Of a stretch of 64,000 nt of DNA, positions 1-64,000 are shown in pieces (the first letter of the stretch is position 1; the number at the start of each line of letters is the position of its first letter). The notes under the pieces are model-generated. The model was given only the letters and a program-made list of their open reading frames with translations, ran no database searches and was not told the DNA's origin. The stretch covers positions 59,683 to 123,682 of the forward strand of contig JBBRLJ010000009.1 of NCBI GenBank assembly GCA_038231435.1. Reading direction: 5' to 3'. The DNA comes from Planctomycetota bacterium (GTDB taxonomy: Bacteria > Planctomycetota > UBA11346). The position numbers and the translations under genes were made by a program.

Positions 1-378
1 GGCCTGGGCGTCGAGTGGGCTGTCGCCGATGAACACCGCATCCGCAGCCGCGACCTTGAAATCCGCGAGCGGCAGGTCGAGGCGTTTGCGTTGCCGCTGG
101 TCCGGCAGCGCCTCGGAGGCGTTTCCAGCGTGGTAGATCGCCTGGAAGAAATGACGGATGCCGGCCTGCTTGAGCGTGCTGGCGATCAGCTCCTCGGTGG
201 CGTCGCTGATCACCACCACCGGCACCTTGAGATCGCGCACGAAGTGCTGCAGGAATTGCCCGATCCCCAGGCGAGGCGCATAGGCTCGGCCCTTGAGTTC
301 GACCAGGGTCTCGAAGCAATCCATCAGGATCAGCTTCACGCCCCGCGCGATCATGGTTTCGCCACCGAACTGCTGCAT
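1..378 (-). CDS. HAD-superfamily hydrolase (runs off window start; not in ORF track)
   Basis: Manual translation MQQFGGETMIARGVKLILMDCFETLVEL...VVVISD...AVFIGDSPLDAQA gives a HAD motif I-like (DxxxTL), motif II (S) and motif IV (GDSxxD). Alternative start at 354. Confidence 0.75.
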   Translation of the reverse strand, partial: MQQFGGETMIARGVKLILMDCFETLVELKGRAYAPRLGIGQFLQHFVRDLKVPVVVISDATEELIASTLKQAGIRHFFQAIYHAGNASEALPDQRQRKRLDLPLADFKVAAADAVFIGDSPLDAQA

Positions 379-517
379 CCATGCAGTGTCCCCAGGCGGA
401 GTCCGTTTCAATCCACTTTCGTGTCGAGACGTATCGCGGCGAGCGCCGATCCGGCACGATCGATCAACGTCAACTAAGGCCGGCGTGCGTGATCTAGGAC
501 TGCCGTCGAATCGCGTT

Positions 518-2032
518 TCAGTCCAATGACGCCTGTTCGCCGGTGCGGATGACATCCAGCACCTCGGCGGCGGTCTCGGCGTTCTTCAGGCGGTCCTCGA
601 CGTACTCGCTGTTCTCGAGGATGCCGGCGATGCGCGCCTGCAGGCGCTGATGGACGCGCGCCATGCCGGCCGGGGTGAGCAATACGAAGAGCAGATTGGC
701 GCGCTCGGTGGTGCCCTCGACCGGGATCCCCTGCTCGGAGCGGATGAACAGCAGCGCCGGTCTCGGCAGGCCGGGGATGCGCGCGTGGGGCAGGGCGACG
801 CCCTTGCCGAGGTAGGTGCCGGCGACGCGCTCACGCTCGAGCACCGCACGGATCACCGATTCGGTGTCGAGTCCCAGGTCGCCCTCGGGGATGCGTGAGA
901 GCGCCTGGCGGATCGCCGAGGCCAGCGAGCCGGCCTCGATGCCCAGGATGACACGACCGACGGTGATGACCTCGCCCAGCTGGATCGGCGTGTCGACCTC
1001 GAACTCGTCGGTGACCGTGCCGATGATCTCCTCGATGATGTCTTCCATGGTGATGAAGCCAGTCCAGGCGCCCTCGGCGCCGATGACGATGGCGACGTGG
1101 ATGCGCCGGCGCTGCATGTCGGCGAGCAGGTTCTCGAGCGCGGTGGACTCCGAGGTGATCAGGTACGGCCGCGCCAGCTTCATCAGATCGGGCTCGGGCA
1201 TCGGCTGCAGCAGCAAATCCTTCACGTGCACCATGCCGAAGGGTTTTTCGGCATGCTCGTTCTCGAGCAGCGGAAAGCGTGAGTAGCGATAGGCCCTCAG
1301 CACCTCGAGGTTCATCTCCCAGGGCGCGTGCAGGTGCAGGAAGCGCACGCTGGCACGGCGGCGCATCGCGTCCGCGACCTTGAGCTCGCCGAGCTCGAAG
1401 ATGTTCTCCATGAACAGCAGCCGACGGAACGACATGATGCCGGTGGACTGCGAGCGGTCGAGGATGATGCGCAGCTCATCCTCTGAATGCTGCTCGCCCT
1501 CGGCCTGGGGCTTGAGGCCGAACAGGCGCAAGATCACCTGCGAGGCACCGTTGAGGATCTTGAGCGGGACATAGAAGATGGTGCGCGAGATGCTCAAGGG
1601 CAAGGCCGTGAAGGTCGCCGCCTTGTCCGACAGGCGCAGCGCGACCAGCTTGGGAATCTGCTCGCCGAACAGGATGTGCACACCGGACACCACGAATACG
1701 CCGATCAGACTGGCGACGCCGTGTGCCCATTCATCGACGTGCGGCAGGCCGAGCTTCTCGATGTAGGGCTGCACGAGCATCTTCGCCATCGGCTCGCCGA
1801 CGAAACCGAGCGCGATCGAGGCGAAGGTGATGCCGACCTGGCAGACCGAGAGATACTCGTCAAGATTCTCGTTGATGTGCTGGACGAGCTTGGCGCGCGC
1901 GTTGCCTTGATTGATCAGCTCCTCGATCTTCGACGAACGCACCTTCACCGCCGCGAATTCGGCGAGCACGAAGAAGGCGTTCAGCAGCAGCAGGCACGCC
2001 GCGGCGATCAGATAGAGCATGACGGCGGTCAT
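518..2032 (-). CDS. Hemolysin/CNNM (DUF21)-CBS membrane protein with C-terminal PTS EIIA(Fru/Ntr)-like domain
   Basis: N-terminal 'NAFFVLAEFA..VR', 'GEQIPK', CBS pair ('YSRFP', 'GFITMEDIIEEIIG'), then 'ERERVAGTYLGKGVALPHAR', typical of EIIA-2 domains. Confidence 0.85.
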   Translation of the reverse strand: MTAVMLYLIAAACLLLLNAFFVLAEFAAVKVRSSKIEELINQGNARAKLVQHINENLDEYLSVCQVGITFASIALGFVGEPMAKMLVQPYIEKLGLPHVDEWAHGVASLIGVFVVSGVHILFGEQIPKLVALRLSDKAATFTALPLSISRTIFYVPLKILNGASQVILRLFGLKPQAEGEQHSEDELRIILDRSQSTGIMSFRRLLFMENIFELGELKVADAMRRRASVRFLHLHAPWEMNLEVLRAYRYSRFPLLENEHAEKPFGMVHVKDLLLQPMPEPDLMKLARPYLITSESTALENLLADMQRRRIHVAIVIGAEGAWTGFITMEDIIEEIIGTVTDEFEVDTPIQLGEVITVGRVILGIEAGSLASAIRQALSRIPEGDLGLDTESVIRAVLERERVAGTYLGKGVALPHARIPGLPRPALLFIRSEQGIPVEGTTERANLLFVLLTPAGMARVHQRLQARIAGILENSEYVEDRLKNAETAAEVLDVIRTGEQASLD

Positions 2033-2111
2033 CGGGGGGAGCAGTGTCGCAATCCCGCCCGAATGAGAAGAGCCGGCTTGTTAGTGCTTTGCTATACAGT
2101 GCTTACACAAG

Positions 2112-5039
2112 TCACAGCGCCATCGACCGAAGCGGTTCCTGCCAAGCCGCCTTGAGACCATCGATGCCGGCTGCGAGCGCCCCGCCCATCCCGCTGACCC
2201 GCAGTTCGCGGTGCGAGGCGACTTCGCCGACGGCCGCGTGCGGCACGGAACCCAAGAGCGCTCGCGCCTCGGCCAATCGCGCCGCTGGCACGGTGAGCAC
2301 GATGCGGCTGTTCGATTCGCTGAACAACAGCTGGTCGAGCCGTTCGAGACCCTTGGCGCGAGGGATCTTCGCGGCGTCGACGTCGAGACCGAACCCGCCC
2401 GCAAACGCCATCTCGGCGAGCGTGACGCCGAGACCGCCATCGGAGCAGTCGTGGGCCGCGGACACCACCCCGGCCCGGCAGCACGCAGCGACCGCGGCGA
2501 GCACCGGTTTCGACAGCGCGCGGTCGAGCTTCGGGATGAAGCCGCCGGACACGCCGAGCATGGCCAGGTACTCGCTACCACCCAGTTCGTCGCGGGTCTC
2601 GCCGACCACCACCAGCGCATCGCCCGGACGCTTCACGTCCATGGTGACCGCCTTGGTGCAGTCGGGCATGACGGTCATCGCGGTGATCAGGAGCGTATGC
2701 GGGATGCGGATGGTGCGTCCCTCGTAGGTGAACTCGTTCGAGAGGCTGTCCTTGCCCGAGATGAACGGTGTTCCGTAGTACATCGCGAGCTCGTAACAGG
2801 CCTGGCATGCGCGCACCAGGGCGCCGAATACGTCGGGGTCCGTGCATTTCGCCCAGCTGAAATTGTCGAGGATGGCGACGCGCTCGAGCGGCGCTCCGAC
2901 GCACGCGAGATTGCGCAGCGCCTCCTCGATGCCGGCGGCGGCGGCATGCCACGCGTCGACGTCCCCGAAGTTGGTGTTGAGCCCGCACGCCACCGCGACC
3001 CCGCGGTCGCTGCCGGGGCGCGGAGCCACCACCGCCGCATCGCTCGGGCCATCATGGGTCACGCCGACCAGCGGCTTCACGATCGAGCCCGCCTGCACCT
3101 CGTGGTCGTATTGGCGGATCACCCATTCCTTGCTCGCCACGTTGGGCCTGCCGAGCACGCGCGCGAGCGCCTGCCCCAGATCGGCTGGCGCGGCGAACGC
3201 CGCTGCCGCCTCGGGCTTGGGCACGAAGCGGGCCGATCTCTTGAGGCGCGGCACGCCATCGTGCAGGAAATGCATATCCAGGTCGCCGACCTGCTCGCCG
3301 TGGTAGCGCAGCTCGAGCCGGTGGGTGCCGGTGATCTCACCGATGTCGGTCGCGTCGACGCCCTCGGCGGCGAAGATCGCCAACGCCTTGGCGAGCATGG
3401 CGGTCGAGACCGCCGCAACCATGCGCTCCTGCGACTCGCTGATCCAGATCTCGGCGTAGCTCAGGCCCGCGTACTTCAACGGCACGCGATCGAGATGGAC
3501 GACGCAGCCGAGCTCGCCGGCCATCTCGCCGACCGCGCTCGACAGGCCGCCCGCGCCGCAATCGGTGATGGCGGTGAAGCAACCGGCGTCGCGCGCCTGC
3601 AGCATGGTGTCGAGGACCTTCTTCTCCTCGATGGCGTTGCCGATCTGCACCGCGCCGCTTGAGACTACCTCGGACTTGTCGGTGAGCTCGGCGCTGCTGA
3701 AGGTGGCGCCGTGGATGCCGTCGCGGCCGGTGCGGCCGCCGATCACCAGGATATGGTCGCCGATGCGCGCCGCCTTGTCGACCGCCGCGCGCGGGATCAG
3801 GCCGCCGGTCCCGCAGAACACCACCGGATTGCCGACGTAACGCTTGTCGAAGCGGATGGCGCCGTTGACGGTGGGGATGCCCATGCGGTTGCCATAGTCG
3901 CGCACGCCGGAGACCACGCCGCGCATCAGGCGGCGTGGATGGATGGTGCCGGGCGGCAGCGAATCGGCTTCCGCGTCGAGCTCGCCGAAGCAGAACACGT
4001 CGGTGTTGAAGATGGGCTTGGCGCCGATGCCGGTGCCGATGACGTCGCGCACCACGCCACCGAGCCCGGTGTTAGCGCCGCCGTACGGCTCGATCGCCGA
4101 CGGGCGGTTATGGGTCTCGACCTTGATGCAGACGCCGAAATCGTCGTCGTATGCGATGACACCGCTGTTGTCCTTGAACACCGACAAGCACCACGGCGCG
4201 GCCAGCTCGGTGGTGGCCCGGGCGATGGTCTGCTTGAGCAGGTTGTCGATCACCACGGTGCCATGCGGCCCAGGACGCCCGGCGGAATCGACCCCCTGCG
4301 GACCGGTGTATTCGACCAGACCCTTGAGGGTCTTGTGCACGCAGTGCTCGGACCAGGTCTGGGCAAGAGACTCGAGCTCGATGTCGGTGGGTTCGCGCTT
4401 GGCCTTGGCGAAGTGCGCCTGGATCTCGCGCATCTCCTCGAGGGTCAGGCTCAGGCAACCGTCGCGCGACAGCGCGTTCAGGTCTGCGTCGCTGAGATCC
4501 GACAGGCGGACCTCCGTGCGGACGTGTCGGTCCTGGGTGGCGGGCGAGCGCAGCCGGATCGGCTCGACCGGATCGATCGCGACCTCCTCGATGGCCTGGT
4601 TGGCCAGGCACTTCCATGCGAGCTGGCTGAGATCGCCGTCGCTGCCGCCGATCACCTCGAGGCGCGTTCCGACCCGCACCAGCGACAGCCGCATGCCCAG
4701 GTCGGCGGCACCCTTGATGATCGAGGCCTCGACCGGGTCCATGACGCCGGTCTTGCGCTGCACTTCGATGACGCGCCGCGTGGCGCCGGCAACGCTCCGT
4801 CCATTGCCGGCCGGAGCGATCGCGGCTCCGGCCACCACGGCGGTTTCGATCACCGGATCGCAGAGCAGGCGTTCGGCGAGCCGCGTGGCCGCCTGGCGAT
4901 CGATGTCGCCCTCGACCAGGTAGTAGCGGCTGCGGCGCAGGTCGGTCAGGCGATTGAGCCCGAGCAGCCGCGCCTCGCTGGCCAGGTGGTGGTCGTGGGC
5001 CGGCGCCGCCGGCAGGACATCGATGCGGAAGGTGGCCAT
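2112..5039 (-). CDS. purL: Phosphoribosylformylglycinamidine synthase PurL with N-terminal PurS-like extension
   Basis: 'QTWSEHCVHK', 'KVETHNRPSAIEPYGGANTG', 'DCGAGG', 'SESQERM', 'QYDHEVQ', 'ISGKDSL'. Start placed at ATG 5039. Confidence 0.95.
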   Translation of the reverse strand: MATFRIDVLPAAPAHDHHLASEARLLGLNRLTDLRRSRYYLVEGDIDRQAATRLAERLLCDPVIETAVVAGAAIAPAGNGRSVAGATRRVIEVQRKTGVMDPVEASIIKGAADLGMRLSLVRVGTRLEVIGGSDGDLSQLAWKCLANQAIEEVAIDPVEPIRLRSPATQDRHVRTEVRLSDLSDADLNALSRDGCLSLTLEEMREIQAHFAKAKREPTDIELESLAQTWSEHCVHKTLKGLVEYTGPQGVDSAGRPGPHGTVVIDNLLKQTIARATTELAAPWCLSVFKDNSGVIAYDDDFGVCIKVETHNRPSAIEPYGGANTGLGGVVRDVIGTGIGAKPIFNTDVFCFGELDAEADSLPPGTIHPRRLMRGVVSGVRDYGNRMGIPTVNGAIRFDKRYVGNPVVFCGTGGLIPRAAVDKAARIGDHILVIGGRTGRDGIHGATFSSAELTDKSEVVSSGAVQIGNAIEEKKVLDTMLQARDAGCFTAITDCGAGGLSSAVGEMAGELGCVVHLDRVPLKYAGLSYAEIWISESQERMVAAVSTAMLAKALAIFAAEGVDATDIGEITGTHRLELRYHGEQVGDLDMHFLHDGVPRLKRSARFVPKPEAAAAFAAPADLGQALARVLGRPNVASKEWVIRQYDHEVQAGSIVKPLVGVTHDGPSDAAVVAPRPGSDRGVAVACGLNTNFGDVDAWHAAAAGIEEALRNLACVGAPLERVAILDNFSWAKCTDPDVFGALVRACQACYELAMYYGTPFISGKDSLSNEFTYEGRTIRIPHTLLITAMTVMPDCTKAVTMDVKRPGDALVVVGETRDELGGSEYLAMLGVSGGFIPKLDRALSKPVLAAVAACCRAGVVSAAHDCSDGGLGVTLAEMAFAGGFGLDVDAAKIPRAKGLERLDQLLFSESNSRIVLTVPAARLAEARALLGSVPHAAVGEVASHRELRVSGMGGALAAGIDGLKAAWQEPLRSMAL

Positions 5040-5196
5040 TGGGGTGGCGTGAGTGTGTGGGCGTGGCGGGGTCGGCAAGCCGGGGTTCGGTACCAGGCCT
5101 GGCGATGTTCGGAATGCGCCTTTGTGATTGGTAGTCGCGCATCAGGGAGTTAGGTATTTCGGCAGCCCCGCACCGAAACCCCAGGCCCAACGTCCC

Positions 5197-6522
5197 ATGC
5201 CCGATCCCTTCAAAGCCTACGACATCCGCGGCCTCTACCCGCAGGAACTCGACGAGGATCTCGCCTACCACATCGGCAACGCCACCGCCCAGGTGCTCGG
5301 CCTGGCCGGCAAGCGCTACACCGTGGGCAGGGACATGCGCATGTCCGGCCCGATGCTCAAGGAAGCGCTGATCCGCGGCCTGGTGGACGCGGGGGTATCG
5401 GTGGTCGACGTCGGCATGCTCTCGACGCCAGCCCTGACCTTCGCGATGCACCATCTGGATACGGCCGGCGGAGCCCAGGTCACCGCCAGCCACAACCCCG
5501 CCCCCTACGGCGGCGTCAAGATCACCGGTCCCGGCTGGAAGCCGATCGGCGGTGGCAGCGGCATGGAGGAGATCGAGGCGCTGGCGCGCGCCAAGAAGGT
5601 CGTCAAGGCCGCGGGAGGCCGCATTGACGAGGCGCTCACCATCGACGCCTACGCGACCTTCCTCGCCAAGCTCTTCAAGCCCTCGCGCCCGCTCAAGGTC
5701 GTCGTCGATGGCGGCAACGGCATCATCGGCACGATGTTCCAGGCACTGTTGCCCAAGCTCACCGGCATCACCATCGTACCGATGTATTTCGATCCGGATG
5801 GGCGCTTTCCGCATCATGAAGCCAATCCCCTCAAGGAGGAGAACCTCAAGGATCTGATCGCGCGCGTGAAGCTCGAGAAGGCCGACTTCGGCGCCGGCTT
5901 CGACGGCGACGGCGATCGCTGCGCGCTCGTCGACGAGAACGGCAAGATCGTCCCCTGCGATCTCGCCACCGCGATCCTGGCCAAGCATTTCCTCACCACC
6001 GAGGGCCCCAGCGCGGTGGTCTACGATCTGCGCAGCTCGAAGGTGGTGCCGGAATACATCCGCTCGCTGGGTGGCACGCCGGTCGAGACCCGCGTCGGCC
6101 ACAGCTTCATCAAGAAGACCATGAAGGAGCACCACGCCTCCTTCGCCGGCGAGCTCAGCGGCCATTACTATTTCCGCGATTTCTTCGGCGCCGATTCGGG
6201 GCTCTACGCCTTCCTGCTGCTCGGCAACATCATCGCCTCGGCGACGAGCCTCAGCTCACTGGTCAAGCCGCTCGAGAAATATTTCCATACCGGCGAGATC
6301 AATTTCAAGGTCGCCGACGCGGCCGTGGTCATGCAGCGGATGCGCTCCATGCCCGGTGCCCAGGTCAGCGAGCTCGACGGTGTCACGGTGCGATTCGCGG
6401 ATTGGTGGTGCAATGTCCGCGCCTCCAACACCGAGCCGGTGGTACGTCTCAATCTCGAGGCCGACAGCGCGGCGTCGAGGGATGCCAAGCTCATCGAGGT
6501 GAGGAAGCTCATAACCGGGTAG
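5197..6522 (+). CDS. Phosphomannomutase/phosphoglucomutase
   Basis: 'FKAYDIRG', 'VTASHNP' phosphoserine loop, 'FDGDGDR', 'GELSGHYYF', 'RASNTEP'. Confidence 0.95.
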   Translation: MPDPFKAYDIRGLYPQELDEDLAYHIGNATAQVLGLAGKRYTVGRDMRMSGPMLKEALIRGLVDAGVSVVDVGMLSTPALTFAMHHLDTAGGAQVTASHNPAPYGGVKITGPGWKPIGGGSGMEEIEALARAKKVVKAAGGRIDEALTIDAYATFLAKLFKPSRPLKVVVDGGNGIIGTMFQALLPKLTGITIVPMYFDPDGRFPHHEANPLKEENLKDLIARVKLEKADFGAGFDGDGDRCALVDENGKIVPCDLATAILAKHFLTTEGPSAVVYDLRSSKVVPEYIRSLGGTPVETRVGHSFIKKTMKEHHASFAGELSGHYYFRDFFGADSGLYAFLLLGNIIASATSLSSLVKPLEKYFHTGEINFKVADAAVVMQRMRSMPGAQVSELDGVTVRFADWWCNVRASNTEPVVRLNLEADSAASRDAKLIEVRKLITG

Positions 6523-6606
6523 AATGTCCCCTCGCGGGCCGTGGCCGGCACAAGCCTGAGACGCCCCTGACGAGGAGGACCCATGTTACCGCTCCGTGCA
6601 GCCGAA

Positions 6607-7419
6607 TCAGGCCGGCAGCGTGAAGGTCACCGTTGCGCCTGCATTCAGCTGTCCGGCGATGGCTATCCGTCCGCCGTGCTGCTCGACGATCTTCTTGCAC
6701 AACGCCAGGCCGACGCCATTTCCCGGATAATCCTCGCGGGCATGCAGGCGCTGGAATATGTCAAAGACGCGTGCGCCGTCCGTGTCGACGATGCCGATGC
6801 CGTTGTCCGCGACCGTGAAAACCCATTCCCGATCCTGGCGCTTGGCCGAGATCCTCACCAGCGGCACCACGGACGGCGCTTTCGAGCGGAATTTCACCGG
6901 GTTGTCGATCAGCTGCTGGAACAAGGTGGTCAGCTGGGCGCGATCGGCCACGAGTTCGGGCAAACCTGGGGAGATCTCGACGACAGCCTTGGTGCGCGAA
7001 ATCGCTTCACCGGTCCTGATCACGGCCTCCTGGACCGCCTCGGCCACCTGCATGGGCGCCGGCTTCCGCCCAGTGCCGCAGCGCGAAAACGTCAGCAGGT
7101 CGTTGAGCAACTCGTCGATGCGCTGCGCCCCCGACATGACGAATCCGAAATACTCCTTCTGCCGATCGTCGAGCGCGGGGAGCTTGCGCTGCAAGAGGCT
7201 GAGGAAGCCGGTGATCATGCGCACCGGTTCGCGCAGATCGTGCGAGCAGATGTAGACGAACTTGTCCTTCTCGGCGTGGGCCCTCGCGACCTCGCCGCTC
7301 AAGCGAGCGATCTCCGCATCGGCGTCAACCGGCCCGGATTCGATGGGGACGGGCCCCTGCGACTCCACGCTTGGCGGAGGAGTCGCGGTGCTCGCTGATG
7401 AGATGATTCGCTGGGCCAT
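6607..7419 (-). CDS. Histidine kinase (HisKA + HATPase, phytochrome-kinase-like) with no recognisable input domain
   Basis: H-box 'SHDLREPVR', 'DNGIGI', 'FQRLH', 'GNGVGLA'. Alternative start at 7437. Confidence 0.9.
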   Translation of the reverse strand: MAQRIISSASTATPPPSVESQGPVPIESGPVDADAEIARLSGEVARAHAEKDKFVYICSHDLREPVRMITGFLSLLQRKLPALDDRQKEYFGFVMSGAQRIDELLNDLLTFSRCGTGRKPAPMQVAEAVQEAVIRTGEAISRTKAVVEISPGLPELVADRAQLTTLFQQLIDNPVKFRSKAPSVVPLVRISAKRQDREWVFTVADNGIGIVDTDGARVFDIFQRLHAREDYPGNGVGLALCKKIVEQHGGRIAIAGQLNAGATVTFTLPA

Positions 7420-7501
7420 GTTGTCGTCGGTCGTCAAAGCGACTTAAACCCATTGCCGGGAACGGGCAACGACCCGCAGGGGCAAGGCTCGACAAGAATC
7501 T

Positions 7502-9142
7502 TCAACGGGGCGCGCCAGCTGAGGCGACGTAGCCTGGAATCTTGCTCAAGTCGACCGGATCTATCTGTTCCGGGTTCAAGAACTTGCGTGCATAGACCAT
7601 ATGCACCCCTTCATTCAGGAACACATTGAAGAGATCCGGGTCGATGTGGCCATCCACGGCCATGCGCCCGAGGATCCCCAGGGCCATCGACAGCTTCATC
7701 GCCTTCTTGTAGGGGCGATCGTCCGCGGTGAGCGCCTCGAAGATGTCGGCGATGCCCATCACCCGCGCCTGCACCGACATCTGCTCGCGCTTGAGGCCCT
7801 TGGGGTAGCCCTTGCCATCCATGCGTTCGTGATGGCCGCCCGCGAACTCTGGCACGCGGCGCAGATGCTTGGGATACGGCAGCGCCTCGAGCATCTTGAT
7901 CGTCGCCACGATGTGGTGGTTGATGACGGCGCGCTCCTCGGGCAGGAGCGTGCCCTTGGCGATGGTCAGATTGCGCACCTCATTTTCTGTCAACAGCTGC
8001 TGGAGCGAGCCGTCGGGCGAGCGCCAGGTGCGGCTTGCGATGGCGCGTACCCGCTCCTGGTCCTCGGGCTTCATGAATTCGCCGCCAGTGTTCACGCGGC
8101 GGATGAAGGCGAGGTCCTCATCGAGCGAGGAGACCGCGGCTGCATAGGCTCCTGCCGCCGCGGCGGCGTCGATGCCCGAGGCGATGTGGCGGAGGTGCTC
8201 GATCTCGAGATCGCGCCGCACCACCTCGAAGCGGGTCTCGATCAGGCCAATGCGGTCGTAGATGGTTTGGAGCTTGGTGGCCTTGTCCATGATCGACTCG
8301 GGCGTGGTGATCTTGCCACAGTCGTGGATCCACGAGGCGATATGCAGTTCGTAGCGGTCGCCTTCGTTCATCGAGAAATCAGCGAGCGGGCCGCTGGTGG
8401 TGCGCGCGGCGGCCTCGGCGAGCATCATGGTCAGCTCCGGCACGCGCCGGCAGTGGCCGCCGGTGTACGGTGACTTCTCATCGATCGCGGTGGCGATCAG
8501 CTGCACGAATGATTCGAAGAGCTTGCGCATGCCCTCGATGAGTTCGTGCTTGGTCAGCGCCGTCGCCGCCTGCGAGGCGAGGCTCTCGACCAGGCGCTGA
8601 TCGGCTTCCGAGAACGCCACGATCCGCCCGTCGTCCGTGCGGGCGTTCAGGAGCTGCAGCACGCCGGTGATCTCGCCTTCATGGTTTCGCATCGGCACGG
8701 TGAGCATCGAAGTCGACCGGTAGCCGGTCTTCTTGTCGAACGCGCGCGTGCCGGCGAAATCGAAGCCCTCGGCATGGTAGGCATCGGGGATGTTGACGGT
8801 CATGCCGCTGAGCACGGTATGCGCCACCACCGACGCGTGGTTCGGCCCGCCGTCTTCGCGGCGCAGCGACAGCTGCTTGTAGGGTATCGACACGCCGCTC
8901 GAGCCCCCCATCACCAACCCGAGGGTGTCGTTGCGCAGCATCTCGAAGCGCAGCAGGCCATCGCTGGTAACCGAATAGACGGTGCCGGCGTCGGAATTGG
9001 TGATGTCCTTCGCACCGAGCAGGATCTGCTCGACCAGGCGCGTGGGGTCCTTCTCGGACGACAGGGCGATGCCGATGGCATTGAGCTTGTCGATGCGTCG
9101 CAGCAGTTGAGCGACGGCGGGAATATCGACGGCGGTGGCCAT
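7502..9142 (-). CDS. GAF + HD-GYP phosphodiesterase
   Basis: GAF ('FDKKTGYRSTSMLTVPM'), 'HDCGK', 'HHERMDGKGYPKG', 'ADIFEALTA.DRPYK'. Confidence 0.92.
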   Translation of the reverse strand: MATAVDIPAVAQLLRRIDKLNAIGIALSSEKDPTRLVEQILLGAKDITNSDAGTVYSVTSDGLLRFEMLRNDTLGLVMGGSSGVSIPYKQLSLRREDGGPNHASVVAHTVLSGMTVNIPDAYHAEGFDFAGTRAFDKKTGYRSTSMLTVPMRNHEGEITGVLQLLNARTDDGRIVAFSEADQRLVESLASQAATALTKHELIEGMRKLFESFVQLIATAIDEKSPYTGGHCRRVPELTMMLAEAAARTTSGPLADFSMNEGDRYELHIASWIHDCGKITTPESIMDKATKLQTIYDRIGLIETRFEVVRRDLEIEHLRHIASGIDAAAAAGAYAAAVSSLDEDLAFIRRVNTGGEFMKPEDQERVRAIASRTWRSPDGSLQQLLTENEVRNLTIAKGTLLPEERAVINHHIVATIKMLEALPYPKHLRRVPEFAGGHHERMDGKGYPKGLKREQMSVQARVMGIADIFEALTADDRPYKKAMKLSMALGILGRMAVDGHIDPDLFNVFLNEGVHMVYARKFLNPEQIDPVDLSKIPGYVASAGAPR

Positions 9143-9233
9143 GTGTGGTCGGACGCTCCGTGACTGGAATATCCGCAACCATGGTAGGAAGCCGGTGGGG
9201 GACGGCAATGCGCCGCCACCCTCCCGCGCCGGC

Positions 9234-10838
9234 TCAAGGCGCGGGTGCGGCTGGCAGCTTGTCAGGTTCCGGCTTCTTGCGCGGGAGCGCCTGGATGGGC
9301 CTGGCAGCCGACATCAGGTCCTTCTTGGTGAGACCCTCACCGTTCAGCCATTTCCGTGCGAACGTTGCAGCCGCGTCCATGCCGACGGCCGCGCGCAACG
9401 ATTCCAGCCAGTCCGCGTCCTGGACATAGCCGAAGCGGTGTTCGGCGAGCCACGAACGCAGGAAGCCGAGGAAGGCGTCGTCGCCGATCTGTCGGCGCAG
9501 CGCCTGGTACATCAGGGCCCCTCGACCGTAGATCACCCCCTCGTAGCGGACCATGTCGTAGGCGTCCGCGTCGGACGTCAGCGGCGCGGCGATGGGACCA
9601 GCCGAAGCGGTGGCGCATTCGAGCAGGCAGGTGTTGAAGCCACCGGCGCCGAGGATCGCGCTCTTGCGCTGTTCGAGATAGTAGCAACCACTCCAGTTGG
9701 TCAGGCTCTCGTCGAGCCACGGATGCAGCCAGGCGTCGCTGCCGACCATCCCGTACCACCATTGGTGCGCGATCTCGTGAGCCACCACTTCGTTCATCAT
9801 GAACAGCGGCATCGAGTCGTGCTGGCCATCGTCGTTGCGCAGCGCCGCATAGGCGTCGCCGCTGATCAGCACCAGCCCAGTGGATTCCATGCCGCCGACG
9901 CTGCTGCCGAGCCGCACCTCGACGATGTCGAGCTCGGAATATGGATACGCGCCGAAGCGTTCGCTGAACAGCGCCAACGCATCGGCGGCCACGTCACGAG
10001 CGACGCCGCCTGCGTTGGCGTCATCGGCGAAGCACCACGACGAGATCCTGGTGTCCCCGACCTGGACGGTGGTCGGGCGCAGTCCCTTCGCCGCCACCAT
10101 CGCGAGATTGCGCGTGAACGGGCTGGCGATGGTCAGATGGACGGTCGCCCCCTCGGCGCGGCGCTCGACCTCGATCCCCGATGACACCAGACTCCAGGCG
10201 TCTGGAATGACCACCTCGGCGATGACGTGCGCACTCTCGCTCTGCGTCGGGTCGCCATGGTCGCCCACCGGATGCAGCTGCCAGGCGCCGTCACGCCAGA
10301 CGGCGAGGTCGGGATACCAATTGTACAGGCACTCGACGCCGTCCTCGGCAGCGTTCAGCCCGTAGAGGCCGCCTTCGGACGACATCGTCGCCTGGTATTC
10401 GAGCTCGATGCAGGCGCGGCCATGAGGCGCTAGCGGCGCTGGCAGGGTGATCGAGATCGAGGTGCCATCCGAGCTCGGCTCGACGCGCTGCGCCACGCCA
10501 TCGACGCGCGCGGCGGTGACGCCCATGCTCGCTCCGTGGTACGACTCGGCGTTGGCGAAGGCATGGAACGCGAGCGTAGGCCAGGGATCGGGGGTCCGGT
10601 TCACCACCCATAGGCGCAACGAGCCGGTGATCGCGCGTCCCTCGGTGTCGAGTCGAGCCCGCACGTGGTAGAGCGGCAGATCGTGGACCGTGGCCAACTC
10701 TCGCACGCCCGCGGGTGTCAGCGCTTTGGCCAGCAGCGGCTGGTCGGCGGTGAACGGTGCATCGAACTCCGACGCGCCCAGCGCCCCGATGCACAGCATC
10801 GCCAGCGATAGGAGCGTCGGCCGAATCCAGAACCGCAT
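9234..10838 (-). CDS. Secreted M1-family (gluzincin) metallopeptidase
   Basis: Signal-peptide-like N-terminus, 'GGMES', HEIAH-x18-E, and 'YGRGA'. Confidence 0.9.
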   Translation of the reverse strand: MRFWIRPTLLSLAMLCIGALGASEFDAPFTADQPLLAKALTPAGVRELATVHDLPLYHVRARLDTEGRAITGSLRLWVVNRTPDPWPTLAFHAFANAESYHGASMGVTAARVDGVAQRVEPSSDGTSISITLPAPLAPHGRACIELEYQATMSSEGGLYGLNAAEDGVECLYNWYPDLAVWRDGAWQLHPVGDHGDPTQSESAHVIAEVVIPDAWSLVSSGIEVERRAEGATVHLTIASPFTRNLAMVAAKGLRPTTVQVGDTRISSWCFADDANAGGVARDVAADALALFSERFGAYPYSELDIVEVRLGSSVGGMESTGLVLISGDAYAALRNDDGQHDSMPLFMMNEVVAHEIAHQWWYGMVGSDAWLHPWLDESLTNWSGCYYLEQRKSAILGAGGFNTCLLECATASAGPIAAPLTSDADAYDMVRYEGVIYGRGALMYQALRRQIGDDAFLGFLRSWLAEHRFGYVQDADWLESLRAAVGMDAAATFARKWLNGEGLTKKDLMSAARPIQALPRKKPEPDKLPAAPAP

Positions 10839-10855
10839 CGGCCGTGTTCCGCCGA

Positions 10856-11869
10856 TTATTTGCGCGTCTCAGTGGAATTGATCCACTTCATCATCTTGCG
10901 CAGCTTGCGGCCGACGTCCTCGATCGGGTGCTGGGCCTCCGACTTGCGCATCTTGTTCATGAAGGGCTTGCCCTTCGCGCATTCCTTGCGGAACGCCTTG
11001 GCGAACTTCACCTTCTGGATGTCCTTGAGGACCTTGCGCATGGTCTTGCGCGTCTTGTCGGTGATGATCTTCGGACCGGTGACGTAATCGCCGTACTCGG
11101 CGGTGTTCGAGATCGAGTAGCGCATGTAGCTCAGGCCGCCCTCGTACATCAGGTCGACGATCAGCTTGACCTCGTGCAGGCATTCGAAGTACGCCATCTC
11201 GGGCGGATAGCCGGCCTCGGTGAGCGTCTCGAAGCCCGCCTTGATCAGCGCGCTGAGGCCGCCGCAGAGGACGACCTGCTCGCCGAAGAGATCGGTCTCG
11301 GTCTCATCCTTGAAGGTGGTCTCGATGATGCCGGCGCGGGCGCCGCCGATGGCGTTACCGTAGGCGAGCGCGCGTCCCAGCGCCTTGCCGGTGGAATCTT
11401 GCTTCACGGCGACCAGGCACGGCACACCACCGCCCTTGAGGTATTCGCTGCGCACGGTGTGGCCCGGGCCCTTGGGCGCGATCATGGTGACGTCGACGTC
11501 GCGCGGCGGCTTGACGAAGCCGAAGTGGATGTTGAAGCCATGCGCGACCATCAGCATCATGCCGGGGCGCAGGTTCGGCTCGATGTCCTGCTTGTAGACC
11601 TCGGGCAGGAATTCGTCGGGAACCAGGCACATGACGATATCGGCCTGCTGGACGGCCTGGGCCGGGGGCACCACCTTGAAGCCATGCTTGAGCGCCAGCT
11701 TGGCGTTGGGGCTGGTGGTGTTGTGGTTGCCGACCAGCACCTTCACGCCGCTGTCGCGCAGGTTCTGGGCGTGGGCATGGCCCTGGCTGCCGTAGCCGAT
11801 GACGGCGACGGTGCTCTTCTGGATGGGGGCGAGCTTCGCGGTCTTCTCGTAGTGGACCTTGATGGCCAT
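10856..11869 (-). CDS. ilvC: Ketol-acid reductoisomerase (short class I)
   Basis: '[18 protein letters not shown]', 'APKGPGH', '[16 protein letters not shown]', 'SISNTAEYG'. Start at ATG 11869. Confidence 0.97.
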
Positions 11870-12014
11870 GTCGGCTCCGTCGGGGCGTTTATGAGGGTTG
11901 ATGAGGGTTGCAGATGATGGGACAAGCGTGTCGCGTGCGCGGGATGCGCCCTTGGATGCGCTGGGGAAGGGGCGGCAGCATAGGGGCCGCGGGGCAAAAG
12001 CAAAATAGTTGAAT

Positions 12015-12584
12015 TTACGCGGGCTTTTTCCCGCCAAAACGTGCGCGCAGGGCCTCGACAACACACGCGTCGGCCCGGGGCGATACGAGCTCGACCGGCG
12101 AGATGCCACGGCGCACGGCGAGCGCGGCCGCGGCCAGCAGCGCAGCTATGGTGATGGCCGCGTTTTGCCAGGACGACAACCCCCACTGGCCCGACCACGA
12201 CCAGCCGAGATCCGAGAACGGCTGCAGGAACGGGATGGGCCACTGGTTGCCATCCGGTCCACGCGCGCCGATCAGATCGCAGGCCAGATGGCCGAGCGCC
12301 GCCGCGAGGGCCAAGGCCGCGACCCGCCAGGTCCTCCCGCCGAACATCCAGGCGCAGCCAGCGATGGCGACGCAGGCCAGCAGGTTGTGGGTGAGGTGGT
12401 GATGGAAGCGGTGGAACCATTCGATGGGGTGGGCGCTGTCGCGGGTCAATGCCTCGAAGGGATAGCCGAAGCCATCGAGGTCGGGAGCCAGCCCGGCGAG
12501 GGTGATGGCGATGCGGCCGCGCCGGTCGATTCCTGGAGCGTTCGCGAGCAGCCAGCTCAGCAGCCCATGGGTGACCGGACTCAC
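12015..12584 (-). CDS. Inner-membrane metal-dependent hydrolase (YdjM/DUF457-like)
   Basis: 'MSPVTH', 'APDLD', 'HHHLTHN', 'GHLACD'; hydrophobic; 4-nt overlap with the upstream gene. Confidence 0.8.
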
Positions 12585-13351
12585 GCCGTGGGCTTGCGCT
12601 GCGTGGCGGAGCGCTCGGCGAGCAGGCGTTCGGCGTACGCGAGATCCGCCGGCGTGTTCACGCCGAGCACCGAGGCCACGTCGTCGGTGGTCACCAGCTC
12701 AATGGGCTCGCCTGTGGCCGCGAGCATGCCGACGACGTCGGTCAGGTAGTATTCGCCCTGTGCGTTGTTCGGCTTGACCGCCGCAAGGCAGCGGAAGAGA
12801 TCGGCGCGGCGGAAGGCGTAGATGCCACTGTTGACCAGGTCGATCCCGCGCTCGTCTGCGGTCGCGTCCTTGTGCTCGACGATCCTGGTCAGCCTGCCCG
12901 AGGCATCGGTGACCATGCGCCCGTAGCCGGTCGGGTCGCTCATGCGTGCGGCCACGCCGGTGCATGCCGCGCCGGTCCGGGCATGCTTGGTGAGCAGGTC
13001 GTCGAGCAGTCGAGCCGGCGTCAACGGACAGTCGCCGCACAACACCAGTACGGTGTCGCCACGCACCACCGGTTCGGTCACGCGCACGGCATGGCCGGTG
13101 CCCAGCTGCCGGTCTTGCAGCACGCAGTCCGGTTTCCACGGAGCGACCGCCTGCTCGACCCGCTCGCGCTGCCAACCGACCACCACCACGGTCTGGCCGA
13201 CGCCGAGTTGAGCGCAGGTATCCAGCACGTGCGCCACCAGCGGCCGGCCCGCGAGAGGATGCAGCACCTTCGCCAGGTCGGAGCCCATGCGCGTGCCCTT
13301 GCCCGCCGCGAGGATGACGGCGGCGACGGTACGATGCTGGTTCTGGGACAT
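12581..13351 (-). CDS. Stand-alone GlmU-type UDP-GlcNAc pyrophosphorylase domain (no acetyltransferase domain)
   Basis: 'LAAGKGTRMGS.LAKVLH', 'QLGTGHA', 'GYGR', 'NNAQGEYYLTD', 'GVN'; ends at 256 aa. Confidence 0.88.
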   Translation of the reverse strand: MSQNQHRTVAAVILAAGKGTRMGSDLAKVLHPLAGRPLVAHVLDTCAQLGVGQTVVVVGWQRERVEQAVAPWKPDCVLQDRQLGTGHAVRVTEPVVRGDTVLVLCGDCPLTPARLLDDLLTKHARTGAACTGVAARMSDPTGYGRMVTDASGRLTRIVEHKDATADERGIDLVNSGIYAFRRADLFRCLAAVKPNNAQGEYYLTDVVGMLAATGEPIELVTTDDVASVLGVNTPADLAYAERLLAERSATQRKPTA

Positions 13352-13461
13352 CCACTCACCGTAGTCCGGACCCGCCTATCGTCCAGGCTCGAGGAATGGC
13401 GCTGTCTGTCGTCCATCGTCGACAGCCGGAGACGGACAGGAGGTACATCGTCAGTCGATGA

Positions 13462-14823
13462 TCACAGGTCTCGTGGTGTCGGTCGGACTGCCTCCCCGTT
13501 GTCCGACGACGAACCACGGACAATGGACGACGGATGGTCATCCATTCCCACCTGCCCATGCAAACAGCGCGCGGTGGCCACGCTGACACGCGTGCGCTCG
13601 GCGATGCAGAAGCCGGGGATCCACACCACTCCTTCGGCATCGGCCACCACCGCGACCTCGGCGCGCGTGCGCGCGTCGACGCGGTGGTCGGAGAGATATT
13701 TGCGCACGCCTTGGTGGCCTGGGGATCCCAGCGGCCGCCAGGCATCGTCCATCCGCCATGGCCGCCAAGTCAGAGGCCAGTGGATACTGGCCGCATCGAG
13801 CCAGGCCTCGCCAGCCGCGGCGCGAGGATCGCTCGGCGCGAGCGAGCTCTGGAGGATCAGGCGCTGACCGCCGCGCCGATATGATCCTGGTCCTTCGATC
13901 GCGACCACTTCGACACTCGGTTCGCTCGTCTCGCGCTCCCACCGCACCCCATCGCGAGCGCGTTCGAACATCCACGGCCCCAACCGCAGCCGTCGACCGA
14001 CGGCGCCGACCTCGAGCTCCTCCAATCGCCGGATGCGCTGCCGGCTCGGCTCGATGCCGAGTCCGACCAGCAGCTCTCGCCAGCGCTCGCCGGCCGCCGG
14101 CCGCCGCGACGAGGCATCTCCACGCGGCGCGTGGCGCGCGAGCGCGTGGCGCAACAGAGCGTCGACGGTGCCAGGAACGGCCGCCTCCAAGAGCGGCAGC
14201 ACCCGCGCGCGGATGTGGTTGCGGCGGAAGCGCACGTCCGCGTTGCTCGCGTCCTCGCGCCAAGAGACCGAGCGTTCGGCGAGGTAAGCGCGCAGACGTG
14301 CGCGCGTGAAGGGCAGGAGCGGACGCACCAACGGCAGTCCTTCGAGATCGCGCGTAGCCGGCATGCCCGTTCCACCGGCGCTGCCAGCGCCGCGCAGCAG
14401 GCTCATCAGCACCGTCTCGGCTTGGTCATCGCGATGATGGGCGGTCGCGATCGCCGATGCTCCCGTCTCGCGCGCTACCGCGCGCAGACGTTCGTAGCGG
14501 TACCGGCGGCCAGCCTCCTCGATGCCGCAGCGCCAGCGGCGCGCGAGGTCGGCGATGTCGGCGCGCTCAACCACCGCGACCGCGCGGCCCGCGCCCGACG
14601 CGATCTGGATCTCATCGACCAGCGCGCGCACCGCGTCGGCATCGGCTGCCGATTCCGCGCGCAAGCCGTGGTCGAGATGGAAGGCCACCAGCGGCCAGCG
14701 GCCGGCGGCGGCCAGCAGGTCGAGGAGGGCCACGCTGTCGGCTCCGCCGCTCACCGCGACCACGATGGTAGCGCCATCGGACGGCAGCAGCGGGCGCGCG
14801 TGGGCGAGGAATTCGGCGAGCAT
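13462..14823 (-). CDS. tilS: tRNA(Ile)-lysidine synthetase
   Basis: PP-loop 'AVSGGADS', 'DHGLR', 'TAHHRDDQAET', 'RPLL', 'DASN....RRN.IR'. Confidence 0.93.
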   Translation of the reverse strand: MLAEFLAHARPLLPSDGATIVVAVSGGADSVALLDLLAAAGRWPLVAFHLDHGLRAESAADADAVRALVDEIQIASGAGRAVAVVERADIADLARRWRCGIEEAGRRYRYERLRAVARETGASAIATAHHRDDQAETVLMSLLRGAGSAGGTGMPATRDLEGLPLVRPLLPFTRARLRAYLAERSVSWREDASNADVRFRRNHIRARVLPLLEAAVPGTVDALLRHALARHAPRGDASSRRPAAGERWRELLVGLGIEPSRQRIRRLEELEVGAVGRRLRLGPWMFERARDGVRWERETSEPSVEVVAIEGPGSYRRGGQRLILQSSLAPSDPRAAAGEAWLDAASIHWPLTWRPWRMDDAWRPLGSPGHQGVRKYLSDHRVDARTRAEVAVVADAEGVVWIPGFCIAERTRVSVATARCLHGQVGMDDHPSSIVRGSSSDNGEAVRPTPRDL

Positions 14824-14839
14824 CGACGTCCTTCGACGG

Positions 14840-14948
14840 GTCATCGGTCAGACATCGGCCGGACATCGGCCGGACATCGGCCCGACATAGCCCGGACTGC
14901 TGCCAGCATCTGCTGGACGTCCGCAAAGCATCCGCAAGACATCGGCAT
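14840..14948. repeat. 11-bp tandem repeat (GACATCGGCCG consensus)
   Basis: Units at 14851, 14862, 14873 and 14884, with degenerate units at 14840 and about 14916-14948. Confidence 0.8.
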
Positions 14949-14969
14949 GATGGCCGATTGCCGGTCGGC

Positions 14970-15776
14970 TCAGGTGAGGCGGCGCTTCTGATCCTGCACC
15001 GTGCGCGATGTCAAGAGATCGACGAGCCCGGGCAGCACGTCCTTCGCGGTCCCGCGGATGCTGCAGGTCGCGATCGGCGAGAACGGCGTCTCCTCGGTGT
15101 TGATCTCGACCACCGGCTGGTTGGCGATGACCAGGTCCGAAGGGATGGCCGAGGCCGGTTGGACCAGGCACGATGATCCGACCAGCAGACAGCCGTCGGG
15201 ATTGAACTGGGTGATCGCCTGCAGCGGGGGCAGCGGCAGGGCCTCGCCGTACCACACCGAGCCGGGGCGGACGGGCGCCCCGCAACGCGGGCAGGGCATC
15301 AGGCTCAGGGCGTTGTCGCCGTCATCGGCTGCCCTCCACCCGCAAGCGGCTGAGCAGATGGTCTCGAACAGCGAACCGTGCAGGTGCAGTACTGGGGACA
15401 CCCCTGCGCGCTCGAGCAGGTCATCCTCGTTGGTGGTGGCGATCAGCACCTGGCCGGGAGTCGGGAAGTGCCGCTGGAGCAAGGCGATGGTACGTTGGCC
15501 GGGATGCGGCGCCGACGAGGCGACCTGCAGGCGACGCTCGCGGTACCATTCCCAGACCAGATCCGGGTCGCGCGTAAAACCATCGGGGTGCGCCAGGTCC
15601 TCGAACTTGTGATTCTTCCAGAAGCCGCCCTCGCAGCGGAACGTGGGGACTCCGGCATCCGCGCTCATGCCCGCGCCGGTCATCACCAGCAGGCGGCGGC
15701 ACGGCCGCAGCAGCTTGGCCGCTTCCGATTGGGCGCTTTCCAGCGCTCCAGGAGCATCGGTGGTTCGCTGGCTCAC
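14970..15776 (-). CDS. cobB: Sirtuin / NAD-dependent protein deacylase (CobB-like)
   Basis: 'TGAGMSADAGVPTFR', 'LHGSL', Zn cysteines (CSAAC, CPRC), 'RP..VWYGE', 'VGSS', 'EIN'. Confidence 0.85.
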   Translation of the reverse strand: MSQRTTDAPGALESAQSEAAKLLRPCRRLLVMTGAGMSADAGVPTFRCEGGFWKNHKFEDLAHPDGFTRDPDLVWEWYRERRLQVASSAPHPGQRTIALLQRHFPTPGQVLIATTNEDDLLERAGVSPVLHLHGSLFETICSAACGWRAADDGDNALSLMPCPRCGAPVRPGSVWYGEALPLPPLQAITQFNPDGCLLVGSSCLVQPASAIPSDLVIANQPVVEINTEETPFSPIATCSIRGTAKDVLPGLVDLLTSRTVQDQKRRLT

Positions 15777-15827
15777 AGGGTGTATTTGTACTGGTCAGCC
15801 CTCTGGGGATCAAGAGATTCCGGTCAG

Positions 15828-16136
15828 GTGCCGGATCTCGATTGCCCTTCCCTGCAGGTATTCGTGGCCGAGGCGCGCGCCCGCGGCCTGAAACGGGCGG
15901 TCGTGGCGTGGCGTGAGGAATTCGGCCCGCTGCCCCGCCCCGACGGTGCCGCCGACTACGGCCGCGTGCGCGAAACCACTGCGCTCGCCTACGATGGCGG
16001 CACCATCCTCCGTCATCACGCCACGGGCGAGAGCGCGGACCGCCGAGCGATGGCCCAGGCGCTCGCCGAGGCCGGACTCGCGGTCGAGAGCCGCTGCCGA
16101 AACCTCACCGGCGACATCGGCTCGCGACCGTCCTGA
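15828..16136 (+). CDS. Hypothetical protein (~102 aa)
   Basis: GTG start, plausible codon usage, fills the gap divergent from the sirtuin gene; no motif recognised. Confidence 0.5.
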   Translation: MPDLDCPSLQVFVAEARARGLKRAVVAWREEFGPLPRPDGAADYGRVRETTALAYDGGTILRHHATGESADRRAMAQALAEAGLAVESRCRNLTGDIGSRPS

Positions 16137-16297
16137 TTCCGGCAGGTGAGCCCGGCTCCGCACCCCGTCGCTCCGGTGCGCCTGATTGACCATCCCGCCG
16201 CGAGGGCTCCAATGCGAGTTCTTCCAGGCCTCCTGCCTGGTCCAGCCCAGCGGCGCAGCCGCGCAGCGCGATCGACGATCGCACGGAAAGCAGTCTC

Positions 16298-17098
16298 GTG
16301 TTCACTCTGATAGACGATGTGGCGGTAGTGATCGGCGGAACCGGGGTGCTGGGCGGCGCATTGGCCGAGGGTCTCGGCCGCGCCAAGGCGAGCGTCGCCA
16401 TCCTCGGCCGTAATGCCGAGCGGGGTGAAGCGCGCGCGCACGCCATCCGTGAGGCAGGCGGCAAGGCCCTGTTCGTCGCCTGCGACGCCCAAGATGCCGA
16501 CAGCCTGAAACGCGCGAGCCAGGACATTACCCAGAAACTCGGCGAGCCGACCGTGCTGGTGAACGCTGCCGGTGGCAACGACCCCAAAGTCACGGTGGTG
16601 GGCGACAAGAGCTTCGAGTCGATCGCGCTCGCCGACTGGAAGGCCAACTACGACCTCAACCTGATCGGTGGCGCGCTGCTCCCCTGCCAGGTGTTCGGAC
16701 CGGGCATGGTGGCGCGCAAGCGCGGCTCGATCGTCAACATCGCTTCGGTCAGCGCGCACATCCCGCTGTCGCGCGTGGTCTCGTACTCGTCGGCCAAGGC
16801 GGCGGTGCTGAGCCTGACGCAGTTCCTCGCCCGTGAATGGGCCCGCTCGGGCGTGCGCGTGAACTCCATCACTCCCGGCTTCTTTCCCGCCGAGCAGAAC
16901 AAGCGCCTGCTCTTCAACCCTGACGGCACCCCCACCGCACGTGGCCAGCAGATCCTCGGCCACACCCCGATGGGTCGCTTCGGCGAAGCCGACGAGCTGA
17001 TCGGCGCAGTGGTGTTCCTCGCCTGCCGCGAGGCGAGTGGTTTCGTCACTGGCAGCGACATCCGCGTCGACGGCGGATTCCTGGCGCAGACGATATGA
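16298..17098 (+). CDS. SDR oxidoreductase, D-mannonate oxidoreductase/fructuronate reductase-like
   Basis: 'GGTGVLG', 'NAAG', catalytic 'YSSAK', 'NSITPGFFPAEQNKRLL', 'TPMGRFG'. Confidence 0.85.
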   Translation: MFTLIDDVAVVIGGTGVLGGALAEGLGRAKASVAILGRNAERGEARAHAIREAGGKALFVACDAQDADSLKRASQDITQKLGEPTVLVNAAGGNDPKVTVVGDKSFESIALADWKANYDLNLIGGALLPCQVFGPGMVARKRGSIVNIASVSAHIPLSRVVSYSSAKAAVLSLTQFLAREWARSGVRVNSITPGFFPAEQNKRLLFNPDGTPTARGQQILGHTPMGRFGEADELIGAVVFLACREASGFVTGSDIRVDGGFLAQTI

Positions 17099-17144
17099 AT
17101 CGGAACGGGCGGCAGGCGGCGTGCGGCGAGCGGCGATCGTAGCC

Positions 17145-18695
17145 GTGCTGGTCCTCGCCATCGACATCGGCACCTCGTCCACGCGCACCGCGCTGTTCAA
17201 CGAATCCGGCGCGCGCATCCTCGCCACCTCGGCGAGCGAATCCTACCCGTTGGTCACCGACGCCGCCGGACGCGCCGAGATCGCGCCGGGGCGGCTGCTC
17301 GCGGCGGTGCGCGGCTGTGTCGGCCGCACGCTCGTGGCGGCGAGGACGCTGAAATCACTGCGCGGGCGCCCGATCGCGGCGGTCGGCACGTCGTGCTTCT
17401 GGCACAGCCTGATCGGCGTCGATGCCGATGGCGAAGCGGTCACGCCGATCATCACCTGGGCGGACAGCCGTTGCCGAGTCGACGCCGAACGCCTGCGCCG
17501 CCGCCATGACGAGCACGCCATCCACGCGCGCACCGGCTGCATGCTGCGCGCGTCGTTCTGGCCGGCGAAACTCGCCTGGCTCGAACGCGTGCATCGCGGC
17601 ACCTTCCGCCAGGCCGAGCGCTGGATGTCGCCGGCGGAATGGCTGTACCTGCACATCTGCGGTGGCCTGCGCTGCGCGCACGGCATGGCCACCGGCACCG
17701 GCCTCTACGATCCCGCGGCCATGACCTGGGATGGCGACGCGGTGGCGCGCGCGCATCTGCGCCCGGCGCAGCTGCCGCCGATCTCGGACGAGCCGCTGAT
17801 GCTGGGCGCCGCGGCGCGGCGCTCGTGGCCCGAGCTCGCGCAGGCGCGCTGGTTCCCGGCGATCGGCGATGGCGCGGCGAACAACCTCGGCGCCGGCGCC
17901 ACCCGTCCGGGGTGGGCGGCGATCAACTTCGGCACCAGCGCCGCGGTGCGCATCATGCGCGACAAGCCCTTTCCGGGCGACCGCGGCCCGCGGGCGCCGT
18001 ACGGGCTGTTCTGCTACCGCGTGGACAGCGAGCGCTTCCTGGTGGGTGGCGCGATCTCCAACGCGGGTTCGCTGCGCGCATGGTGCATGGAGCACCTCAG
18101 ACTGCCCGACGATGCGACGATCGAACGCCAGCTCGCGCGCCGCGCCGGCCCGGCGCACGGCCTGCGCGTACTGCCGTTCTGGCTCGCCGAGCGCGCGCCG
18201 AGCTGGCGCGACGATCTCGCCGGCGCGATCGTCGGCATCACCCAGTCGACCAGCGCGCTCGACCTGCTGCAGGCGATCACCGAGGCCAGCTTCCACCGCC
18301 TGGCGACCATCGTCGACGCGCTGCCCGGATCGGGCGCCAGGCTCCGCTTCGTGGTCGGCGGTGGCCTGCAGCGCTCTCCCGCCGGCCTGCAGCGCCTGGC
18401 CGACGTGCTCGGCCGCGACCTGCTCGCATCGCACGAGCCCGAGCTGTCGCTGCGCGGCGCGGCGGTGTTCGCGCTCGAGAAACTCGGGGCTCCGCCCGAG
18501 CGCGGCGCGGCGAGCGGTGAGCCCGTGCGCGCGCGGCGCACGCAGGCCCACGCCTACGCGCGCGAACGTGCGCGCCTGCTCGAACTCGAAGGGGAATTGC
18601 ATCCGCTGCCATCTGGCGCCGGCTCGCCTCCCACCGCGAAGCGCAGGGCGGTGCGCCGCGGCCGGACCACCCGCAACGCGAGGACTCAGCCATGA
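17145..18695 (+). CDS. FGGY carbohydrate kinase, gluconokinase-like
   Basis: 'LAIDIGTSSTR', 'FWHSLIG', 'ITWAD', 'GDGAANNLGAG', 'GTSAAVR', 'ERAP.W'. Confidence 0.85.
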   Translation: MLVLAIDIGTSSTRTALFNESGARILATSASESYPLVTDAAGRAEIAPGRLLAAVRGCVGRTLVAARTLKSLRGRPIAAVGTSCFWHSLIGVDADGEAVTPIITWADSRCRVDAERLRRRHDEHAIHARTGCMLRASFWPAKLAWLERVHRGTFRQAERWMSPAEWLYLHICGGLRCAHGMATGTGLYDPAAMTWDGDAVARAHLRPAQLPPISDEPLMLGAAARRSWPELAQARWFPAIGDGAANNLGAGATRPGWAAINFGTSAAVRIMRDKPFPGDRGPRAPYGLFCYRVDSERFLVGGAISNAGSLRAWCMEHLRLPDDATIERQLARRAGPAHGLRVLPFWLAERAPSWRDDLAGAIVGITQSTSALDLLQAITEASFHRLATIVDALPGSGARLRFVVGGGLQRSPAGLQRLADVLGRDLLASHEPELSLRGAAVFALEKLGAPPERGAASGEPVRARRTQAHAYARERARLLELEGELHPLPSGAGSPPTAKRRAVRRGRTTRNARTQP

Positions 18696-19963
18696 CCGTC
18701 TGGTTCGCCAAGGGTTCGTCCACCACCGTGCTCGGCGAAGACGATCTTCGCGCAGCACTCGCGTCGGTGTTCGCACGGCTCGGCGACAGGAAGAAGGTGC
18801 TCGCGGTACCGCCTGACATGACTCGCTTCAACAGCCGCGCCGGCATCCTCACGCGTATCGCCTACGAGCACTACGGCGACGCCATGACCGATGTGCTGCC
18901 GGCGCTGGGCACGCACGTGCCGATGCCCGATTGGCAGATCGCCAAGATGTACGCGGGCGTGCCCCGCTCGCTGTTCCGTGACCACGATTGGCGCAACGAC
19001 GTGGTCACCATCGGCACCCTGCCGGCCGAGTTCGTCAGGACCGCGACCGAGGGCATCTACGACAAGCCCTGGCCGGCGCAGCTGAACAAACTGGTCTGGC
19101 ATGGCGGCCACGACCTCATCCTCTCGATCGGCCAGGTGGTGCCGCACGAGGTCGCTGGCATGGCGAATGGCGCCAAGAACCTGTTCATCGGCACTGGCGG
19201 CGCCGACGGCATCAACGAGAGCCATTTCATCGGCGCAGCATACGGCATGGAGCGCATGATGGGCCGCGCCGACACGCCAGTGCGCCGCCTGCTCGACGAA
19301 GCCCAGAAGCGTTTCTGCGCGCATCTGCCCATCGTCTATGTGCTGACCGTCGTCGGCGCCCAGGCCGACGGCAGCCTGGTCACGCGCGGGCTGTTCGTCG
19401 GTGACGGTCCCGAATGCTTCGCCCTAGCTGCGAAGCTATCACTCGAGGTGAACTTCAGGCTCCTCGACGAGGAGATGGCCAAGGTGGTGGTGCTGCTCGA
19501 CCCCGAGGAATTCCACACCACCTGGCTGGGCAATAAATCCGTATACCGCACGCGCATGGCGATCGCGGACCGCGGTGAACTGGTGGTTCTCGCCCCGGGC
19601 CTGAAAGGGTTCGGCGAGGATCCCGAGATCGATCGGCTGATCCGCAAGTACGGCTACCGCACCACGCCCGAGGTCATGCGTTTCGTGGGCGAGAACGAGG
19701 ATCTGCGCGCGAACCTCTCGGCGGCGGCCCACCTCATCCACGGCTCGAGCGAGGGCCGTTTCAGCGTGACTTATTGCCCGGGCCACGTGTCGCGCGCTGA
19801 GATCGAAGGCGTCGGTTACCGCTACGCCGATCTCGCCGAGACCACGCGCCGCTACGATCCCGCGAAACTGAAGGACGGATGGAACGACGTCGCGGGCGAG
19901 CGCGTGTTCTTCATTTCGAATCCGGCGCTGGGACTGTGGGCTTATCGCGGCCGCTTCACCTGA
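18692..19963 (+). CDS. LarA-family (DUF2088) hydroxyacid racemase/epimerase
   Basis: 'VPPD.TR', 'PALGTH.PM', 'HDW', 'VVPHEVAG.ANG.KN'; ATGA overlap with the kinase gene. Confidence 0.8.
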   Translation: MTVWFAKGSSTTVLGEDDLRAALASVFARLGDRKKVLAVPPDMTRFNSRAGILTRIAYEHYGDAMTDVLPALGTHVPMPDWQIAKMYAGVPRSLFRDHDWRNDVVTIGTLPAEFVRTATEGIYDKPWPAQLNKLVWHGGHDLILSIGQVVPHEVAGMANGAKNLFIGTGGADGINESHFIGAAYGMERMMGRADTPVRRLLDEAQKRFCAHLPIVYVLTVVGAQADGSLVTRGLFVGDGPECFALAAKLSLEVNFRLLDEEMAKVVVLLDPEEFHTTWLGNKSVYRTRMAIADRGELVVLAPGLKGFGEDPEIDRLIRKYGYRTTPEVMRFVGENEDLRANLSAAAHLIHGSSEGRFSVTYCPGHVSRAEIEGVGYRYADLAETTRRYDPAKLKDGWNDVAGERVFFISNPALGLWAYRGRFT

Positions 19964-19987
19964 CCCTCGCCGACGTCACCACGGCAG

Positions 19988-20290
19988 CTACACGGGCTTC
20001 TTCGAGCCATCCAGGACATGCGCGTCGAACGCGTCGGCGATCTCTTGCAGGCGGTACTCGTGCTCGTCGAGCGCCTGCACGTACGCGTACAGGTAATAGC
20101 CGTCCTTCGAGCGGTTGAGCTCGGTCTTCATCATGCACTCCGGATCCTTGTACCGGAACGTGTAGGTGCCGGTCGGCTCGAAGCCGAGGTCGTTGAAGAC
20201 CGAGGTGAAGTGGTCGAGGTCATGGGTGAAGTCGACGATTTCCTTGGGGTCCAAGGAAATGGCGAACTTGCGGACGGTGATCGTGCCCAT
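19988..20290 (-). CDS. Hypothetical protein (100 aa, acidic/aromatic)
   Basis: MGTITVRKFAISLDPKE...; strong GC3 codon bias and normal globular composition. Confidence 0.75.
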   Translation of the reverse strand: MGTITVRKFAISLDPKEIVDFTHDLDHFTSVFNDLGFEPTGTYTFRYKDPECMMKTELNRSKDGYYLYAYVQALDEHEYRLQEIADAFDAHVLDGSKKPV

Positions 20291-20472
20291 GTACCGGGAG
20301 TGTACATCCAGCCAGCGAGCGCGGCAAGACAGCCTCGGGCGGTATGCGAGCACCAGCCCCTTAACACCCGCATTCCCCGATCAACACGGCCCTTGCATCC
20401 ACCCCCGATGCCTCGAGCCGGGCAGGCGGCGAAGCCCGCAGCCGGCAGTAGCGGCGAAGCCGCCGGTGGCCG

Positions 20473-21690
20473 TCAGCCCGAGCCGACGATCTCCGCCTCG
20501 CCCTTGGCGGTGCCGGTCGGGCTGAAGAAGTACTTCGGCCGGATGATCGGCGTACCCTTGCCTTGGCGGGCCTCGCAGCGCTCGTAGACGATCTGCGCGG
20601 CGATGCCGACGACGCGGCTGAGGCCGAAGAGCACGGTGTAGTAATCCGGATCGGTGAGGCCGCAGGCCATCAGCAGCGATCCGGAGGCGCTATCGACGTT
20701 CGGATGCGGATCGCTGATCTTGGGATTGGCCGCGAGGATCGGCGGCACCACCTCGGCGAGCAGTTTCACCATGCGGAAGTTGGGCTCATCTGGGCAGAGA
20801 TCCTCGCCGACGGCGCGCAGCACCTTGGCGCGCGGATCCTCGACCCGCAGCACCGCGTGACCGAAACCGTAGACGACTTCCTTGGCCGAGAGCTTCCGCT
20901 GGATGAGCTCGCGCACCGCGTCGGCATTCAGCTTGTCGCCGACCTTGGCGACGCACTCCTGCACAAACTCGAGGCATTCCTGGTTGGCCTTGCCATGCAA
21001 GGGGCCCGCGAGCCCTGCCATCGCCGCGCCCATGCTCTCGTACATGTCGGCCTTGCCCGACGCCACGGCCTTGCCGACGAAGGTCGAGAGGTTGCCGCCG
21101 CCGTGATCGAAATGCACGACGTCGAACACGCGCATCAGCTTGGTCAGCTTGCGCGTCTGCTCGGCGCCCAGGCCCGGTACGCCGAGCATGTACACGAAGT
21201 TCTCCATGTAGCCGAGATCGGCGCGCGGAGCGATCGGCTCTCCCCAGCCGGAACGGATGCGGAAGATCGCCGCGGTGAGCGCGGGGATCTTGGCGATGAG
21301 GTCGATGCACTCCGTGCGGTAGTCGCCCGAGGCGCAGACCATGCCCAACGCGTTGATCGCGTGGATGAACCATTTCATCGGATGGCCTGAACGCGGCAGC
21401 GCCTTCAGCGAATCGAATACCGCCTTCGGCACATCCTGGTTCGCCTTCAGCAGCTTCGAGAACTCGGCCGCCTGGGCGGGCGAAGGCAGGACCTTGTGCA
21501 GGAGCAGATGGATGACTTGCTCGGGATCGGTGTTCGCCAGCTCTTCCACGGGGTGACCGACGTAGAAGAGGCCCTTGGCCGCCTCGACCGAACTCGTGGT
21601 GCAGTAGCCGACTGGGACCCCGCGCAGGCCGGTCTCAAGCGTGTCCTTGGTGATCTCCATGAGCACCGCGCTCTTGGCGCCTTCCTTCAT
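20473..21690 (-). CDS. gltA: Citrate synthase (eukaryote-like motif set)
   Basis: 'DHGGGN', 'GPLHGKANQE', 'GFGHAVLR.EDPR', 'PNVD', 'YYTVLFGLSR'. Confidence 0.9.
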   Translation of the reverse strand: MKEGAKSAVLMEITKDTLETGLRGVPVGYCTTSSVEAAKGLFYVGHPVEELANTDPEQVIHLLLHKVLPSPAQAAEFSKLLKANQDVPKAVFDSLKALPRSGHPMKWFIHAINALGMVCASGDYRTECIDLIAKIPALTAAIFRIRSGWGEPIAPRADLGYMENFVYMLGVPGLGAEQTRKLTKLMRVFDVVHFDHGGGNLSTFVGKAVASGKADMYESMGAAMAGLAGPLHGKANQECLEFVQECVAKVGDKLNADAVRELIQRKLSAKEVVYGFGHAVLRVEDPRAKVLRAVGEDLCPDEPNFRMVKLLAEVVPPILAANPKISDPHPNVDSASGSLLMACGLTDPDYYTVLFGLSRVVGIAAQIVYERCEARQGKGTPIIRPKYFFSPTGTAKGEAEIVGSG

Positions 21691-21944
21691 GGCGTTCCCC
21701 TCGGTTCGGCAGGCAGTTGAGCTGGCCGTCAGCCCTGCCGTGGGACGGCAGACGCACAGGTCACGACGACCTCTGATCATACGTATTCGAAGCGCTCCGG
21801 CCTCGCAAAAATCGACACTGACACGTCCGCGTTTGGGTGCAAGCACAGGGGGCGCAGGTACGCACGGATGCGCTCCGCGACTGAACGCGATGCGCGCGGC
21901 ACATCGCCTTGTTCGCAGGCCGGTTCGATGAACAGTCCCGATCC

Positions 21945-22985
21945 GTGCCCGAACTGCAGCCTGCGCCGTCCACGCTCTACCGCCAGGTCTCCATCGCGGC
22001 CTGGGATTGCGTCAGCGTGGCCGGCGATGCCGAGGCCTCTTGGAGGGCGGTTCGAGACGGGCGCTCGGCGCTGATGCTGGTCGATGGCCGCTGGCGTGGC
22101 CGTCTCGACATGGCATCGGCCGTACCTGACGACCAGCTGCGCCTGCTCGCGATCTCCGCCGCGCGACGACCCTGGACGGCGATCGCAGGTGGCCGCGGTC
22201 CGGTGGCCTGGTCGGCGAGCACCAGCAAAGGGGACCCGTTGGCGCTCGACGCGGCGCTCGCCGGGGACTCGCGCCGGTTCATCGACAGCCTACCTGGGAT
22301 GCCCGGCCAACGCCTCGCGCGGGATCTCGGCGTCGATCCGCGGAACGATCCGCTGCTGCCCTGCCCGGTCGCCGCCGCATGCTCGACCGGCCTGTACGCT
22401 CTGCTCGCCGCCGCGGACTTGATGGAATCAGGGAGGTGCGCACGAGGATTGGCCGGAGCCGCAGACAGCTCGCTGACGCCGCTCTTGCTCGCTGGTTTCG
22501 ACGCGCTCGGGGTCGCGACCGGTGCACGTCGACCACTGGCCTTCGTCGATGATGGAGCCACGCCTACCGGATTCGCGCCCTCCGAGGGCGCAGGCTTCGT
22601 GGCCATGGCGCACGCGGGCCCATGGCGTCTGGTGGCAGGCGTCCGCCTCAGCGACGCCACCCATGAGACGCATTTCGGCGATCCACGCACCCTCGCCGGC
22701 TGCCTGGCGGCGCTGTGGAGGCACGCTCCCGAACCCGAGCTGATCATCACCCATGGCACCGGCACTGCCGCCGGGGATGCCTACGAGCGCGCCGGCTTGG
22801 ATGCCGGACCCTGGCGCGGGGCGCGGCGCATCCACTGCAAGCCGATCATCGGTCATAGCCTGGGCGCCAGCGGAGCGGTCGAACTAGCTCTCGGCCTGAG
22901 CTCGTCGGCAACGACGCTCTGGAAGATCAGCCTGGGCTTCGGGGGGCATCTGGCCGCGGTGGCGGTGCAGCGCATATCGGAATGA
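21945..22985 (+). CDS. Short FabF-like beta-ketoacyl synthase
   Basis: Cys-His-His triad: 'AAACSTG', 'THGTGT', 'K..IGHSLGASG'; also 'SLGFGG'. Start uncertain (21909 or 21945). Confidence 0.8.
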   Translation: MPELQPAPSTLYRQVSIAAWDCVSVAGDAEASWRAVRDGRSALMLVDGRWRGRLDMASAVPDDQLRLLAISAARRPWTAIAGGRGPVAWSASTSKGDPLALDAALAGDSRRFIDSLPGMPGQRLARDLGVDPRNDPLLPCPVAAACSTGLYALLAAADLMESGRCARGLAGAADSSLTPLLLAGFDALGVATGARRPLAFVDDGATPTGFAPSEGAGFVAMAHAGPWRLVAGVRLSDATHETHFGDPRTLAGCLAALWRHAPEPELIITHGTGTAAGDAYERAGLDAGPWRGARRIHCKPIIGHSLGASGAVELALGLSSSATTLWKISLGFGGHLAAVAVQRISE

Positions 22986-23222
22986 CCGTGCCGCTCCCAG
23001 CCGAATCCCACGCCCCGAAATTTCTTGAAAAGCAAATTTTTACGTCGATATGCCGCTAAAATCAACGAAGCAACCGGTACGGTTAAGCCCAAGCGCAGTT
23101 TTGCCGGAACATCACGGCGTTAGATTCTAAGTGCCTGTAAATCCTTATACTGTATGCGATCTGACGACCGTTACCATGGCCCTTGCTTTGCCGCTGGCGG
23201 CCGATATCTACACTCCTCACAA

Positions 23223-23238
23223 CGGCAATCCATTGCCG
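23223..23238. promoter_or_regulatory. Palindromic operator candidate CGGCAATCCATTGCCG
   Basis: Perfect 7-bp inverted repeat ending 7 nt before the NrpR-like start codon; GGCA-N6-TGCC. Confidence 0.55.
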
Positions 23239-23245
23239 ATAAGCC

Positions 23246-24415
23246 ATGCCTGACCGTACGGGAATCCTGCCGCAATCGCCCCGCCACGACGGGGATGAGG
23301 ATGAATCGCTGTTTCCAGCGGGCTCGGTGAAATCCGTATCCGCGGACGACATGCGTGACTTGCTACGCCAGCACGGTGAACGCTTCCAGCCCATCCTCGC
23401 CGCCCTGCGCGATCAACCGTGGAAGGAGCTCGTCACCACCCGCGATCTGATGGACAGCCTCTCGGCGCAGGGCCTCGACCTGTCCGAGCGCACGCTGCGC
23501 CTGTATCTCGCCGAGATGGCTGAGGTCGGCCTCATCGAACGTCACGGACGTCGTGGCTACAGCCTCGCCGAAGCCGGCGTCGAGGTCGCGCGCGAGCTCA
23601 CCATCTCGCGCCGGCTCGGCAGCATCCTCTACCGCATGGAGGAGACCATGTGCCAGACCAGCTTCGATCTCGCCAGCGGATCGGGTCTGGTCTCGATCAA
23701 TGCCTACGTCATCCCGCGGCGCTACGTGCTCGCCCTGTGCGATGAGCTCGAAGCGGTCTTCGCGGCCGGGCTCGCGGTGGGCTCGCGCGTGCTCGTGGCC
23801 GCGCCGGGCGAGGACATCCTCGGCCGCGTCGTGCCCCAGGACTGCATCGGGCTGGGGACCATGTGCTCGCTCACCCTGGCCGGCATGTTCATGCGCCGCG
23901 GCATTCCCAGCCATCCCATCTTCGGCGGTCTGTTGCATGTCGAAGCTGGTAAGCCCGAGCACTTCCTCGAGATGATCCGCTACGATGCGACCACGCTCAG
24001 CCCGAACGAGGTCTTCATTCGTGCGAATTTCACCAGCGTCTCGACCGCCGCGCGTACCGGCAAGGGCGCCATCACCGCGTCGTTCCGCGAAGTCCCGATG
24101 AGTGCGTTGCCGCGACTGCGCGAACTGGTGAAAGAGTGCGAGGACGCGCGCTTCCCCGGCATCATGCTGGTCGGTCGGCCAGGCCAGCCGGTGATGAACA
24201 TCCCCGTGCACGAGGGCCGCGTCGGCGTGGTGCTCGCCACCGGATTGAATCCGCTCGCCAGCCTGTGGGAGCTCGACCATCGCGGCGATGCGGTGCAGCT
24301 CGAGAGCTCGCGGCCGATGGTCGGACCCGCCCCCTACGAGAGCCTGATCCCCGTCGCGGATTTCCGCAAGCGCGCCACCGGCCTGGCCGGCGCCACCGCC
24401 TCCGCCTCCGCCTGA
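23246..24415 (+). CDS. nrpR: NrpR-family nitrogen regulator (wHTH + DUF128/NRD domain)
   Basis: HTH 'LSERTLRLYLAEM...GL', 'G.V.IN', 'GLGTMCSLT..G.....GIP', 'FGGLL', 'ASFREVP', 'GLNPLA'; directly upstream of gltBD. Confidence 0.78.
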   Translation: MPDRTGILPQSPRHDGDEDESLFPAGSVKSVSADDMRDLLRQHGERFQPILAALRDQPWKELVTTRDLMDSLSAQGLDLSERTLRLYLAEMAEVGLIERHGRRGYSLAEAGVEVARELTISRRLGSILYRMEETMCQTSFDLASGSGLVSINAYVIPRRYVLALCDELEAVFAAGLAVGSRVLVAAPGEDILGRVVPQDCIGLGTMCSLTLAGMFMRRGIPSHPIFGGLLHVEAGKPEHFLEMIRYDATTLSPNEVFIRANFTSVSTAARTGKGAITASFREVPMSALPRLRELVKECEDARFPGIMLVGRPGQPVMNIPVHEGRVGVVLATGLNPLASLWELDHRGDAVQLESSRPMVGPAPYESLIPVADFRKRATGLAGATASASA

Positions 24416-24527
24416 TCCCCATGACCGGAATCACCACATCTAGCCGCGCCAGCGCACGACCCGACTTCTCACGACCAGGCATCTTCACGATCAGCATCAC
24501 GACTAGCGTCACGAAAATGGACACGCC

Positions 24528-29111
<4,584 letters not shown>

Positions 29112-29173
29112 GCCCGCCATCGTCTCGAACCGGCACCGCCTCATCCGCACCAGCATCGTCGAAGGAATCCGTC

Positions 29174-30655
29174 ATGGGTGATCCCAAGGGCTTCATGAAG
29201 CATACCCGTCAGGTGCCCAAGTACCTGCCGGTGGATCTGCGCCTCGCCAATCACGAGGAGCACATCGAGGAGTTCAGCGAGGAGCAGGTGCAGACCCAAG
29301 CCAGCCGCTGCATGGACTGCGGCGTGCCCTTCTGCATGACCGGCTGCCCGCTCGGCAACCTCATCCCGGAATGGAACGACCTGGTCTTCCGCGGACGTTG
29401 GAAGGAAGCGCTCGCCGCGTTGCACGCCACCAACAATTTTCCCGAGTTCACCGGCCGTGTGTGCCCGGCGCCGTGCGAGAACTCGTGCGTGCTCGGCATC
29501 AACGAGCCCGCCGTAGCGATCAAGCTGCACGAGGTCTCGATCGTCGACAAGGGCTTCGCCATGGGCTGGATCAAGCCCACGCTGCCGCCCTCGCGCACCG
29601 GCAAGAAGGTGGCGATCATCGGCTCCGGACCCGCCGGGCTCGCTTGCGCGCAGCAACTCAACCGCGCCGGACATGCGGTGATGGTGTTCGAGAAATCAGA
29701 TCGCGCCGGCGGCCTGCTCATGTACGGCATCCCGCACTACAAGCTGCGCAAGGAGAAGGTGCAGCGCCGCGTCGACCTGTTGGTCGCCGAGGGCGTCGAA
29801 TTCACCTTCAGCTGCCATGTCGGCGTCGACGTCACCTGGGAGAAGCTGAAGGCGGATTACGACGCAACGGTGATCTGCACAGGCGCCGAGCAGCCCCGCG
29901 ATCTCGCCATCGAGGGCCGTGAGCTCGACGGCGTGCACTTCGCCATGGAATTCCTGCCGCAGTCCAATCGCCGCAACTGGGGCGACGAAGATCTCGCCGC
30001 GCTGCATCCGAAGAAGCAGGCCATCGGCGCCGCGCACAAGAAGGTGATCGTCATCGGCGGCGGCGATACCGGATCCGACTGCATCGGCACCTCGCTGCGG
30101 CAGGGCGCCGCGAACGTCATCAACTTCGAGCTCCTGCCCGAGCCCCCCGGCGCCCGCCCGAACAACAATCCTTGGCCTCAGTGGGCGCGCGTGAAGCGCA
30201 TCTCGTCCTCGGTCGAGGAGATGACCGCGAAGGGTGGTGATGTGACCTACTCGGTGGCGACCAAGCGCTTCACCGGCGAAGCGGGTAAGGTGACGGGCCT
30301 GGTGACCGTGAAGCTCGATTGGTCGTCGGGAAAACCAGTCGAAGTCCCCGGCTCCGAGGAGACCTACGGCTGCGATCTGGTACTGCTCGCAATGGGCTTC
30401 CTCGGACCGCGCAAGCTCGGCATCGTCGAGCAGATCGGCTGCGCGCTCGACCCGCGCTCCAACGTGCAGACCGATCCCGATACGCGCATGACCTCGGTGC
30501 CGGGCGTGTTCGCGGCCGGCGACGCTCGGCGCGGGCAGAGCCTGGTGGTATGGGCGATCAGCGAGGGCCGCGAGGTCGCACGCTGCGTGGATTCGTGGTT
30601 GATGAAACATGAATCCCTCCTACCAAGCGTGCGCATCGAGGCGTTCGCCTACTAG
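29174..30655 (+). CDS. gltD: Glutamate synthase small subunit
   Basis: 'RCMDCGVPFC..GCP', 'GRVCPAPCE', 'GSGPAG', 'GGGDTG.DC', 'GDARRGQSLVVWAI.EGR'. Confidence 0.98.
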   Translation: MGDPKGFMKHTRQVPKYLPVDLRLANHEEHIEEFSEEQVQTQASRCMDCGVPFCMTGCPLGNLIPEWNDLVFRGRWKEALAALHATNNFPEFTGRVCPAPCENSCVLGINEPAVAIKLHEVSIVDKGFAMGWIKPTLPPSRTGKKVAIIGSGPAGLACAQQLNRAGHAVMVFEKSDRAGGLLMYGIPHYKLRKEKVQRRVDLLVAEGVEFTFSCHVGVDVTWEKLKADYDATVICTGAEQPRDLAIEGRELDGVHFAMEFLPQSNRRNWGDEDLAALHPKKQAIGAAHKKVIVIGGGDTGSDCIGTSLRQGAANVINFELLPEPPGARPNNNPWPQWARVKRISSSVEEMTAKGGDVTYSVATKRFTGEAGKVTGLVTVKLDWSSGKPVEVPGSEETYGCDLVLLAMGFLGPRKLGIVEQIGCALDPRSNVQTDPDTRMTSVPGVFAAGDARRGQSLVVWAISEGREVARCVDSWLMKHESLLPSVRIEAFAY

Positions 30656-30669
30656 CATCCTGGCGCTGC

Positions 30670-30800
30670 GTGCGCCAGAATGCTCGTGCGCCAGAATGCT
30701 CGTGGTGCGGCGCCTTCGGCGCCGTCGGGCTTCGCCCGATTCGCCGCTGCGCGGCGGCACCTCCGTCCAGGCGGGGGGATCGAAAGCGATCCCCCGCTCC
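30670..30800. repeat. Tandem 16-mer followed by a hairpin cluster downstream of gltD
   Basis: GTGCGCCAGAATGCTC x2, then hairpins CGGCGCC-TTC-GGCGCCG, CGGGC-TTC-GCCCG and GGGGGATCG-AAAG-CGATCCCCC. Confidence 0.6.
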
Positions 30801-30947
30801 ACTACGCTTCGACTGTGGCTCATCTCCGTCCCCCCTCTGTGCCATACAAAGTTTTATTGGTGTCTGGAGGCGCTCCTGGCGAAATGCTTCCCGTCCGCAG
30901 GCCGTCTACGTGGTTTGATTGGACGAGGACGGCGCCATGGTTTGGGC

Positions 30948-31568
30948 ATGTACAATCCAGCGCAGTTCGTCGTCAGCGATCCTGACGTGTTGGTCGCGTT
31001 CATGCGGGCGCATGCATTCGCGACCCTGATGACGCGCGATGGCGAAGGGGACATGCGGGGGTCGCATATACCGTTGTTGGTTGAGCGTGAGGGCGGGCGG
31101 ATGCGCTTGCTCGGGCACATGGCGCGCGGAAATCCGGGTTGGCAGGACGGCGGGCGGCCGGTGCTGGCGATCTTCCACGGACCGCACGCGTTCGTATCGG
31201 CGGCGTGGTATGACGAGGCGGATACGGTGCCGACGTGGAATTACCAGGCGGTGCACGCGACCGGGACTCTCGCCGTGATCGAGGATGCGGCGCGCTGCCG
31301 GGAGATCATCGAGCGACTGGCTGTGGAGCACGACGCCGAGCTGGCCCGGCGCTGGCAGTCGCGCTTGTCGGATGGACTGCGGGAGAAGCTGATGGCGGCC
31401 ATCGTCTTCTTCTCGATCGAGGTCACCGAGCTCGAAGGCAAATGGAAGCTCAGCCAGAACCATACCCCCCAGCGGCGCCAGCGCGTCATCGACGAGCTGC
31501 GCAAGCGCGGCGGAGACGATCGCCGCGGAGTCGCGGACGCGATGGAGGCGACGCTCCCGTCAGCGTAA
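30948..31568 (+). CDS. FMN-binding split-barrel protein, PaiB family
   Basis: 'MYNP..F', 'SHIP', 'GHMARGNP', 'GPHAFVS..WY', 'VPTWNY..VH', 'GKWKLSQN'. Confidence 0.9.
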   Translation: MYNPAQFVVSDPDVLVAFMRAHAFATLMTRDGEGDMRGSHIPLLVEREGGRMRLLGHMARGNPGWQDGGRPVLAIFHGPHAFVSAAWYDEADTVPTWNYQAVHATGTLAVIEDAARCREIIERLAVEHDAELARRWQSRLSDGLREKLMAAIVFFSIEVTELEGKWKLSQNHTPQRRQRVIDELRKRGGDDRRGVADAMEATLPSA

Positions 31569-31639
31569 CCCGCACCGGAACGAAGCGAACCAGCGCCAAG
31601 CACCACGGCATCGCCCCCGAGTTAGGCCCGCAGAGCACT

Positions 31640-31803
31640 GGGGGCGATGCCCCCCATCCGGAGCGAAGCGACCGGGCGCCGAGTGGCGGTGGGCGGATAG
31701 AATGGGCGTAGCCCATCCGCCCACGTTGTCGCCGGCATCCGGCGACAACGTGCCACGACAAATCCCGTGGGGTAGGCCGCAGGCCGTAGGGGCGAAGCCC
31801 CTA
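31640..31803 (-). repeat. Structured 3'-UTR repeat, copy A (after leuD stop)
   Basis: Same ordered hairpin series as 45271-45430 and 53094-53487 (see findings). Confidence 0.75.
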
Positions 31804-32406
31804 GACGAAACCGCTGACGTAAGGCAGACCGGCGGCGGTTTTACGCACCGCATCCACGCCAGCCACGAGCTCGCCCGCGGCGTCCCACTGGCCGGTGAGG
31901 AACTGCTTCCTGGGTCCGTCGGCCATCTTCGCCGCGATCGTGGACGTACCGTAGCGGACCTCTCCCTTGGCGAGATCGACGGCGACCTGGATCTTCGGAT
32001 CCTTCTCGATCGCAGTCTGCAGGGCGTCGGCATCGACGGCTGCGACGTGCACGCAGGGCAGGCCCATCGCGACGCAGTTGCCGAAGAATATCTCGGAGAA
32101 GCTGACGCCGATGATGCCCGCGATGCCCCACTTGGCGATCGCCTGGGGGGCGTGCTCGCGCGAGGAGCCGCAGCCGAAATTGCTGTTCACCACCAGCACG
32201 TTGGCGCCAGCGAAGCGCTGGTCGTCGAACGCATGGGTCTTGCCCTGGGCGGTGAGCTGTTTGCGGTCATCCTCGAAGGCGTACTGGCCGAGACCGTCGA
32301 AAGTCACGCAGCGCAGGTAACGCGCCGGGATGATGCGATCGGTGTCGATGTCGTTGCCGCGCAAAGGTACGGCGCGGCCGACGATGGCGCTGATGACACT
32401 GCTCAT
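31801..32406 (-). CDS. leuD: 3-isopropylmalate dehydratase small subunit
   Basis: '[13 protein letters not shown]', '[12 protein letters not shown]', 'SFSEIFFGN'; ATGA overlap with leuC. Confidence 0.96.
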
Positions 32407-33842
32407 GACTTCTTCCCCGTTGCCGCTTTCGGAGCGAGCACGCTCCGCACGTCGGTGACCTTGCCCTCGAGCGCGGCGATCGCGACCATCGCTGGACTCA
32501 TCAGCAGCGTGCGTCCGACCGATGAACCCTGGCGGCCCTTGAAGTTGCGGTTCGATGACGACGCGCTGACCTGTCGGCCCTGGAGCTTGTCGGGATTCAT
32601 CGCCAGACACATCGAGCAGCCGGCGTTACGCCACTCGAAGCCGTGCGCGATGAAGACCTTGTCGAGCCCTTCGGCCTCGGCGGCGACCTTGACCGCCTCG
32701 CTTCCAGGGACGATGAACGCCTTGACCGTGGAGGCGACCCTGCCGCCGTGCGCGGTGATCACCTTGGCCGCCTCGCGCAGGTCGCTCAGCCGCCCATTGG
32801 TGCAGCTGCCGATGAAGGCGACGTCGATGGGCACCCCGGCGATCGGCTGACCGGCCTTCAGATCCATGTACTGGTACGCCTCGTCGATGGTCGCCCATTC
32901 GTCCTTGCCGAAATCGGATTTGGCCGGGATACGCTCACCGACGCCCACGCCATGGTCAGGCGAGATGCCCCAGGTCACGGTCGGCTCGATGTCCTCGGCC
33001 TTGAAGGTCTTGATATCGTCGTAAACCGCGTCGGCACTCGACGCGACCTGCTTCCACCAGGCCACCGCCTTCTCCCAGGCGACGCCGCTCGGGGCGTATT
33101 CGCGGCCCTTGAGATAGGCGAAGGTGGTCTGATCGGGGTTCACGTAGCCGCAGCGCGCGCCGCCCTCGATCGCCATGTTGCAGATGGTCATGCGATCCTC
33201 CATCGACATGCGATCGATGCAGGTGCCGGCGAACTCGTAGGCGAAACCCACTCCACCCTTGGCGGTGAGCACCCGCAGCACGTGCAGGATCAGGTCCTTG
33301 GCGTAGACGCCGGGCTTGAGCGCGCCGTCGACCTGGATCCTGCGTACCTTGAGCCGCGACATCGACAGGGTCTGGCTGGCGAGCACGTCGCGCACCTGCG
33401 ACGTGCCGATGCCGAAAGCGATGGCGCCGAAGGCGCCGTGGGTGGCGGTGTGGCTGTCGCCACAGGCGACGGTCATGCCTGGCTGGGTCAGGCCCTGCTC
33501 GGGAGCGATGATGTGCACCACCCCCTGCTTGCCGCTTCCCGGCTGGAACAGGCGGATGCCGAACTCGCGGCAATTCCGCTCGATCGCGACCATCATCTCC
33601 TCGGCCAGGGTGTCGGCATAGGGCCGCGCCTGGTTCTCGGTGGGCACGATGTGGTCGACGGTCGCCACGGTCCGGCCCGGGAACGGCACCGTCAACCCGC
33701 GTTCGCGCAGCATCGCGAAGGCCTGGGGGCTGGTCACCTCGTGGATGAGATGCAAGCCGATGAACAGCTGGGTCTGGCCGCTCGGCAGGGCACGGACGGC
33801 GTGGAGATCCCACACCTTGTCGAACAACGTCTTGCTGCTCAT
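32403..33842 (-). CDS. leuC: 3-isopropylmalate dehydratase large subunit
   Basis: 'HEVTSPQAF', 'CGDSHT.THGAFG', 'IGSCTNGR', 'GCSMCLAMN', '[10 protein letters not shown]'. Confidence 0.97.
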
Positions 33843-34127
33843 CGGCATCCTTTTCGGGGACGCAACAGTCTGGGCTCGGAGCGCTGCCATACAAGCGTAG
33901 GATCGCCGTATTCTGCGCCCGTTCACGACTCAACACCCCGATCGCGGCCTCCATAGAGACCGGTCCTTCGGCGGTCGCAGCGCCGAGAAACCACCCCGCC
34001 CGGCAGTTCGCGCGGCCCCGGCCCGCACCCCCGACCGGTCCGAGTTTTCGACGAAGCAGCTAGCGTCGGGTTAGTCGGCGATGGACTTGCGCCACTCGTT
34101 CGGCATCCACAATCGCGCACTGACGAT

Positions 34128-34979
34128 ATGCTGAAACTTGAAGTCCTGAACACCGCCTTCAAGGGCAAGCAATTCAAATACAAGGCCGGAATGAAGATCG
34201 GCAGTGGCGCGGACTGCCAGATCCGCGCCCAGTCCGATGACATGCAAGACGTCCATGTGCGCTTCTACGACGAAGGCGATCGCCACATGGTCGAGGTCGC
34301 GACCGACAAGGCGCGCCTCTACGTCAACGGCAAGGACGTGATGCGCAGCGAGATCCGCCACAACGACCAGATCGTGGTCGGGCCGTTGAAGCTCAAGATC
34401 CTCGATGACGCCAAGATGAGCCAGTCGGCGATCCGCCTCGACCAGCTGATGGCCGAGTTCGAGGCGCACTCCGCGGACGAGATCCACGACTTCGCCAAGG
34501 TGGACCTGTTCTACCTGTCGACCAAGGATCCCATCCTGCGCCAAGCGGTGTCGTTCGTCATTCCCAGCAAGGACAAATTCATCGATCAGGCCCAGGTGTT
34601 CCTCGCGCGACTGGTCAAGCAGAGCGGCATGGAGGAGCAGAAGGTCGACGCCTTCATGACCTGCGCGAAGGAACTGATCCTCAACGCACACCGACACGGC
34701 CACAAATACGACGAGACCAAGAAGATCGTGATCCGCTACCGCGATCGTGGCGACCGCCTCGCCTTGAGCATCGAAGACGAAGGCACCGGCTTCGACCACC
34801 GCGCGATCATCGGCGCGATCAAGAGCAAGGACGCCGCCCAGGCCGCGCGCGAGCGCTACCAGGCCGGCGGATTCGGCGGCCTCGGCTTCAAGATGATCTC
34901 GCACATGTCCGACGAACTCGCCTACAACGACTCGGGCAACCAAGTGACCTTCGCCGTGCTGAAGAAGGCTCCTGAATAA
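34128..34979 (+). CDS. FHA-like domain fused to RsbW/SpoIIAB-type anti-sigma kinase domain
   Basis: N-terminal 'KIGSGADCQI...LYVNG......IRHNDQIVVG'; C-terminal 'KELILNAHRHG', 'IEDEGTGFD', 'GGLG'. Confidence 0.75.
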   Translation: MLKLEVLNTAFKGKQFKYKAGMKIGSGADCQIRAQSDDMQDVHVRFYDEGDRHMVEVATDKARLYVNGKDVMRSEIRHNDQIVVGPLKLKILDDAKMSQSAIRLDQLMAEFEAHSADEIHDFAKVDLFYLSTKDPILRQAVSFVIPSKDKFIDQAQVFLARLVKQSGMEEQKVDAFMTCAKELILNAHRHGHKYDETKKIVIRYRDRGDRLALSIEDEGTGFDHRAIIGAIKSKDAAQAARERYQAGGFGGLGFKMISHMSDELAYNDSGNQVTFAVLKKAPE

Positions 34980-35061
34980 GCGGACATGGCGGAATTGGCA
35001 GACGCGCCGGATTTAGGTTCCGGTCCCGCAAGGGGTGTGGGTTCGAGTCCCTCTGTCCGCA
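34980..35061 (+). tRNA. tRNA-Leu (anticodon TAG)
   Basis: Acceptor stem GCGGACA/TGTCCGC, anticodon arm CCGGA-TTTAGGT-TCCGG, long variable arm, TTCGAGT T-loop; CCA not encoded. Confidence 0.95.
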
Positions 35062-35066
35062 CTATC

Positions 35067-35113
35067 TGTTGGGGGGCTACGGCCCCCCAACATCGCGCTC
35101 CGCGCTGCCCCCT
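35067..35113 (+). repeat. REP-like hairpin GTTGGGGGGC-TACG-GCCCCCCAAC + ATCGCGCTCCGCGCTGCCCCC
   Basis: Also present at about 51463, 51742 (minus) and 52583 (minus). Confidence 0.85.
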
Positions 35114-35379
35114 GGGAAGGAACGGGTAGGGAGGGCTAGGGGCGCGAACTGCTGATGCTGATGCTGATGCTGCCTGACTGATTGGCGTGTGGTGGTTCTG
35201 AGCAATGCCCCAGGTGCCTTCGCTTAAGTCCTCAGGTTGAAGACGGTTGAATCGTATCACTCACCGCTTTCCGGGGGTTCGGGGGTGGTGTCCCAATAGA
35301 TGGCTGCGCAGGCACTTGCTGCATCGGGGGCGGGGATTCGGGCCGATCGGGCCTGAACGTCGCTTCCAGGGGATGCACC

Positions 35380-36144
35380 ATGGTTCCAGCCAGCACCGCC
35401 TGCCTTGTCCGCGTGCCTATCCAGCGGCGCCGCCGCTCGCTGCGCTCCGGCTTCACGGCGATCGAGCTGCTGGTGGTGATCGGCATCATGATGGCGGTCA
35501 TGGCGATGGCGATGCCCTCGGTGATGAATTCGCTACGTCGCGGCAAGGTGAGTTCGGCCGCCACCGACATCATGCAGTGCTGGCGCCAGGCGCGGAACAT
35601 GGCCTTGATGCGCTCGATGCCTGATGCGCCGAACGGAACCGTTCCGAAGCACTACGGCATGATGCTCGTCCAGCATGCAGGACAGCAGTGCTACGCCGCG
35701 CTCATCTACGACAACCAGGCGGCGGCGAACATCTCGAGCACACCCGAGGCATCCGTACTGCGCGCCGATCCGACCAGCGGCAGCACCAGCGACGCGGTGA
35801 ATCCACCGGTCGCGAAGTACGTGTTCAACCGCAATGTCGTACTCGCCAGCGCCGACACCCCGGCCCAGCAGCCTGACACCCACGACCGCGTACTGGTGGT
35901 GTACGCGCAGTACCGCACCGGCCTGCCCATCTCCCCCGAGGTGGTGGTGGATGGCAAGGCGCCGAACGCGTCGGCGATCGGCGTCGGACTCGCCGACAAT
36001 CCGACGTTCGGCTTGGTCGCCGGCACCATCAGCGCGCAGATGCGCTTGCAGACGCTCGACTACACCTTGGGAACGGTCAAGCGTGGGTATGCCGTGGGCG
36101 TCACGCTGTATCCGATCGGCGTCGTCGCGACCCAGGAACTGTAG
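35380..36144 (+). CDS. Prepilin-type protein (FimT/GspH-like)
   Basis: Basic leader, then 'G|FTAIELLVVIGIM' and 'RQARNMAL'. Confidence 0.85.
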   Translation: MVPASTACLVRVPIQRRRRSLRSGFTAIELLVVIGIMMAVMAMAMPSVMNSLRRGKVSSAATDIMQCWRQARNMALMRSMPDAPNGTVPKHYGMMLVQHAGQQCYAALIYDNQAAANISSTPEASVLRADPTSGSTSDAVNPPVAKYVFNRNVVLASADTPAQQPDTHDRVLVVYAQYRTGLPISPEVVVDGKAPNASAIGVGLADNPTFGLVAGTISAQMRLQTLDYTLGTVKRGYAVGVTLYPIGVVATQEL

Positions 36145-39100
36145 ATGAAGGCTCGGAAGGCCGCGCGCGGATCCGCTCCCATCAGCCGGGTCGTCTGCGC
36201 CGGCCCTATCGGCTCCGTCGCCACCGGCGGCGGAATCAGAGGCATCGGCAATGAGAAGCCGCGCGGCTTCACGCTGTTCGAGGTCGTCATCAGCATGCTG
36301 GTTCTGAGCATCGCGGTGCTGACGACGCTCGCCCTGCTGCCCATCGGCCTGAAATCCCAGCAGATGGCGCGCTACCAGTTGTTCGCCAGTTCGACCGCGA
36401 TGTCCCTGCTCGAGAACTTCCACAGTCCGTTGGTCAGCTTCAAGGGCCACGGACGCCTGGCGCCAGAGACCAACCGCAATCTCAGCGCAAATCCTGACGA
36501 TCCGCCGGTCCCGGGTTGGGCGAACCGCCTGCGCGACTACAACATGACCACCGGTCCATATCAGCACGACATCGAGCGCTATCTGTGTGGATGGATGACC
36601 GGAGTGATGCCGGTGCCGGTCCAGATCGCCCGCCGCCTCGACAGCGATGGCGACGAGATCCAGAAGCACCTCGACCAGGGCGGGTGCCTGTTCTACGTCG
36701 ATAGCGGCTATGTCCGCGGACTGACAGTCGCCTCCGACCGCGACAAGTCGATCGCGCTGAATCCTCCGCCCGAGGTCCAGAAGCTGGTCTTCGCGGTCAC
36801 CGGCTACGCCCAGGAGAACGCGCTCACCAGCCATCCCGTCGAGAGCTGGCCGTGGTACGAACTCTATCCGTTCCCCCCTGCCTGGGTCGCGCTCAGGGCC
36901 TCGGGCTACGAGATACGCCGCGGACCGATCAGCAAGATGAAGCACGTCGATCCCGGCACCGGTACCGTCACCTGGGGACCGCCGATCTATGGCCAGGACA
37001 TGTGGGGACAGGGCGGCGGCACGCACGGCAACGCCAACGCCTGGGACGGCGGCATCATCTGGGGTGATGGCGGCCATGTCGGATGGCAGGCGGTGACGTT
37101 TCCGCCGGCGCCGATGAACGCGCGTCAGCTGTCACCGCCGCAATCGAGCAACTGGCCCAATCCGGTCACCGACCAGACGATCAACAAGATCGATGCGCCG
37201 GACATCGCGCCGAATCCCGCCGACGCGAATGCCGCCGGCACCGCCGGCTGGTACCAGGGCCGGAACTGGCGCTATTTCAAGGAGAAGTACGGCACCGGCA
37301 CGCCCTGGGACAACGGCTGGCAGGAATTCCAGAAACTCGCTGGATTCAACGACGTCCACCGCGATCTGACCTGGACAGCGTACGCCGCCCTGGCCGAGGC
37401 CGAGCACTTCGAGAAGGCCGGATGGCTGCCGGTCATGGCCATGCTCACCAATCAGGACGATCCCCGCTACGACGCGTATTGGTACGAGCTCCAACCGGAT
37501 CCGATGGCTCCTGGAAAATTCCGCTACCGCGGCGGGCAGACGATCGGCGGCGAGAACGACGTCGGCACCGGGGTCTTCCCTCCGCGGCCGCTCGGCTGGA
37601 CCGGCAGCCTCGACGCCGCGCCATGGAATACCGGCGACCAGTACGGCATGAGCACGAGGACCGGCGCTCCGCACAGCATGCCGCTGCCCCCCACTTACGA
37701 GATGCGCGCCAGCTACCGCGACAAGGCGCTGGAACTATGGAACGCGGTGGCGTCGGACATCTCGTCGTACAAGCCGGTGAAGGTGCCGATCGGCGGCTAC
37801 ACACCCGTGGTGACGAACACCCAGGAGGACTGCGACGTCTATGAATACGGCCCGCAGGAGCTCGAAAAGTTCCCGCTGGTCGACCCGCATAGTCTTCCCG
37901 CCGGCGAATGTCCGCCGCACCCGGCGCAGGTGCTCGCGCTGAGCTACCTCGCCCATGCGGCGATGCTGATGACAGGCTGGGATGTCCCCTTCGAGAGCCG
38001 CGACGTGTGGCAGCGTCTCGACTGGGACTGCCTGGCCTGGCAATACCGCGACGCGGCTAACGCGCTGCATACCAAGGACGCGAAGATCCTCGCCGCCGAC
38101 GTCTCGCGCGGTTCAAGCACCGTGCAGATCGTCAACGATACGCCAGGCAAGGACATGGTCTTCTATCAGGGCGACGAGATCTGCTTCGAGCAGGACTACC
38201 GCGCCTGGTACCGCAGCGCCGAGCCGAACCCCAATCCCGCGCCCCCCCAAGGCTGCGTCAAGTACCGCATCCGCGCCGCGACCCACATCTCGCCCGGAGC
38301 CACGGGCACCGTCGACATCGAGCCCAACCTGGTCCATGACTACCAGTCCATCACCGGCATCACCGGCGGCAACCCGTGGATGAACCCACCGATCCCGGCG
38401 GACACCGGACATCCGCAGCAGATCATCCGGGTGTGTAGCGAATACGATCGCACATTCGCGCGCAAGGTGCACGAGATGTGCATGCGTTGGGCGTCGTCCT
38501 ACGCCGCCGAGAATCCCTACGATTGGGGCGCTCCGCGCATGATGAACCACCAGGTGATGAACGACAAGCCGCTCGCGATCTTCGACCTGTTCCACGATGC
38601 CGGACAGGGGCCGACGTCTCCGAGCAACCTCGCCATCCGGACCCCGAAGAACCTGCCGACCGTCACCACCGTATCGCCGACCGAATCCTTCTACCGCTGG
38701 CTGATGCCGCCTAACCAGGCGCCGCGCACCTGGTTCAAACAGAATTTCACGCCCGCGACCGGGCCGGTGTCCGCGCTCAGCCACCACGGCCCGGCACGAG
38801 CCAATACGACGCCGTGGTACAATCTGATGTACAACCCCGAGCTCGCGCCGGCCTCCACCGCGGCACCGACCACGACCAGTGAGTGGAATTGGACCAGCGA
38901 CAAGGATCGCTACTGGCTCAACCGGCCGTACGCGCCGTTCCATCGCTGCCGCCAACTGGTGTTCTGGGCGGTCGAGTGGAAATCCTACGTGGATGCCGAG
39001 ACCGCTCCGAGCGCGCCGCTGGATCTCGCCAAGCACGCGCGCTCCATCCACCTCAAGGCCGATGGCACGACCGTAGACACCTTCTGGCCGATGCTCGCCG

Positions 39101-39411
39101 CTGGAGACGGATGGGGAAACAGCAACCGGCAGGACAGCCAAATGGCTGGCAATCCCGAGAACGGTATCCTCTGGCTCGACAGCGAGCGCAAGAAGCGCTA
39201 CCTCGATGCCCAGACCAACCCCTATCTGAAATCGTTCTGGACCTACACCCGCGAGAGCGAGGACATCGTGCTCGGCCACTGGGGCGCCGACCGCAACAAC
39301 AACCGCATCCTCGATGAAGGACCCATCCCGAAGACCACGCGCCTGCGCGCGCTCCAGGTCGCCCACTTCAACGTCTACGATCCCGTGCTGCGGCTGCACA
39401 ACAGCGACTGA
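36145..39411 (+). CDS. Very large prepilin-type protein (PilV-like N-terminus, 1088 aa)
   Basis: 'RG|FTLFEVVISMLVLSIAVL..LALLPIGL'; Pro/Trp/Gly/Asp-rich extracellular body. Confidence 0.82.
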   Translation: MKARKAARGSAPISRVVCAGPIGSVATGGGIRGIGNEKPRGFTLFEVVISMLVLSIAVLTTLALLPIGLKSQQMARYQLFASSTAMSLLENFHSPLVSFKGHGRLAPETNRNLSANPDDPPVPGWANRLRDYNMTTGPYQHDIERYLCGWMTGVMPVPVQIARRLDSDGDEIQKHLDQGGCLFYVDSGYVRGLTVASDRDKSIALNPPPEVQKLVFAVTGYAQENALTSHPVESWPWYELYPFPPAWVALRASGYEIRRGPISKMKHVDPGTGTVTWGPPIYGQDMWGQGGGTHGNANAWDGGIIWGDGGHVGWQAVTFPPAPMNARQLSPPQSSNWPNPVTDQTINKIDAPDIAPNPADANAAGTAGWYQGRNWRYFKEKYGTGTPWDNGWQEFQKLAGFNDVHRDLTWTAYAALAEAEHFEKAGWLPVMAMLTNQDDPRYDAYWYELQPDPMAPGKFRYRGGQTIGGENDVGTGVFPPRPLGWTGSLDAAPWNTGDQYGMSTRTGAPHSMPLPPTYEMRASYRDKALELWNAVASDISSYKPVKVPIGGYTPVVTNTQEDCDVYEYGPQELEKFPLVDPHSLPAGECPPHPAQVLALSYLAHAAMLMTGWDVPFESRDVWQRLDWDCLAWQYRDAANALHTKDAKILAADVSRGSSTVQIVNDTPGKDMVFYQGDEICFEQDYRAWYRSAEPNPNPAPPQGCVKYRIRAATHISPGATGTVDIEPNLVHDYQSITGITGGNPWMNPPIPADTGHPQQIIRVCSEYDRTFARKVHEMCMRWASSYAAENPYDWGAPRMMNHQVMNDKPLAIFDLFHDAGQGPTSPSNLAIRTPKNLPTVTTVSPTESFYRWLMPPNQAPRTWFKQNFTPATGPVSALSHHGPARANTTPWYNLMYNPELAPASTAAPTTTSEWNWTSDKDRYWLNRPYAPFHRCRQLVFWAVEWKSYVDAETAPSAPLDLAKHARSIHLKADGTTVDTFWPMLAAGDGWGNSNRQDSQMAGNPENGILWLDSERKKRYLDAQTNPYLKSFWTYTRESEDIVLGHWGADRNNNRILDEGPIPKTTRLRALQVAHFNVYDPVLRLHNSD

Positions 39412-39414
39412 CCG

Positions 39415-41079
39415 ATGCCCGACCGCACCACATCATACCTCCATCATGCGCGCCTAGTCCCGTCCCTGGCGGCGCTGGTCGGCGGTCGCGCGCCAGCGCG
39501 CGGGGCCTTCACCCTCATCGAGATGATGATCGCCGTGGCGCTATCGACGGTGATCCTGATCACCGCGGTGGCGGCGTTCCGCACCGCCAGCCGCGCGATC
39601 TCGATGGCGAACGCCATGAGCAACGAGAACTCGCTTCTACGCATCGGATTCCAGGCCTCGATCGAGGACGTCGACTTCTTCCATTCCGAGGCCGACGACA
39701 AGGCGCCCTACGTCAAGGGCTTCACGCGCATGAAGACCAAGCGCGTCAACGACGCTTCGACGCCTGACACCGATCAATACGCACGACGCCACTTCCAACC
39801 GCTGCGTTTCATGAGCAGCACCGATCCCGACGCGCTCCCCTTCGATGACCAGTCCACTCCGACCTTGCCCGCATACACCGAGGCGTGGACCAACATCGTC
39901 AACCCGAACGTCATGCAGGCGCACGATCCGCGCTCGATCGACCGCGGATTCATCTTCGGCAACACCACGCCAAACAGCGGCAATTACCGCTACTGCAAGC
40001 CGACCATCGTGCAGGGCGACTACCGGCTGGTGGCCTGCACCGACATGCGCTTCCGCGCGGATCAGCTCAACCCGCTGTTCCCCTACGCGACCGCCGGAAC
40101 GCCCGCCTCGTACCAGCTCGACCGCGACTTCAAGACCAGCCCGCCGTGGCCGGACACCACCGGCGTTCCCGACATGGACCTTCCGGCGTCGATCCAGAAT
40201 CCGGTGAAGACCGGCTACAACCAGGCGATCCCGCTGCTCGGATGGCAGATATTCAGCCGCCTGTCCCTGGTCGGCTTCTCCGAATACCTGTCTCCCGGCG
40301 TCAATATGTTCGTGCAGGACCAGAATGGCGATCCTCCCAACGACAATTGGCAATGGGGCGGCACGCGCTTCACCTCGCCCAAGGGCTATCCCGAGAACTA
40401 CGGCAACCAGACTAGCATGCCGTCGATCTGGTGGCGCAGCTACGCCACCGGCACGCGCGACATCGCCAACTACCTTGGCTGCGATTTCCACGAGGGCGCC
40501 ACCTGGTCGGTGATCGTGATGCCCGTGCTTCCGGCTCCGCCCGGGAGCGATTACGGCTACGACCGCGGCTCGTGCATCCTCCAGATGATCATGGAAGGCG
40601 CCACCGCCGGCACCGGCACGGCCCGCTACTGGATGGGCTGGTCAGGCAGCCAGGACACCGGCGACGTGGCGCGCAACGACACCACCTACACCTCGCGCAC
40701 CGTGCGGCTGCCGTACAATCGCACCGATGGCGAACGTTCAGTCTTCACCGCCGCCTCGTGGACCAACGACAATGGCCGGCTGACCCCGCACTACCAGCCA
40801 TTGCCGCTCGACTACGACAAGAAGCCCTCGAAGTACCCGGTGTTGACCACCTCGATCCTGCGCTATCGCCGCCTCGGCGGCATGGGCGCGGTCACGGTGG
40901 TCACCTCGACGATCGAGGACCAGGTCACCGGGCGCCGTGTCGAGCTCACCTGCACCCCCTACGGCACCACCTACCGCGGCGCGCGACAGCATTGGCGGCT
41001 CTACAGCCCGGCCTACGCGGCGAACGACTCGATCGGCGACTTCTATGACGACGCGGCCGGACCATTCTATGCACCGTGA
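39415..41079 (+). CDS. Prepilin-type protein (PilW/GspJ-like)
   Basis: 'GA|FTLIEMMIAVALS'. Confidence 0.82.
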   Translation: MPDRTTSYLHHARLVPSLAALVGGRAPARGAFTLIEMMIAVALSTVILITAVAAFRTASRAISMANAMSNENSLLRIGFQASIEDVDFFHSEADDKAPYVKGFTRMKTKRVNDASTPDTDQYARRHFQPLRFMSSTDPDALPFDDQSTPTLPAYTEAWTNIVNPNVMQAHDPRSIDRGFIFGNTTPNSGNYRYCKPTIVQGDYRLVACTDMRFRADQLNPLFPYATAGTPASYQLDRDFKTSPPWPDTTGVPDMDLPASIQNPVKTGYNQAIPLLGWQIFSRLSLVGFSEYLSPGVNMFVQDQNGDPPNDNWQWGGTRFTSPKGYPENYGNQTSMPSIWWRSYATGTRDIANYLGCDFHEGATWSVIVMPVLPAPPGSDYGYDRGSCILQMIMEGATAGTGTARYWMGWSGSQDTGDVARNDTTYTSRTVRLPYNRTDGERSVFTAASWTNDNGRLTPHYQPLPLDYDKKPSKYPVLTTSILRYRRLGGMGAVTVVTSTIEDQVTGRRVELTCTPYGTTYRGARQHWRLYSPAYAANDSIGDFYDDAAGPFYAP

Positions 41080-42544
41080 GATGCCTCCCTATCCGCGACG
41101 CGCATCCAGCCATCGTGGCGGCGCCATCCTCATCATCGTCGCCGGCCTCGCTTCGATCCTGCTGGTGCTGTCAGTGGCGTTCATGGCGCGCATGCGCGCC
41201 GACAGCCAGGAGATCCGCATCGTCATGGCCGATGCGCAGTCGCGCCTGATGATGCACGCGGCATTGATGTACGTGCAGGAAGGCTCGCGCATCGGCTGGG
41301 GCGATGCGACCGGCGAGTGCTTCGGATGGACGGACGTGCGCGATGGCGGACTCGGTCCGCGTGGGCCGCGTCCGCTCGGCGCCAGCGGCGACGGCGCCGC
41401 CATCCCCGCGCCCGAATGGTACGCCCATCATGCCGGCTGGCCGGCGTTCGCGTGGAATCCCAGCGACGCGCAGCTGCCTCCGGTCAGCGCGCGCCGTGGT
41501 GGCTGGCCGCTGCCGGGAACCGCCACGCGCTGCCCGATGGCGGTTCCGGTCGTCCCGCCGTACGCCACGGAGCTGACGTTCAATTACAACCCGGTGGATC
41601 CGCCCGTCCCTTACGGCGATCCCACCTGGGAGTCTACGCCGTGGGAGACCAATTACGGCAACTTCGACGAGCGCGTCAAATGGCCGAACGCCTGGATCGG
41701 CACCATCTTCAATTCCCACGCCAAGGGCATGCTCGATCCCCAGCCGGTGGCCGAGACGTGGAGCGACTTCCGCAACGGCAAGGTCGATCCAGGCGCCAGC
41801 GGCGGCGATTGGACACACGAGAAGTTCGACGCCACGGGCACGCTGGTCCCCGGCGCGCAGCAGCAGCTCGCGGTGGTGCCTGGCACCGAGAACCAGTCCT
41901 GGTTCCGCGTCTATCGCGAGCTCCAGGCCGATCACGACGACCTCGACAATGTGGGCAAGCCTGGCACCGAGTGGTGGGACAAGGTCGCCATGTACAGCGA
42001 CGCCAATCCCGCCGACCCGGCGACGCCGAAGGTGAGGAACTGGAGCGTCTTCATCATCGCCTGCGGTTCGGGAGCGACGCGCGGCTACCGCTTCTGGGAC
42101 GATGCGGCGATCTCGGCCTGGGAATCCGAGCACGGGCTGACACCAGGCACTGGACGTGCGCTCGAACCGGTGACAGCGCAGGAGTCGGGCATCTTCTCCG
42201 ATCGCGGCGCGTTCGAAGACATGCTCGCGAGCAGTCGCATCCTGTGGTTCCGCTGCGAATGGTCGGGCCTGGAATCGGGCGCGCGCACCATGTCCGTCTA
42301 CAACGACTACCTGTGGCGCAAAGGCGCGCATCCTTTCATGAAGGACGGCTTGGTGCGCGCCGACGGTTCGGCCTGGACGGGCTGGTGGACGCAATCCTAC
42401 CAATACACCGCCCAATATGCGACCACCGAGACCAGATCCACCGCCGGCCAGGACGAGAGCGACACGCGCAGCGATTCGCCGAAGGTCTATGCCGGAAACA
42501 TCAAGTGGCTGCAGCGGCTCGACCGCGATCCCGTCATCTGGTGA
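41069..42544 (+). CDS. PilX/GspK-like pseudopilin (no Glu5)
   Basis: 'HRG|GAILIIVAGLASILLVLSVAF'; overlaps the preceding gene. Confidence 0.75.
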   Translation: MHREMPPYPRRASSHRGGAILIIVAGLASILLVLSVAFMARMRADSQEIRIVMADAQSRLMMHAALMYVQEGSRIGWGDATGECFGWTDVRDGGLGPRGPRPLGASGDGAAIPAPEWYAHHAGWPAFAWNPSDAQLPPVSARRGGWPLPGTATRCPMAVPVVPPYATELTFNYNPVDPPVPYGDPTWESTPWETNYGNFDERVKWPNAWIGTIFNSHAKGMLDPQPVAETWSDFRNGKVDPGASGGDWTHEKFDATGTLVPGAQQQLAVVPGTENQSWFRVYRELQADHDDLDNVGKPGTEWWDKVAMYSDANPADPATPKVRNWSVFIIACGSGATRGYRFWDDAAISAWESEHGLTPGTGRALEPVTAQESGIFSDRGAFEDMLASSRILWFRCEWSGLESGARTMSVYNDYLWRKGAHPFMKDGLVRADGSAWTGWWTQSYQYTAQYATTETRSTAGQDESDTRSDSPKVYAGNIKWLQRLDRDPVIW

Positions 42545-43932
42545 TGAGGAGCGCCATGACCATGCATCCCGTTTCGCCTCTCCTCGATCGCGCCTTGGAG
42601 CCTGCACGCCATCGACGTGCGCACCGCGCCTTCACGCTGGTCGAACTGCTGATCGTGATCGCGGTGATCATGGTGCTGGCGGGCCTGACGCTGTCGCTCG
42701 TCTCCACCCTGCGCTTCAAGGCGCGCGCGCTCGATACGCTCCATCGCATGGAGACGGTCATGAACGCCCTGGCGTCCTACGGACAATCCGAAGGCAGCGC
42801 AGCGTCAGCCTTCCAGACTGCCTTGCCGCTGGGCGGTGTGGTGAAGTTCTCGTCGATGCTGGTGATCTCGGACATCATCACCGCTGGCGGCGGCGGACGC
42901 GCGCTGCCGCCGCTCCTGGTGAAGCCGACTTCAAGCGGCATCGCCTGGTCGACCTCAGGCGATGAGAGCTACCAGCAGCAGCCGATGTGGAAAAACGTCT
43001 TCGATGTGCTGCCGGCGTCCTCGGGAAACGTGAGCGCGAGCTACTACGAGGACACCTGGAAGTACCAATGGCTGGAGTCCGACTGGTACAAGACCCCACC
43101 CGGGGCGGTTCCGCCGATCCTGCGGTTTCCCTGGGGAAAACCCGGGCTCTGCCTCAACGGCGCGATCTGCGATCCCGCGTCGCCGGCGTCGACGGTGATC
43201 GGCAAGCAGATCGAATACAGCGACTTCGTCTCGTGGCAGAACAGCACCGGCGGCATCGCCGTCCCGATCATCAACAGCTGGGTGACGCTGGGCTCCAGTG
43301 GCGGCGGTGCGAAGCTGCAGTTCACCACCGCCGACGGCAGCCAGGATGCGCCGGTAGTGTCGCCGGTCACCGCCGTCCGCTCCGACGGCACCACGGTGAG
43401 CGTCGACGCCAACCAGCCACCGCCGTTCGATCTCGGTTACTTGTCACCGCTGATGACCATCGAGTTGCTCAAGATCGCCGAGATCCTTCCCGCGGATGGC
43501 GACTCCGTGTACCGCGCCGACCGCAAACCCTCGCGCCAGTGGAATGACGCCTGGGGCAATCCGCTGGTGGTGGCCTACGCGCTGTTCCAGCCGGAACGAT
43601 TCCAGCGCATCTATGACGGCCAGAATCACCGCCACCTGCTGCTGAACTCGGCTACCGCCGCCTATCAGTACAACCGCTCGATGTATCTATCCGTTGGCGC
43701 CATCGGTCCCGAGCGCGGGGCGTTGGCGCCGCGCATCGCCGACCTGGCGACATCCGGATCCAGCGCGGCTGACCACGCCGACCTGGCGCCGATCTGGCAA
43801 CAGGTGTGCGACACCTGCGGGGCCGCGCGCTGGACCGAGCACGCCTTCGCCAGTCCACCCTGGAAGGACGTCGCGAAAGGGGTGAAGAACGGCATGCGTT
43901 CATTCCTCACCGCTCCCATCGAAGTCAGGTAG
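42544..43932 (+). CDS. Prepilin-type protein (PilE/GspG-like)
   Basis: 'RA|FTLVELLIVIAVI' and GspG-like 'DAWGNPL'; TGATG coupling with the previous gene. Confidence 0.83.
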   Translation: MRSAMTMHPVSPLLDRALEPARHRRAHRAFTLVELLIVIAVIMVLAGLTLSLVSTLRFKARALDTLHRMETVMNALASYGQSEGSAASAFQTALPLGGVVKFSSMLVISDIITAGGGGRALPPLLVKPTSSGIAWSTSGDESYQQQPMWKNVFDVLPASSGNVSASYYEDTWKYQWLESDWYKTPPGAVPPILRFPWGKPGLCLNGAICDPASPASTVIGKQIEYSDFVSWQNSTGGIAVPIINSWVTLGSSGGGAKLQFTTADGSQDAPVVSPVTAVRSDGTTVSVDANQPPPFDLGYLSPLMTIELLKIAEILPADGDSVYRADRKPSRQWNDAWGNPLVVAYALFQPERFQRIYDGQNHRHLLLNSATAAYQYNRSMYLSVGAIGPERGALAPRIADLATSGSSAADHADLAPIWQQVCDTCGAARWTEHAFASPPWKDVAKGVKNGMRSFLTAPIEVR

Positions 43933-44048
43933 CTTCCCAGCCGAGGTCGTCCGGGCCAAGACCATCCTGACGCACACGGGTAGGTCCGACGACGGACGGT
44001 TGATTTCGTAAACGGTCGTACACAATGCCCCGCACAAGGGGACCATCC

Positions 44049-44711
44049 ATGCGCGCCATCGCCGCCGCCATCGCCATCATCGCCTCGACCGCCAGCAGCG
44101 CCACGGCGGCCGATATCGAGATCCACGACCTGCGCGCCGAACTCGGCGTCACCCCCGGCCCGCGCAGCATCGACGAGGATTACACCGCCGGCACCGGGTC
44201 GACGCGCCCGACCGGCAGCGCGAGCTACAAATCCAACGCCTCGCCCTGCATCGACCTCTACGTCGGCTTCGCTGGCGGCACGCTCCACGACCATGGCTTC
44301 GTGTACGGCTTCGGTCTCGATGCCGCGCGCGGCCAGATCAATCCCCGCTTCACCGGCAGCGGCGCGTTGAGCTACGCGACGCTCCTGCCGGAATTGCGCG
44401 TCGGCTACGGCTACGCGTTCAACACCTCATTCCATATCGAGGTCACGCCCTTCCTCGGCTACGGCTTGGCCGCGACCGAGTGGAGCGACAACGGCTCCAA
44501 GACCACCGGCTATGGCACCGCGCTGGTGTACGGCGTGCTCGTCGGCGGCTACGCGCGCATGGGCGAAGGCTGGTCGCTCGGCGGCAACGCCGGCTTCCAG
44601 GGCGGAATGGCCAATGTCAGCGTCACCAACGACCAAACCCACGGCCAGAGCGATCTCACCCTCCAGTCCGGTGGCCTGGTGGCGCACATCGGCGTCGGCT
44701 ACCAGTTCTGA
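44049..44711 (+). CDS. Outer-membrane beta-barrel protein
   Basis: Signal peptide, alternating Gly/aromatic strands, C-terminal 'IGVGYQF' Bam-type motif. Confidence 0.78.
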   Translation: MRAIAAAIAIIASTASSATAADIEIHDLRAELGVTPGPRSIDEDYTAGTGSTRPTGSASYKSNASPCIDLYVGFAGGTLHDHGFVYGFGLDAARGQINPRFTGSGALSYATLLPELRVGYGYAFNTSFHIEVTPFLGYGLAATEWSDNGSKTTGYGTALVYGVLVGGYARMGEGWSLGGNAGFQGGMANVSVTNDQTHGQSDLTLQSGGLVAHIGVGYQF

Positions 44712-44766
44712 CCGGCCAGAGAGACGCGCGCGCTTGAGCCCGGTATGGACGCGGCAATCTCCTGCC

Positions 44767-45258
44767 ATGCCCTTGCAGATCCGTGACGCGGCGGCAGCCG
44801 ACGCTGGCGCCATCAACGATATCTACAACCACTACGTGACGCATTCGACGAGCACCTATCAGCTCGATCCTGACGACCTCGATTCGCGATGGCGCTGGCT
44901 CGCTGGGCATGGCTCGCGTCATCCGGTCACGGTGTGCGAATGCGACGGAGAGATCCTCGGCTGGGCCTCGCTCAGCCCATTCCGGCCGCGCGAGGCCTTC
45001 GCGCTCTCGGTCGAAAACAGCGTGTATGTGCGCCATGACCGGCAGCGTCGTGGCGTCGGTCGCGCGCTGATGGTCGATCTGATCGCGCGCGCGCGCGCGT
45101 TGGGATACCACACCATCGTCGCGGGCGTCTCCGCCGATCAGGAGCCGAGCCTGATCATGCATCGCGAACTCGGTTTCCTCGAGGTCGCGCGGCTGCGCGA
45201 GGTCGGGCGCAAATTCGATCGCTGGCTCGATCTGACCTATCTGCAGCTCATGCTCTGA
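44767..45258 (+). CDS. GNAT acetyltransferase, phosphinothricin/YncA(MnaT)-like
   Basis: 'IYNHYV..ST', 'VENSVYV', 'RRGVGR', 'H..LGF', 'VGRKFDRWLD'. Confidence 0.9.
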   Translation: MPLQIRDAAAADAGAINDIYNHYVTHSTSTYQLDPDDLDSRWRWLAGHGSRHPVTVCECDGEILGWASLSPFRPREAFALSVENSVYVRHDRQRRGVGRALMVDLIARARALGYHTIVAGVSADQEPSLIMHRELGFLEVARLREVGRKFDRWLDLTYLQLML

Positions 45259-45270
45259 CTGTTATTTTTC

Positions 45271-45430
45271 AGGGGCTGCGCCCCTACGGCCTGACGGCCT
45301 ACCCCACGGGCTTTGTCGCGGCTTTTTTTCGCCGTGACGGCGAAAAAATCGGCGGATGGCTGCGCCATTGTTTCCGCCGACCGCTGCTCGGCGCCCGGTC
45401 GCTAGCGCTCCGGGTGACAGGGGTCGCCCG
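45271..45430 (+). repeat. Structured 3'-UTR repeat, copy B (after GNAT stop)
   Basis: Shares a nearly identical ~50-nt head with copy A and the same hairpin order. Confidence 0.75.
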
Positions 45431-45493
45431 GCCCAGAACTTGGGATTACGTGGTGCATGCACTCGCCGAAGGCTATGGTAGGAACTACTCGTC

Positions 45494-46909
45494 ATGGCCC
45501 TCAGCCTGCGTTGCGTTTCATGCGACCACGATTATTCCGGCGAGGACGCACGCACCCCCTGCCCGCGCTGCGGCAAGCCCGCCACGGATTCATACCGGCC
45601 CGCTCCAGCGCGCGCGCGCGCCCGCGCCAGCGATGGTACTATTGGTGAAGGAAGCGGCAGCGGCGCAGCCGCAATCGAGGCGCCAACCAAGGATCCGTCG
45701 ACCTCGGCCAGGCATCTCGAGCCGGGTCCAGGGACCATGGTCAACGGCTATCGACTCGAGGAACGCGTCGGGGACGGCGCCACCTCGGCGGTCTACCGGG
45801 CGATCGATCCCAAGAACGACGCCAAGGTCGCGGTCAAGATGCTCTCGGCGAAGGATTCCGGAGATCACGAAGCACTCGAGCGTTTCAGCCGCGAGGCGCG
45901 ACTGGCCCGTCGCATCAAGCATCCCAACCTCGTCCATGTCCACGACAGCGGCGTCGACGACCAGACCGGCAGGCACTACCTGGTCATGGATCTGGTCGAG
46001 GGCGAAACGCTCGCCGAGATGATCGAGCGTGAGCGCCGCCTCGGCTGGCGGCAAGCACTCGAGTTCGTCTATCAGATCGCGCAGGCAGTCGATCTGCTGC
46101 GCCGCCACGGCTGCGTCCACCGCGACATCAAGCCCGCCAACATCCTCATCGCCGATGGCGTCGCCAAACTCACCGATCTCGGCTTCGTGAAGCCGGTGAG
46201 CGAGAGCCCGAACGACCGCGACGCACTGATCATGGGTACGCCTGCCTACATGGCGCCCGAACAGACCGTCGATGCGCGCGAGGCGACCCATGCGGCGGAC
46301 GTGTACGCGCTCGGGGCTACGCTCTACCACGCTCTGACCGGCCAGGCGCCCTTCGGCGGCGGGACCGCTGATCAGATCATGGCCAAGGTCCAGCGCGAGA
46401 CCCCGACTCCGCCGCGCGTCCTGGTGCCCTCGCTGCCCGAGTCGGTCGAGTTGCTGGTGACGTGGTCGATGGCCAAGGATCCGTCGAAGCGCCCACCGGA
46501 TGCGAATGCATTCTCGCGTTCGATCGGCGTGATCCTCGGCAATCCCGACAACACCGACAACATCAAGCGCGCACGTGCGCGTGTGACCCGTCCGCTCGTG
46601 CAGGTGGTCGTGGTGGTGGTTTCCGCCGGCATCCTCGCTGCTCTGTTCGTGCTGCTCTTGAACCAGGGAACGACAGGCAGGCCGCAGGCACGGCCGATCG
46701 CGCCATTTCCTCCGCGAGACGTTCCACGAGAACCTTCCTCGGAATCGTCCTCTGACACTTCGCGGGACGTACAGCCGGACACTCCGCGGACCCAGCCCGA
46801 GCAGGTGCGTTCGCCGGCCCCTGTCGACCTCCCGCCAGCGAACGCCGATACGCCGGTCACCGCCCCCGAGACGGTTCCGGACAAGCCCGCGACGTCGCCC
46901 GAACCCTGA
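45494..46909 (+). CDS. Hanks-type Ser/Thr kinase with N-terminal Zn ribbon, one TM helix and Pro-rich tail
   Basis: CxxC...CxxC, 'VAVK', 'HRDIKPAN', 'DLG', 'GTPAYMAPE', 'DVYALG'. Confidence 0.93.
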   Translation: MALSLRCVSCDHDYSGEDARTPCPRCGKPATDSYRPAPARARARASDGTIGEGSGSGAAAIEAPTKDPSTSARHLEPGPGTMVNGYRLEERVGDGATSAVYRAIDPKNDAKVAVKMLSAKDSGDHEALERFSREARLARRIKHPNLVHVHDSGVDDQTGRHYLVMDLVEGETLAEMIERERRLGWRQALEFVYQIAQAVDLLRRHGCVHRDIKPANILIADGVAKLTDLGFVKPVSESPNDRDALIMGTPAYMAPEQTVDAREATHAADVYALGATLYHALTGQAPFGGGTADQIMAKVQRETPTPPRVLVPSLPESVELLVTWSMAKDPSKRPPDANAFSRSIGVILGNPDNTDNIKRARARVTRPLVQVVVVVVSAGILAALFVLLLNQGTTGRPQARPIAPFPPRDVPREPSSESSSDTSRDVQPDTPRTQPEQVRSPAPVDLPPANADTPVTAPETVPDKPATSPEP

Positions 46910-46945
46910 TCCTGGCGTGTTGTCGCGCCGACTTCGGCCTCTGCC

Positions 46946-48799
46946 TCAGCCGAATGTCGGCAGCACATAGCCTCCGTCGACCAGCGCCTTCTTCGCCAGG
47001 CCAGTCCTGCTGAAGCGCATGAAGAAGCCCCACGCGCGTCCGCCATTGAGCGCCATCAGCACGGTGATGCGGCGCTTGCCCGCCGTGAGCTTGAGCGGCT
47101 TGACCACGGCGTCCGCGAGCGCGGGATTGGTGCCCTTCATGTCGTGGAGCACCTCGGCGTCGTCGATCCACACCCGGATCGGCCCATCGTAGCCGATGCG
47201 CAGTTCGAGCGCCATGTCCTCGGGCAGATGCATGTCGGTTGAGAAGGAGGCGTGGCCGGCAAGCTCCTTCCAGGTCTCGTGCATGTTGACGAATGTGCCC
47301 ACGAACTCGCGCCGCTCGGCGCCATCGACATCAGCGTCGCCGGGCCGCGGCATGCGTGCGATGTCCTCGGCGGGGCGCACGGCCACCACCCGCCACGAGG
47401 TGAGATAGGCGGTGGCGGCGAGACGATTCTCTATCGGCAGCGGACCGAACACCGGCACCGCCATATCGCGAGCGTCGACGATGTTGGCGTAGGGATTCTC
47501 TCCCTGTCCATACATCACCGAGAGGTCGCCGCGATCCTCGGCGAGAGTGGTTTCAAGGATGACGCGGTCGCCGTCGAGAACCGTCTTGTAGATCGCCGAC
47601 ACCGGTCGCTGCTTGGCGTCAACCACGGCGAAGCCCGACGGCTCGCCCTGGGAACGCAGGCCACCAACCACGTTCGCGAACGTCACCTCGTAGGCGACCT
47701 GGCATATCGGATGGTCCTTGGCCAACAGACGACGCACGCGCACGGGCTCTATTCCCGGCGCCTCGCGCGAGCGGTGCGCGACCAGGTCTGCGACGCGCGC
47801 GAGGCGCACGCCGAGGCGGCGCAGGCCATCGCTGCCGATGTGGATAAGGTCGTCGAGCTGCAGGTCCACCGCCGGCACGCATTCCAAGCGCTTGATCGTG
47901 CGCTTGAGCAGCCGCTGCTGCTCCTGGATCCCATTCCACATCAGCGGCGTCGCATCTTCGCGCACGAAGCGCCCGATCTGGACCATCAGGAAGGGCAGGG
48001 CGCGATCCTTCAGATCGGCGCGGATGGCCGCGACGAGGGCGCGCATGCGTTCGCTGTAGACCTTCACGGGATCCGGGCCGGCGTCGCTCTCACCCTGGTA
48101 CCACAGTACGCCCGCCACCGGTTGCCCGGTCGCGCGGATCGATCTCATCATCGAGCCGTAAAGCGAGCCGCCGCCGAGAGGCTTCTTGGCCGGATCCCAC
48201 TGTTCCATGCTGGTGCCGCCGTGGGCGACGCAGATGAGCCCTTGCGGCACCGAGGTGCGCGCGACCATCTCGGCCCCAAAGGGCACGCCCAGCGTCACGC
48301 CCTTGTTCAATCCAGCTCGCACCCGCGCGGCCTGTTCGCGCGTCACCTGATTCGGGTTGTGCACCGGATCCGGGGATTCCTCCATGACGTGGAGCGGCTC
48401 CTTCGCCACGCCCCAATGTCCATCCATGTAGCAGGCGCGCACCAGCGGATGCGGTCGCGGCGCGCGATCGAGATTGCCAACGCCCTGCATGTTGCTCTGG
48501 CCGGCAAGCACCCATACGTCACCGACATGGACGTCCTTGACCGTGGCGCGGTCGGCGCCGGCCGAGAACGTGATCTTGTAAGGGCCGCCCGTGGGCAACC
48601 CACTCACCTGCGCGGTGAAGCTACCATCGACCGCCGTGCCCACCGTGCGCCGGCTCCAGCCGCGCAACGGACTCGCGCCTCTGGCGACGCTCACGCTCAC
48701 CACACCGCTGCCCGAACAGGTGCCGGCCACGGTCGCCGATGCTCCGCGCTGACGACGCTGAAGGACCTGACCGTCGCTGATTCCGGATTCGATGCGCAT
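46946..48799 (-). CDS. Sialate O-acetylesterase / CE6-like SGNH esterase with C-terminal beta domain
   Basis: 'LAGQSNM', 'GGTS...W', 'WYQGESD', 'DDLIH'. Confidence 0.85.
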   Translation of the reverse strand: MRIESGISDGQVLQRRQRGASATVAGTCSGSGVVSVSVARGASPLRGWSRRTVGTAVDGSFTAQVSGLPTGGPYKITFSAGADRATVKDVHVGDVWVLAGQSNMQGVGNLDRAPRPHPLVRACYMDGHWGVAKEPLHVMEESPDPVHNPNQVTREQAARVRAGLNKGVTLGVPFGAEMVARTSVPQGLICVAHGGTSMEQWDPAKKPLGGGSLYGSMMRSIRATGQPVAGVLWYQGESDAGPDPVKVYSERMRALVAAIRADLKDRALPFLMVQIGRFVREDATPLMWNGIQEQQRLLKRTIKRLECVPAVDLQLDDLIHIGSDGLRRLGVRLARVADLVAHRSREAPGIEPVRVRRLLAKDHPICQVAYEVTFANVVGGLRSQGEPSGFAVVDAKQRPVSAIYKTVLDGDRVILETTLAEDRGDLSVMYGQGENPYANIVDARDMAVPVFGPLPIENRLAATAYLTSWRVVAVRPAEDIARMPRPGDADVDGAERREFVGTFVNMHETWKELAGHASFSTDMHLPEDMALELRIGYDGPIRVWIDDAEVLHDMKGTNPALADAVVKPLKLTAGKRRITVLMALNGGRAWGFFMRFSRTGLAKKALVDGGYVLPTFG

Positions 48800-48962
48800 G
48801 GGACTCCCTGGTTACGACGTGGTTGGCCGCACCGGGCGATGCCGGGCAGTGGCGAGACAGTGACGAGGCAGCTTGTACGACTCACCCGCGGTCACGGAAG
48901 CCCCTGATCGCCAGCGCCGCGGAACGCTTGTGACCTGGCCGCCACGCGCGACAACAACGCCG

Positions 48963-50372
48963 ATGGCCCGCGTCACCAGCTCGGCCTTCCTTCCGGTCAG
49001 CGCCGCCGAGGCCTATGCCTGGCACGCGCGGCCCGGTGCGCTGGCGCGCTTGATCCCGCCCTGGGAACGCGTTCGTCTCGTGCACGCGTCCGATGGCCTC
49101 CGAGATGGAGCCGAAGCCGAGCTGTCGGCCAGGATCGGGCCAGTGCGCATGCGTTGGCTGGCCGTCCATCACGACTGCGTTCCCGGCGATCGGTTCAGCG
49201 ATCGACAGGAGCGCGGACCCTTCGCCGCCTGGGACCATTGCCACCGCTTCGTGACCGACGGCGACGACTGCCGCATCGAGGACACCATCGATTTCCGCAT
49301 GCCGCTCGGCCGACTCGGGCGCGTGCTCGGAGAAGCCGCGGTGGTGCGCCGCCTCGAGCGGATGTTCGCGTGGCGCAAACACCGGATCATCGCCGATCTC
49401 GGCCGCCATCGTACCTTCCGTGAACGGCCACCGATGCGCATCGCCCTGGCTGGAGCGACCGGCTTGGTGGGCTCCCAGCTGTCGGCGTTCCTCACCAGCG
49501 GTGGCCACACGGTGCTGCCGCTGGTCAGGCCCGGTTCGCGCAGCGCCGGCATCGCCTGGGATCCCGAGCGCGGAACCATCGATGCGGACGCGCTCGGTCA
49601 TTGCGACGCCGTGATCCATCTCGGTGGGCACTCCATCGCCGGACGCTGGACCACGCGCCGCCGCCGCGAGATCCTCGATAGCCGGGTGCGCTCGACGCGG
49701 CTGCTGGCTGAGACCCTGGCGAAGGCCGAGCGCAAGCCGGCGGTCCTGGTGGTCGCTTCCGCCATCGGTTGGTACGGGGATCGCGGCGACGACATCGTCG
49801 ACGAATTCAGTCCACACGGGGAGGGTTTCCTCGCCGAGGTCTGTCGTGCATGGGAAGCGGCCTGCGAGCCCGCGCGCCAAGCCGGGATCCGCACCGTCAA
49901 CCTACGCATCGGCATGGTACTCAGTGGCAGCGGCGGTGCGCTGCCCAGCCTGCTCTCTGCGTATCGGCTGGGTCTCGGCGGAGCCTTGGGCACAGGCACC
50001 CAATGGGTGAGCTGGATCGCCCTCGACGACCTGGTCTACGCGATCCATCACGCGCTGATGTCTCCGACCGTCTCTGGAGCGGTCAATGCCGTGTCGCCCG
50101 AGCCCGTGCGGCAGCGCGAGTTCGCCAGACTCCTCGGTGAGGCCCTGCATCGACCCGCGGCCGTACGCACGCCCGCCTGGGCGGTGCGGCTCGCCTTCGG
50201 TCAGATGGGCGTCGACCTCATGCTCGGTGGTTGCCGCGTGGCGTCGCGTCGGCTCGACCAAGAGGTCTTCGCCTTTTCCTGCCCAGACCTCCAACGCGCC
50301 TTCAGATGGGAGCTGGGACTGGGATCCGCCAAGCGCGCGGAGCCTCAGGCTCCGTCGTCTACGCTGCTATGA
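48963..50372 (+). CDS. SRPBCC + TIGR01777 (YfcH-like) NAD-dependent epimerase fusion
   Basis: 'RL.PPWE', 'GPF..W.H.H', 'GATGLVG', 'SAIGWYG', 'GFLAEVC..WE', 'G.QWVSWI..DD'. Confidence 0.9.
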   Translation: MARVTSSAFLPVSAAEAYAWHARPGALARLIPPWERVRLVHASDGLRDGAEAELSARIGPVRMRWLAVHHDCVPGDRFSDRQERGPFAAWDHCHRFVTDGDDCRIEDTIDFRMPLGRLGRVLGEAAVVRRLERMFAWRKHRIIADLGRHRTFRERPPMRIALAGATGLVGSQLSAFLTSGGHTVLPLVRPGSRSAGIAWDPERGTIDADALGHCDAVIHLGGHSIAGRWTTRRRREILDSRVRSTRLLAETLAKAERKPAVLVVASAIGWYGDRGDDIVDEFSPHGEGFLAEVCRAWEAACEPARQAGIRTVNLRIGMVLSGSGGALPSLLSAYRLGLGGALGTGTQWVSWIALDDLVYAIHHALMSPTVSGAVNAVSPEPVRQREFARLLGEALHRPAAVRTPAWAVRLAFGQMGVDLMLGGCRVASRRLDQEVFAFSCPDLQRAFRWELGLGSAKRAEPQAPSSTLL

Positions 50373-50493
50373 CCCGTCTGGGTCGACTCGACAGGTACTG
50401 GGCTGCGATAGGGTCCACATGGCCCTTGCCAGAGGAGGCGATGGCGATAGGTTTTTTTTGACCCTATCAACCATTTCCCCTTCGGAGGTGCCC

Positions 50494-51009
50494 ATGTCGC
50501 TCAACCTGAACTCGGTCACGCTCGCCGGCAACCTGACCCGCAACCCAGAGGTCAAGATGGTCGGCAATGAGCGCACCGTCGCTTCCTTCTCCATCGCCAT
50601 CAACCGTCGCTACAAGGGCGCGGATGGTGAATACAAGGAAGAGGCCACCTTCGTCGACTACGAGGCCTGGGGGCGAACGGCCGAGCTCATCGGCCAGTAC
50701 CTGGTCAAAGGCAGTGGCTGCTTCGTCGAGGGCCGGCTGCGCCTAGATTCCTGGCAAGACAAGGAAGGCGCCAAGAAGAGCCGCCTGAAGGTGGTGGTCG
50801 ATAACGTCCAGTTCCTCGGACGCCCGAAGAATGCGATGGCGGGGGGCGATACCGCGGCGCCTGGGACCGGAGCCGCGGCACCCTCCACGACCAGCGACGA
50901 CGATGCCGTGGCTGACCACCACCGCACGGTGTCCAAGCCAGCCCCGAGGACCCGGGAGCCGGTGAGCGCCTACCCTGCCCCGCTCGAGGACGATCAGCCG
51001 CCCTTCTGA
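50494..51009 (+). CDS. ssb: Single-stranded DNA-binding protein
   Basis: 'LAGNLTRNPE', 'AWGRTAE', 'VEGRL', acidic C-terminal tip 'EDDQPPF'. Confidence 0.95.
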   Translation: MSLNLNSVTLAGNLTRNPEVKMVGNERTVASFSIAINRRYKGADGEYKEEATFVDYEAWGRTAELIGQYLVKGSGCFVEGRLRLDSWQDKEGAKKSRLKVVVDNVQFLGRPKNAMAGGDTAAPGTGAAAPSTTSDDDAVADHHRTVSKPAPRTREPVSAYPAPLEDDQPPF

Positions 51010-51163
51010 ATGACGTCCGGTCTGTTGCGATTCCAATGTCGCGGCGACCCCTGTGGAACCTGCCAATGAATGCGTTGGCAGCCGAGGATTCGAGGCTGCA
51101 TAAGCCTGCATCCTTGCACGCCCGATCGTTCGGGTATGCCTAGTTCCAGCAGGAGATACTCCC

Positions 51164-51436
51164 ATGGCCGAGAAACCGTCATCCAAGAAGATGCCCGCCG
51201 CCCCCGCCGCTAAGAAGGACTCCGGCCCCGCGCCGGCCGTCCAACAGGCCTTCACCAAACCCTCCGCCAATGCCGCGACCTCCGCCGCCCCCGCCAAGAA
51301 GGTCGACGCCAAGGAGCGCTATCGACTGATCGCGGAAGCCGCCTACTACCTCGCCCAAAAGCGCCATTTCGCCCCCGGTCACGAAGTCCAGGATTGGATC
51401 ACCGCGGAGAAACTGGTCGACGCCAAGCTCAAGTGA
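51164..51436 (+). CDS. DUF2934 domain protein
   Basis: AGGAG RBS; Ala/Lys/Pro-rich N-terminus, then 'IAEAAYYLAQKRHF.PG...DW..AE'. Confidence 0.85.
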   Translation: MAEKPSSKKMPAAPAAKKDSGPAPAVQQAFTKPSANAATSAAPAKKVDAKERYRLIAEAAYYLAQKRHFAPGHEVQDWITAEKLVDAKLK

Positions 51437-51440
51437 CTTT

Positions 51441-51787
51441 CAGTTGGGGGGCTACACTGTCAGTTGGGGGGCTACGGCCCCCCCAACATCGCGCTCCGCG
51501 CTGCCCCCCAAGAGGCAGGGATCAGTGAGGGCTGGAGGTGGCCGGAGCGGCACCTGGTGCGATGAACACACCTTGTCGTGAATGAATTCATTCAAAGACC
51601 GAAGGAGCCTTGCTCCTTCGGTCTTTCCATTCATCCATCCATACGCCCGAGCATCGAACTCTGATCTGACCTATGGCGCCGCCCCGGCCGCCACCATCTC
51701 ACCCTGCTCCCTGGCTCCCGGGGGGCAGCGCGGAGCGCGATGTTGGGGGGCCGTAGCCCCCCAACTGAAAGTGTAGCCCCCCAACAG
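51441..51787. repeat. ~350-bp foldback (REPIN/MITE-like) with ~68-bp near-perfect inverted ends
   Basis: 51441-51509 is the near-perfect reverse complement of 51720-51787; imperfect pairing continues ~40 bp inward. Confidence 0.85.
51594..51626. terminator. Probable bidirectional terminator hairpin
   Basis: AAAGACCGAAGGAGC-CTT-GCTCCTTCGGTCTTT, a 15-bp perfect stem between convergent genes. Confidence 0.55.
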
Positions 51788-51791
51788 ACAG

Positions 51792-52400
51792 CTATTTTTT
51801 CATGCCGATCAGCGTGAACAGCTCCAGGCGCGAGGCGGAGTTGTCGAGGAACACGCCGTGCAGTTTGCTGGTGGTGGTCCAGGAGCCGGGCTTCTTCACG
51901 CCGCGGTAGCACATGCAGAAGTGCTGGCACTGCAGGACCACGGCCACGCCCTGGGGCTTGAGCACGTCCTGGATGACGTTGGCGACCTGGGTGGTGAGCT
52001 TCTCCTGCACTTGCAGACGTCGCGCGAAGGCTTCGACCACGCGCGCGAGCTTGGAGAGCCCGACCACCCGCCCGCTGGGGATGTAGCCGACGTGCGCTTT
52101 GCCGACGAAAGGCACCATGTGGTGTTCGCAATGGCTGTGGACCTCGATGTCGCTCACCAGCACCAGCTCGTCGTAACCCTCGACATCTTCGAAGGTCTTC
52201 TCGAGGAACAATCGCGGATCCATGGCGTAACCGGCGAAATGCTCGCCCATCGCCTTGATCACCCGCTTCGGAGTGTCCCTGAGCCCCTCGCGATCCGGAT
52301 CCTCACCGATGTGCTCGAGCAATCCCCGGACATGCGCCATCGCCGCCCGATCCCCGGCGGATCCAGCAGCCAGACGACCACGAGGCTTGGACTTTCTCAT
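51792..52400 (-). CDS. folE: GTP cyclohydrolase I
   Basis: 'GEDPDREGL.DTPKRV', 'SHCEHHMVPF.G', 'GLSKLAR', 'RLQVQE', 'HFCMCYRGV'. Exact start uncertain. Confidence 0.95.
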   Translation of the reverse strand: MRKSKPRGRLAAGSAGDRAAMAHVRGLLEHIGEDPDREGLRDTPKRVIKAMGEHFAGYAMDPRLFLEKTFEDVEGYDELVLVSDIEVHSHCEHHMVPFVGKAHVGYIPSGRVVGLSKLARVVEAFARRLQVQEKLTTQVANVIQDVLKPQGVAVVLQCQHFCMCYRGVKKPGSWTTTSKLHGVFLDNSASRLELFTLIGMKK

Positions 52401-52561
52401 ACCCATCATGCCATCGCCAGGGACCACGGTTTCAAGACCCCCTTCACCGTCCGGAAACCGAGCGCGATCGATCTTCAATGAATTCGAACTGCCGCAGTCT
52501 CATCTCGGCCACGGATTCGCTCGAATCCCCCAGCCCCAACCCCGAAGCGTCCCCGCCTCCA

Positions 52562-52628
52562 GGGGGGCAGGCCAGCGGCCGATGTTGGGGGGCCGTAGCC
52601 CCCCAACTGAAAGCCCCCCAACTGAAAG
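52562..52628 (-). repeat. REP-like copy upstream of folE
   Basis: GATGTTGGGGGGCCGTAGCCCCCCAACTGAAAGCCCCCCAACTGAAAG on the plus strand. Confidence 0.8.
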
Positions 52629-52679
52629 CTGTACAAGGTTGCATCCCTACGCCTGATTCCATGAACGACTCGACCTAAG

Positions 52680-53093
52680 GTGCACGACGTGAATTTCAAT
52701 CTGCGCGAAATCCGCCTCACCGTACTCCTGGTCGAGGACAATCCTGGTGATGCGATCCTGGTGCGGACCGCGCTCGAGGATGCGTCGCTGCCGCTGGTAG
52801 AGCTCATCCACGTCAAGACGCTGCACGAGGCCATCACGCGACTCAAGCAAGGTGATATCGATCTGGTGCTGACCGATCTCGGACTTCCCGACAGCTACGG
52901 ATTCGACGCTTGCGCGAAACTCTGCAGCCACGAGGGCAAGGTCCCGGTGGTGGTGCTGTCCGGCCGCAGCGATCCGGTAATCCGCCAGGAAGGCATGCGG
53001 CTCGGGGCCAAGGACTTCTTGGACAAGAAAAAGCTCGGCAAGGAGCAGATCGTCAGCGTGCTCTGCCACGCGCCGAAGTTGCAGAACATTTAG
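52680..53093 (+). CDS. Single-domain response regulator
   Basis: 'LLVEDN', phosphoacceptor 'TDLGLPD..G', 'VVLSG', 'GAKDFL.K'. Confidence 0.9.
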   Translation: MHDVNFNLREIRLTVLLVEDNPGDAILVRTALEDASLPLVELIHVKTLHEAITRLKQGDIDLVLTDLGLPDSYGFDACAKLCSHEGKVPVVVLSGRSDPVIRQEGMRLGAKDFLDKKKLGKEQIVSVLCHAPKLQNI

Positions 53094-53487
53094 TCGGGGG
53101 CTTTGCCCCCAAACCCCCACGACCCTTTGTCGTGCCTATTTTTGGCCGGCGGCCAAAAATTTTGCGTGATGGGCTGCGCCCATTGTTCACGCAAAACGGA
53201 GCTCGGCGGTCGCTCGCGGCGGCGCCGCTCGGTAGATGATTCGGGGCTTTGCCCCCAAACCCCCACGACCCTGTGTCGCGCCTATTTTTGGCCGGCGGCC
53301 AAAAATTTTGCGTGATAGGCTGCGCCCATTGTTCACGCAAAACGGACCTCGCCGGTCGCTCTCGACGGCGCCGCTCGGCAGCGTGATTCGGGGCTTTGCC
53401 CCAGGCCCCCACGACCTGTGTCGCTCCTCTTTATTGGCCGTGACGGCCAAAAGAGTTTGCGTGATGGGATGCGCCCATTGTTCACGT
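53094..53487 (+). repeat. Tandem array of a 147-bp structured unit (two full copies plus one partial)
   Basis: Units start at 53094, 53241 and 53388; each contains several hairpins. Confidence 0.92.
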
Positions 53488-53621
53488 TAACTGTAATTCG
53501 GCGATCATTCGCGGTGGTTCGATGGACAGCCTGACTTCGGTTAGGGCTGCCGTTGAACCCATGAGAAGGTCCGGGCCTGCGTGGATTGCCCGCATGTCCT
53601 CCATGCTAGTGTGGCTCCACG

Positions 53622-54689
53622 ATGCCTCAGGCCTGGATCACCCATGTCGGCCATGCCGTGCCCGGCGAGCCGGTACCGCAGGAGGCATTCGCGCGATTCA
53701 TGGAACCGCGACTGGCACCCGGCACCAGCATCGAACGTTGGCGCAAGTTCAATGCCCGCTCTGGCGTGAGCATCCGCCATACGGTCATCGACGTGTTCGG
53801 TGGTGAGGGCGCGGCATTCTGGCCGATCGATGCCAAGGCTCCGGCCGGCATGGCGGCGCGTAGCGTCCTCTTCGATCAGCGCGCGCTGCCGCTGGCGGCC
53901 GCCGCGGTGGCGGCCGCCAATCCGGGCGATCTCTCGACGATCACCCACCTGATCGTCACCACCTGCACGGGGGCGGTTGCGCCCGGCCTCGACATCCAGC
54001 TGGTGCGGAGCCTCGGGCTGGCGGGCTCGGTGCGGCGCACCGTGATCGGCTTCATGGGTTGCTACGCGGCCATCCCGGCACTGCGCATGGCTCGTGACAT
54101 CTGCCGGGCCGACCCGGTCGCAAAAGTCCTGGTGGTGTGCTGCGAGCTGAGCTCTCTGCACCTGCAGGCCGGCCCCTCGAACGACGCTCTGTTGGCCGCC
54201 TGCCTGTTCGCCGACGGCGCGAGCGCGGCAATCATCCAAGGCGGCGACCAGCCGATCGGCATGGGCCTGCGCATCGCCGCCGATGCCAGCGCCTTGATCG
54301 CCGACAGCGGCGACCACATGACCTGGCACGCGGGCGATACCGGCTTTGTGCTCGGACTATCGCCCGCGATCACCGCTTCGCTCTCCGGAGATCTGGCGCC
54401 GCTATGCGCCCAGCTGCTGGGAGCGGATGCAGTGCCGGATTCGGCGCGCTGGATCGTGCACCCCGGTGGCCCACGCATCCTCGACGCCACCGCGAAGGCA
54501 TTGCGCCTCGGCGATCATGCCCTCGACAGCAGCCGCGCGGCGCTGGATCAGGGCGGCAACCGCAGCAGCGGCACCGTGCTGGCCATCCTCGCCGAGGAGA
54601 TCCGCCAGCCCTGGCGCGGCAACATCGGCATGCTCGCCTTCGGCCCAGGATTGACCGCAGAGGCGCTGCTGCTCGAGCGCCAGCCATGA
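53622..54689 (+). CDS. Type III polyketide synthase
   Basis: Cys-His-Asn triad: 'FMGCYAA', 'VHPGGP', 'GNRSS'; also 'TCTG', 'CELSSLH', 'LFADG', 'FGPG'. Confidence 0.95.
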   Translation: MPQAWITHVGHAVPGEPVPQEAFARFMEPRLAPGTSIERWRKFNARSGVSIRHTVIDVFGGEGAAFWPIDAKAPAGMAARSVLFDQRALPLAAAAVAAANPGDLSTITHLIVTTCTGAVAPGLDIQLVRSLGLAGSVRRTVIGFMGCYAAIPALRMARDICRADPVAKVLVVCCELSSLHLQAGPSNDALLAACLFADGASAAIIQGGDQPIGMGLRIAADASALIADSGDHMTWHAGDTGFVLGLSPAITASLSGDLAPLCAQLLGADAVPDSARWIVHPGGPRILDATAKALRLGDHALDSSRAALDQGGNRSSGTVLAILAEEIRQPWRGNIGMLAFGPGLTAEALLLERQP

Positions 54690-55471
54690 GCGATGACGGT
54701 ACCCCGGCCGTGCAGCGGGACAGAGCGAGCCTGCGTGGGCTCGACCTCGAAGCCCATCTGAACGATCCGCTGCGAAAGCAGGCCTACGTGACGACGATGT
54801 TCGACATCATCGCGCCGCGCTACGACCGCTTCACGCGCTGGTTCTCGTACGGCATGGACGCGACCTGGAAGCGCGAACTCATCGATGCTGTCGCCGTCCG
54901 CGCGCGCGCCGACGCGAGCATAGCGGATCTGGCCTGTGGCACCGGCGACCTGTGCTTCGCCCTGGCCGAACGGATTCCGGGAGCGCGCGTGGTCGGCCTC
55001 GACGCATCCGCCGAGATGATCGCGCAGGCGCGCGCCATCGCGTTGGAGCGCCGCGTGAAGGTGGACCTCGAGGTCGGCGACATGATGGCGCTTCCCTACG
55101 CCGATGGCAGCCTCGATGCGATCACCATGGGCTATGGGCTGCGCAACGTCCCGGATTTCCACGTCGCGCTGCGCGAGGCAGCGCGGGCTCTGAAGCCGGG
55201 AGGCACCCTGGCCTGCCTCGACTTCGCGCGACCGCGTTCGCGGATATGGCGTTGGGTGTTCCTCTCCTACCTCGCGGTCGTCGGTAGCCTCTATGGTTGG
55301 TGGTGGCACGGTCAGGCCGACGTTTACCGATACATCGGGCGTTCGATCGATCATTTCGTGTCCTGGCGCGAACTCTCCGCGGCGATGCGAGCCGAAGGCC
55401 TCGAGCCGGTGCTCGAGCGGCGGCGGCTTTTCGGCGGCGTGTGCCTGCACGTATGCGTCAGGTCGTCGTGA
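54686..55471 (+). CDS. UbiE/MenG-family methyltransferase
   Basis: 'YV..MFD.IAPRYD....FSYGMD..WK', 'DLACGTGD', 'GYGLRNV'; ATGA overlap with the PKS. Confidence 0.88.
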   Translation: MSDDGTPAVQRDRASLRGLDLEAHLNDPLRKQAYVTTMFDIIAPRYDRFTRWFSYGMDATWKRELIDAVAVRARADASIADLACGTGDLCFALAERIPGARVVGLDASAEMIAQARAIALERRVKVDLEVGDMMALPYADGSLDAITMGYGLRNVPDFHVALREAARALKPGGTLACLDFARPRSRIWRWVFLSYLAVVGSLYGWWWHGQADVYRYIGRSIDHFVSWRELSAAMRAEGLEPVLERRRLFGGVCLHVCVRSS

Positions 55472-55625
55472 TGTGTGGGGTGCGACGTGCGGCGTGCGGC
55501 GTGACGGCCGGTTCCAACGTCCTTGCTAACCAGTGTATTCCATCGACGTCTGCCGCCATCGCGTCACGAGGCATGGCTCACCCCGGACGCCGTTCCCGCT
55601 TATCGCCCGCATTCCCTCCCAACCG

Positions 55626-56333
55626 ATGAAGAACGATCTCGAGCTCTACGACCGCTGCGCGGCCGACTGGTGGGACGTGCACAGCAACTTCGCGGCCTCG
55701 TTGCACGCGCTCAACCGGGTGCGCCTCGCCGAGATCCGCGATCGCGTGGGCTACGGATTCCGTGGCGTTGTTGCCGATCTCGGCTGTGGCGGTGGGTTGT
55801 TGTCCGAGCCGCTGGCACGGGATGGGGCGACCGTCATCGGCGTCGACATCAGCCGCCAGAGCCTCAAGGCGGCCTCTGAGCATGGCGACGATTGCCCACG
55901 TCTGCATTATGCGCGGGGGGACGCGCGCGACGCTCCGCTCGCCGATGGCTGCGCCGATCTAGTGATCTGCGCCGACGTCATCGAGCACGTCGCCGACTGG
56001 CCGCGCGTGCTGTCATGCGCTGCGCGTCTCGCTCGCCCAGGTGGGCTGTTCTACGTCAACACCATCTCACGCACCTGGCGCGCTCGGGCGGTCGCCATCT
56101 GGCTCGGCGAAGGCCTCGGCTTCGTGCCGCGAGGCACCCACGACCACCGCCTGTTCGTGCGCCCCGACGAACTGGCGCGCGAAGCGAAGCGCAGCGGATG
56201 GCACTTCGAATGTGCCCTCGGCCAACGCATCCGCCCCTTGCGCACGCTGCTCTCCTGGCGCCTGTCGGTCGCCCCATCGCGCGGCACCTGGGCCACCTAC
56301 AGCGCCTGGATGACTCTCGGGCAAGGGCCATAG
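55626..56333 (+). CDS. UbiG/Coq3-like O-methyltransferase
   Basis: 'WWD....SLH.LN.VRL', 'DLGCGGGLLSE.LA', 'DVIEHV', 'TISRT', 'P.GTHD...F..P.EL'. Confidence 0.88.
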   Translation: MKNDLELYDRCAADWWDVHSNFAASLHALNRVRLAEIRDRVGYGFRGVVADLGCGGGLLSEPLARDGATVIGVDISRQSLKAASEHGDDCPRLHYARGDARDAPLADGCADLVICADVIEHVADWPRVLSCAARLARPGGLFYVNTISRTWRARAVAIWLGEGLGFVPRGTHDHRLFVRPDELAREAKRSGWHFECALGQRIRPLRTLLSWRLSVAPSRGTWATYSAWMTLGQGP

Positions 56334-56340
56334 CGGACGC

Positions 56341-57540
56341 GTGGGCAGCGCGCGCCGGTATGACCTGGTGATCGTCGGCGGAGGACCCGCTGGAGCCTTG
56401 ACCGCCCTGCTCACGCGCCGAGCGCGACCGGATCTCGAGGTGCTCGTTCTGGAAGCTGCCGCGGCGCCCGAGCACCGGCCGTGCGGAGAATTCCTCGGCC
56501 CGGATGGCGTGCGCATCCTCGCCCGGGCGGGACTCGAAGCGGCCGTCGAGGCGGCTGGCGCCAAGCGGCTCTCGGGACTCAGTCTCCACGCTCCGCGCGG
56601 CGTCCTCGGTTCCGCGTTCGCGCCGGTGGCTGGCCTGTGTCCACCCAGCGATCATGCGCTGGGCGTGCGGCGCGAGCGTTTCGACCGCTGCCTGCAGGAC
56701 GCCGCCTCAGAATCCGGAGCCGAACTGCGCCGCGGCGCCCGCGTCGACGATCTATCGCGCGATGGCGATGGCTGGATGCTGTCGACTCGCGACGGCGCGC
56801 GCATCACCACGGGCATGCTGGTCGGAGCCGATGGCCGGCGGAGCCAGGTGCGCCATCGAGCCGGTCTCGATCTTCCAGTTCGGCGCAAACGCTTCGCGCT
56901 GGTATGCCGCGCCAGCGGCATCCTGCCCCGCCATCCTGATCGTGTGCATCCAGGCGATCCGATGGGCGAACACGGCGAGATGCATCTGGGCCCCCTCGGA
57001 CAGATCGGTCTCGCGCCGCTCGGCGATGGCGAGGTCAACCTCAACCTGCTGCTCGCAGAGACCAGCCGTCCGCTGTTGCGCGATCGCTCGCCGGGACATG
57101 TCCTGCGTGCGGGACTGATGGCCACGCCGAGCCTTCGGGAACGCTGTCGGCGAGCGCACCTCGGACCGGTGATGGCCACCGGTTCCCTGCCGAGCGCGAG
57201 CCGCGCGGTGATCGCCGATGGCGTGGCATTGGCAGGGGACGCGGCGGGTTTCTGCGACCCGTTCACCGGTGACGGCATGTGCTTCGCATTGGGCGGCGCC
57301 GAGCTGCTCGCGGGATGCCTCACGCGCCTGGATCTGCGCGCGGGAATCGGTCCCAACGCGCTGGCGCCGTACGCCCGGGCATGGCGGGCGCGATTCGGCG
57401 CCAAGCGCGGCATGGCGGGCGGACTCCACCACCTGCTCTCGCGACGTCTCCTCGCCGAGACTGTCGTCGGTCTGCTCGGTTCGAGCAAGACGCTCGGCCG
57501 GTTGATGGTGGCGTTCAACGGCGATTACACTCTTCCCTGA
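56341..57540 (+). CDS. FAD-dependent oxidoreductase (monooxygenase / geranylgeranyl-reductase superfamily)
   Basis: 'GGGPAG', 'PCGE', 'GADGRRS', 'GDAAG..DPFTGDGM'. Confidence 0.85.
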   Translation: MGSARRYDLVIVGGGPAGALTALLTRRARPDLEVLVLEAAAAPEHRPCGEFLGPDGVRILARAGLEAAVEAAGAKRLSGLSLHAPRGVLGSAFAPVAGLCPPSDHALGVRRERFDRCLQDAASESGAELRRGARVDDLSRDGDGWMLSTRDGARITTGMLVGADGRRSQVRHRAGLDLPVRRKRFALVCRASGILPRHPDRVHPGDPMGEHGEMHLGPLGQIGLAPLGDGEVNLNLLLAETSRPLLRDRSPGHVLRAGLMATPSLRERCRRAHLGPVMATGSLPSASRAVIADGVALAGDAAGFCDPFTGDGMCFALGGAELLAGCLTRLDLRAGIGPNALAPYARAWRARFGAKRGMAGGLHHLLSRRLLAETVVGLLGSSKTLGRLMVAFNGDYTLP

Positions 57541-57569
57541 AGCAGGCACGGCGGATACTCGCGGCCCTC

Positions 57570-58196
57570 ATGGAAAACCCCGAAGTTCCGCTCGAGCAGG
57601 TGCAAGAGCACATCCACCATCACGCCCAGCATGGCAGCGAAGGCCGTTCGACGACCTGGATCGCCCTCTCGACGGCGATCATCGCGGCGCTGGCGGCATT
57701 GGCCTCCATGCTCGCCGGCCATACCGAGACCGAGGCGATGCACGCCAAGATGGACGCCAACGATACCTGGAGCTGGTACCAGGCCGATTCGATCAAGCAG
57801 CATGAGATGGACGGCACTGCCGTGGTGTTACGCGCCCTGGGGCACGAGCCGGATGCTAAGAACGCGGCGAAGAGCGAGGAATACGCGATAGAGAAGAAGC
57901 GCCTCAAGGCCACCGCCGAGGCGTTCGACCACGAGTCGCTGTCGTTCCTCGCCGCTCATACCCACTACGGATACGGCGTCACCATGTTCCAGATCGCCAT
58001 CGCCCTGGGCGCGATCTCGGTGCTGACCAAGCGACGCAGGTACTGGCTGATGAGCCTGGGTCTCGGCGTCGTCGGCGTGGTCTTCGGAGCCTCGGGCGTC
58101 GTGACGCAGGCCAGCATCCATGCCCCGATCGAATCGAGCGAGTCGGGTGAGGCTCCGCATGCGGCGGCGGCTGAACCGGCGCAGCCAGCGCACTGA
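57570..58196 (+). CDS. DUF4337-like membrane protein
   Basis: 'WIALSTAIIAALAA', 'D.WSWYQA.SIK', 'FQIAIALGAISVLTK'. Confidence 0.8.
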   Translation: MENPEVPLEQVQEHIHHHAQHGSEGRSTTWIALSTAIIAALAALASMLAGHTETEAMHAKMDANDTWSWYQADSIKQHEMDGTAVVLRALGHEPDAKNAAKSEEYAIEKKRLKATAEAFDHESLSFLAAHTHYGYGVTMFQIAIALGAISVLTKRRRYWLMSLGLGVVGVVFGASGVVTQASIHAPIESSESGEAPHAAAAEPAQPAH

Positions 58197-58307
58197 ATTC
58201 CCTAAGACGCAGGCACGCGTCAGCTGACAGAAACAATCGAGCCCGGGCCGATGAGGGCCCGGGCTCGACGATTTCCTACCAGTTCGGCGGCGATACCGCC
58301 GACTCGA

Positions 58308-58478
58308 TCAGGGCGCGTGGTGCTTGTGGTGATGCTTGCCGGGCTTGGCGTGCTTGTGGTGGTGCTTCGCATGGGTCGCCTTGACCGAGCCGGCCTGCGG
58401 CTCGGCGGCGGATAGGCTGGCGGTGCTGAAGAACGCGCCAACGGACAGGGCGAGGGCGATCGAAAGGATGCGGGTCAT
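58308..58478 (-). CDS. Small exported His/Lys-rich peptide (56 aa)
   Basis: Signal peptide MTRILSIALALSVGAFFSTASLSA followed by AEPQAGSVKATHAKHHHKHAKPGKHHHKHHAP. Confidence 0.7.
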   Translation of the reverse strand: MTRILSIALALSVGAFFSTASLSAAEPQAGSVKATHAKHHHKHAKPGKHHHKHHAP

Positions 58479-58580
58479 GGGGTTTCCTGGATGGGTTCGG
58501 TGCATGCTAACGTCACGCCTCGGTTCTGAAAGAGGGACGGAACACGCCGCGCCGCGCCGCGGAAGCATTCGCGTCGCTCG

Positions 58581-60200
58581 TCACGTCGCCGGGTTGGTTG
58601 CGCCCGTGATCTGCTGGGGCAAACTGCCCCGATGGGCCCCGGAATTGGCCTGTTCCAGGGTGAATCTGAAGGTCGAACCGCTGCCCGCATTCGATTCCAC
58701 CCAGATCCTACCGCCATGGTGCTGCACCACCTTACGGCAGAACGCCAAGCCGATCCCAGTACCAGGGTACTCGGCCCGGGTGTGCAGACGCTGGAAGATG
58801 CCGAATATCTTGTCGTGGTGCTCGGGTGAGATGCCGATGCCATTGTCCGCGATCGAGAATTCCCAGATCCCGTCCACTTGCCGCGCCGACACCTCGATGC
58901 GTGGGCGGTCCTTGCCGCGAAACTTGATGCCATTGGCGATGATGTTCTGAAACACCTGGCCGATGAGCACGCCATCGCCCTTGATCTTGGGAAGAGGTCT
59001 CGCGACGACCTCGGCGCCGCTCTCCTGGATGATCGACTGCAGGTTGAACATCGCCTTGTTCAGCACCTCGTCGCTGTCGACAAGGTTGGGCGCTTCGATC
59101 TTGCCGATGCGCGAGAGCGCAAGGATATCGCGGATCAGCGTCTGCATGCGACCCGAGCTGTCGATCAGGGTCGAGATGTATTGGCGTCCCTGGTCATCGA
59201 GCTTGTCGGCGTATCGCCGGGCCAGGAGCGACGAGAAGGACGACACCATGCGCAGGGGTTCCTGCAGGTCGTGCGAGGCGATGTAGGCAAACTGCTCGAG
59301 CTCGGCGTTCGTGCGCGCGAGCTCCTCTGCCTTGGTGACCAAGGTCTCCTCGGCGAGCTTGCGGTCAGTGATGTCCTCGACGAGTCCGTCGATGACCCGG
59401 TCCTTGCCTGGCTCGAGATTGAGGGTCTTGGACAGGCGTACCCATATGATCCTTCCATCCTTGCGGCGCATCTTGACCACATGCTCCTGGGTCTGGCCAT
59501 GGATGATCAGCTTGGAAATGACTTCGTCTCGCTCGTGCGGATTCACGTAGAGCTCGCGCATGCCCACGCTGTGCGGATCGACCGTCGGATCGATGCCCAG
59601 CAGGCGGAAGAAGGCGGGATTGGCCTCGATCAGCAAACCATCATAGGACGAACGGAATATGCCGACATTCAGCCGATTGAGCAGCGCATGCAGGCGGCTT
59701 TCCAGCTGCGCGGCCCGGTGTTCGGCCGCAACGCGCAGCAGATCGCCCTGCCGCTTCACCTGCTGGGTCTTCTTGAACAGATCGATGAACACCGAGACCT
59801 TGGCGCGCAGCACCTCGGACACTACTGGCGCGAAGATGTAGTCGACCGCTCCCAACAAATAGCCGCGGCTGGCATGGGTCTCGGTCGCATTGATCGCACT
59901 GACAAAGATGATCGGGGTATGCTCGCTGTTCTTGCGCTGACGGATCAGCGATGCAGTTTCGAATCCATCCATCACCGGCATGCTGACATCGAGCAGGATC
60001 ACCGCGAATTCATCGCGCAGCAGGAGGCGGAGCGCCTCCTTGCCCGAGGTCGCGGTGACGATGTTCTGGCCGAGCTCGCCCAAGACGGATTCCAGCGCCA
60101 TGATCTTATCGGGTCGATCGTCGACGATGAGGATGTTCACCCTCTCGTCGGCGGTATTCCCCCCAGGCGGATCCTGCTTCGGCTGCCCCTTGATCGACAT
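58581..60200 (-). CDS. Hybrid histidine kinase REC-PAS-HisKA-HATPase
   Basis: 'ILIVDD', 'LDVSMP.MDG', PAS/PAC, 'SHDLQEPLR', 'DNGIGI', 'GTGIGLA'. Confidence 0.93.
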   Translation of the reverse strand: MSIKGQPKQDPPGGNTADERVNILIVDDRPDKIMALESVLGELGQNIVTATSGKEALRLLLRDEFAVILLDVSMPVMDGFETASLIRQRKNSEHTPIIFVSAINATETHASRGYLLGAVDYIFAPVVSEVLRAKVSVFIDLFKKTQQVKRQGDLLRVAAEHRAAQLESRLHALLNRLNVGIFRSSYDGLLIEANPAFFRLLGIDPTVDPHSVGMRELYVNPHERDEVISKLIIHGQTQEHVVKMRRKDGRIIWVRLSKTLNLEPGKDRVIDGLVEDITDRKLAEETLVTKAEELARTNAELEQFAYIASHDLQEPLRMVSSFSSLLARRYADKLDDQGRQYISTLIDSSGRMQTLIRDILALSRIGKIEAPNLVDSDEVLNKAMFNLQSIIQESGAEVVARPLPKIKGDGVLIGQVFQNIIANGIKFRGKDRPRIEVSARQVDGIWEFSIADNGIGISPEHHDKIFGIFQRLHTRAEYPGTGIGLAFCRKVVQHHGGRIWVESNAGSGSTFRFTLEQANSGAHRGSLPQQITGATNPAT

Positions 60201-63200
60201 CAGCGCTTCGCCTCGCGTCCAGCCGACTGGTACAGCCAGACGCAGAGCAGCGACAGCAGCTTCTCCGAATCGACCGGTTTAGCGACGTAATCCGATGCAC
60301 CAGCATCGATGCACTTCTCACGGTCGCCCTTCATCGCCTTCGCTGTCAGGGCGATGATCGGCAGCGAGCGGAACTTCGGATTCAAGCGGATGGCGCGCAT
60401 GGTGTCGTAGCCATCCATCTCAGGCATCATGATGTCCATCAGCGTCACGTCGATGTCCGGAGTCGTCTCCAGCACCGAGATCGCATCCTTGCCGTTCTCG
60501 GCCGACAACACATCCATGTGGTAGCGCTCGAGCAGGCTGGTCATCGCGAAGATGTTGCGAATGTCATCGTCGACAACCAGCACCTTCTTGCCTTTGAGGA
60601 CAACTTCGGGCTGGTGCAGCTTCTCGATCATGCGCTGCTTATCCTCCGACATCTTGCCCTTGGGGCGATGCAGGCACAGCGAAGCCTCGTCGAGCAGGCG
60701 CTCCGGGGCGCGGAAATCCTTGACGATGATCGATCGCGCGACGCGACGTAGCTGGGTGTCCTCCTTCTTGGTGAGATCGCGTCCGGTATAGACGATGATC
60801 GGCAAGGATTTATTGGAGGACGCCTTCTTCGCCTTCTCGATCAGCTGGATGCCGTTGATGTCCGGCAGGCCGAGATCCACGACCATGCAGTCGAAGCGCT
60901 CGTCCTTGAGGATCGCCAACGCCTCCTTGCCACTTCCCACCGCCACGGTGTGGACGCCGCCATCGCCGATCAGCTCGACGATCGAATTGCGTTGGATCTC
61001 ATCGTCCTCGACCACCAACAGGCTGCGAGTGGTGCGCTCTGAGAACAGCCGGATGTCAGAGAACACCTCGTCCAGCTGTTCCTTGCTCACCGGCTTCGAC
61101 AGCAGCGCGAGCGCGCCCTGGCGGAAGGCGCGTTCGGAATTGTCGTCGTTCGAGATGATGTGCACCGGGATGTGGCGGGTGTTGAGATCGCTCTTGAGAT
61201 TGTCGAGCACTCTCCAGCCATCGATGTCCGGCAGCTTGATGTCCAGCATCACCGCGGTCGGATTGAACTCGCGGGCCAGCGCCACGGCGGCGCCCCCCTT
61301 CGAGGTAACCAGGGCCTTGAAGCCCTTCTCGTGCGCCATCTCGAGCAGGAACTTCGAGAAGGCGACATCGTTGTCTACGATCAGCAGGACGCGGTCCCCC
61401 TTCTTCAGGTTCGCACGATCGTCGCTGAGCTCGTTGGGCAGCTCCGACACCTCGGGGACGCGCTCGGCGATCTCCATCGAGATCGTCTCCTCGGCAGCCG
61501 GCTGGGCCGGCTTGACCGGCCCAGCCGCAGCCAGGGAATCCGCCTGTTTGCGCAGGCCCTTCGGCGGGGTGTAGATGCGCGGTAGGTACAGCGTGAAGAT
61601 GCTGCCCTTGCCCGGTGTCGAATCGAGGCGGATCTCGCCGCCGAGCATGCGTGAGATCTCGCGGCTGATGGCGAGGCCGAGACCAGTGCCGCCGTACTTG
61701 CGGCTGGTAGAACCGTCGGCCTGCTGAAAGGCCTCGAAGATGATCTGCTGCTTGTCGACCGGAATGCCGATGCCGGTATCGGTGACCGACAGCGCCAACA
61801 CCCCGCCCTTGGCGCGGTTGAGGTTGTCGTTGTCGTGGTTCCAGCCGTCGGCGACCATGGATACCTTGACCTCGACTTTGCCCTCCTCGGTGAACTTGAA
61901 GGCATTCGACAGCAGGTTCTTGATGACCTGCTGCAGGCGTTTGGCGTCGGTATACATCGACTTGGGCAGGTTCTCGTCGATCACGAAGGCGAACTGCAGG
62001 CCGCGCGACTCCGCCACGTGGCGGAAGGTACGCTCGACATAGTCCTGCATCTCGGCGAATCCGAGATCGCCCGCCTCGACCGTCACCGTGCCGGATTCGA
62101 TCTTGGACAGGTCGAGGATGTCGTTGATGAGCGACAGCAGGTCGTTGCCGGAAGCATGGATGGTGCGCGAGTATTCGACCTGCTTGACGGTGAGGTTGCC
62201 CTCGTGGTTGCGCGACAGCTGATCCGAGAGGATCAGCAGCGAATTCAGCGGCGTGCGCAGCTCGTGCGACATGTTCGCGAGGAATTCGGACTTGTACTTC
62301 GAGGTCAGCGCGAGCTGCTTGGCCTTCTCTTCGAGGGCCGAGCGCGCCTGCTCCACTTCCTGGTTCTTGCGCTCGACCTCGACGTTCTGGTCGGCGAGGA
62401 GCTTGGCTTTCACCTGCAGCTCGTGGTTGGTCTTCTGCAGCTCTTCCTGCTGCGACTGGAGCTCGCGCGCCAGCGACTGCGACTGCTTGAGCAGGTCCTC
62501 GGTGCGGGTGTTGGCCTCGATGGTATTGAGCACGATGCCGATGGATTCGGCGAGCTGGTCGAGGAACACCTCGTGCGTGGGGCTGAAGCGCGCAAACGAG
62601 GCGAGCTCGACCACGCCCTTCACCTGGCCCTCGAAGAGCACCGGCAGCACCATGATGTTGTGCGGCTTGGCGTCGCCGAGGCCGGACGAGATCTTGATGT
62701 AGTCACCGGGGATGTCGTTGACGAGGATCTTCTGGCCTTCGATCGCGCACTGGCCGACCAGGCCCTCGCCGAGCTTGAGCTCGATGTTGCGCTCATCGGA
62801 GAACGCGTAGCTGGCCAGGAGCTTCAGGTGCGGGACGTCCTTGGGCACGCCCTGCTCGTCCTTTGGAGCATCCAAGGTGTAGAACACCGCTTGCTGCGCC
62901 GACACCACCGGAGCGAGCTCGGAAAGGATGAGCTTGCCGACCGTGAGCATGTCCTTCTGGCCCTGGAGCATGCGCGAGAACTTCGCCAGGTTGGTCTTCA
63001 ACCAGTCCTGCTCGTTGTTCTTGATCGTGGTGTCCTTGAGATTGCGGATCATCTCGTTGATGTTGTCCTTCAGCGCCGCCACCTCGCCCTGCGCCGCCAC
63101 CGCGATCGAACGCGTGAGGTCGCCCTTGGTCACGGCGGTCGCCACGTCGGCGATCGCACGCACCTGGGTGGTGAGGTTCGCTGCTAGCTGATTGACGTTA

Positions 63201-64000
63201 TCGGTCAGGTCCTTCCAGGTACCGGCCGCGCCGGGCACCGAGGCTTGGCCGCCGAGCTTGCCTTCGACGCCCACCTCGCGAGCGACCGTGGTCACCTGGT
63301 CGGCAAAGGTCGCGAGCGTATCGGTCATGTTGTTGATGGTGTCCGCCAGCTCGGCGATCTCGCCCTTGGCCTCGACGGTCAGCTTGCGCTTGAGGTCGCC
63401 ATTGGCGACCGCAGTCACCACCTTGGCGATGCCGCGCACTTGCGAGGTCAGGTTGCCGGCCATGAAGTTCACGTTGTCGGTGAGGTCCTTCCAGGTGCCG
63501 GCCACGCCCTGCACGTCGGCTTGGCCTCCCAGACGCCCTTCGGTGCCGACCTCGCGCGCGACGCGCGTCACTTCCGACGCGAACGAGCGCAGCTGCTCGA
63601 CCATGGTGTTCATGGTGTCCTTCAGCTGCAGGATCTCGCCCTTCACGTCGACGGTGATCTTCTTCGACAAGTCGCCGCCGGCGATGGCGGTCGCGACCTC
63701 GGCGATGTTGCGCACCTGCGAGGTGAGATTGCCAGCCATCGAGTTGACGTTGTCGGTCAGGTCCTTCCAGGTGCCGGACACGCCCTTCACCACCGCCTGG
63801 CCGCCGAGCTTGCCTTCCGTGCCCACTTCGCGGGCTACGCGGGTCACTTCGGCTGCGAACGAGCGAAGCTGATCGACCATCGTGTTGATGGTGTTCTTCA
63901 GCTCGAGGATCTCGCCCTTCACGTCGACGGTGATCTTCATCGACAGGTCGCCCGCGGCGACCGCCTTGGTCACCTCGGCGATGTTGCGCACCTGGCTGGT
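60200..64000 (-). CDS. Poly-HAMP hybrid histidine kinase (HAMPn-GAF-HisKA-HATPase-3xREC); 5' end beyond window
   Basis: 92-aa repeats 'GDL..KITV...GE...[27 protein letters not shown]', '[14 protein letters not shown]', three receiver domains. Confidence 0.95.

What the first reader, a model, noticed from the sequence alone, without database searches (positions are those of the whole stretch)
53622..57540. Type III PKS + UbiE-like + UbiG-like + flavoprotein: candidate polyketide route to a ubiquinone-like molecule
Seen: four co-oriented genes (PKS/UbiE overlap, 7-bp gap before the flavoprotein) with intact catalytic motifs and no prenyltransferase. Known: type III PKSs make alkylresorcinols or pyrones; Streptomyces SrsABC adds an O-methyltransferase and a flavin hydroxylase; in ubiquinone synthesis UbiE is a ring C-methyltransferase and UbiG an O-methyltransferase. 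Inference: ring hydroxylation plus C- and O-methylation would give a methyl-methoxy alkylbenzoquinone, a non-isoprenoid electron carrier or antioxidant. Having both Ubi-type methyltransferases is what stands out.
Basis: partly seen in the sequence, partly recalled or inferred. Interest (0 to 1): 0.7.

Follow-up and report, generated by a model that had tools for sequence, protein, structure and literature searches.

The report
Planctomycete polyketide-quinone cluster with borrowed methyltransferases
An uncultured planctomycete carries four genes that probably turn a fatty acid into a methylated, quinone-like membrane lipid of a type already known from actinobacteria, but using methyltransferases borrowed from the respiratory-quinone enzyme families.

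Summary
Four intact co-oriented genes are present: type III PKS, UbiE/MenG-type and UbiG-type methyltransferases, and a flavoprotein. The linkage is conserved. Among 48 genomes of the host family, 16 carry the PKS orthologue. All 12 with the UbiE paralogue, all 12 with the UbiG-like gene and 14 of 15 with the flavoprotein are among them, in reshuffled orders. The host keeps a separate menaquinone pathway with its own menG; no ubiquinone pathway was found. Best reading (inferred, about 55%): an alkylresorcinol is hydroxylated, O-methylated and C-methylated to 2-methoxy-5-methyl-6-alkyl-1,4-benzo(hydro)quinone. That structure is the known SrsABC/PkqABC "polyketide quinone", reached here by different enzymes. 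A UbiG-like gene beside a planctomycete type III PKS is already in print (S. ferox mtr1, no activity seen). I found no paper on the UbiE recruitment. This scan noted PKS+UbiE and PKS+UbiG cassettes in other genomes. A respiratory role is untested. Patchy distribution and MMPL/YceI partners in relatives point more to an accessory envelope or antioxidant lipid. New variant of a known kind.

The parts
53622..54689 (+). Type III polyketide synthase (355 aa), predicted long-chain alkylresorcinol synthase. Triad C147/H280/N313, W235 at the tunnel entrance, R285 five residues after the catalytic His, and a GNRSS motif shared by its clade.
   Evidence: Pfam; PDB hits; AlphaFold model pLDDT 91, TM 0.93 to a Mycobacterium marinum type III PKS; tree and motif table; spacing compared with ArsMB in PMC13730376
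54686..55471 (+). UbiE/MenG-type C-methyltransferase paralogue (261 aa), distinct from the host's housekeeping MenG (38% identity).
   Evidence: TIGR01934 above cut-off; best PDB hit yeast Coq5 with RYD and GLRN aligned; second copy on contig C60; family profile
55626..56333 (+). UbiG-like O-methyltransferase (235 aa; homologues support the ATG at 55626 over the GTG at 55533), member of a non-canonical, often PKS-linked subfamily. H121 aligns with E. coli UbiG H134.
   Evidence: TIGR01983 above cut-off; 4KDC alignment; alignment A1 (52); only above-cut-off UbiG match in the genome; tree; H134 role from PMC9774615
56341..57540 (+). FAD-dependent oxidoreductase (399 aa) of the halogenase / geranylgeranyl-reductase / monooxygenase fold; predicted ring hydroxylase.
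   Evidence: PF01494; no WxWxIP or YxWxFP motif in 25 of 25 aligned homologues; model pLDDT 92, Foldseek top hits are halogenases, then monooxygenases; family profile

Best explanation
A four-enzyme pathway to a methylated phenolic lipid/quinone of the polyketide-quinone (PkQ) type. (1) The PKS extends a long-chain acyl-ACP/CoA with three malonyl units and makes a 5-alkylresorcinol by aldol cyclisation. (2) The flavoprotein hydroxylates the ring ortho to the alkyl chain, giving a 6-alkyl-1,2,4-trihydroxybenzene. (3) The UbiG-like enzyme O-methylates the outer catechol hydroxyl, as UbiG does on polyprenyl catechols. This gives 2-methoxy-6-alkyl-1,4-benzoquinol, the alkyl analogue of the UbiE/Coq5 substrate DDMQH2. 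(4) The UbiE/MenG paralogue C-methylates it to 2-methoxy-5-methyl-6-alkyl-1,4-benzoquinol, the alkyl analogue of demethoxyubiquinol. The order of steps 2 and 3 may be swapped. The lipid is most likely an accessory membrane/envelope redox lipid (antioxidant, membrane modifier or conditional electron carrier) next to menaquinone. Shown here: genes, families, motifs, linkage, co-occurrence, independence from the men pathway. Inferred: every substrate, product and physiological role.
For: Co-occurrence in 48 family genomes: UbiE paralogue 12 of 16 PKS+ and 0 of 32 PKS-; UbiG-like 12 of 16 and 0 of 32; flavoprotein 14 of 16 and 1 of 32 (tallied in 116). The pattern also holds inside genera: in g7 the 5 PKS+ genomes all have the UbiE paralogue and flavoprotein, and the 6 PKS- genomes have neither. 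Gene order is reshuffled but linkage is kept. The PKS clade sits among the FMGC-type PKSs that include the planctomycete methyltransferase-oxidoreductase-PKS operons, apart from the Pks11-like clade. In PMC10896814 the operon-encoded enzymes of the former group made unmethylated alkylresorcinols, so a ring methyl would need a C-methyltransferase. The Pks11-like clusters examined (L239, L240, L242) have the UbiG-like gene and flavoprotein but no UbiE paralogue. W235 matches the aldol-associated Trp described in PMC13730376. COQ5 converts DDMQH2 to DMQH2 (PMC9774615); UbiG is the O- and UbiE the C-methyltransferase (PMC8854274). The same end structure, 5-methoxy-2-methyl-3-alkylbenzene-1,4-diol, is a detected PkQ intermediate (PMC9927152).
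Against: No product or expression data. In PMC10896814 co-expressing the S. ferox UbiG-like gene (with a second methyltransferase, without a flavoprotein) changed nothing, and the G. maris oxidoreductase gave no hydroxylated product. The UbiE paralogue stands alone in three genomes of another planctomycete family where no type III PKS was found (54-56% identity). More distant relatives in Acidobacteriota had no PKS nearby in 6 of 6 loci. UbiG-like copies are unlinked to the PKS in 3 of 12 family genomes. Only 8 of 16 PKS+ genomes hold all four genes, and only 3 hold them on one contig; all 16 are under 90% complete. Pks11, named a pyrone synthase in the PDB, also has Trp at this position, and PMC13730376 says a model alone cannot infer cyclisation. 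The best structural matches of the flavoprotein are halogenases. Related genomes are not independent samples.
Confidence: 0.55

Rival explanations
1. The same pathway ends in a non-quinone methylated phenolic lipid: a hierridin-like O,O-dimethyl or O,C-methyl ether, or a methylated alkylresorcinol without ring oxidation. It serves as an envelope lipid or mediator, and the flavoprotein does something else or acts late.
For: HidA methylates pentadecylresorcinol before hydroxylation and hierridin B is a dimethyl ether (PMC6836626; PMC10896814). Decoration is modular in the family: 4 PKS+ genomes have only the UbiG-like gene and 4 only the UbiE paralogue. An MMPL exporter occurs in 8 of 16 PKS+ and 0 of 32 PKS- genomes. 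YceI and a YtfJ/thioredoxin-like protein are also in these clusters.
Against: UbiE/Coq5 act on 1,4-quinols. The flavoprotein tracks the PKS more tightly than either methyltransferase (14 of 16). The window's genome has no match to the MMPL, YceI or 180-aa partners.
Confidence: 0.25
2. The PKS makes an alkyl-alpha-pyrone that is O-methylated at the 4-OH and C-methylated on the ring.
For: The best PDB sequence matches include pyrone-forming mycobacterial enzymes (their product type partly recalled). The Trp is not diagnostic. The clade has an unusual Arg next to the catalytic Asn (GNRSS in 15 of 15 clade members).
Against: Operon-encoded planctomycete PKSs tested so far gave resorcinols. A UbiE/UbiG pair with a flavoprotein fits an aromatic quinol better (inference).
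Confidence: 0.1
3. The UbiE paralogue is a second demethylmenaquinone methyltransferase or acts on an unrelated substrate, and only hitch-hikes with the cluster.
For: It scores 183 bits on the MenG/UbiE model, close to the housekeeping copy's 196 (17). Its nearest non-family relatives stand alone without a PKS.
Against: In the host family it occurs only with the PKS (12 of 12), within about 5 kb of it on the same contig in 8 of 12, and 11 of those 12 genomes also keep a housekeeping copy. It overlaps the PKS stop codon here.
Confidence: 0.1

Closest known systems
SrsABC (Streptomyces griseus) / PkqABC (Mycobacterium smegmatis, Streptomyces sp. MNU77) polyketide quinones
   Same: Type III PKS plus O-methyltransferase plus flavoprotein. 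The predicted end structure here is the same methoxy-methyl-alkyl-benzo(hydro)quinone, and PkQ is reported as an alternate electron carrier that coexists with menaquinone (PMC9927152 passages; PMC13730376 passages).
   Different: There the ring methyl comes from methylmalonyl-CoA and the O-methyltransferase is ICMT-family (49, 99). Here the PKS is outside the Pks11-like clade (92), and UbiE/MenG- and UbiG-family enzymes would supply both methyls.
'Saltatorellus ferox' type III PKS operon (lipoprotein, lipid-binding protein, mtr1, mtr2, PKS; PMC10896814)
   Same: Planctomycete PKS with two methyltransferases. Read by eye from the supplement, mtr1 carries the NDL..YD..WWD, DLGCGGG, DVLEH and GTHD motifs of the window's UbiG-like subfamily. 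Clusters of this layout (L239, L242) also hold an MMPL gene and the flavoproteins most similar to the window's outside its family (31-35%).
   Different: Its PKS is of the methylmalonyl-type clade and makes methylated resorcinols by itself. Its second methyltransferase looks NnrU/MddA-like, not UbiE-like. The final product is unknown.
HidABC (Cyanobium) and the planctomycete methyltransferase-oxidoreductase-PKS operon
   Same: The PKS falls in the same broad FMGC clade as the planctomycete operon enzymes, and the flavoprotein is a distant homologue (27-29%). The G. maris methyltransferase C-methylates, as proposed for the UbiE paralogue here.
   Different: Their single methyltransferase best matches PRK06202 in the three loci scanned (93, below cut-off). 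It has no match in the window's genome. HidC itself was not in my tree.
Ubiquinone pathway UbiE/UbiG/UbiH-I-F
   Same: Methyltransferase families and key motifs, and the predicted regiochemistry of the two methylations.
   Different: No 4-hydroxybenzoate prenyltransferase, UbiD or above-cut-off UbiB was found in the 88% complete genome. The UbiG-like protein lies outside the canonical UbiG clade. The flavoprotein scores 72 against a cut-off of 225 on the Ubi hydroxylase model.

Membership tests
Type III PKS (CHS superfamily) | Cys-His-Asn triad and thiolase fold, PF00195 + PF02797 | tested here: met
Alkylresorcinol synthase | Aromatic residue (Trp) at the tunnel entrance | tested here: met
   W235, compared by spacing with ArsMB W228 (81); not diagnostic, since Pks11 has it too
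Alkylresorcinol synthase | Forms 5-alkylresorcinol by aldol cyclisation | not testable with these tools
   needs enzyme assay
SrsABC/PkqABC | Methylmalonyl-using PKS of the SrsA/Pks11 clade | tested here: not met
   The window's PKS is outside the clade that holds the Pks11-like enzymes (quick tree; SrsA and PkqA themselves not included)
SrsABC/PkqABC | ICMT-family O-methyltransferase (SrsB) | tested here: not met
   Both methyltransferases are class I Rossmann; no NnrU/MddA-like match in the genome with the queries used
SrsABC/PkqABC | FAD-dependent ring hydroxylase homologous to SrsC | tested here: inconclusive
   A flavoprotein with DG and GD motifs is present, but no SrsC sequence was available for direct comparison
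HidABC / planctomycete mtr-fdo-PKS operon | Single HidA/Mtr-type methyltransferase | tested here: not met
   Two PRK06202-like queries have no match in the genome
HidABC / planctomycete mtr-fdo-PKS operon | PKS of the HidC-like clade with a linked FAD oxidoreductase | tested here: inconclusive
   Groups with the operon-type enzymes at SH-aLRT 92, on a long branch; HidC not in the tree
Ubiquinone biosynthesis | UbiA (4-HB prenyltransferase), UbiD, UbiB in the genome | tested here: not met
   genome 88% complete
Canonical UbiG | Falls in the canonical UbiG clade | tested here: not met
   Passes the TIGR01983 cut-off but lies in a sister clade (FastTree); 'canonical' was assigned from a recalled N-terminal motif
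UbiE/MenG/Coq5 | TIGR01934 above cut-off, with RYD and GLRN motifs | tested here: met
Flavin-dependent halogenase | WxWxIP motif (recalled) | tested here: not met
   absent in 25 of 25 rows of alignment A3 (130), although the top Foldseek hits are halogenases
Respiratory polyketide quinone | Carries electrons in the respiratory chain | not testable with these tools
   no culture, metabolite or RNA data

The most novel reading that the evidence does not exclude
This lineage rebuilt the head group of demethoxyubiquinone, or with a further hydroxylation and a second UbiG-type methylation full ubiquinone, on a fatty-acid tail. It uses real MenG/UbiE- and UbiG-family enzymes and employs the product as a second, higher-potential respiratory quinone beside menaquinone. 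That would be a prenyltransferase-free 'alkyl-ubiquinone' pathway in a lineage where no ubiquinone pathway was found. It would also show that Ubi/Men methyltransferases read the head group regardless of tail type.
Probability: 0.12. Interest if true: 0.72.

Novelty: new variant of a known kind. Interest (0 to 1): 0.42.

Why it matters
If right, it is convergent evolution on the polyketide-quinone structure by a different enzyme set: a malonyl-type PKS with MenG/UbiE- and UbiG-family methyltransferases, instead of a methylmalonyl-using PKS with an ICMT enzyme. It gives a testable function for many genes annotated 'ubiG' and 'ubiE' in bacteria without ubiquinone, and warns against inferring ubiquinone from those annotations. 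It also offers a reason for the negative S. ferox mtr1 result, namely that no hydroxylase was co-expressed. The compact four-gene form in this window is the easiest version to express. The compound class and the idea of a polyketide electron carrier are already published, which limits the surprise.

Tried and rejected
Assembly artefact: rejected, since public contigs span the junctions. Replacement of menaquinone: rejected; menB is in 14 of 16 PKS+ and 25 of 32 PKS- family genomes, and the host has menA, B, C, D, E and menG matches. Futalosine pathway: no PF02621 match. A Coq7-like diiron protein on contig C1 as the missing last hydroxylase: it passes the Pfam cut-off but scores only 29 against 180 on the NCBIfam Coq7 model. 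It does not track the cluster (9 of 16 PKS+, 11 of 32 PKS-), so it is not counted as a member. The upstream 146-nt repeat as part of the system: rejected, as it has 116 blastn hits genome-wide. Halogenase or geranylgeranyl-reductase function for the flavoprotein: motifs absent. NnrU/MddA-like gene as a core part: only 4 of 48 genomes, none in the host. Expression: no RNA holder listed, which is no evidence either way. The plasmid search gave only ordinary ubiE/menG hits at or below 40% identity. The ArsB/ArsC structure paper, tried by a recalled id, was not held, so the Trp equivalence rests on PMC13730376 and PMC9927152. The careful PKS tree did not finish, so the quick IQ-TREE tree is used and one selected locus gave no PKS row. 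Literature searches for PKS + UbiE/UbiG + alkylquinone (one unrelated paper), PKS + UbiG + alkylresorcinol (none) and alkylresorcinol + UbiE + YceI + menaquinone + PKS (none) found no description of this combination; the library lacks most subscription papers. Look-ups of this scan by sequence and by relatives returned nothing. Gene neighbourhoods of the 120 listed UbiE-paralogue homologues could not be fetched.
Full report
Observation. The four ORFs exist as described on the + strand: PKS 53622-54689, UbiE-like 54686-55471 (4-bp overlap), UbiG-like 55626-56333, flavoprotein 56341-57540 (7-bp gap). There is a 154-bp gap between the methyltransferases. Pfam and NCBIfam give a chalcone-synthase-type PKS, TIGR01934 (183 bits, cut-off 158), TIGR01983 (144.7, cut-off 103) and an FAD-binding protein below every cut-off among the 25 best shown. 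Best PDB sequence hits are mycobacterial and plant type III PKSs, yeast Coq5, E. coli UbiG, and flavin halogenases/monooxygenases. One public contig spans window 53243-58800 with two differences and another covers 54260-57368 with none. The order is therefore real, although all four runs are from one study and these two may be the source.

Host. The closest PKS relative with a title (70% identity) is a Planctomycetota genome, and close homologues of both methyltransferases are labelled Planctomycetes. I infer that the window is from an uncultured planctomycete. The genome is 5.2 Mb and 88% complete. It has menB, menA, menC and a menE-like gene together on C39, menD on C31, and a second, higher-scoring menG/ubiE on C60 that is 38% identical to the cluster copy. 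No futalosine MqnA/D, no UbiD, no above-cut-off UbiB and no 4-hydroxybenzoate prenyltransferase were found. The cluster gene is the only above-cut-off UbiG match. The cluster methyltransferases are therefore surplus to menaquinone and have no prenylated benzoquinol to act on.

Conservation. All 48 genomes held for the family were searched. The PKS orthologue (54% identity or more) is in 16; one further genome has a 40% PKS of another clade. The UbiE paralogue (49-71%, clearly apart from the 31-40% housekeeping copies present in 41 genomes) is in 12, all PKS+ (42). The UbiG-like gene is in 12, all PKS+ (41). The flavoprotein is in 15, 14 of them PKS+; the exception is 72% complete. Eight genomes have all four genes; three have them on one contig, as does metagenome locus L158. 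The UbiE paralogue lies within about 5 kb of the PKS in 8 of 12 genomes and beside other module genes in most of the rest. The UbiG-like gene is next to the PKS in 7 of 12, next to the UbiE paralogue on split contigs in 2, and unlinked in 3. Gene orders differ, and the flavoprotein gene is usually divergent from the PKS. L158 has the same flanking genes as the window, and comparison shows that the co-oriented form here arose by inversion of the PKS-UbiE-UbiG block (inference). Relatives often add an MMPL exporter (8 of 16 PKS+, 0 of 32 PKS-; 95), YceI, a secreted YtfJ/thioredoxin-like protein, or an NnrU/MddA-like methyltransferase. None of these matched the window's genome. Caveats: kin are not independent, and no PKS+ genome is 90% complete. 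The pattern does hold within genera g7 and g2.

The enzymes. The PKS model (pLDDT 91) has the type III PKS fold. It has the triad C147/H280/N313, W235 and R285, which match by spacing W228 (aldol-associated) and R280 (ACP-priming) of the alkylresorcinol synthase ArsMB (PMC13730376, one section read). In a 52-row quick tree, the family PKSs and two metagenome relatives form one clade (15 rows, SH-aLRT 100, all with GNRSS). It sits inside the FMGC-type group that holds the planctomycete methyltransferase-oxidoreductase-PKS enzymes, away from Pks11-like enzymes. The UbiE paralogue keeps the motifs aligned with Coq5. The UbiG-like protein keeps the His equivalent to UbiG H134 and the hydrophobic segment before GTH (PMC9774615 passages). 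A 98-row tree splits its homologues into a canonical-looking clade and a sister clade. Among the 80 metagenome loci kept out of 476 confirmed, a type III PKS was nearby for 0 of 40 canonical loci and 17 of 40 others. For loci of at least 6 kb the counts are 0 of 21 and 12 of 19. One of the 17 is identical in protein sequence to a family row and is not independent. The flavoprotein (pLDDT 92) resembles halogenases first and monooxygenases next, but lacks the WxWxIP and YxWxFP motifs (both recalled) in 25 of 25 aligned rows. Outside the family it is closest to flavoproteins of S. ferox-type clusters (31-35%), less to operon-type ones (28-29%). The cluster thus looks chimeric: an operon-type PKS, accessory genes shared with the S. 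ferox-type module, and a recruited MenG/UbiE paralogue.

Mechanism (inferred). Hydroxylating a 5-alkylresorcinol next to the chain gives a ring with the substitution pattern of a polyprenyl-trihydroxybenzene. UbiG-type methylation of the outer catechol hydroxyl gives the alkyl analogue of DDMQH2, which is the substrate Coq5/UbiE converts to DMQH2. The product is 2-methoxy-5-methyl-6-alkyl-1,4-benzoquinol. This is the hydroquinone reported in the PkQ pathway of Streptomyces sp. MNU77, where the ring methyl comes from methylmalonyl-CoA (PMC9927152, passages). Consistent with this, the three Pks11-like planctomycete clusters I examined have the UbiG-like gene and the flavoprotein but no UbiE paralogue. 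I put this product at about 55%, a non-quinone methylated phenolic lipid at 25%, a pyrone at 10%, and a hitch-hiking UbiE at 10%.

Results against. The UbiE paralogue is not PKS-specific everywhere. In a sample of 301 phylum genomes it was found outside the family in three genomes of one genus. There it stands alone beside a second menG, and no type III PKS was found. Six more distant Acidobacteriota relatives also have no PKS within the fetched stretches. In a sample of 251 phylum genomes, six outside the family had the UbiG-like gene, and three of those six had a PKS nearby. In PMC10896814 (abstract, two of three parts of the results, the discussion and supplement passages read), the S. ferox UbiG-like gene added no methyl group and the G. 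maris oxidoreductase gave no hydroxylated product in C. glutamicum. Pks11 also has the Trp (91).

Role. The cluster does not replace menaquinone (menB in 14 of 16 PKS+ and 25 of 32 PKS- genomes). The host has a cytochrome c oxidase next to Qrc/DsrP-like genes, which I recognise from memory as an alternative complex III arrangement. A patchy cluster that travels with an exporter and lipid-binding proteins suggests an accessory envelope or antioxidant lipid. PkQ also coexists with menaquinone in actinobacteria, so a conditional carrier role stays open; I give it about one in four if the quinone is made. A Coq7-like gene elsewhere in the genome could in principle complete a ubiquinone head group, but it does not track the cluster (113, 119, 120).

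What is known. PKS + methyltransferase + flavoprotein clusters are well described: SrsABC, PkqABC, HidABC and the planctomycete operon (passages read). Hid-like clusters with two methyltransferases are reported (PMC8086630, passages). A UbiG-like gene in a planctomycete PKS operon is in print without that name. Three searches found no paper on a type III PKS with UbiE- and UbiG-type enzymes; subscription papers are mostly missing from the library. PMC8730385 was seen as abstract only and is not relied on. Earlier notes of this scan describe PKS+UbiE(+U32) and PKS+UbiG cassettes in other genomes; I did not check those loci.

Verdict. A real, conserved, lineage-restricted biosynthetic module. 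It works like SrsABC/PkqABC but fails membership on the PKS clade and the methyltransferase family. New variant of a known kind, interest 0.42.

Noticed in passing
window 53097-53517: Three tandem copies of a 146-nt element with an internal palindrome directly upstream of the PKS. It is a dispersed repeat with 116 blastn hits across the genome, REP- or MITE-like.
   Followed up: partly
window 54555-54572 (PKS residues 312-317): Arg follows the catalytic Asn (GNRSS instead of GNMSS/GNLSS) in all 15 members of this PKS clade and in two unrelated UbiG-linked PKSs. Its effect is unknown.
   Followed up: partly
G000:C1:295568-296140 (L255:1465-2037): Remote Coq7-like diiron protein in a genome without ubiquinone genes. 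It is found in 20 of 48 family genomes, independent of the PKS cluster; function unexplained.
   Followed up: partly
L249, L250, L251 (G246, G218, G328): The same UbiE paralogue stands alone as a second menG/ubiE copy in three genomes with no type III PKS match; its substrate is unexplained.
   Followed up: partly
L239, L240, L242, L169: S. ferox-type clusters include a divergent MMPL and flavoprotein pair that the paper's description of the operon does not mention.
   Followed up: partly
L221, L223, L194, L215, L222, L233: Actinobacteria-like metagenome loci where a UbiG-like gene precedes a type III PKS, often with a roughly 388-aa gene (acyl-CoA-dehydrogenase-like by eye) in the unit. This is a separate cassette type.
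   Followed up: no
window 57570-58196: DUF4337 membrane protein 29 bp downstream of the flavoprotein, also beside it in L158 but not seen in the other family clusters examined.
   Followed up: partly
L146:661-1203 and L141:650-1711: A secreted YtfJ/thioredoxin-like protein accompanies the MMPL gene and is fused to YceI in two genomes; a possible periplasmic carrier for the lipid.
   Followed up: partly
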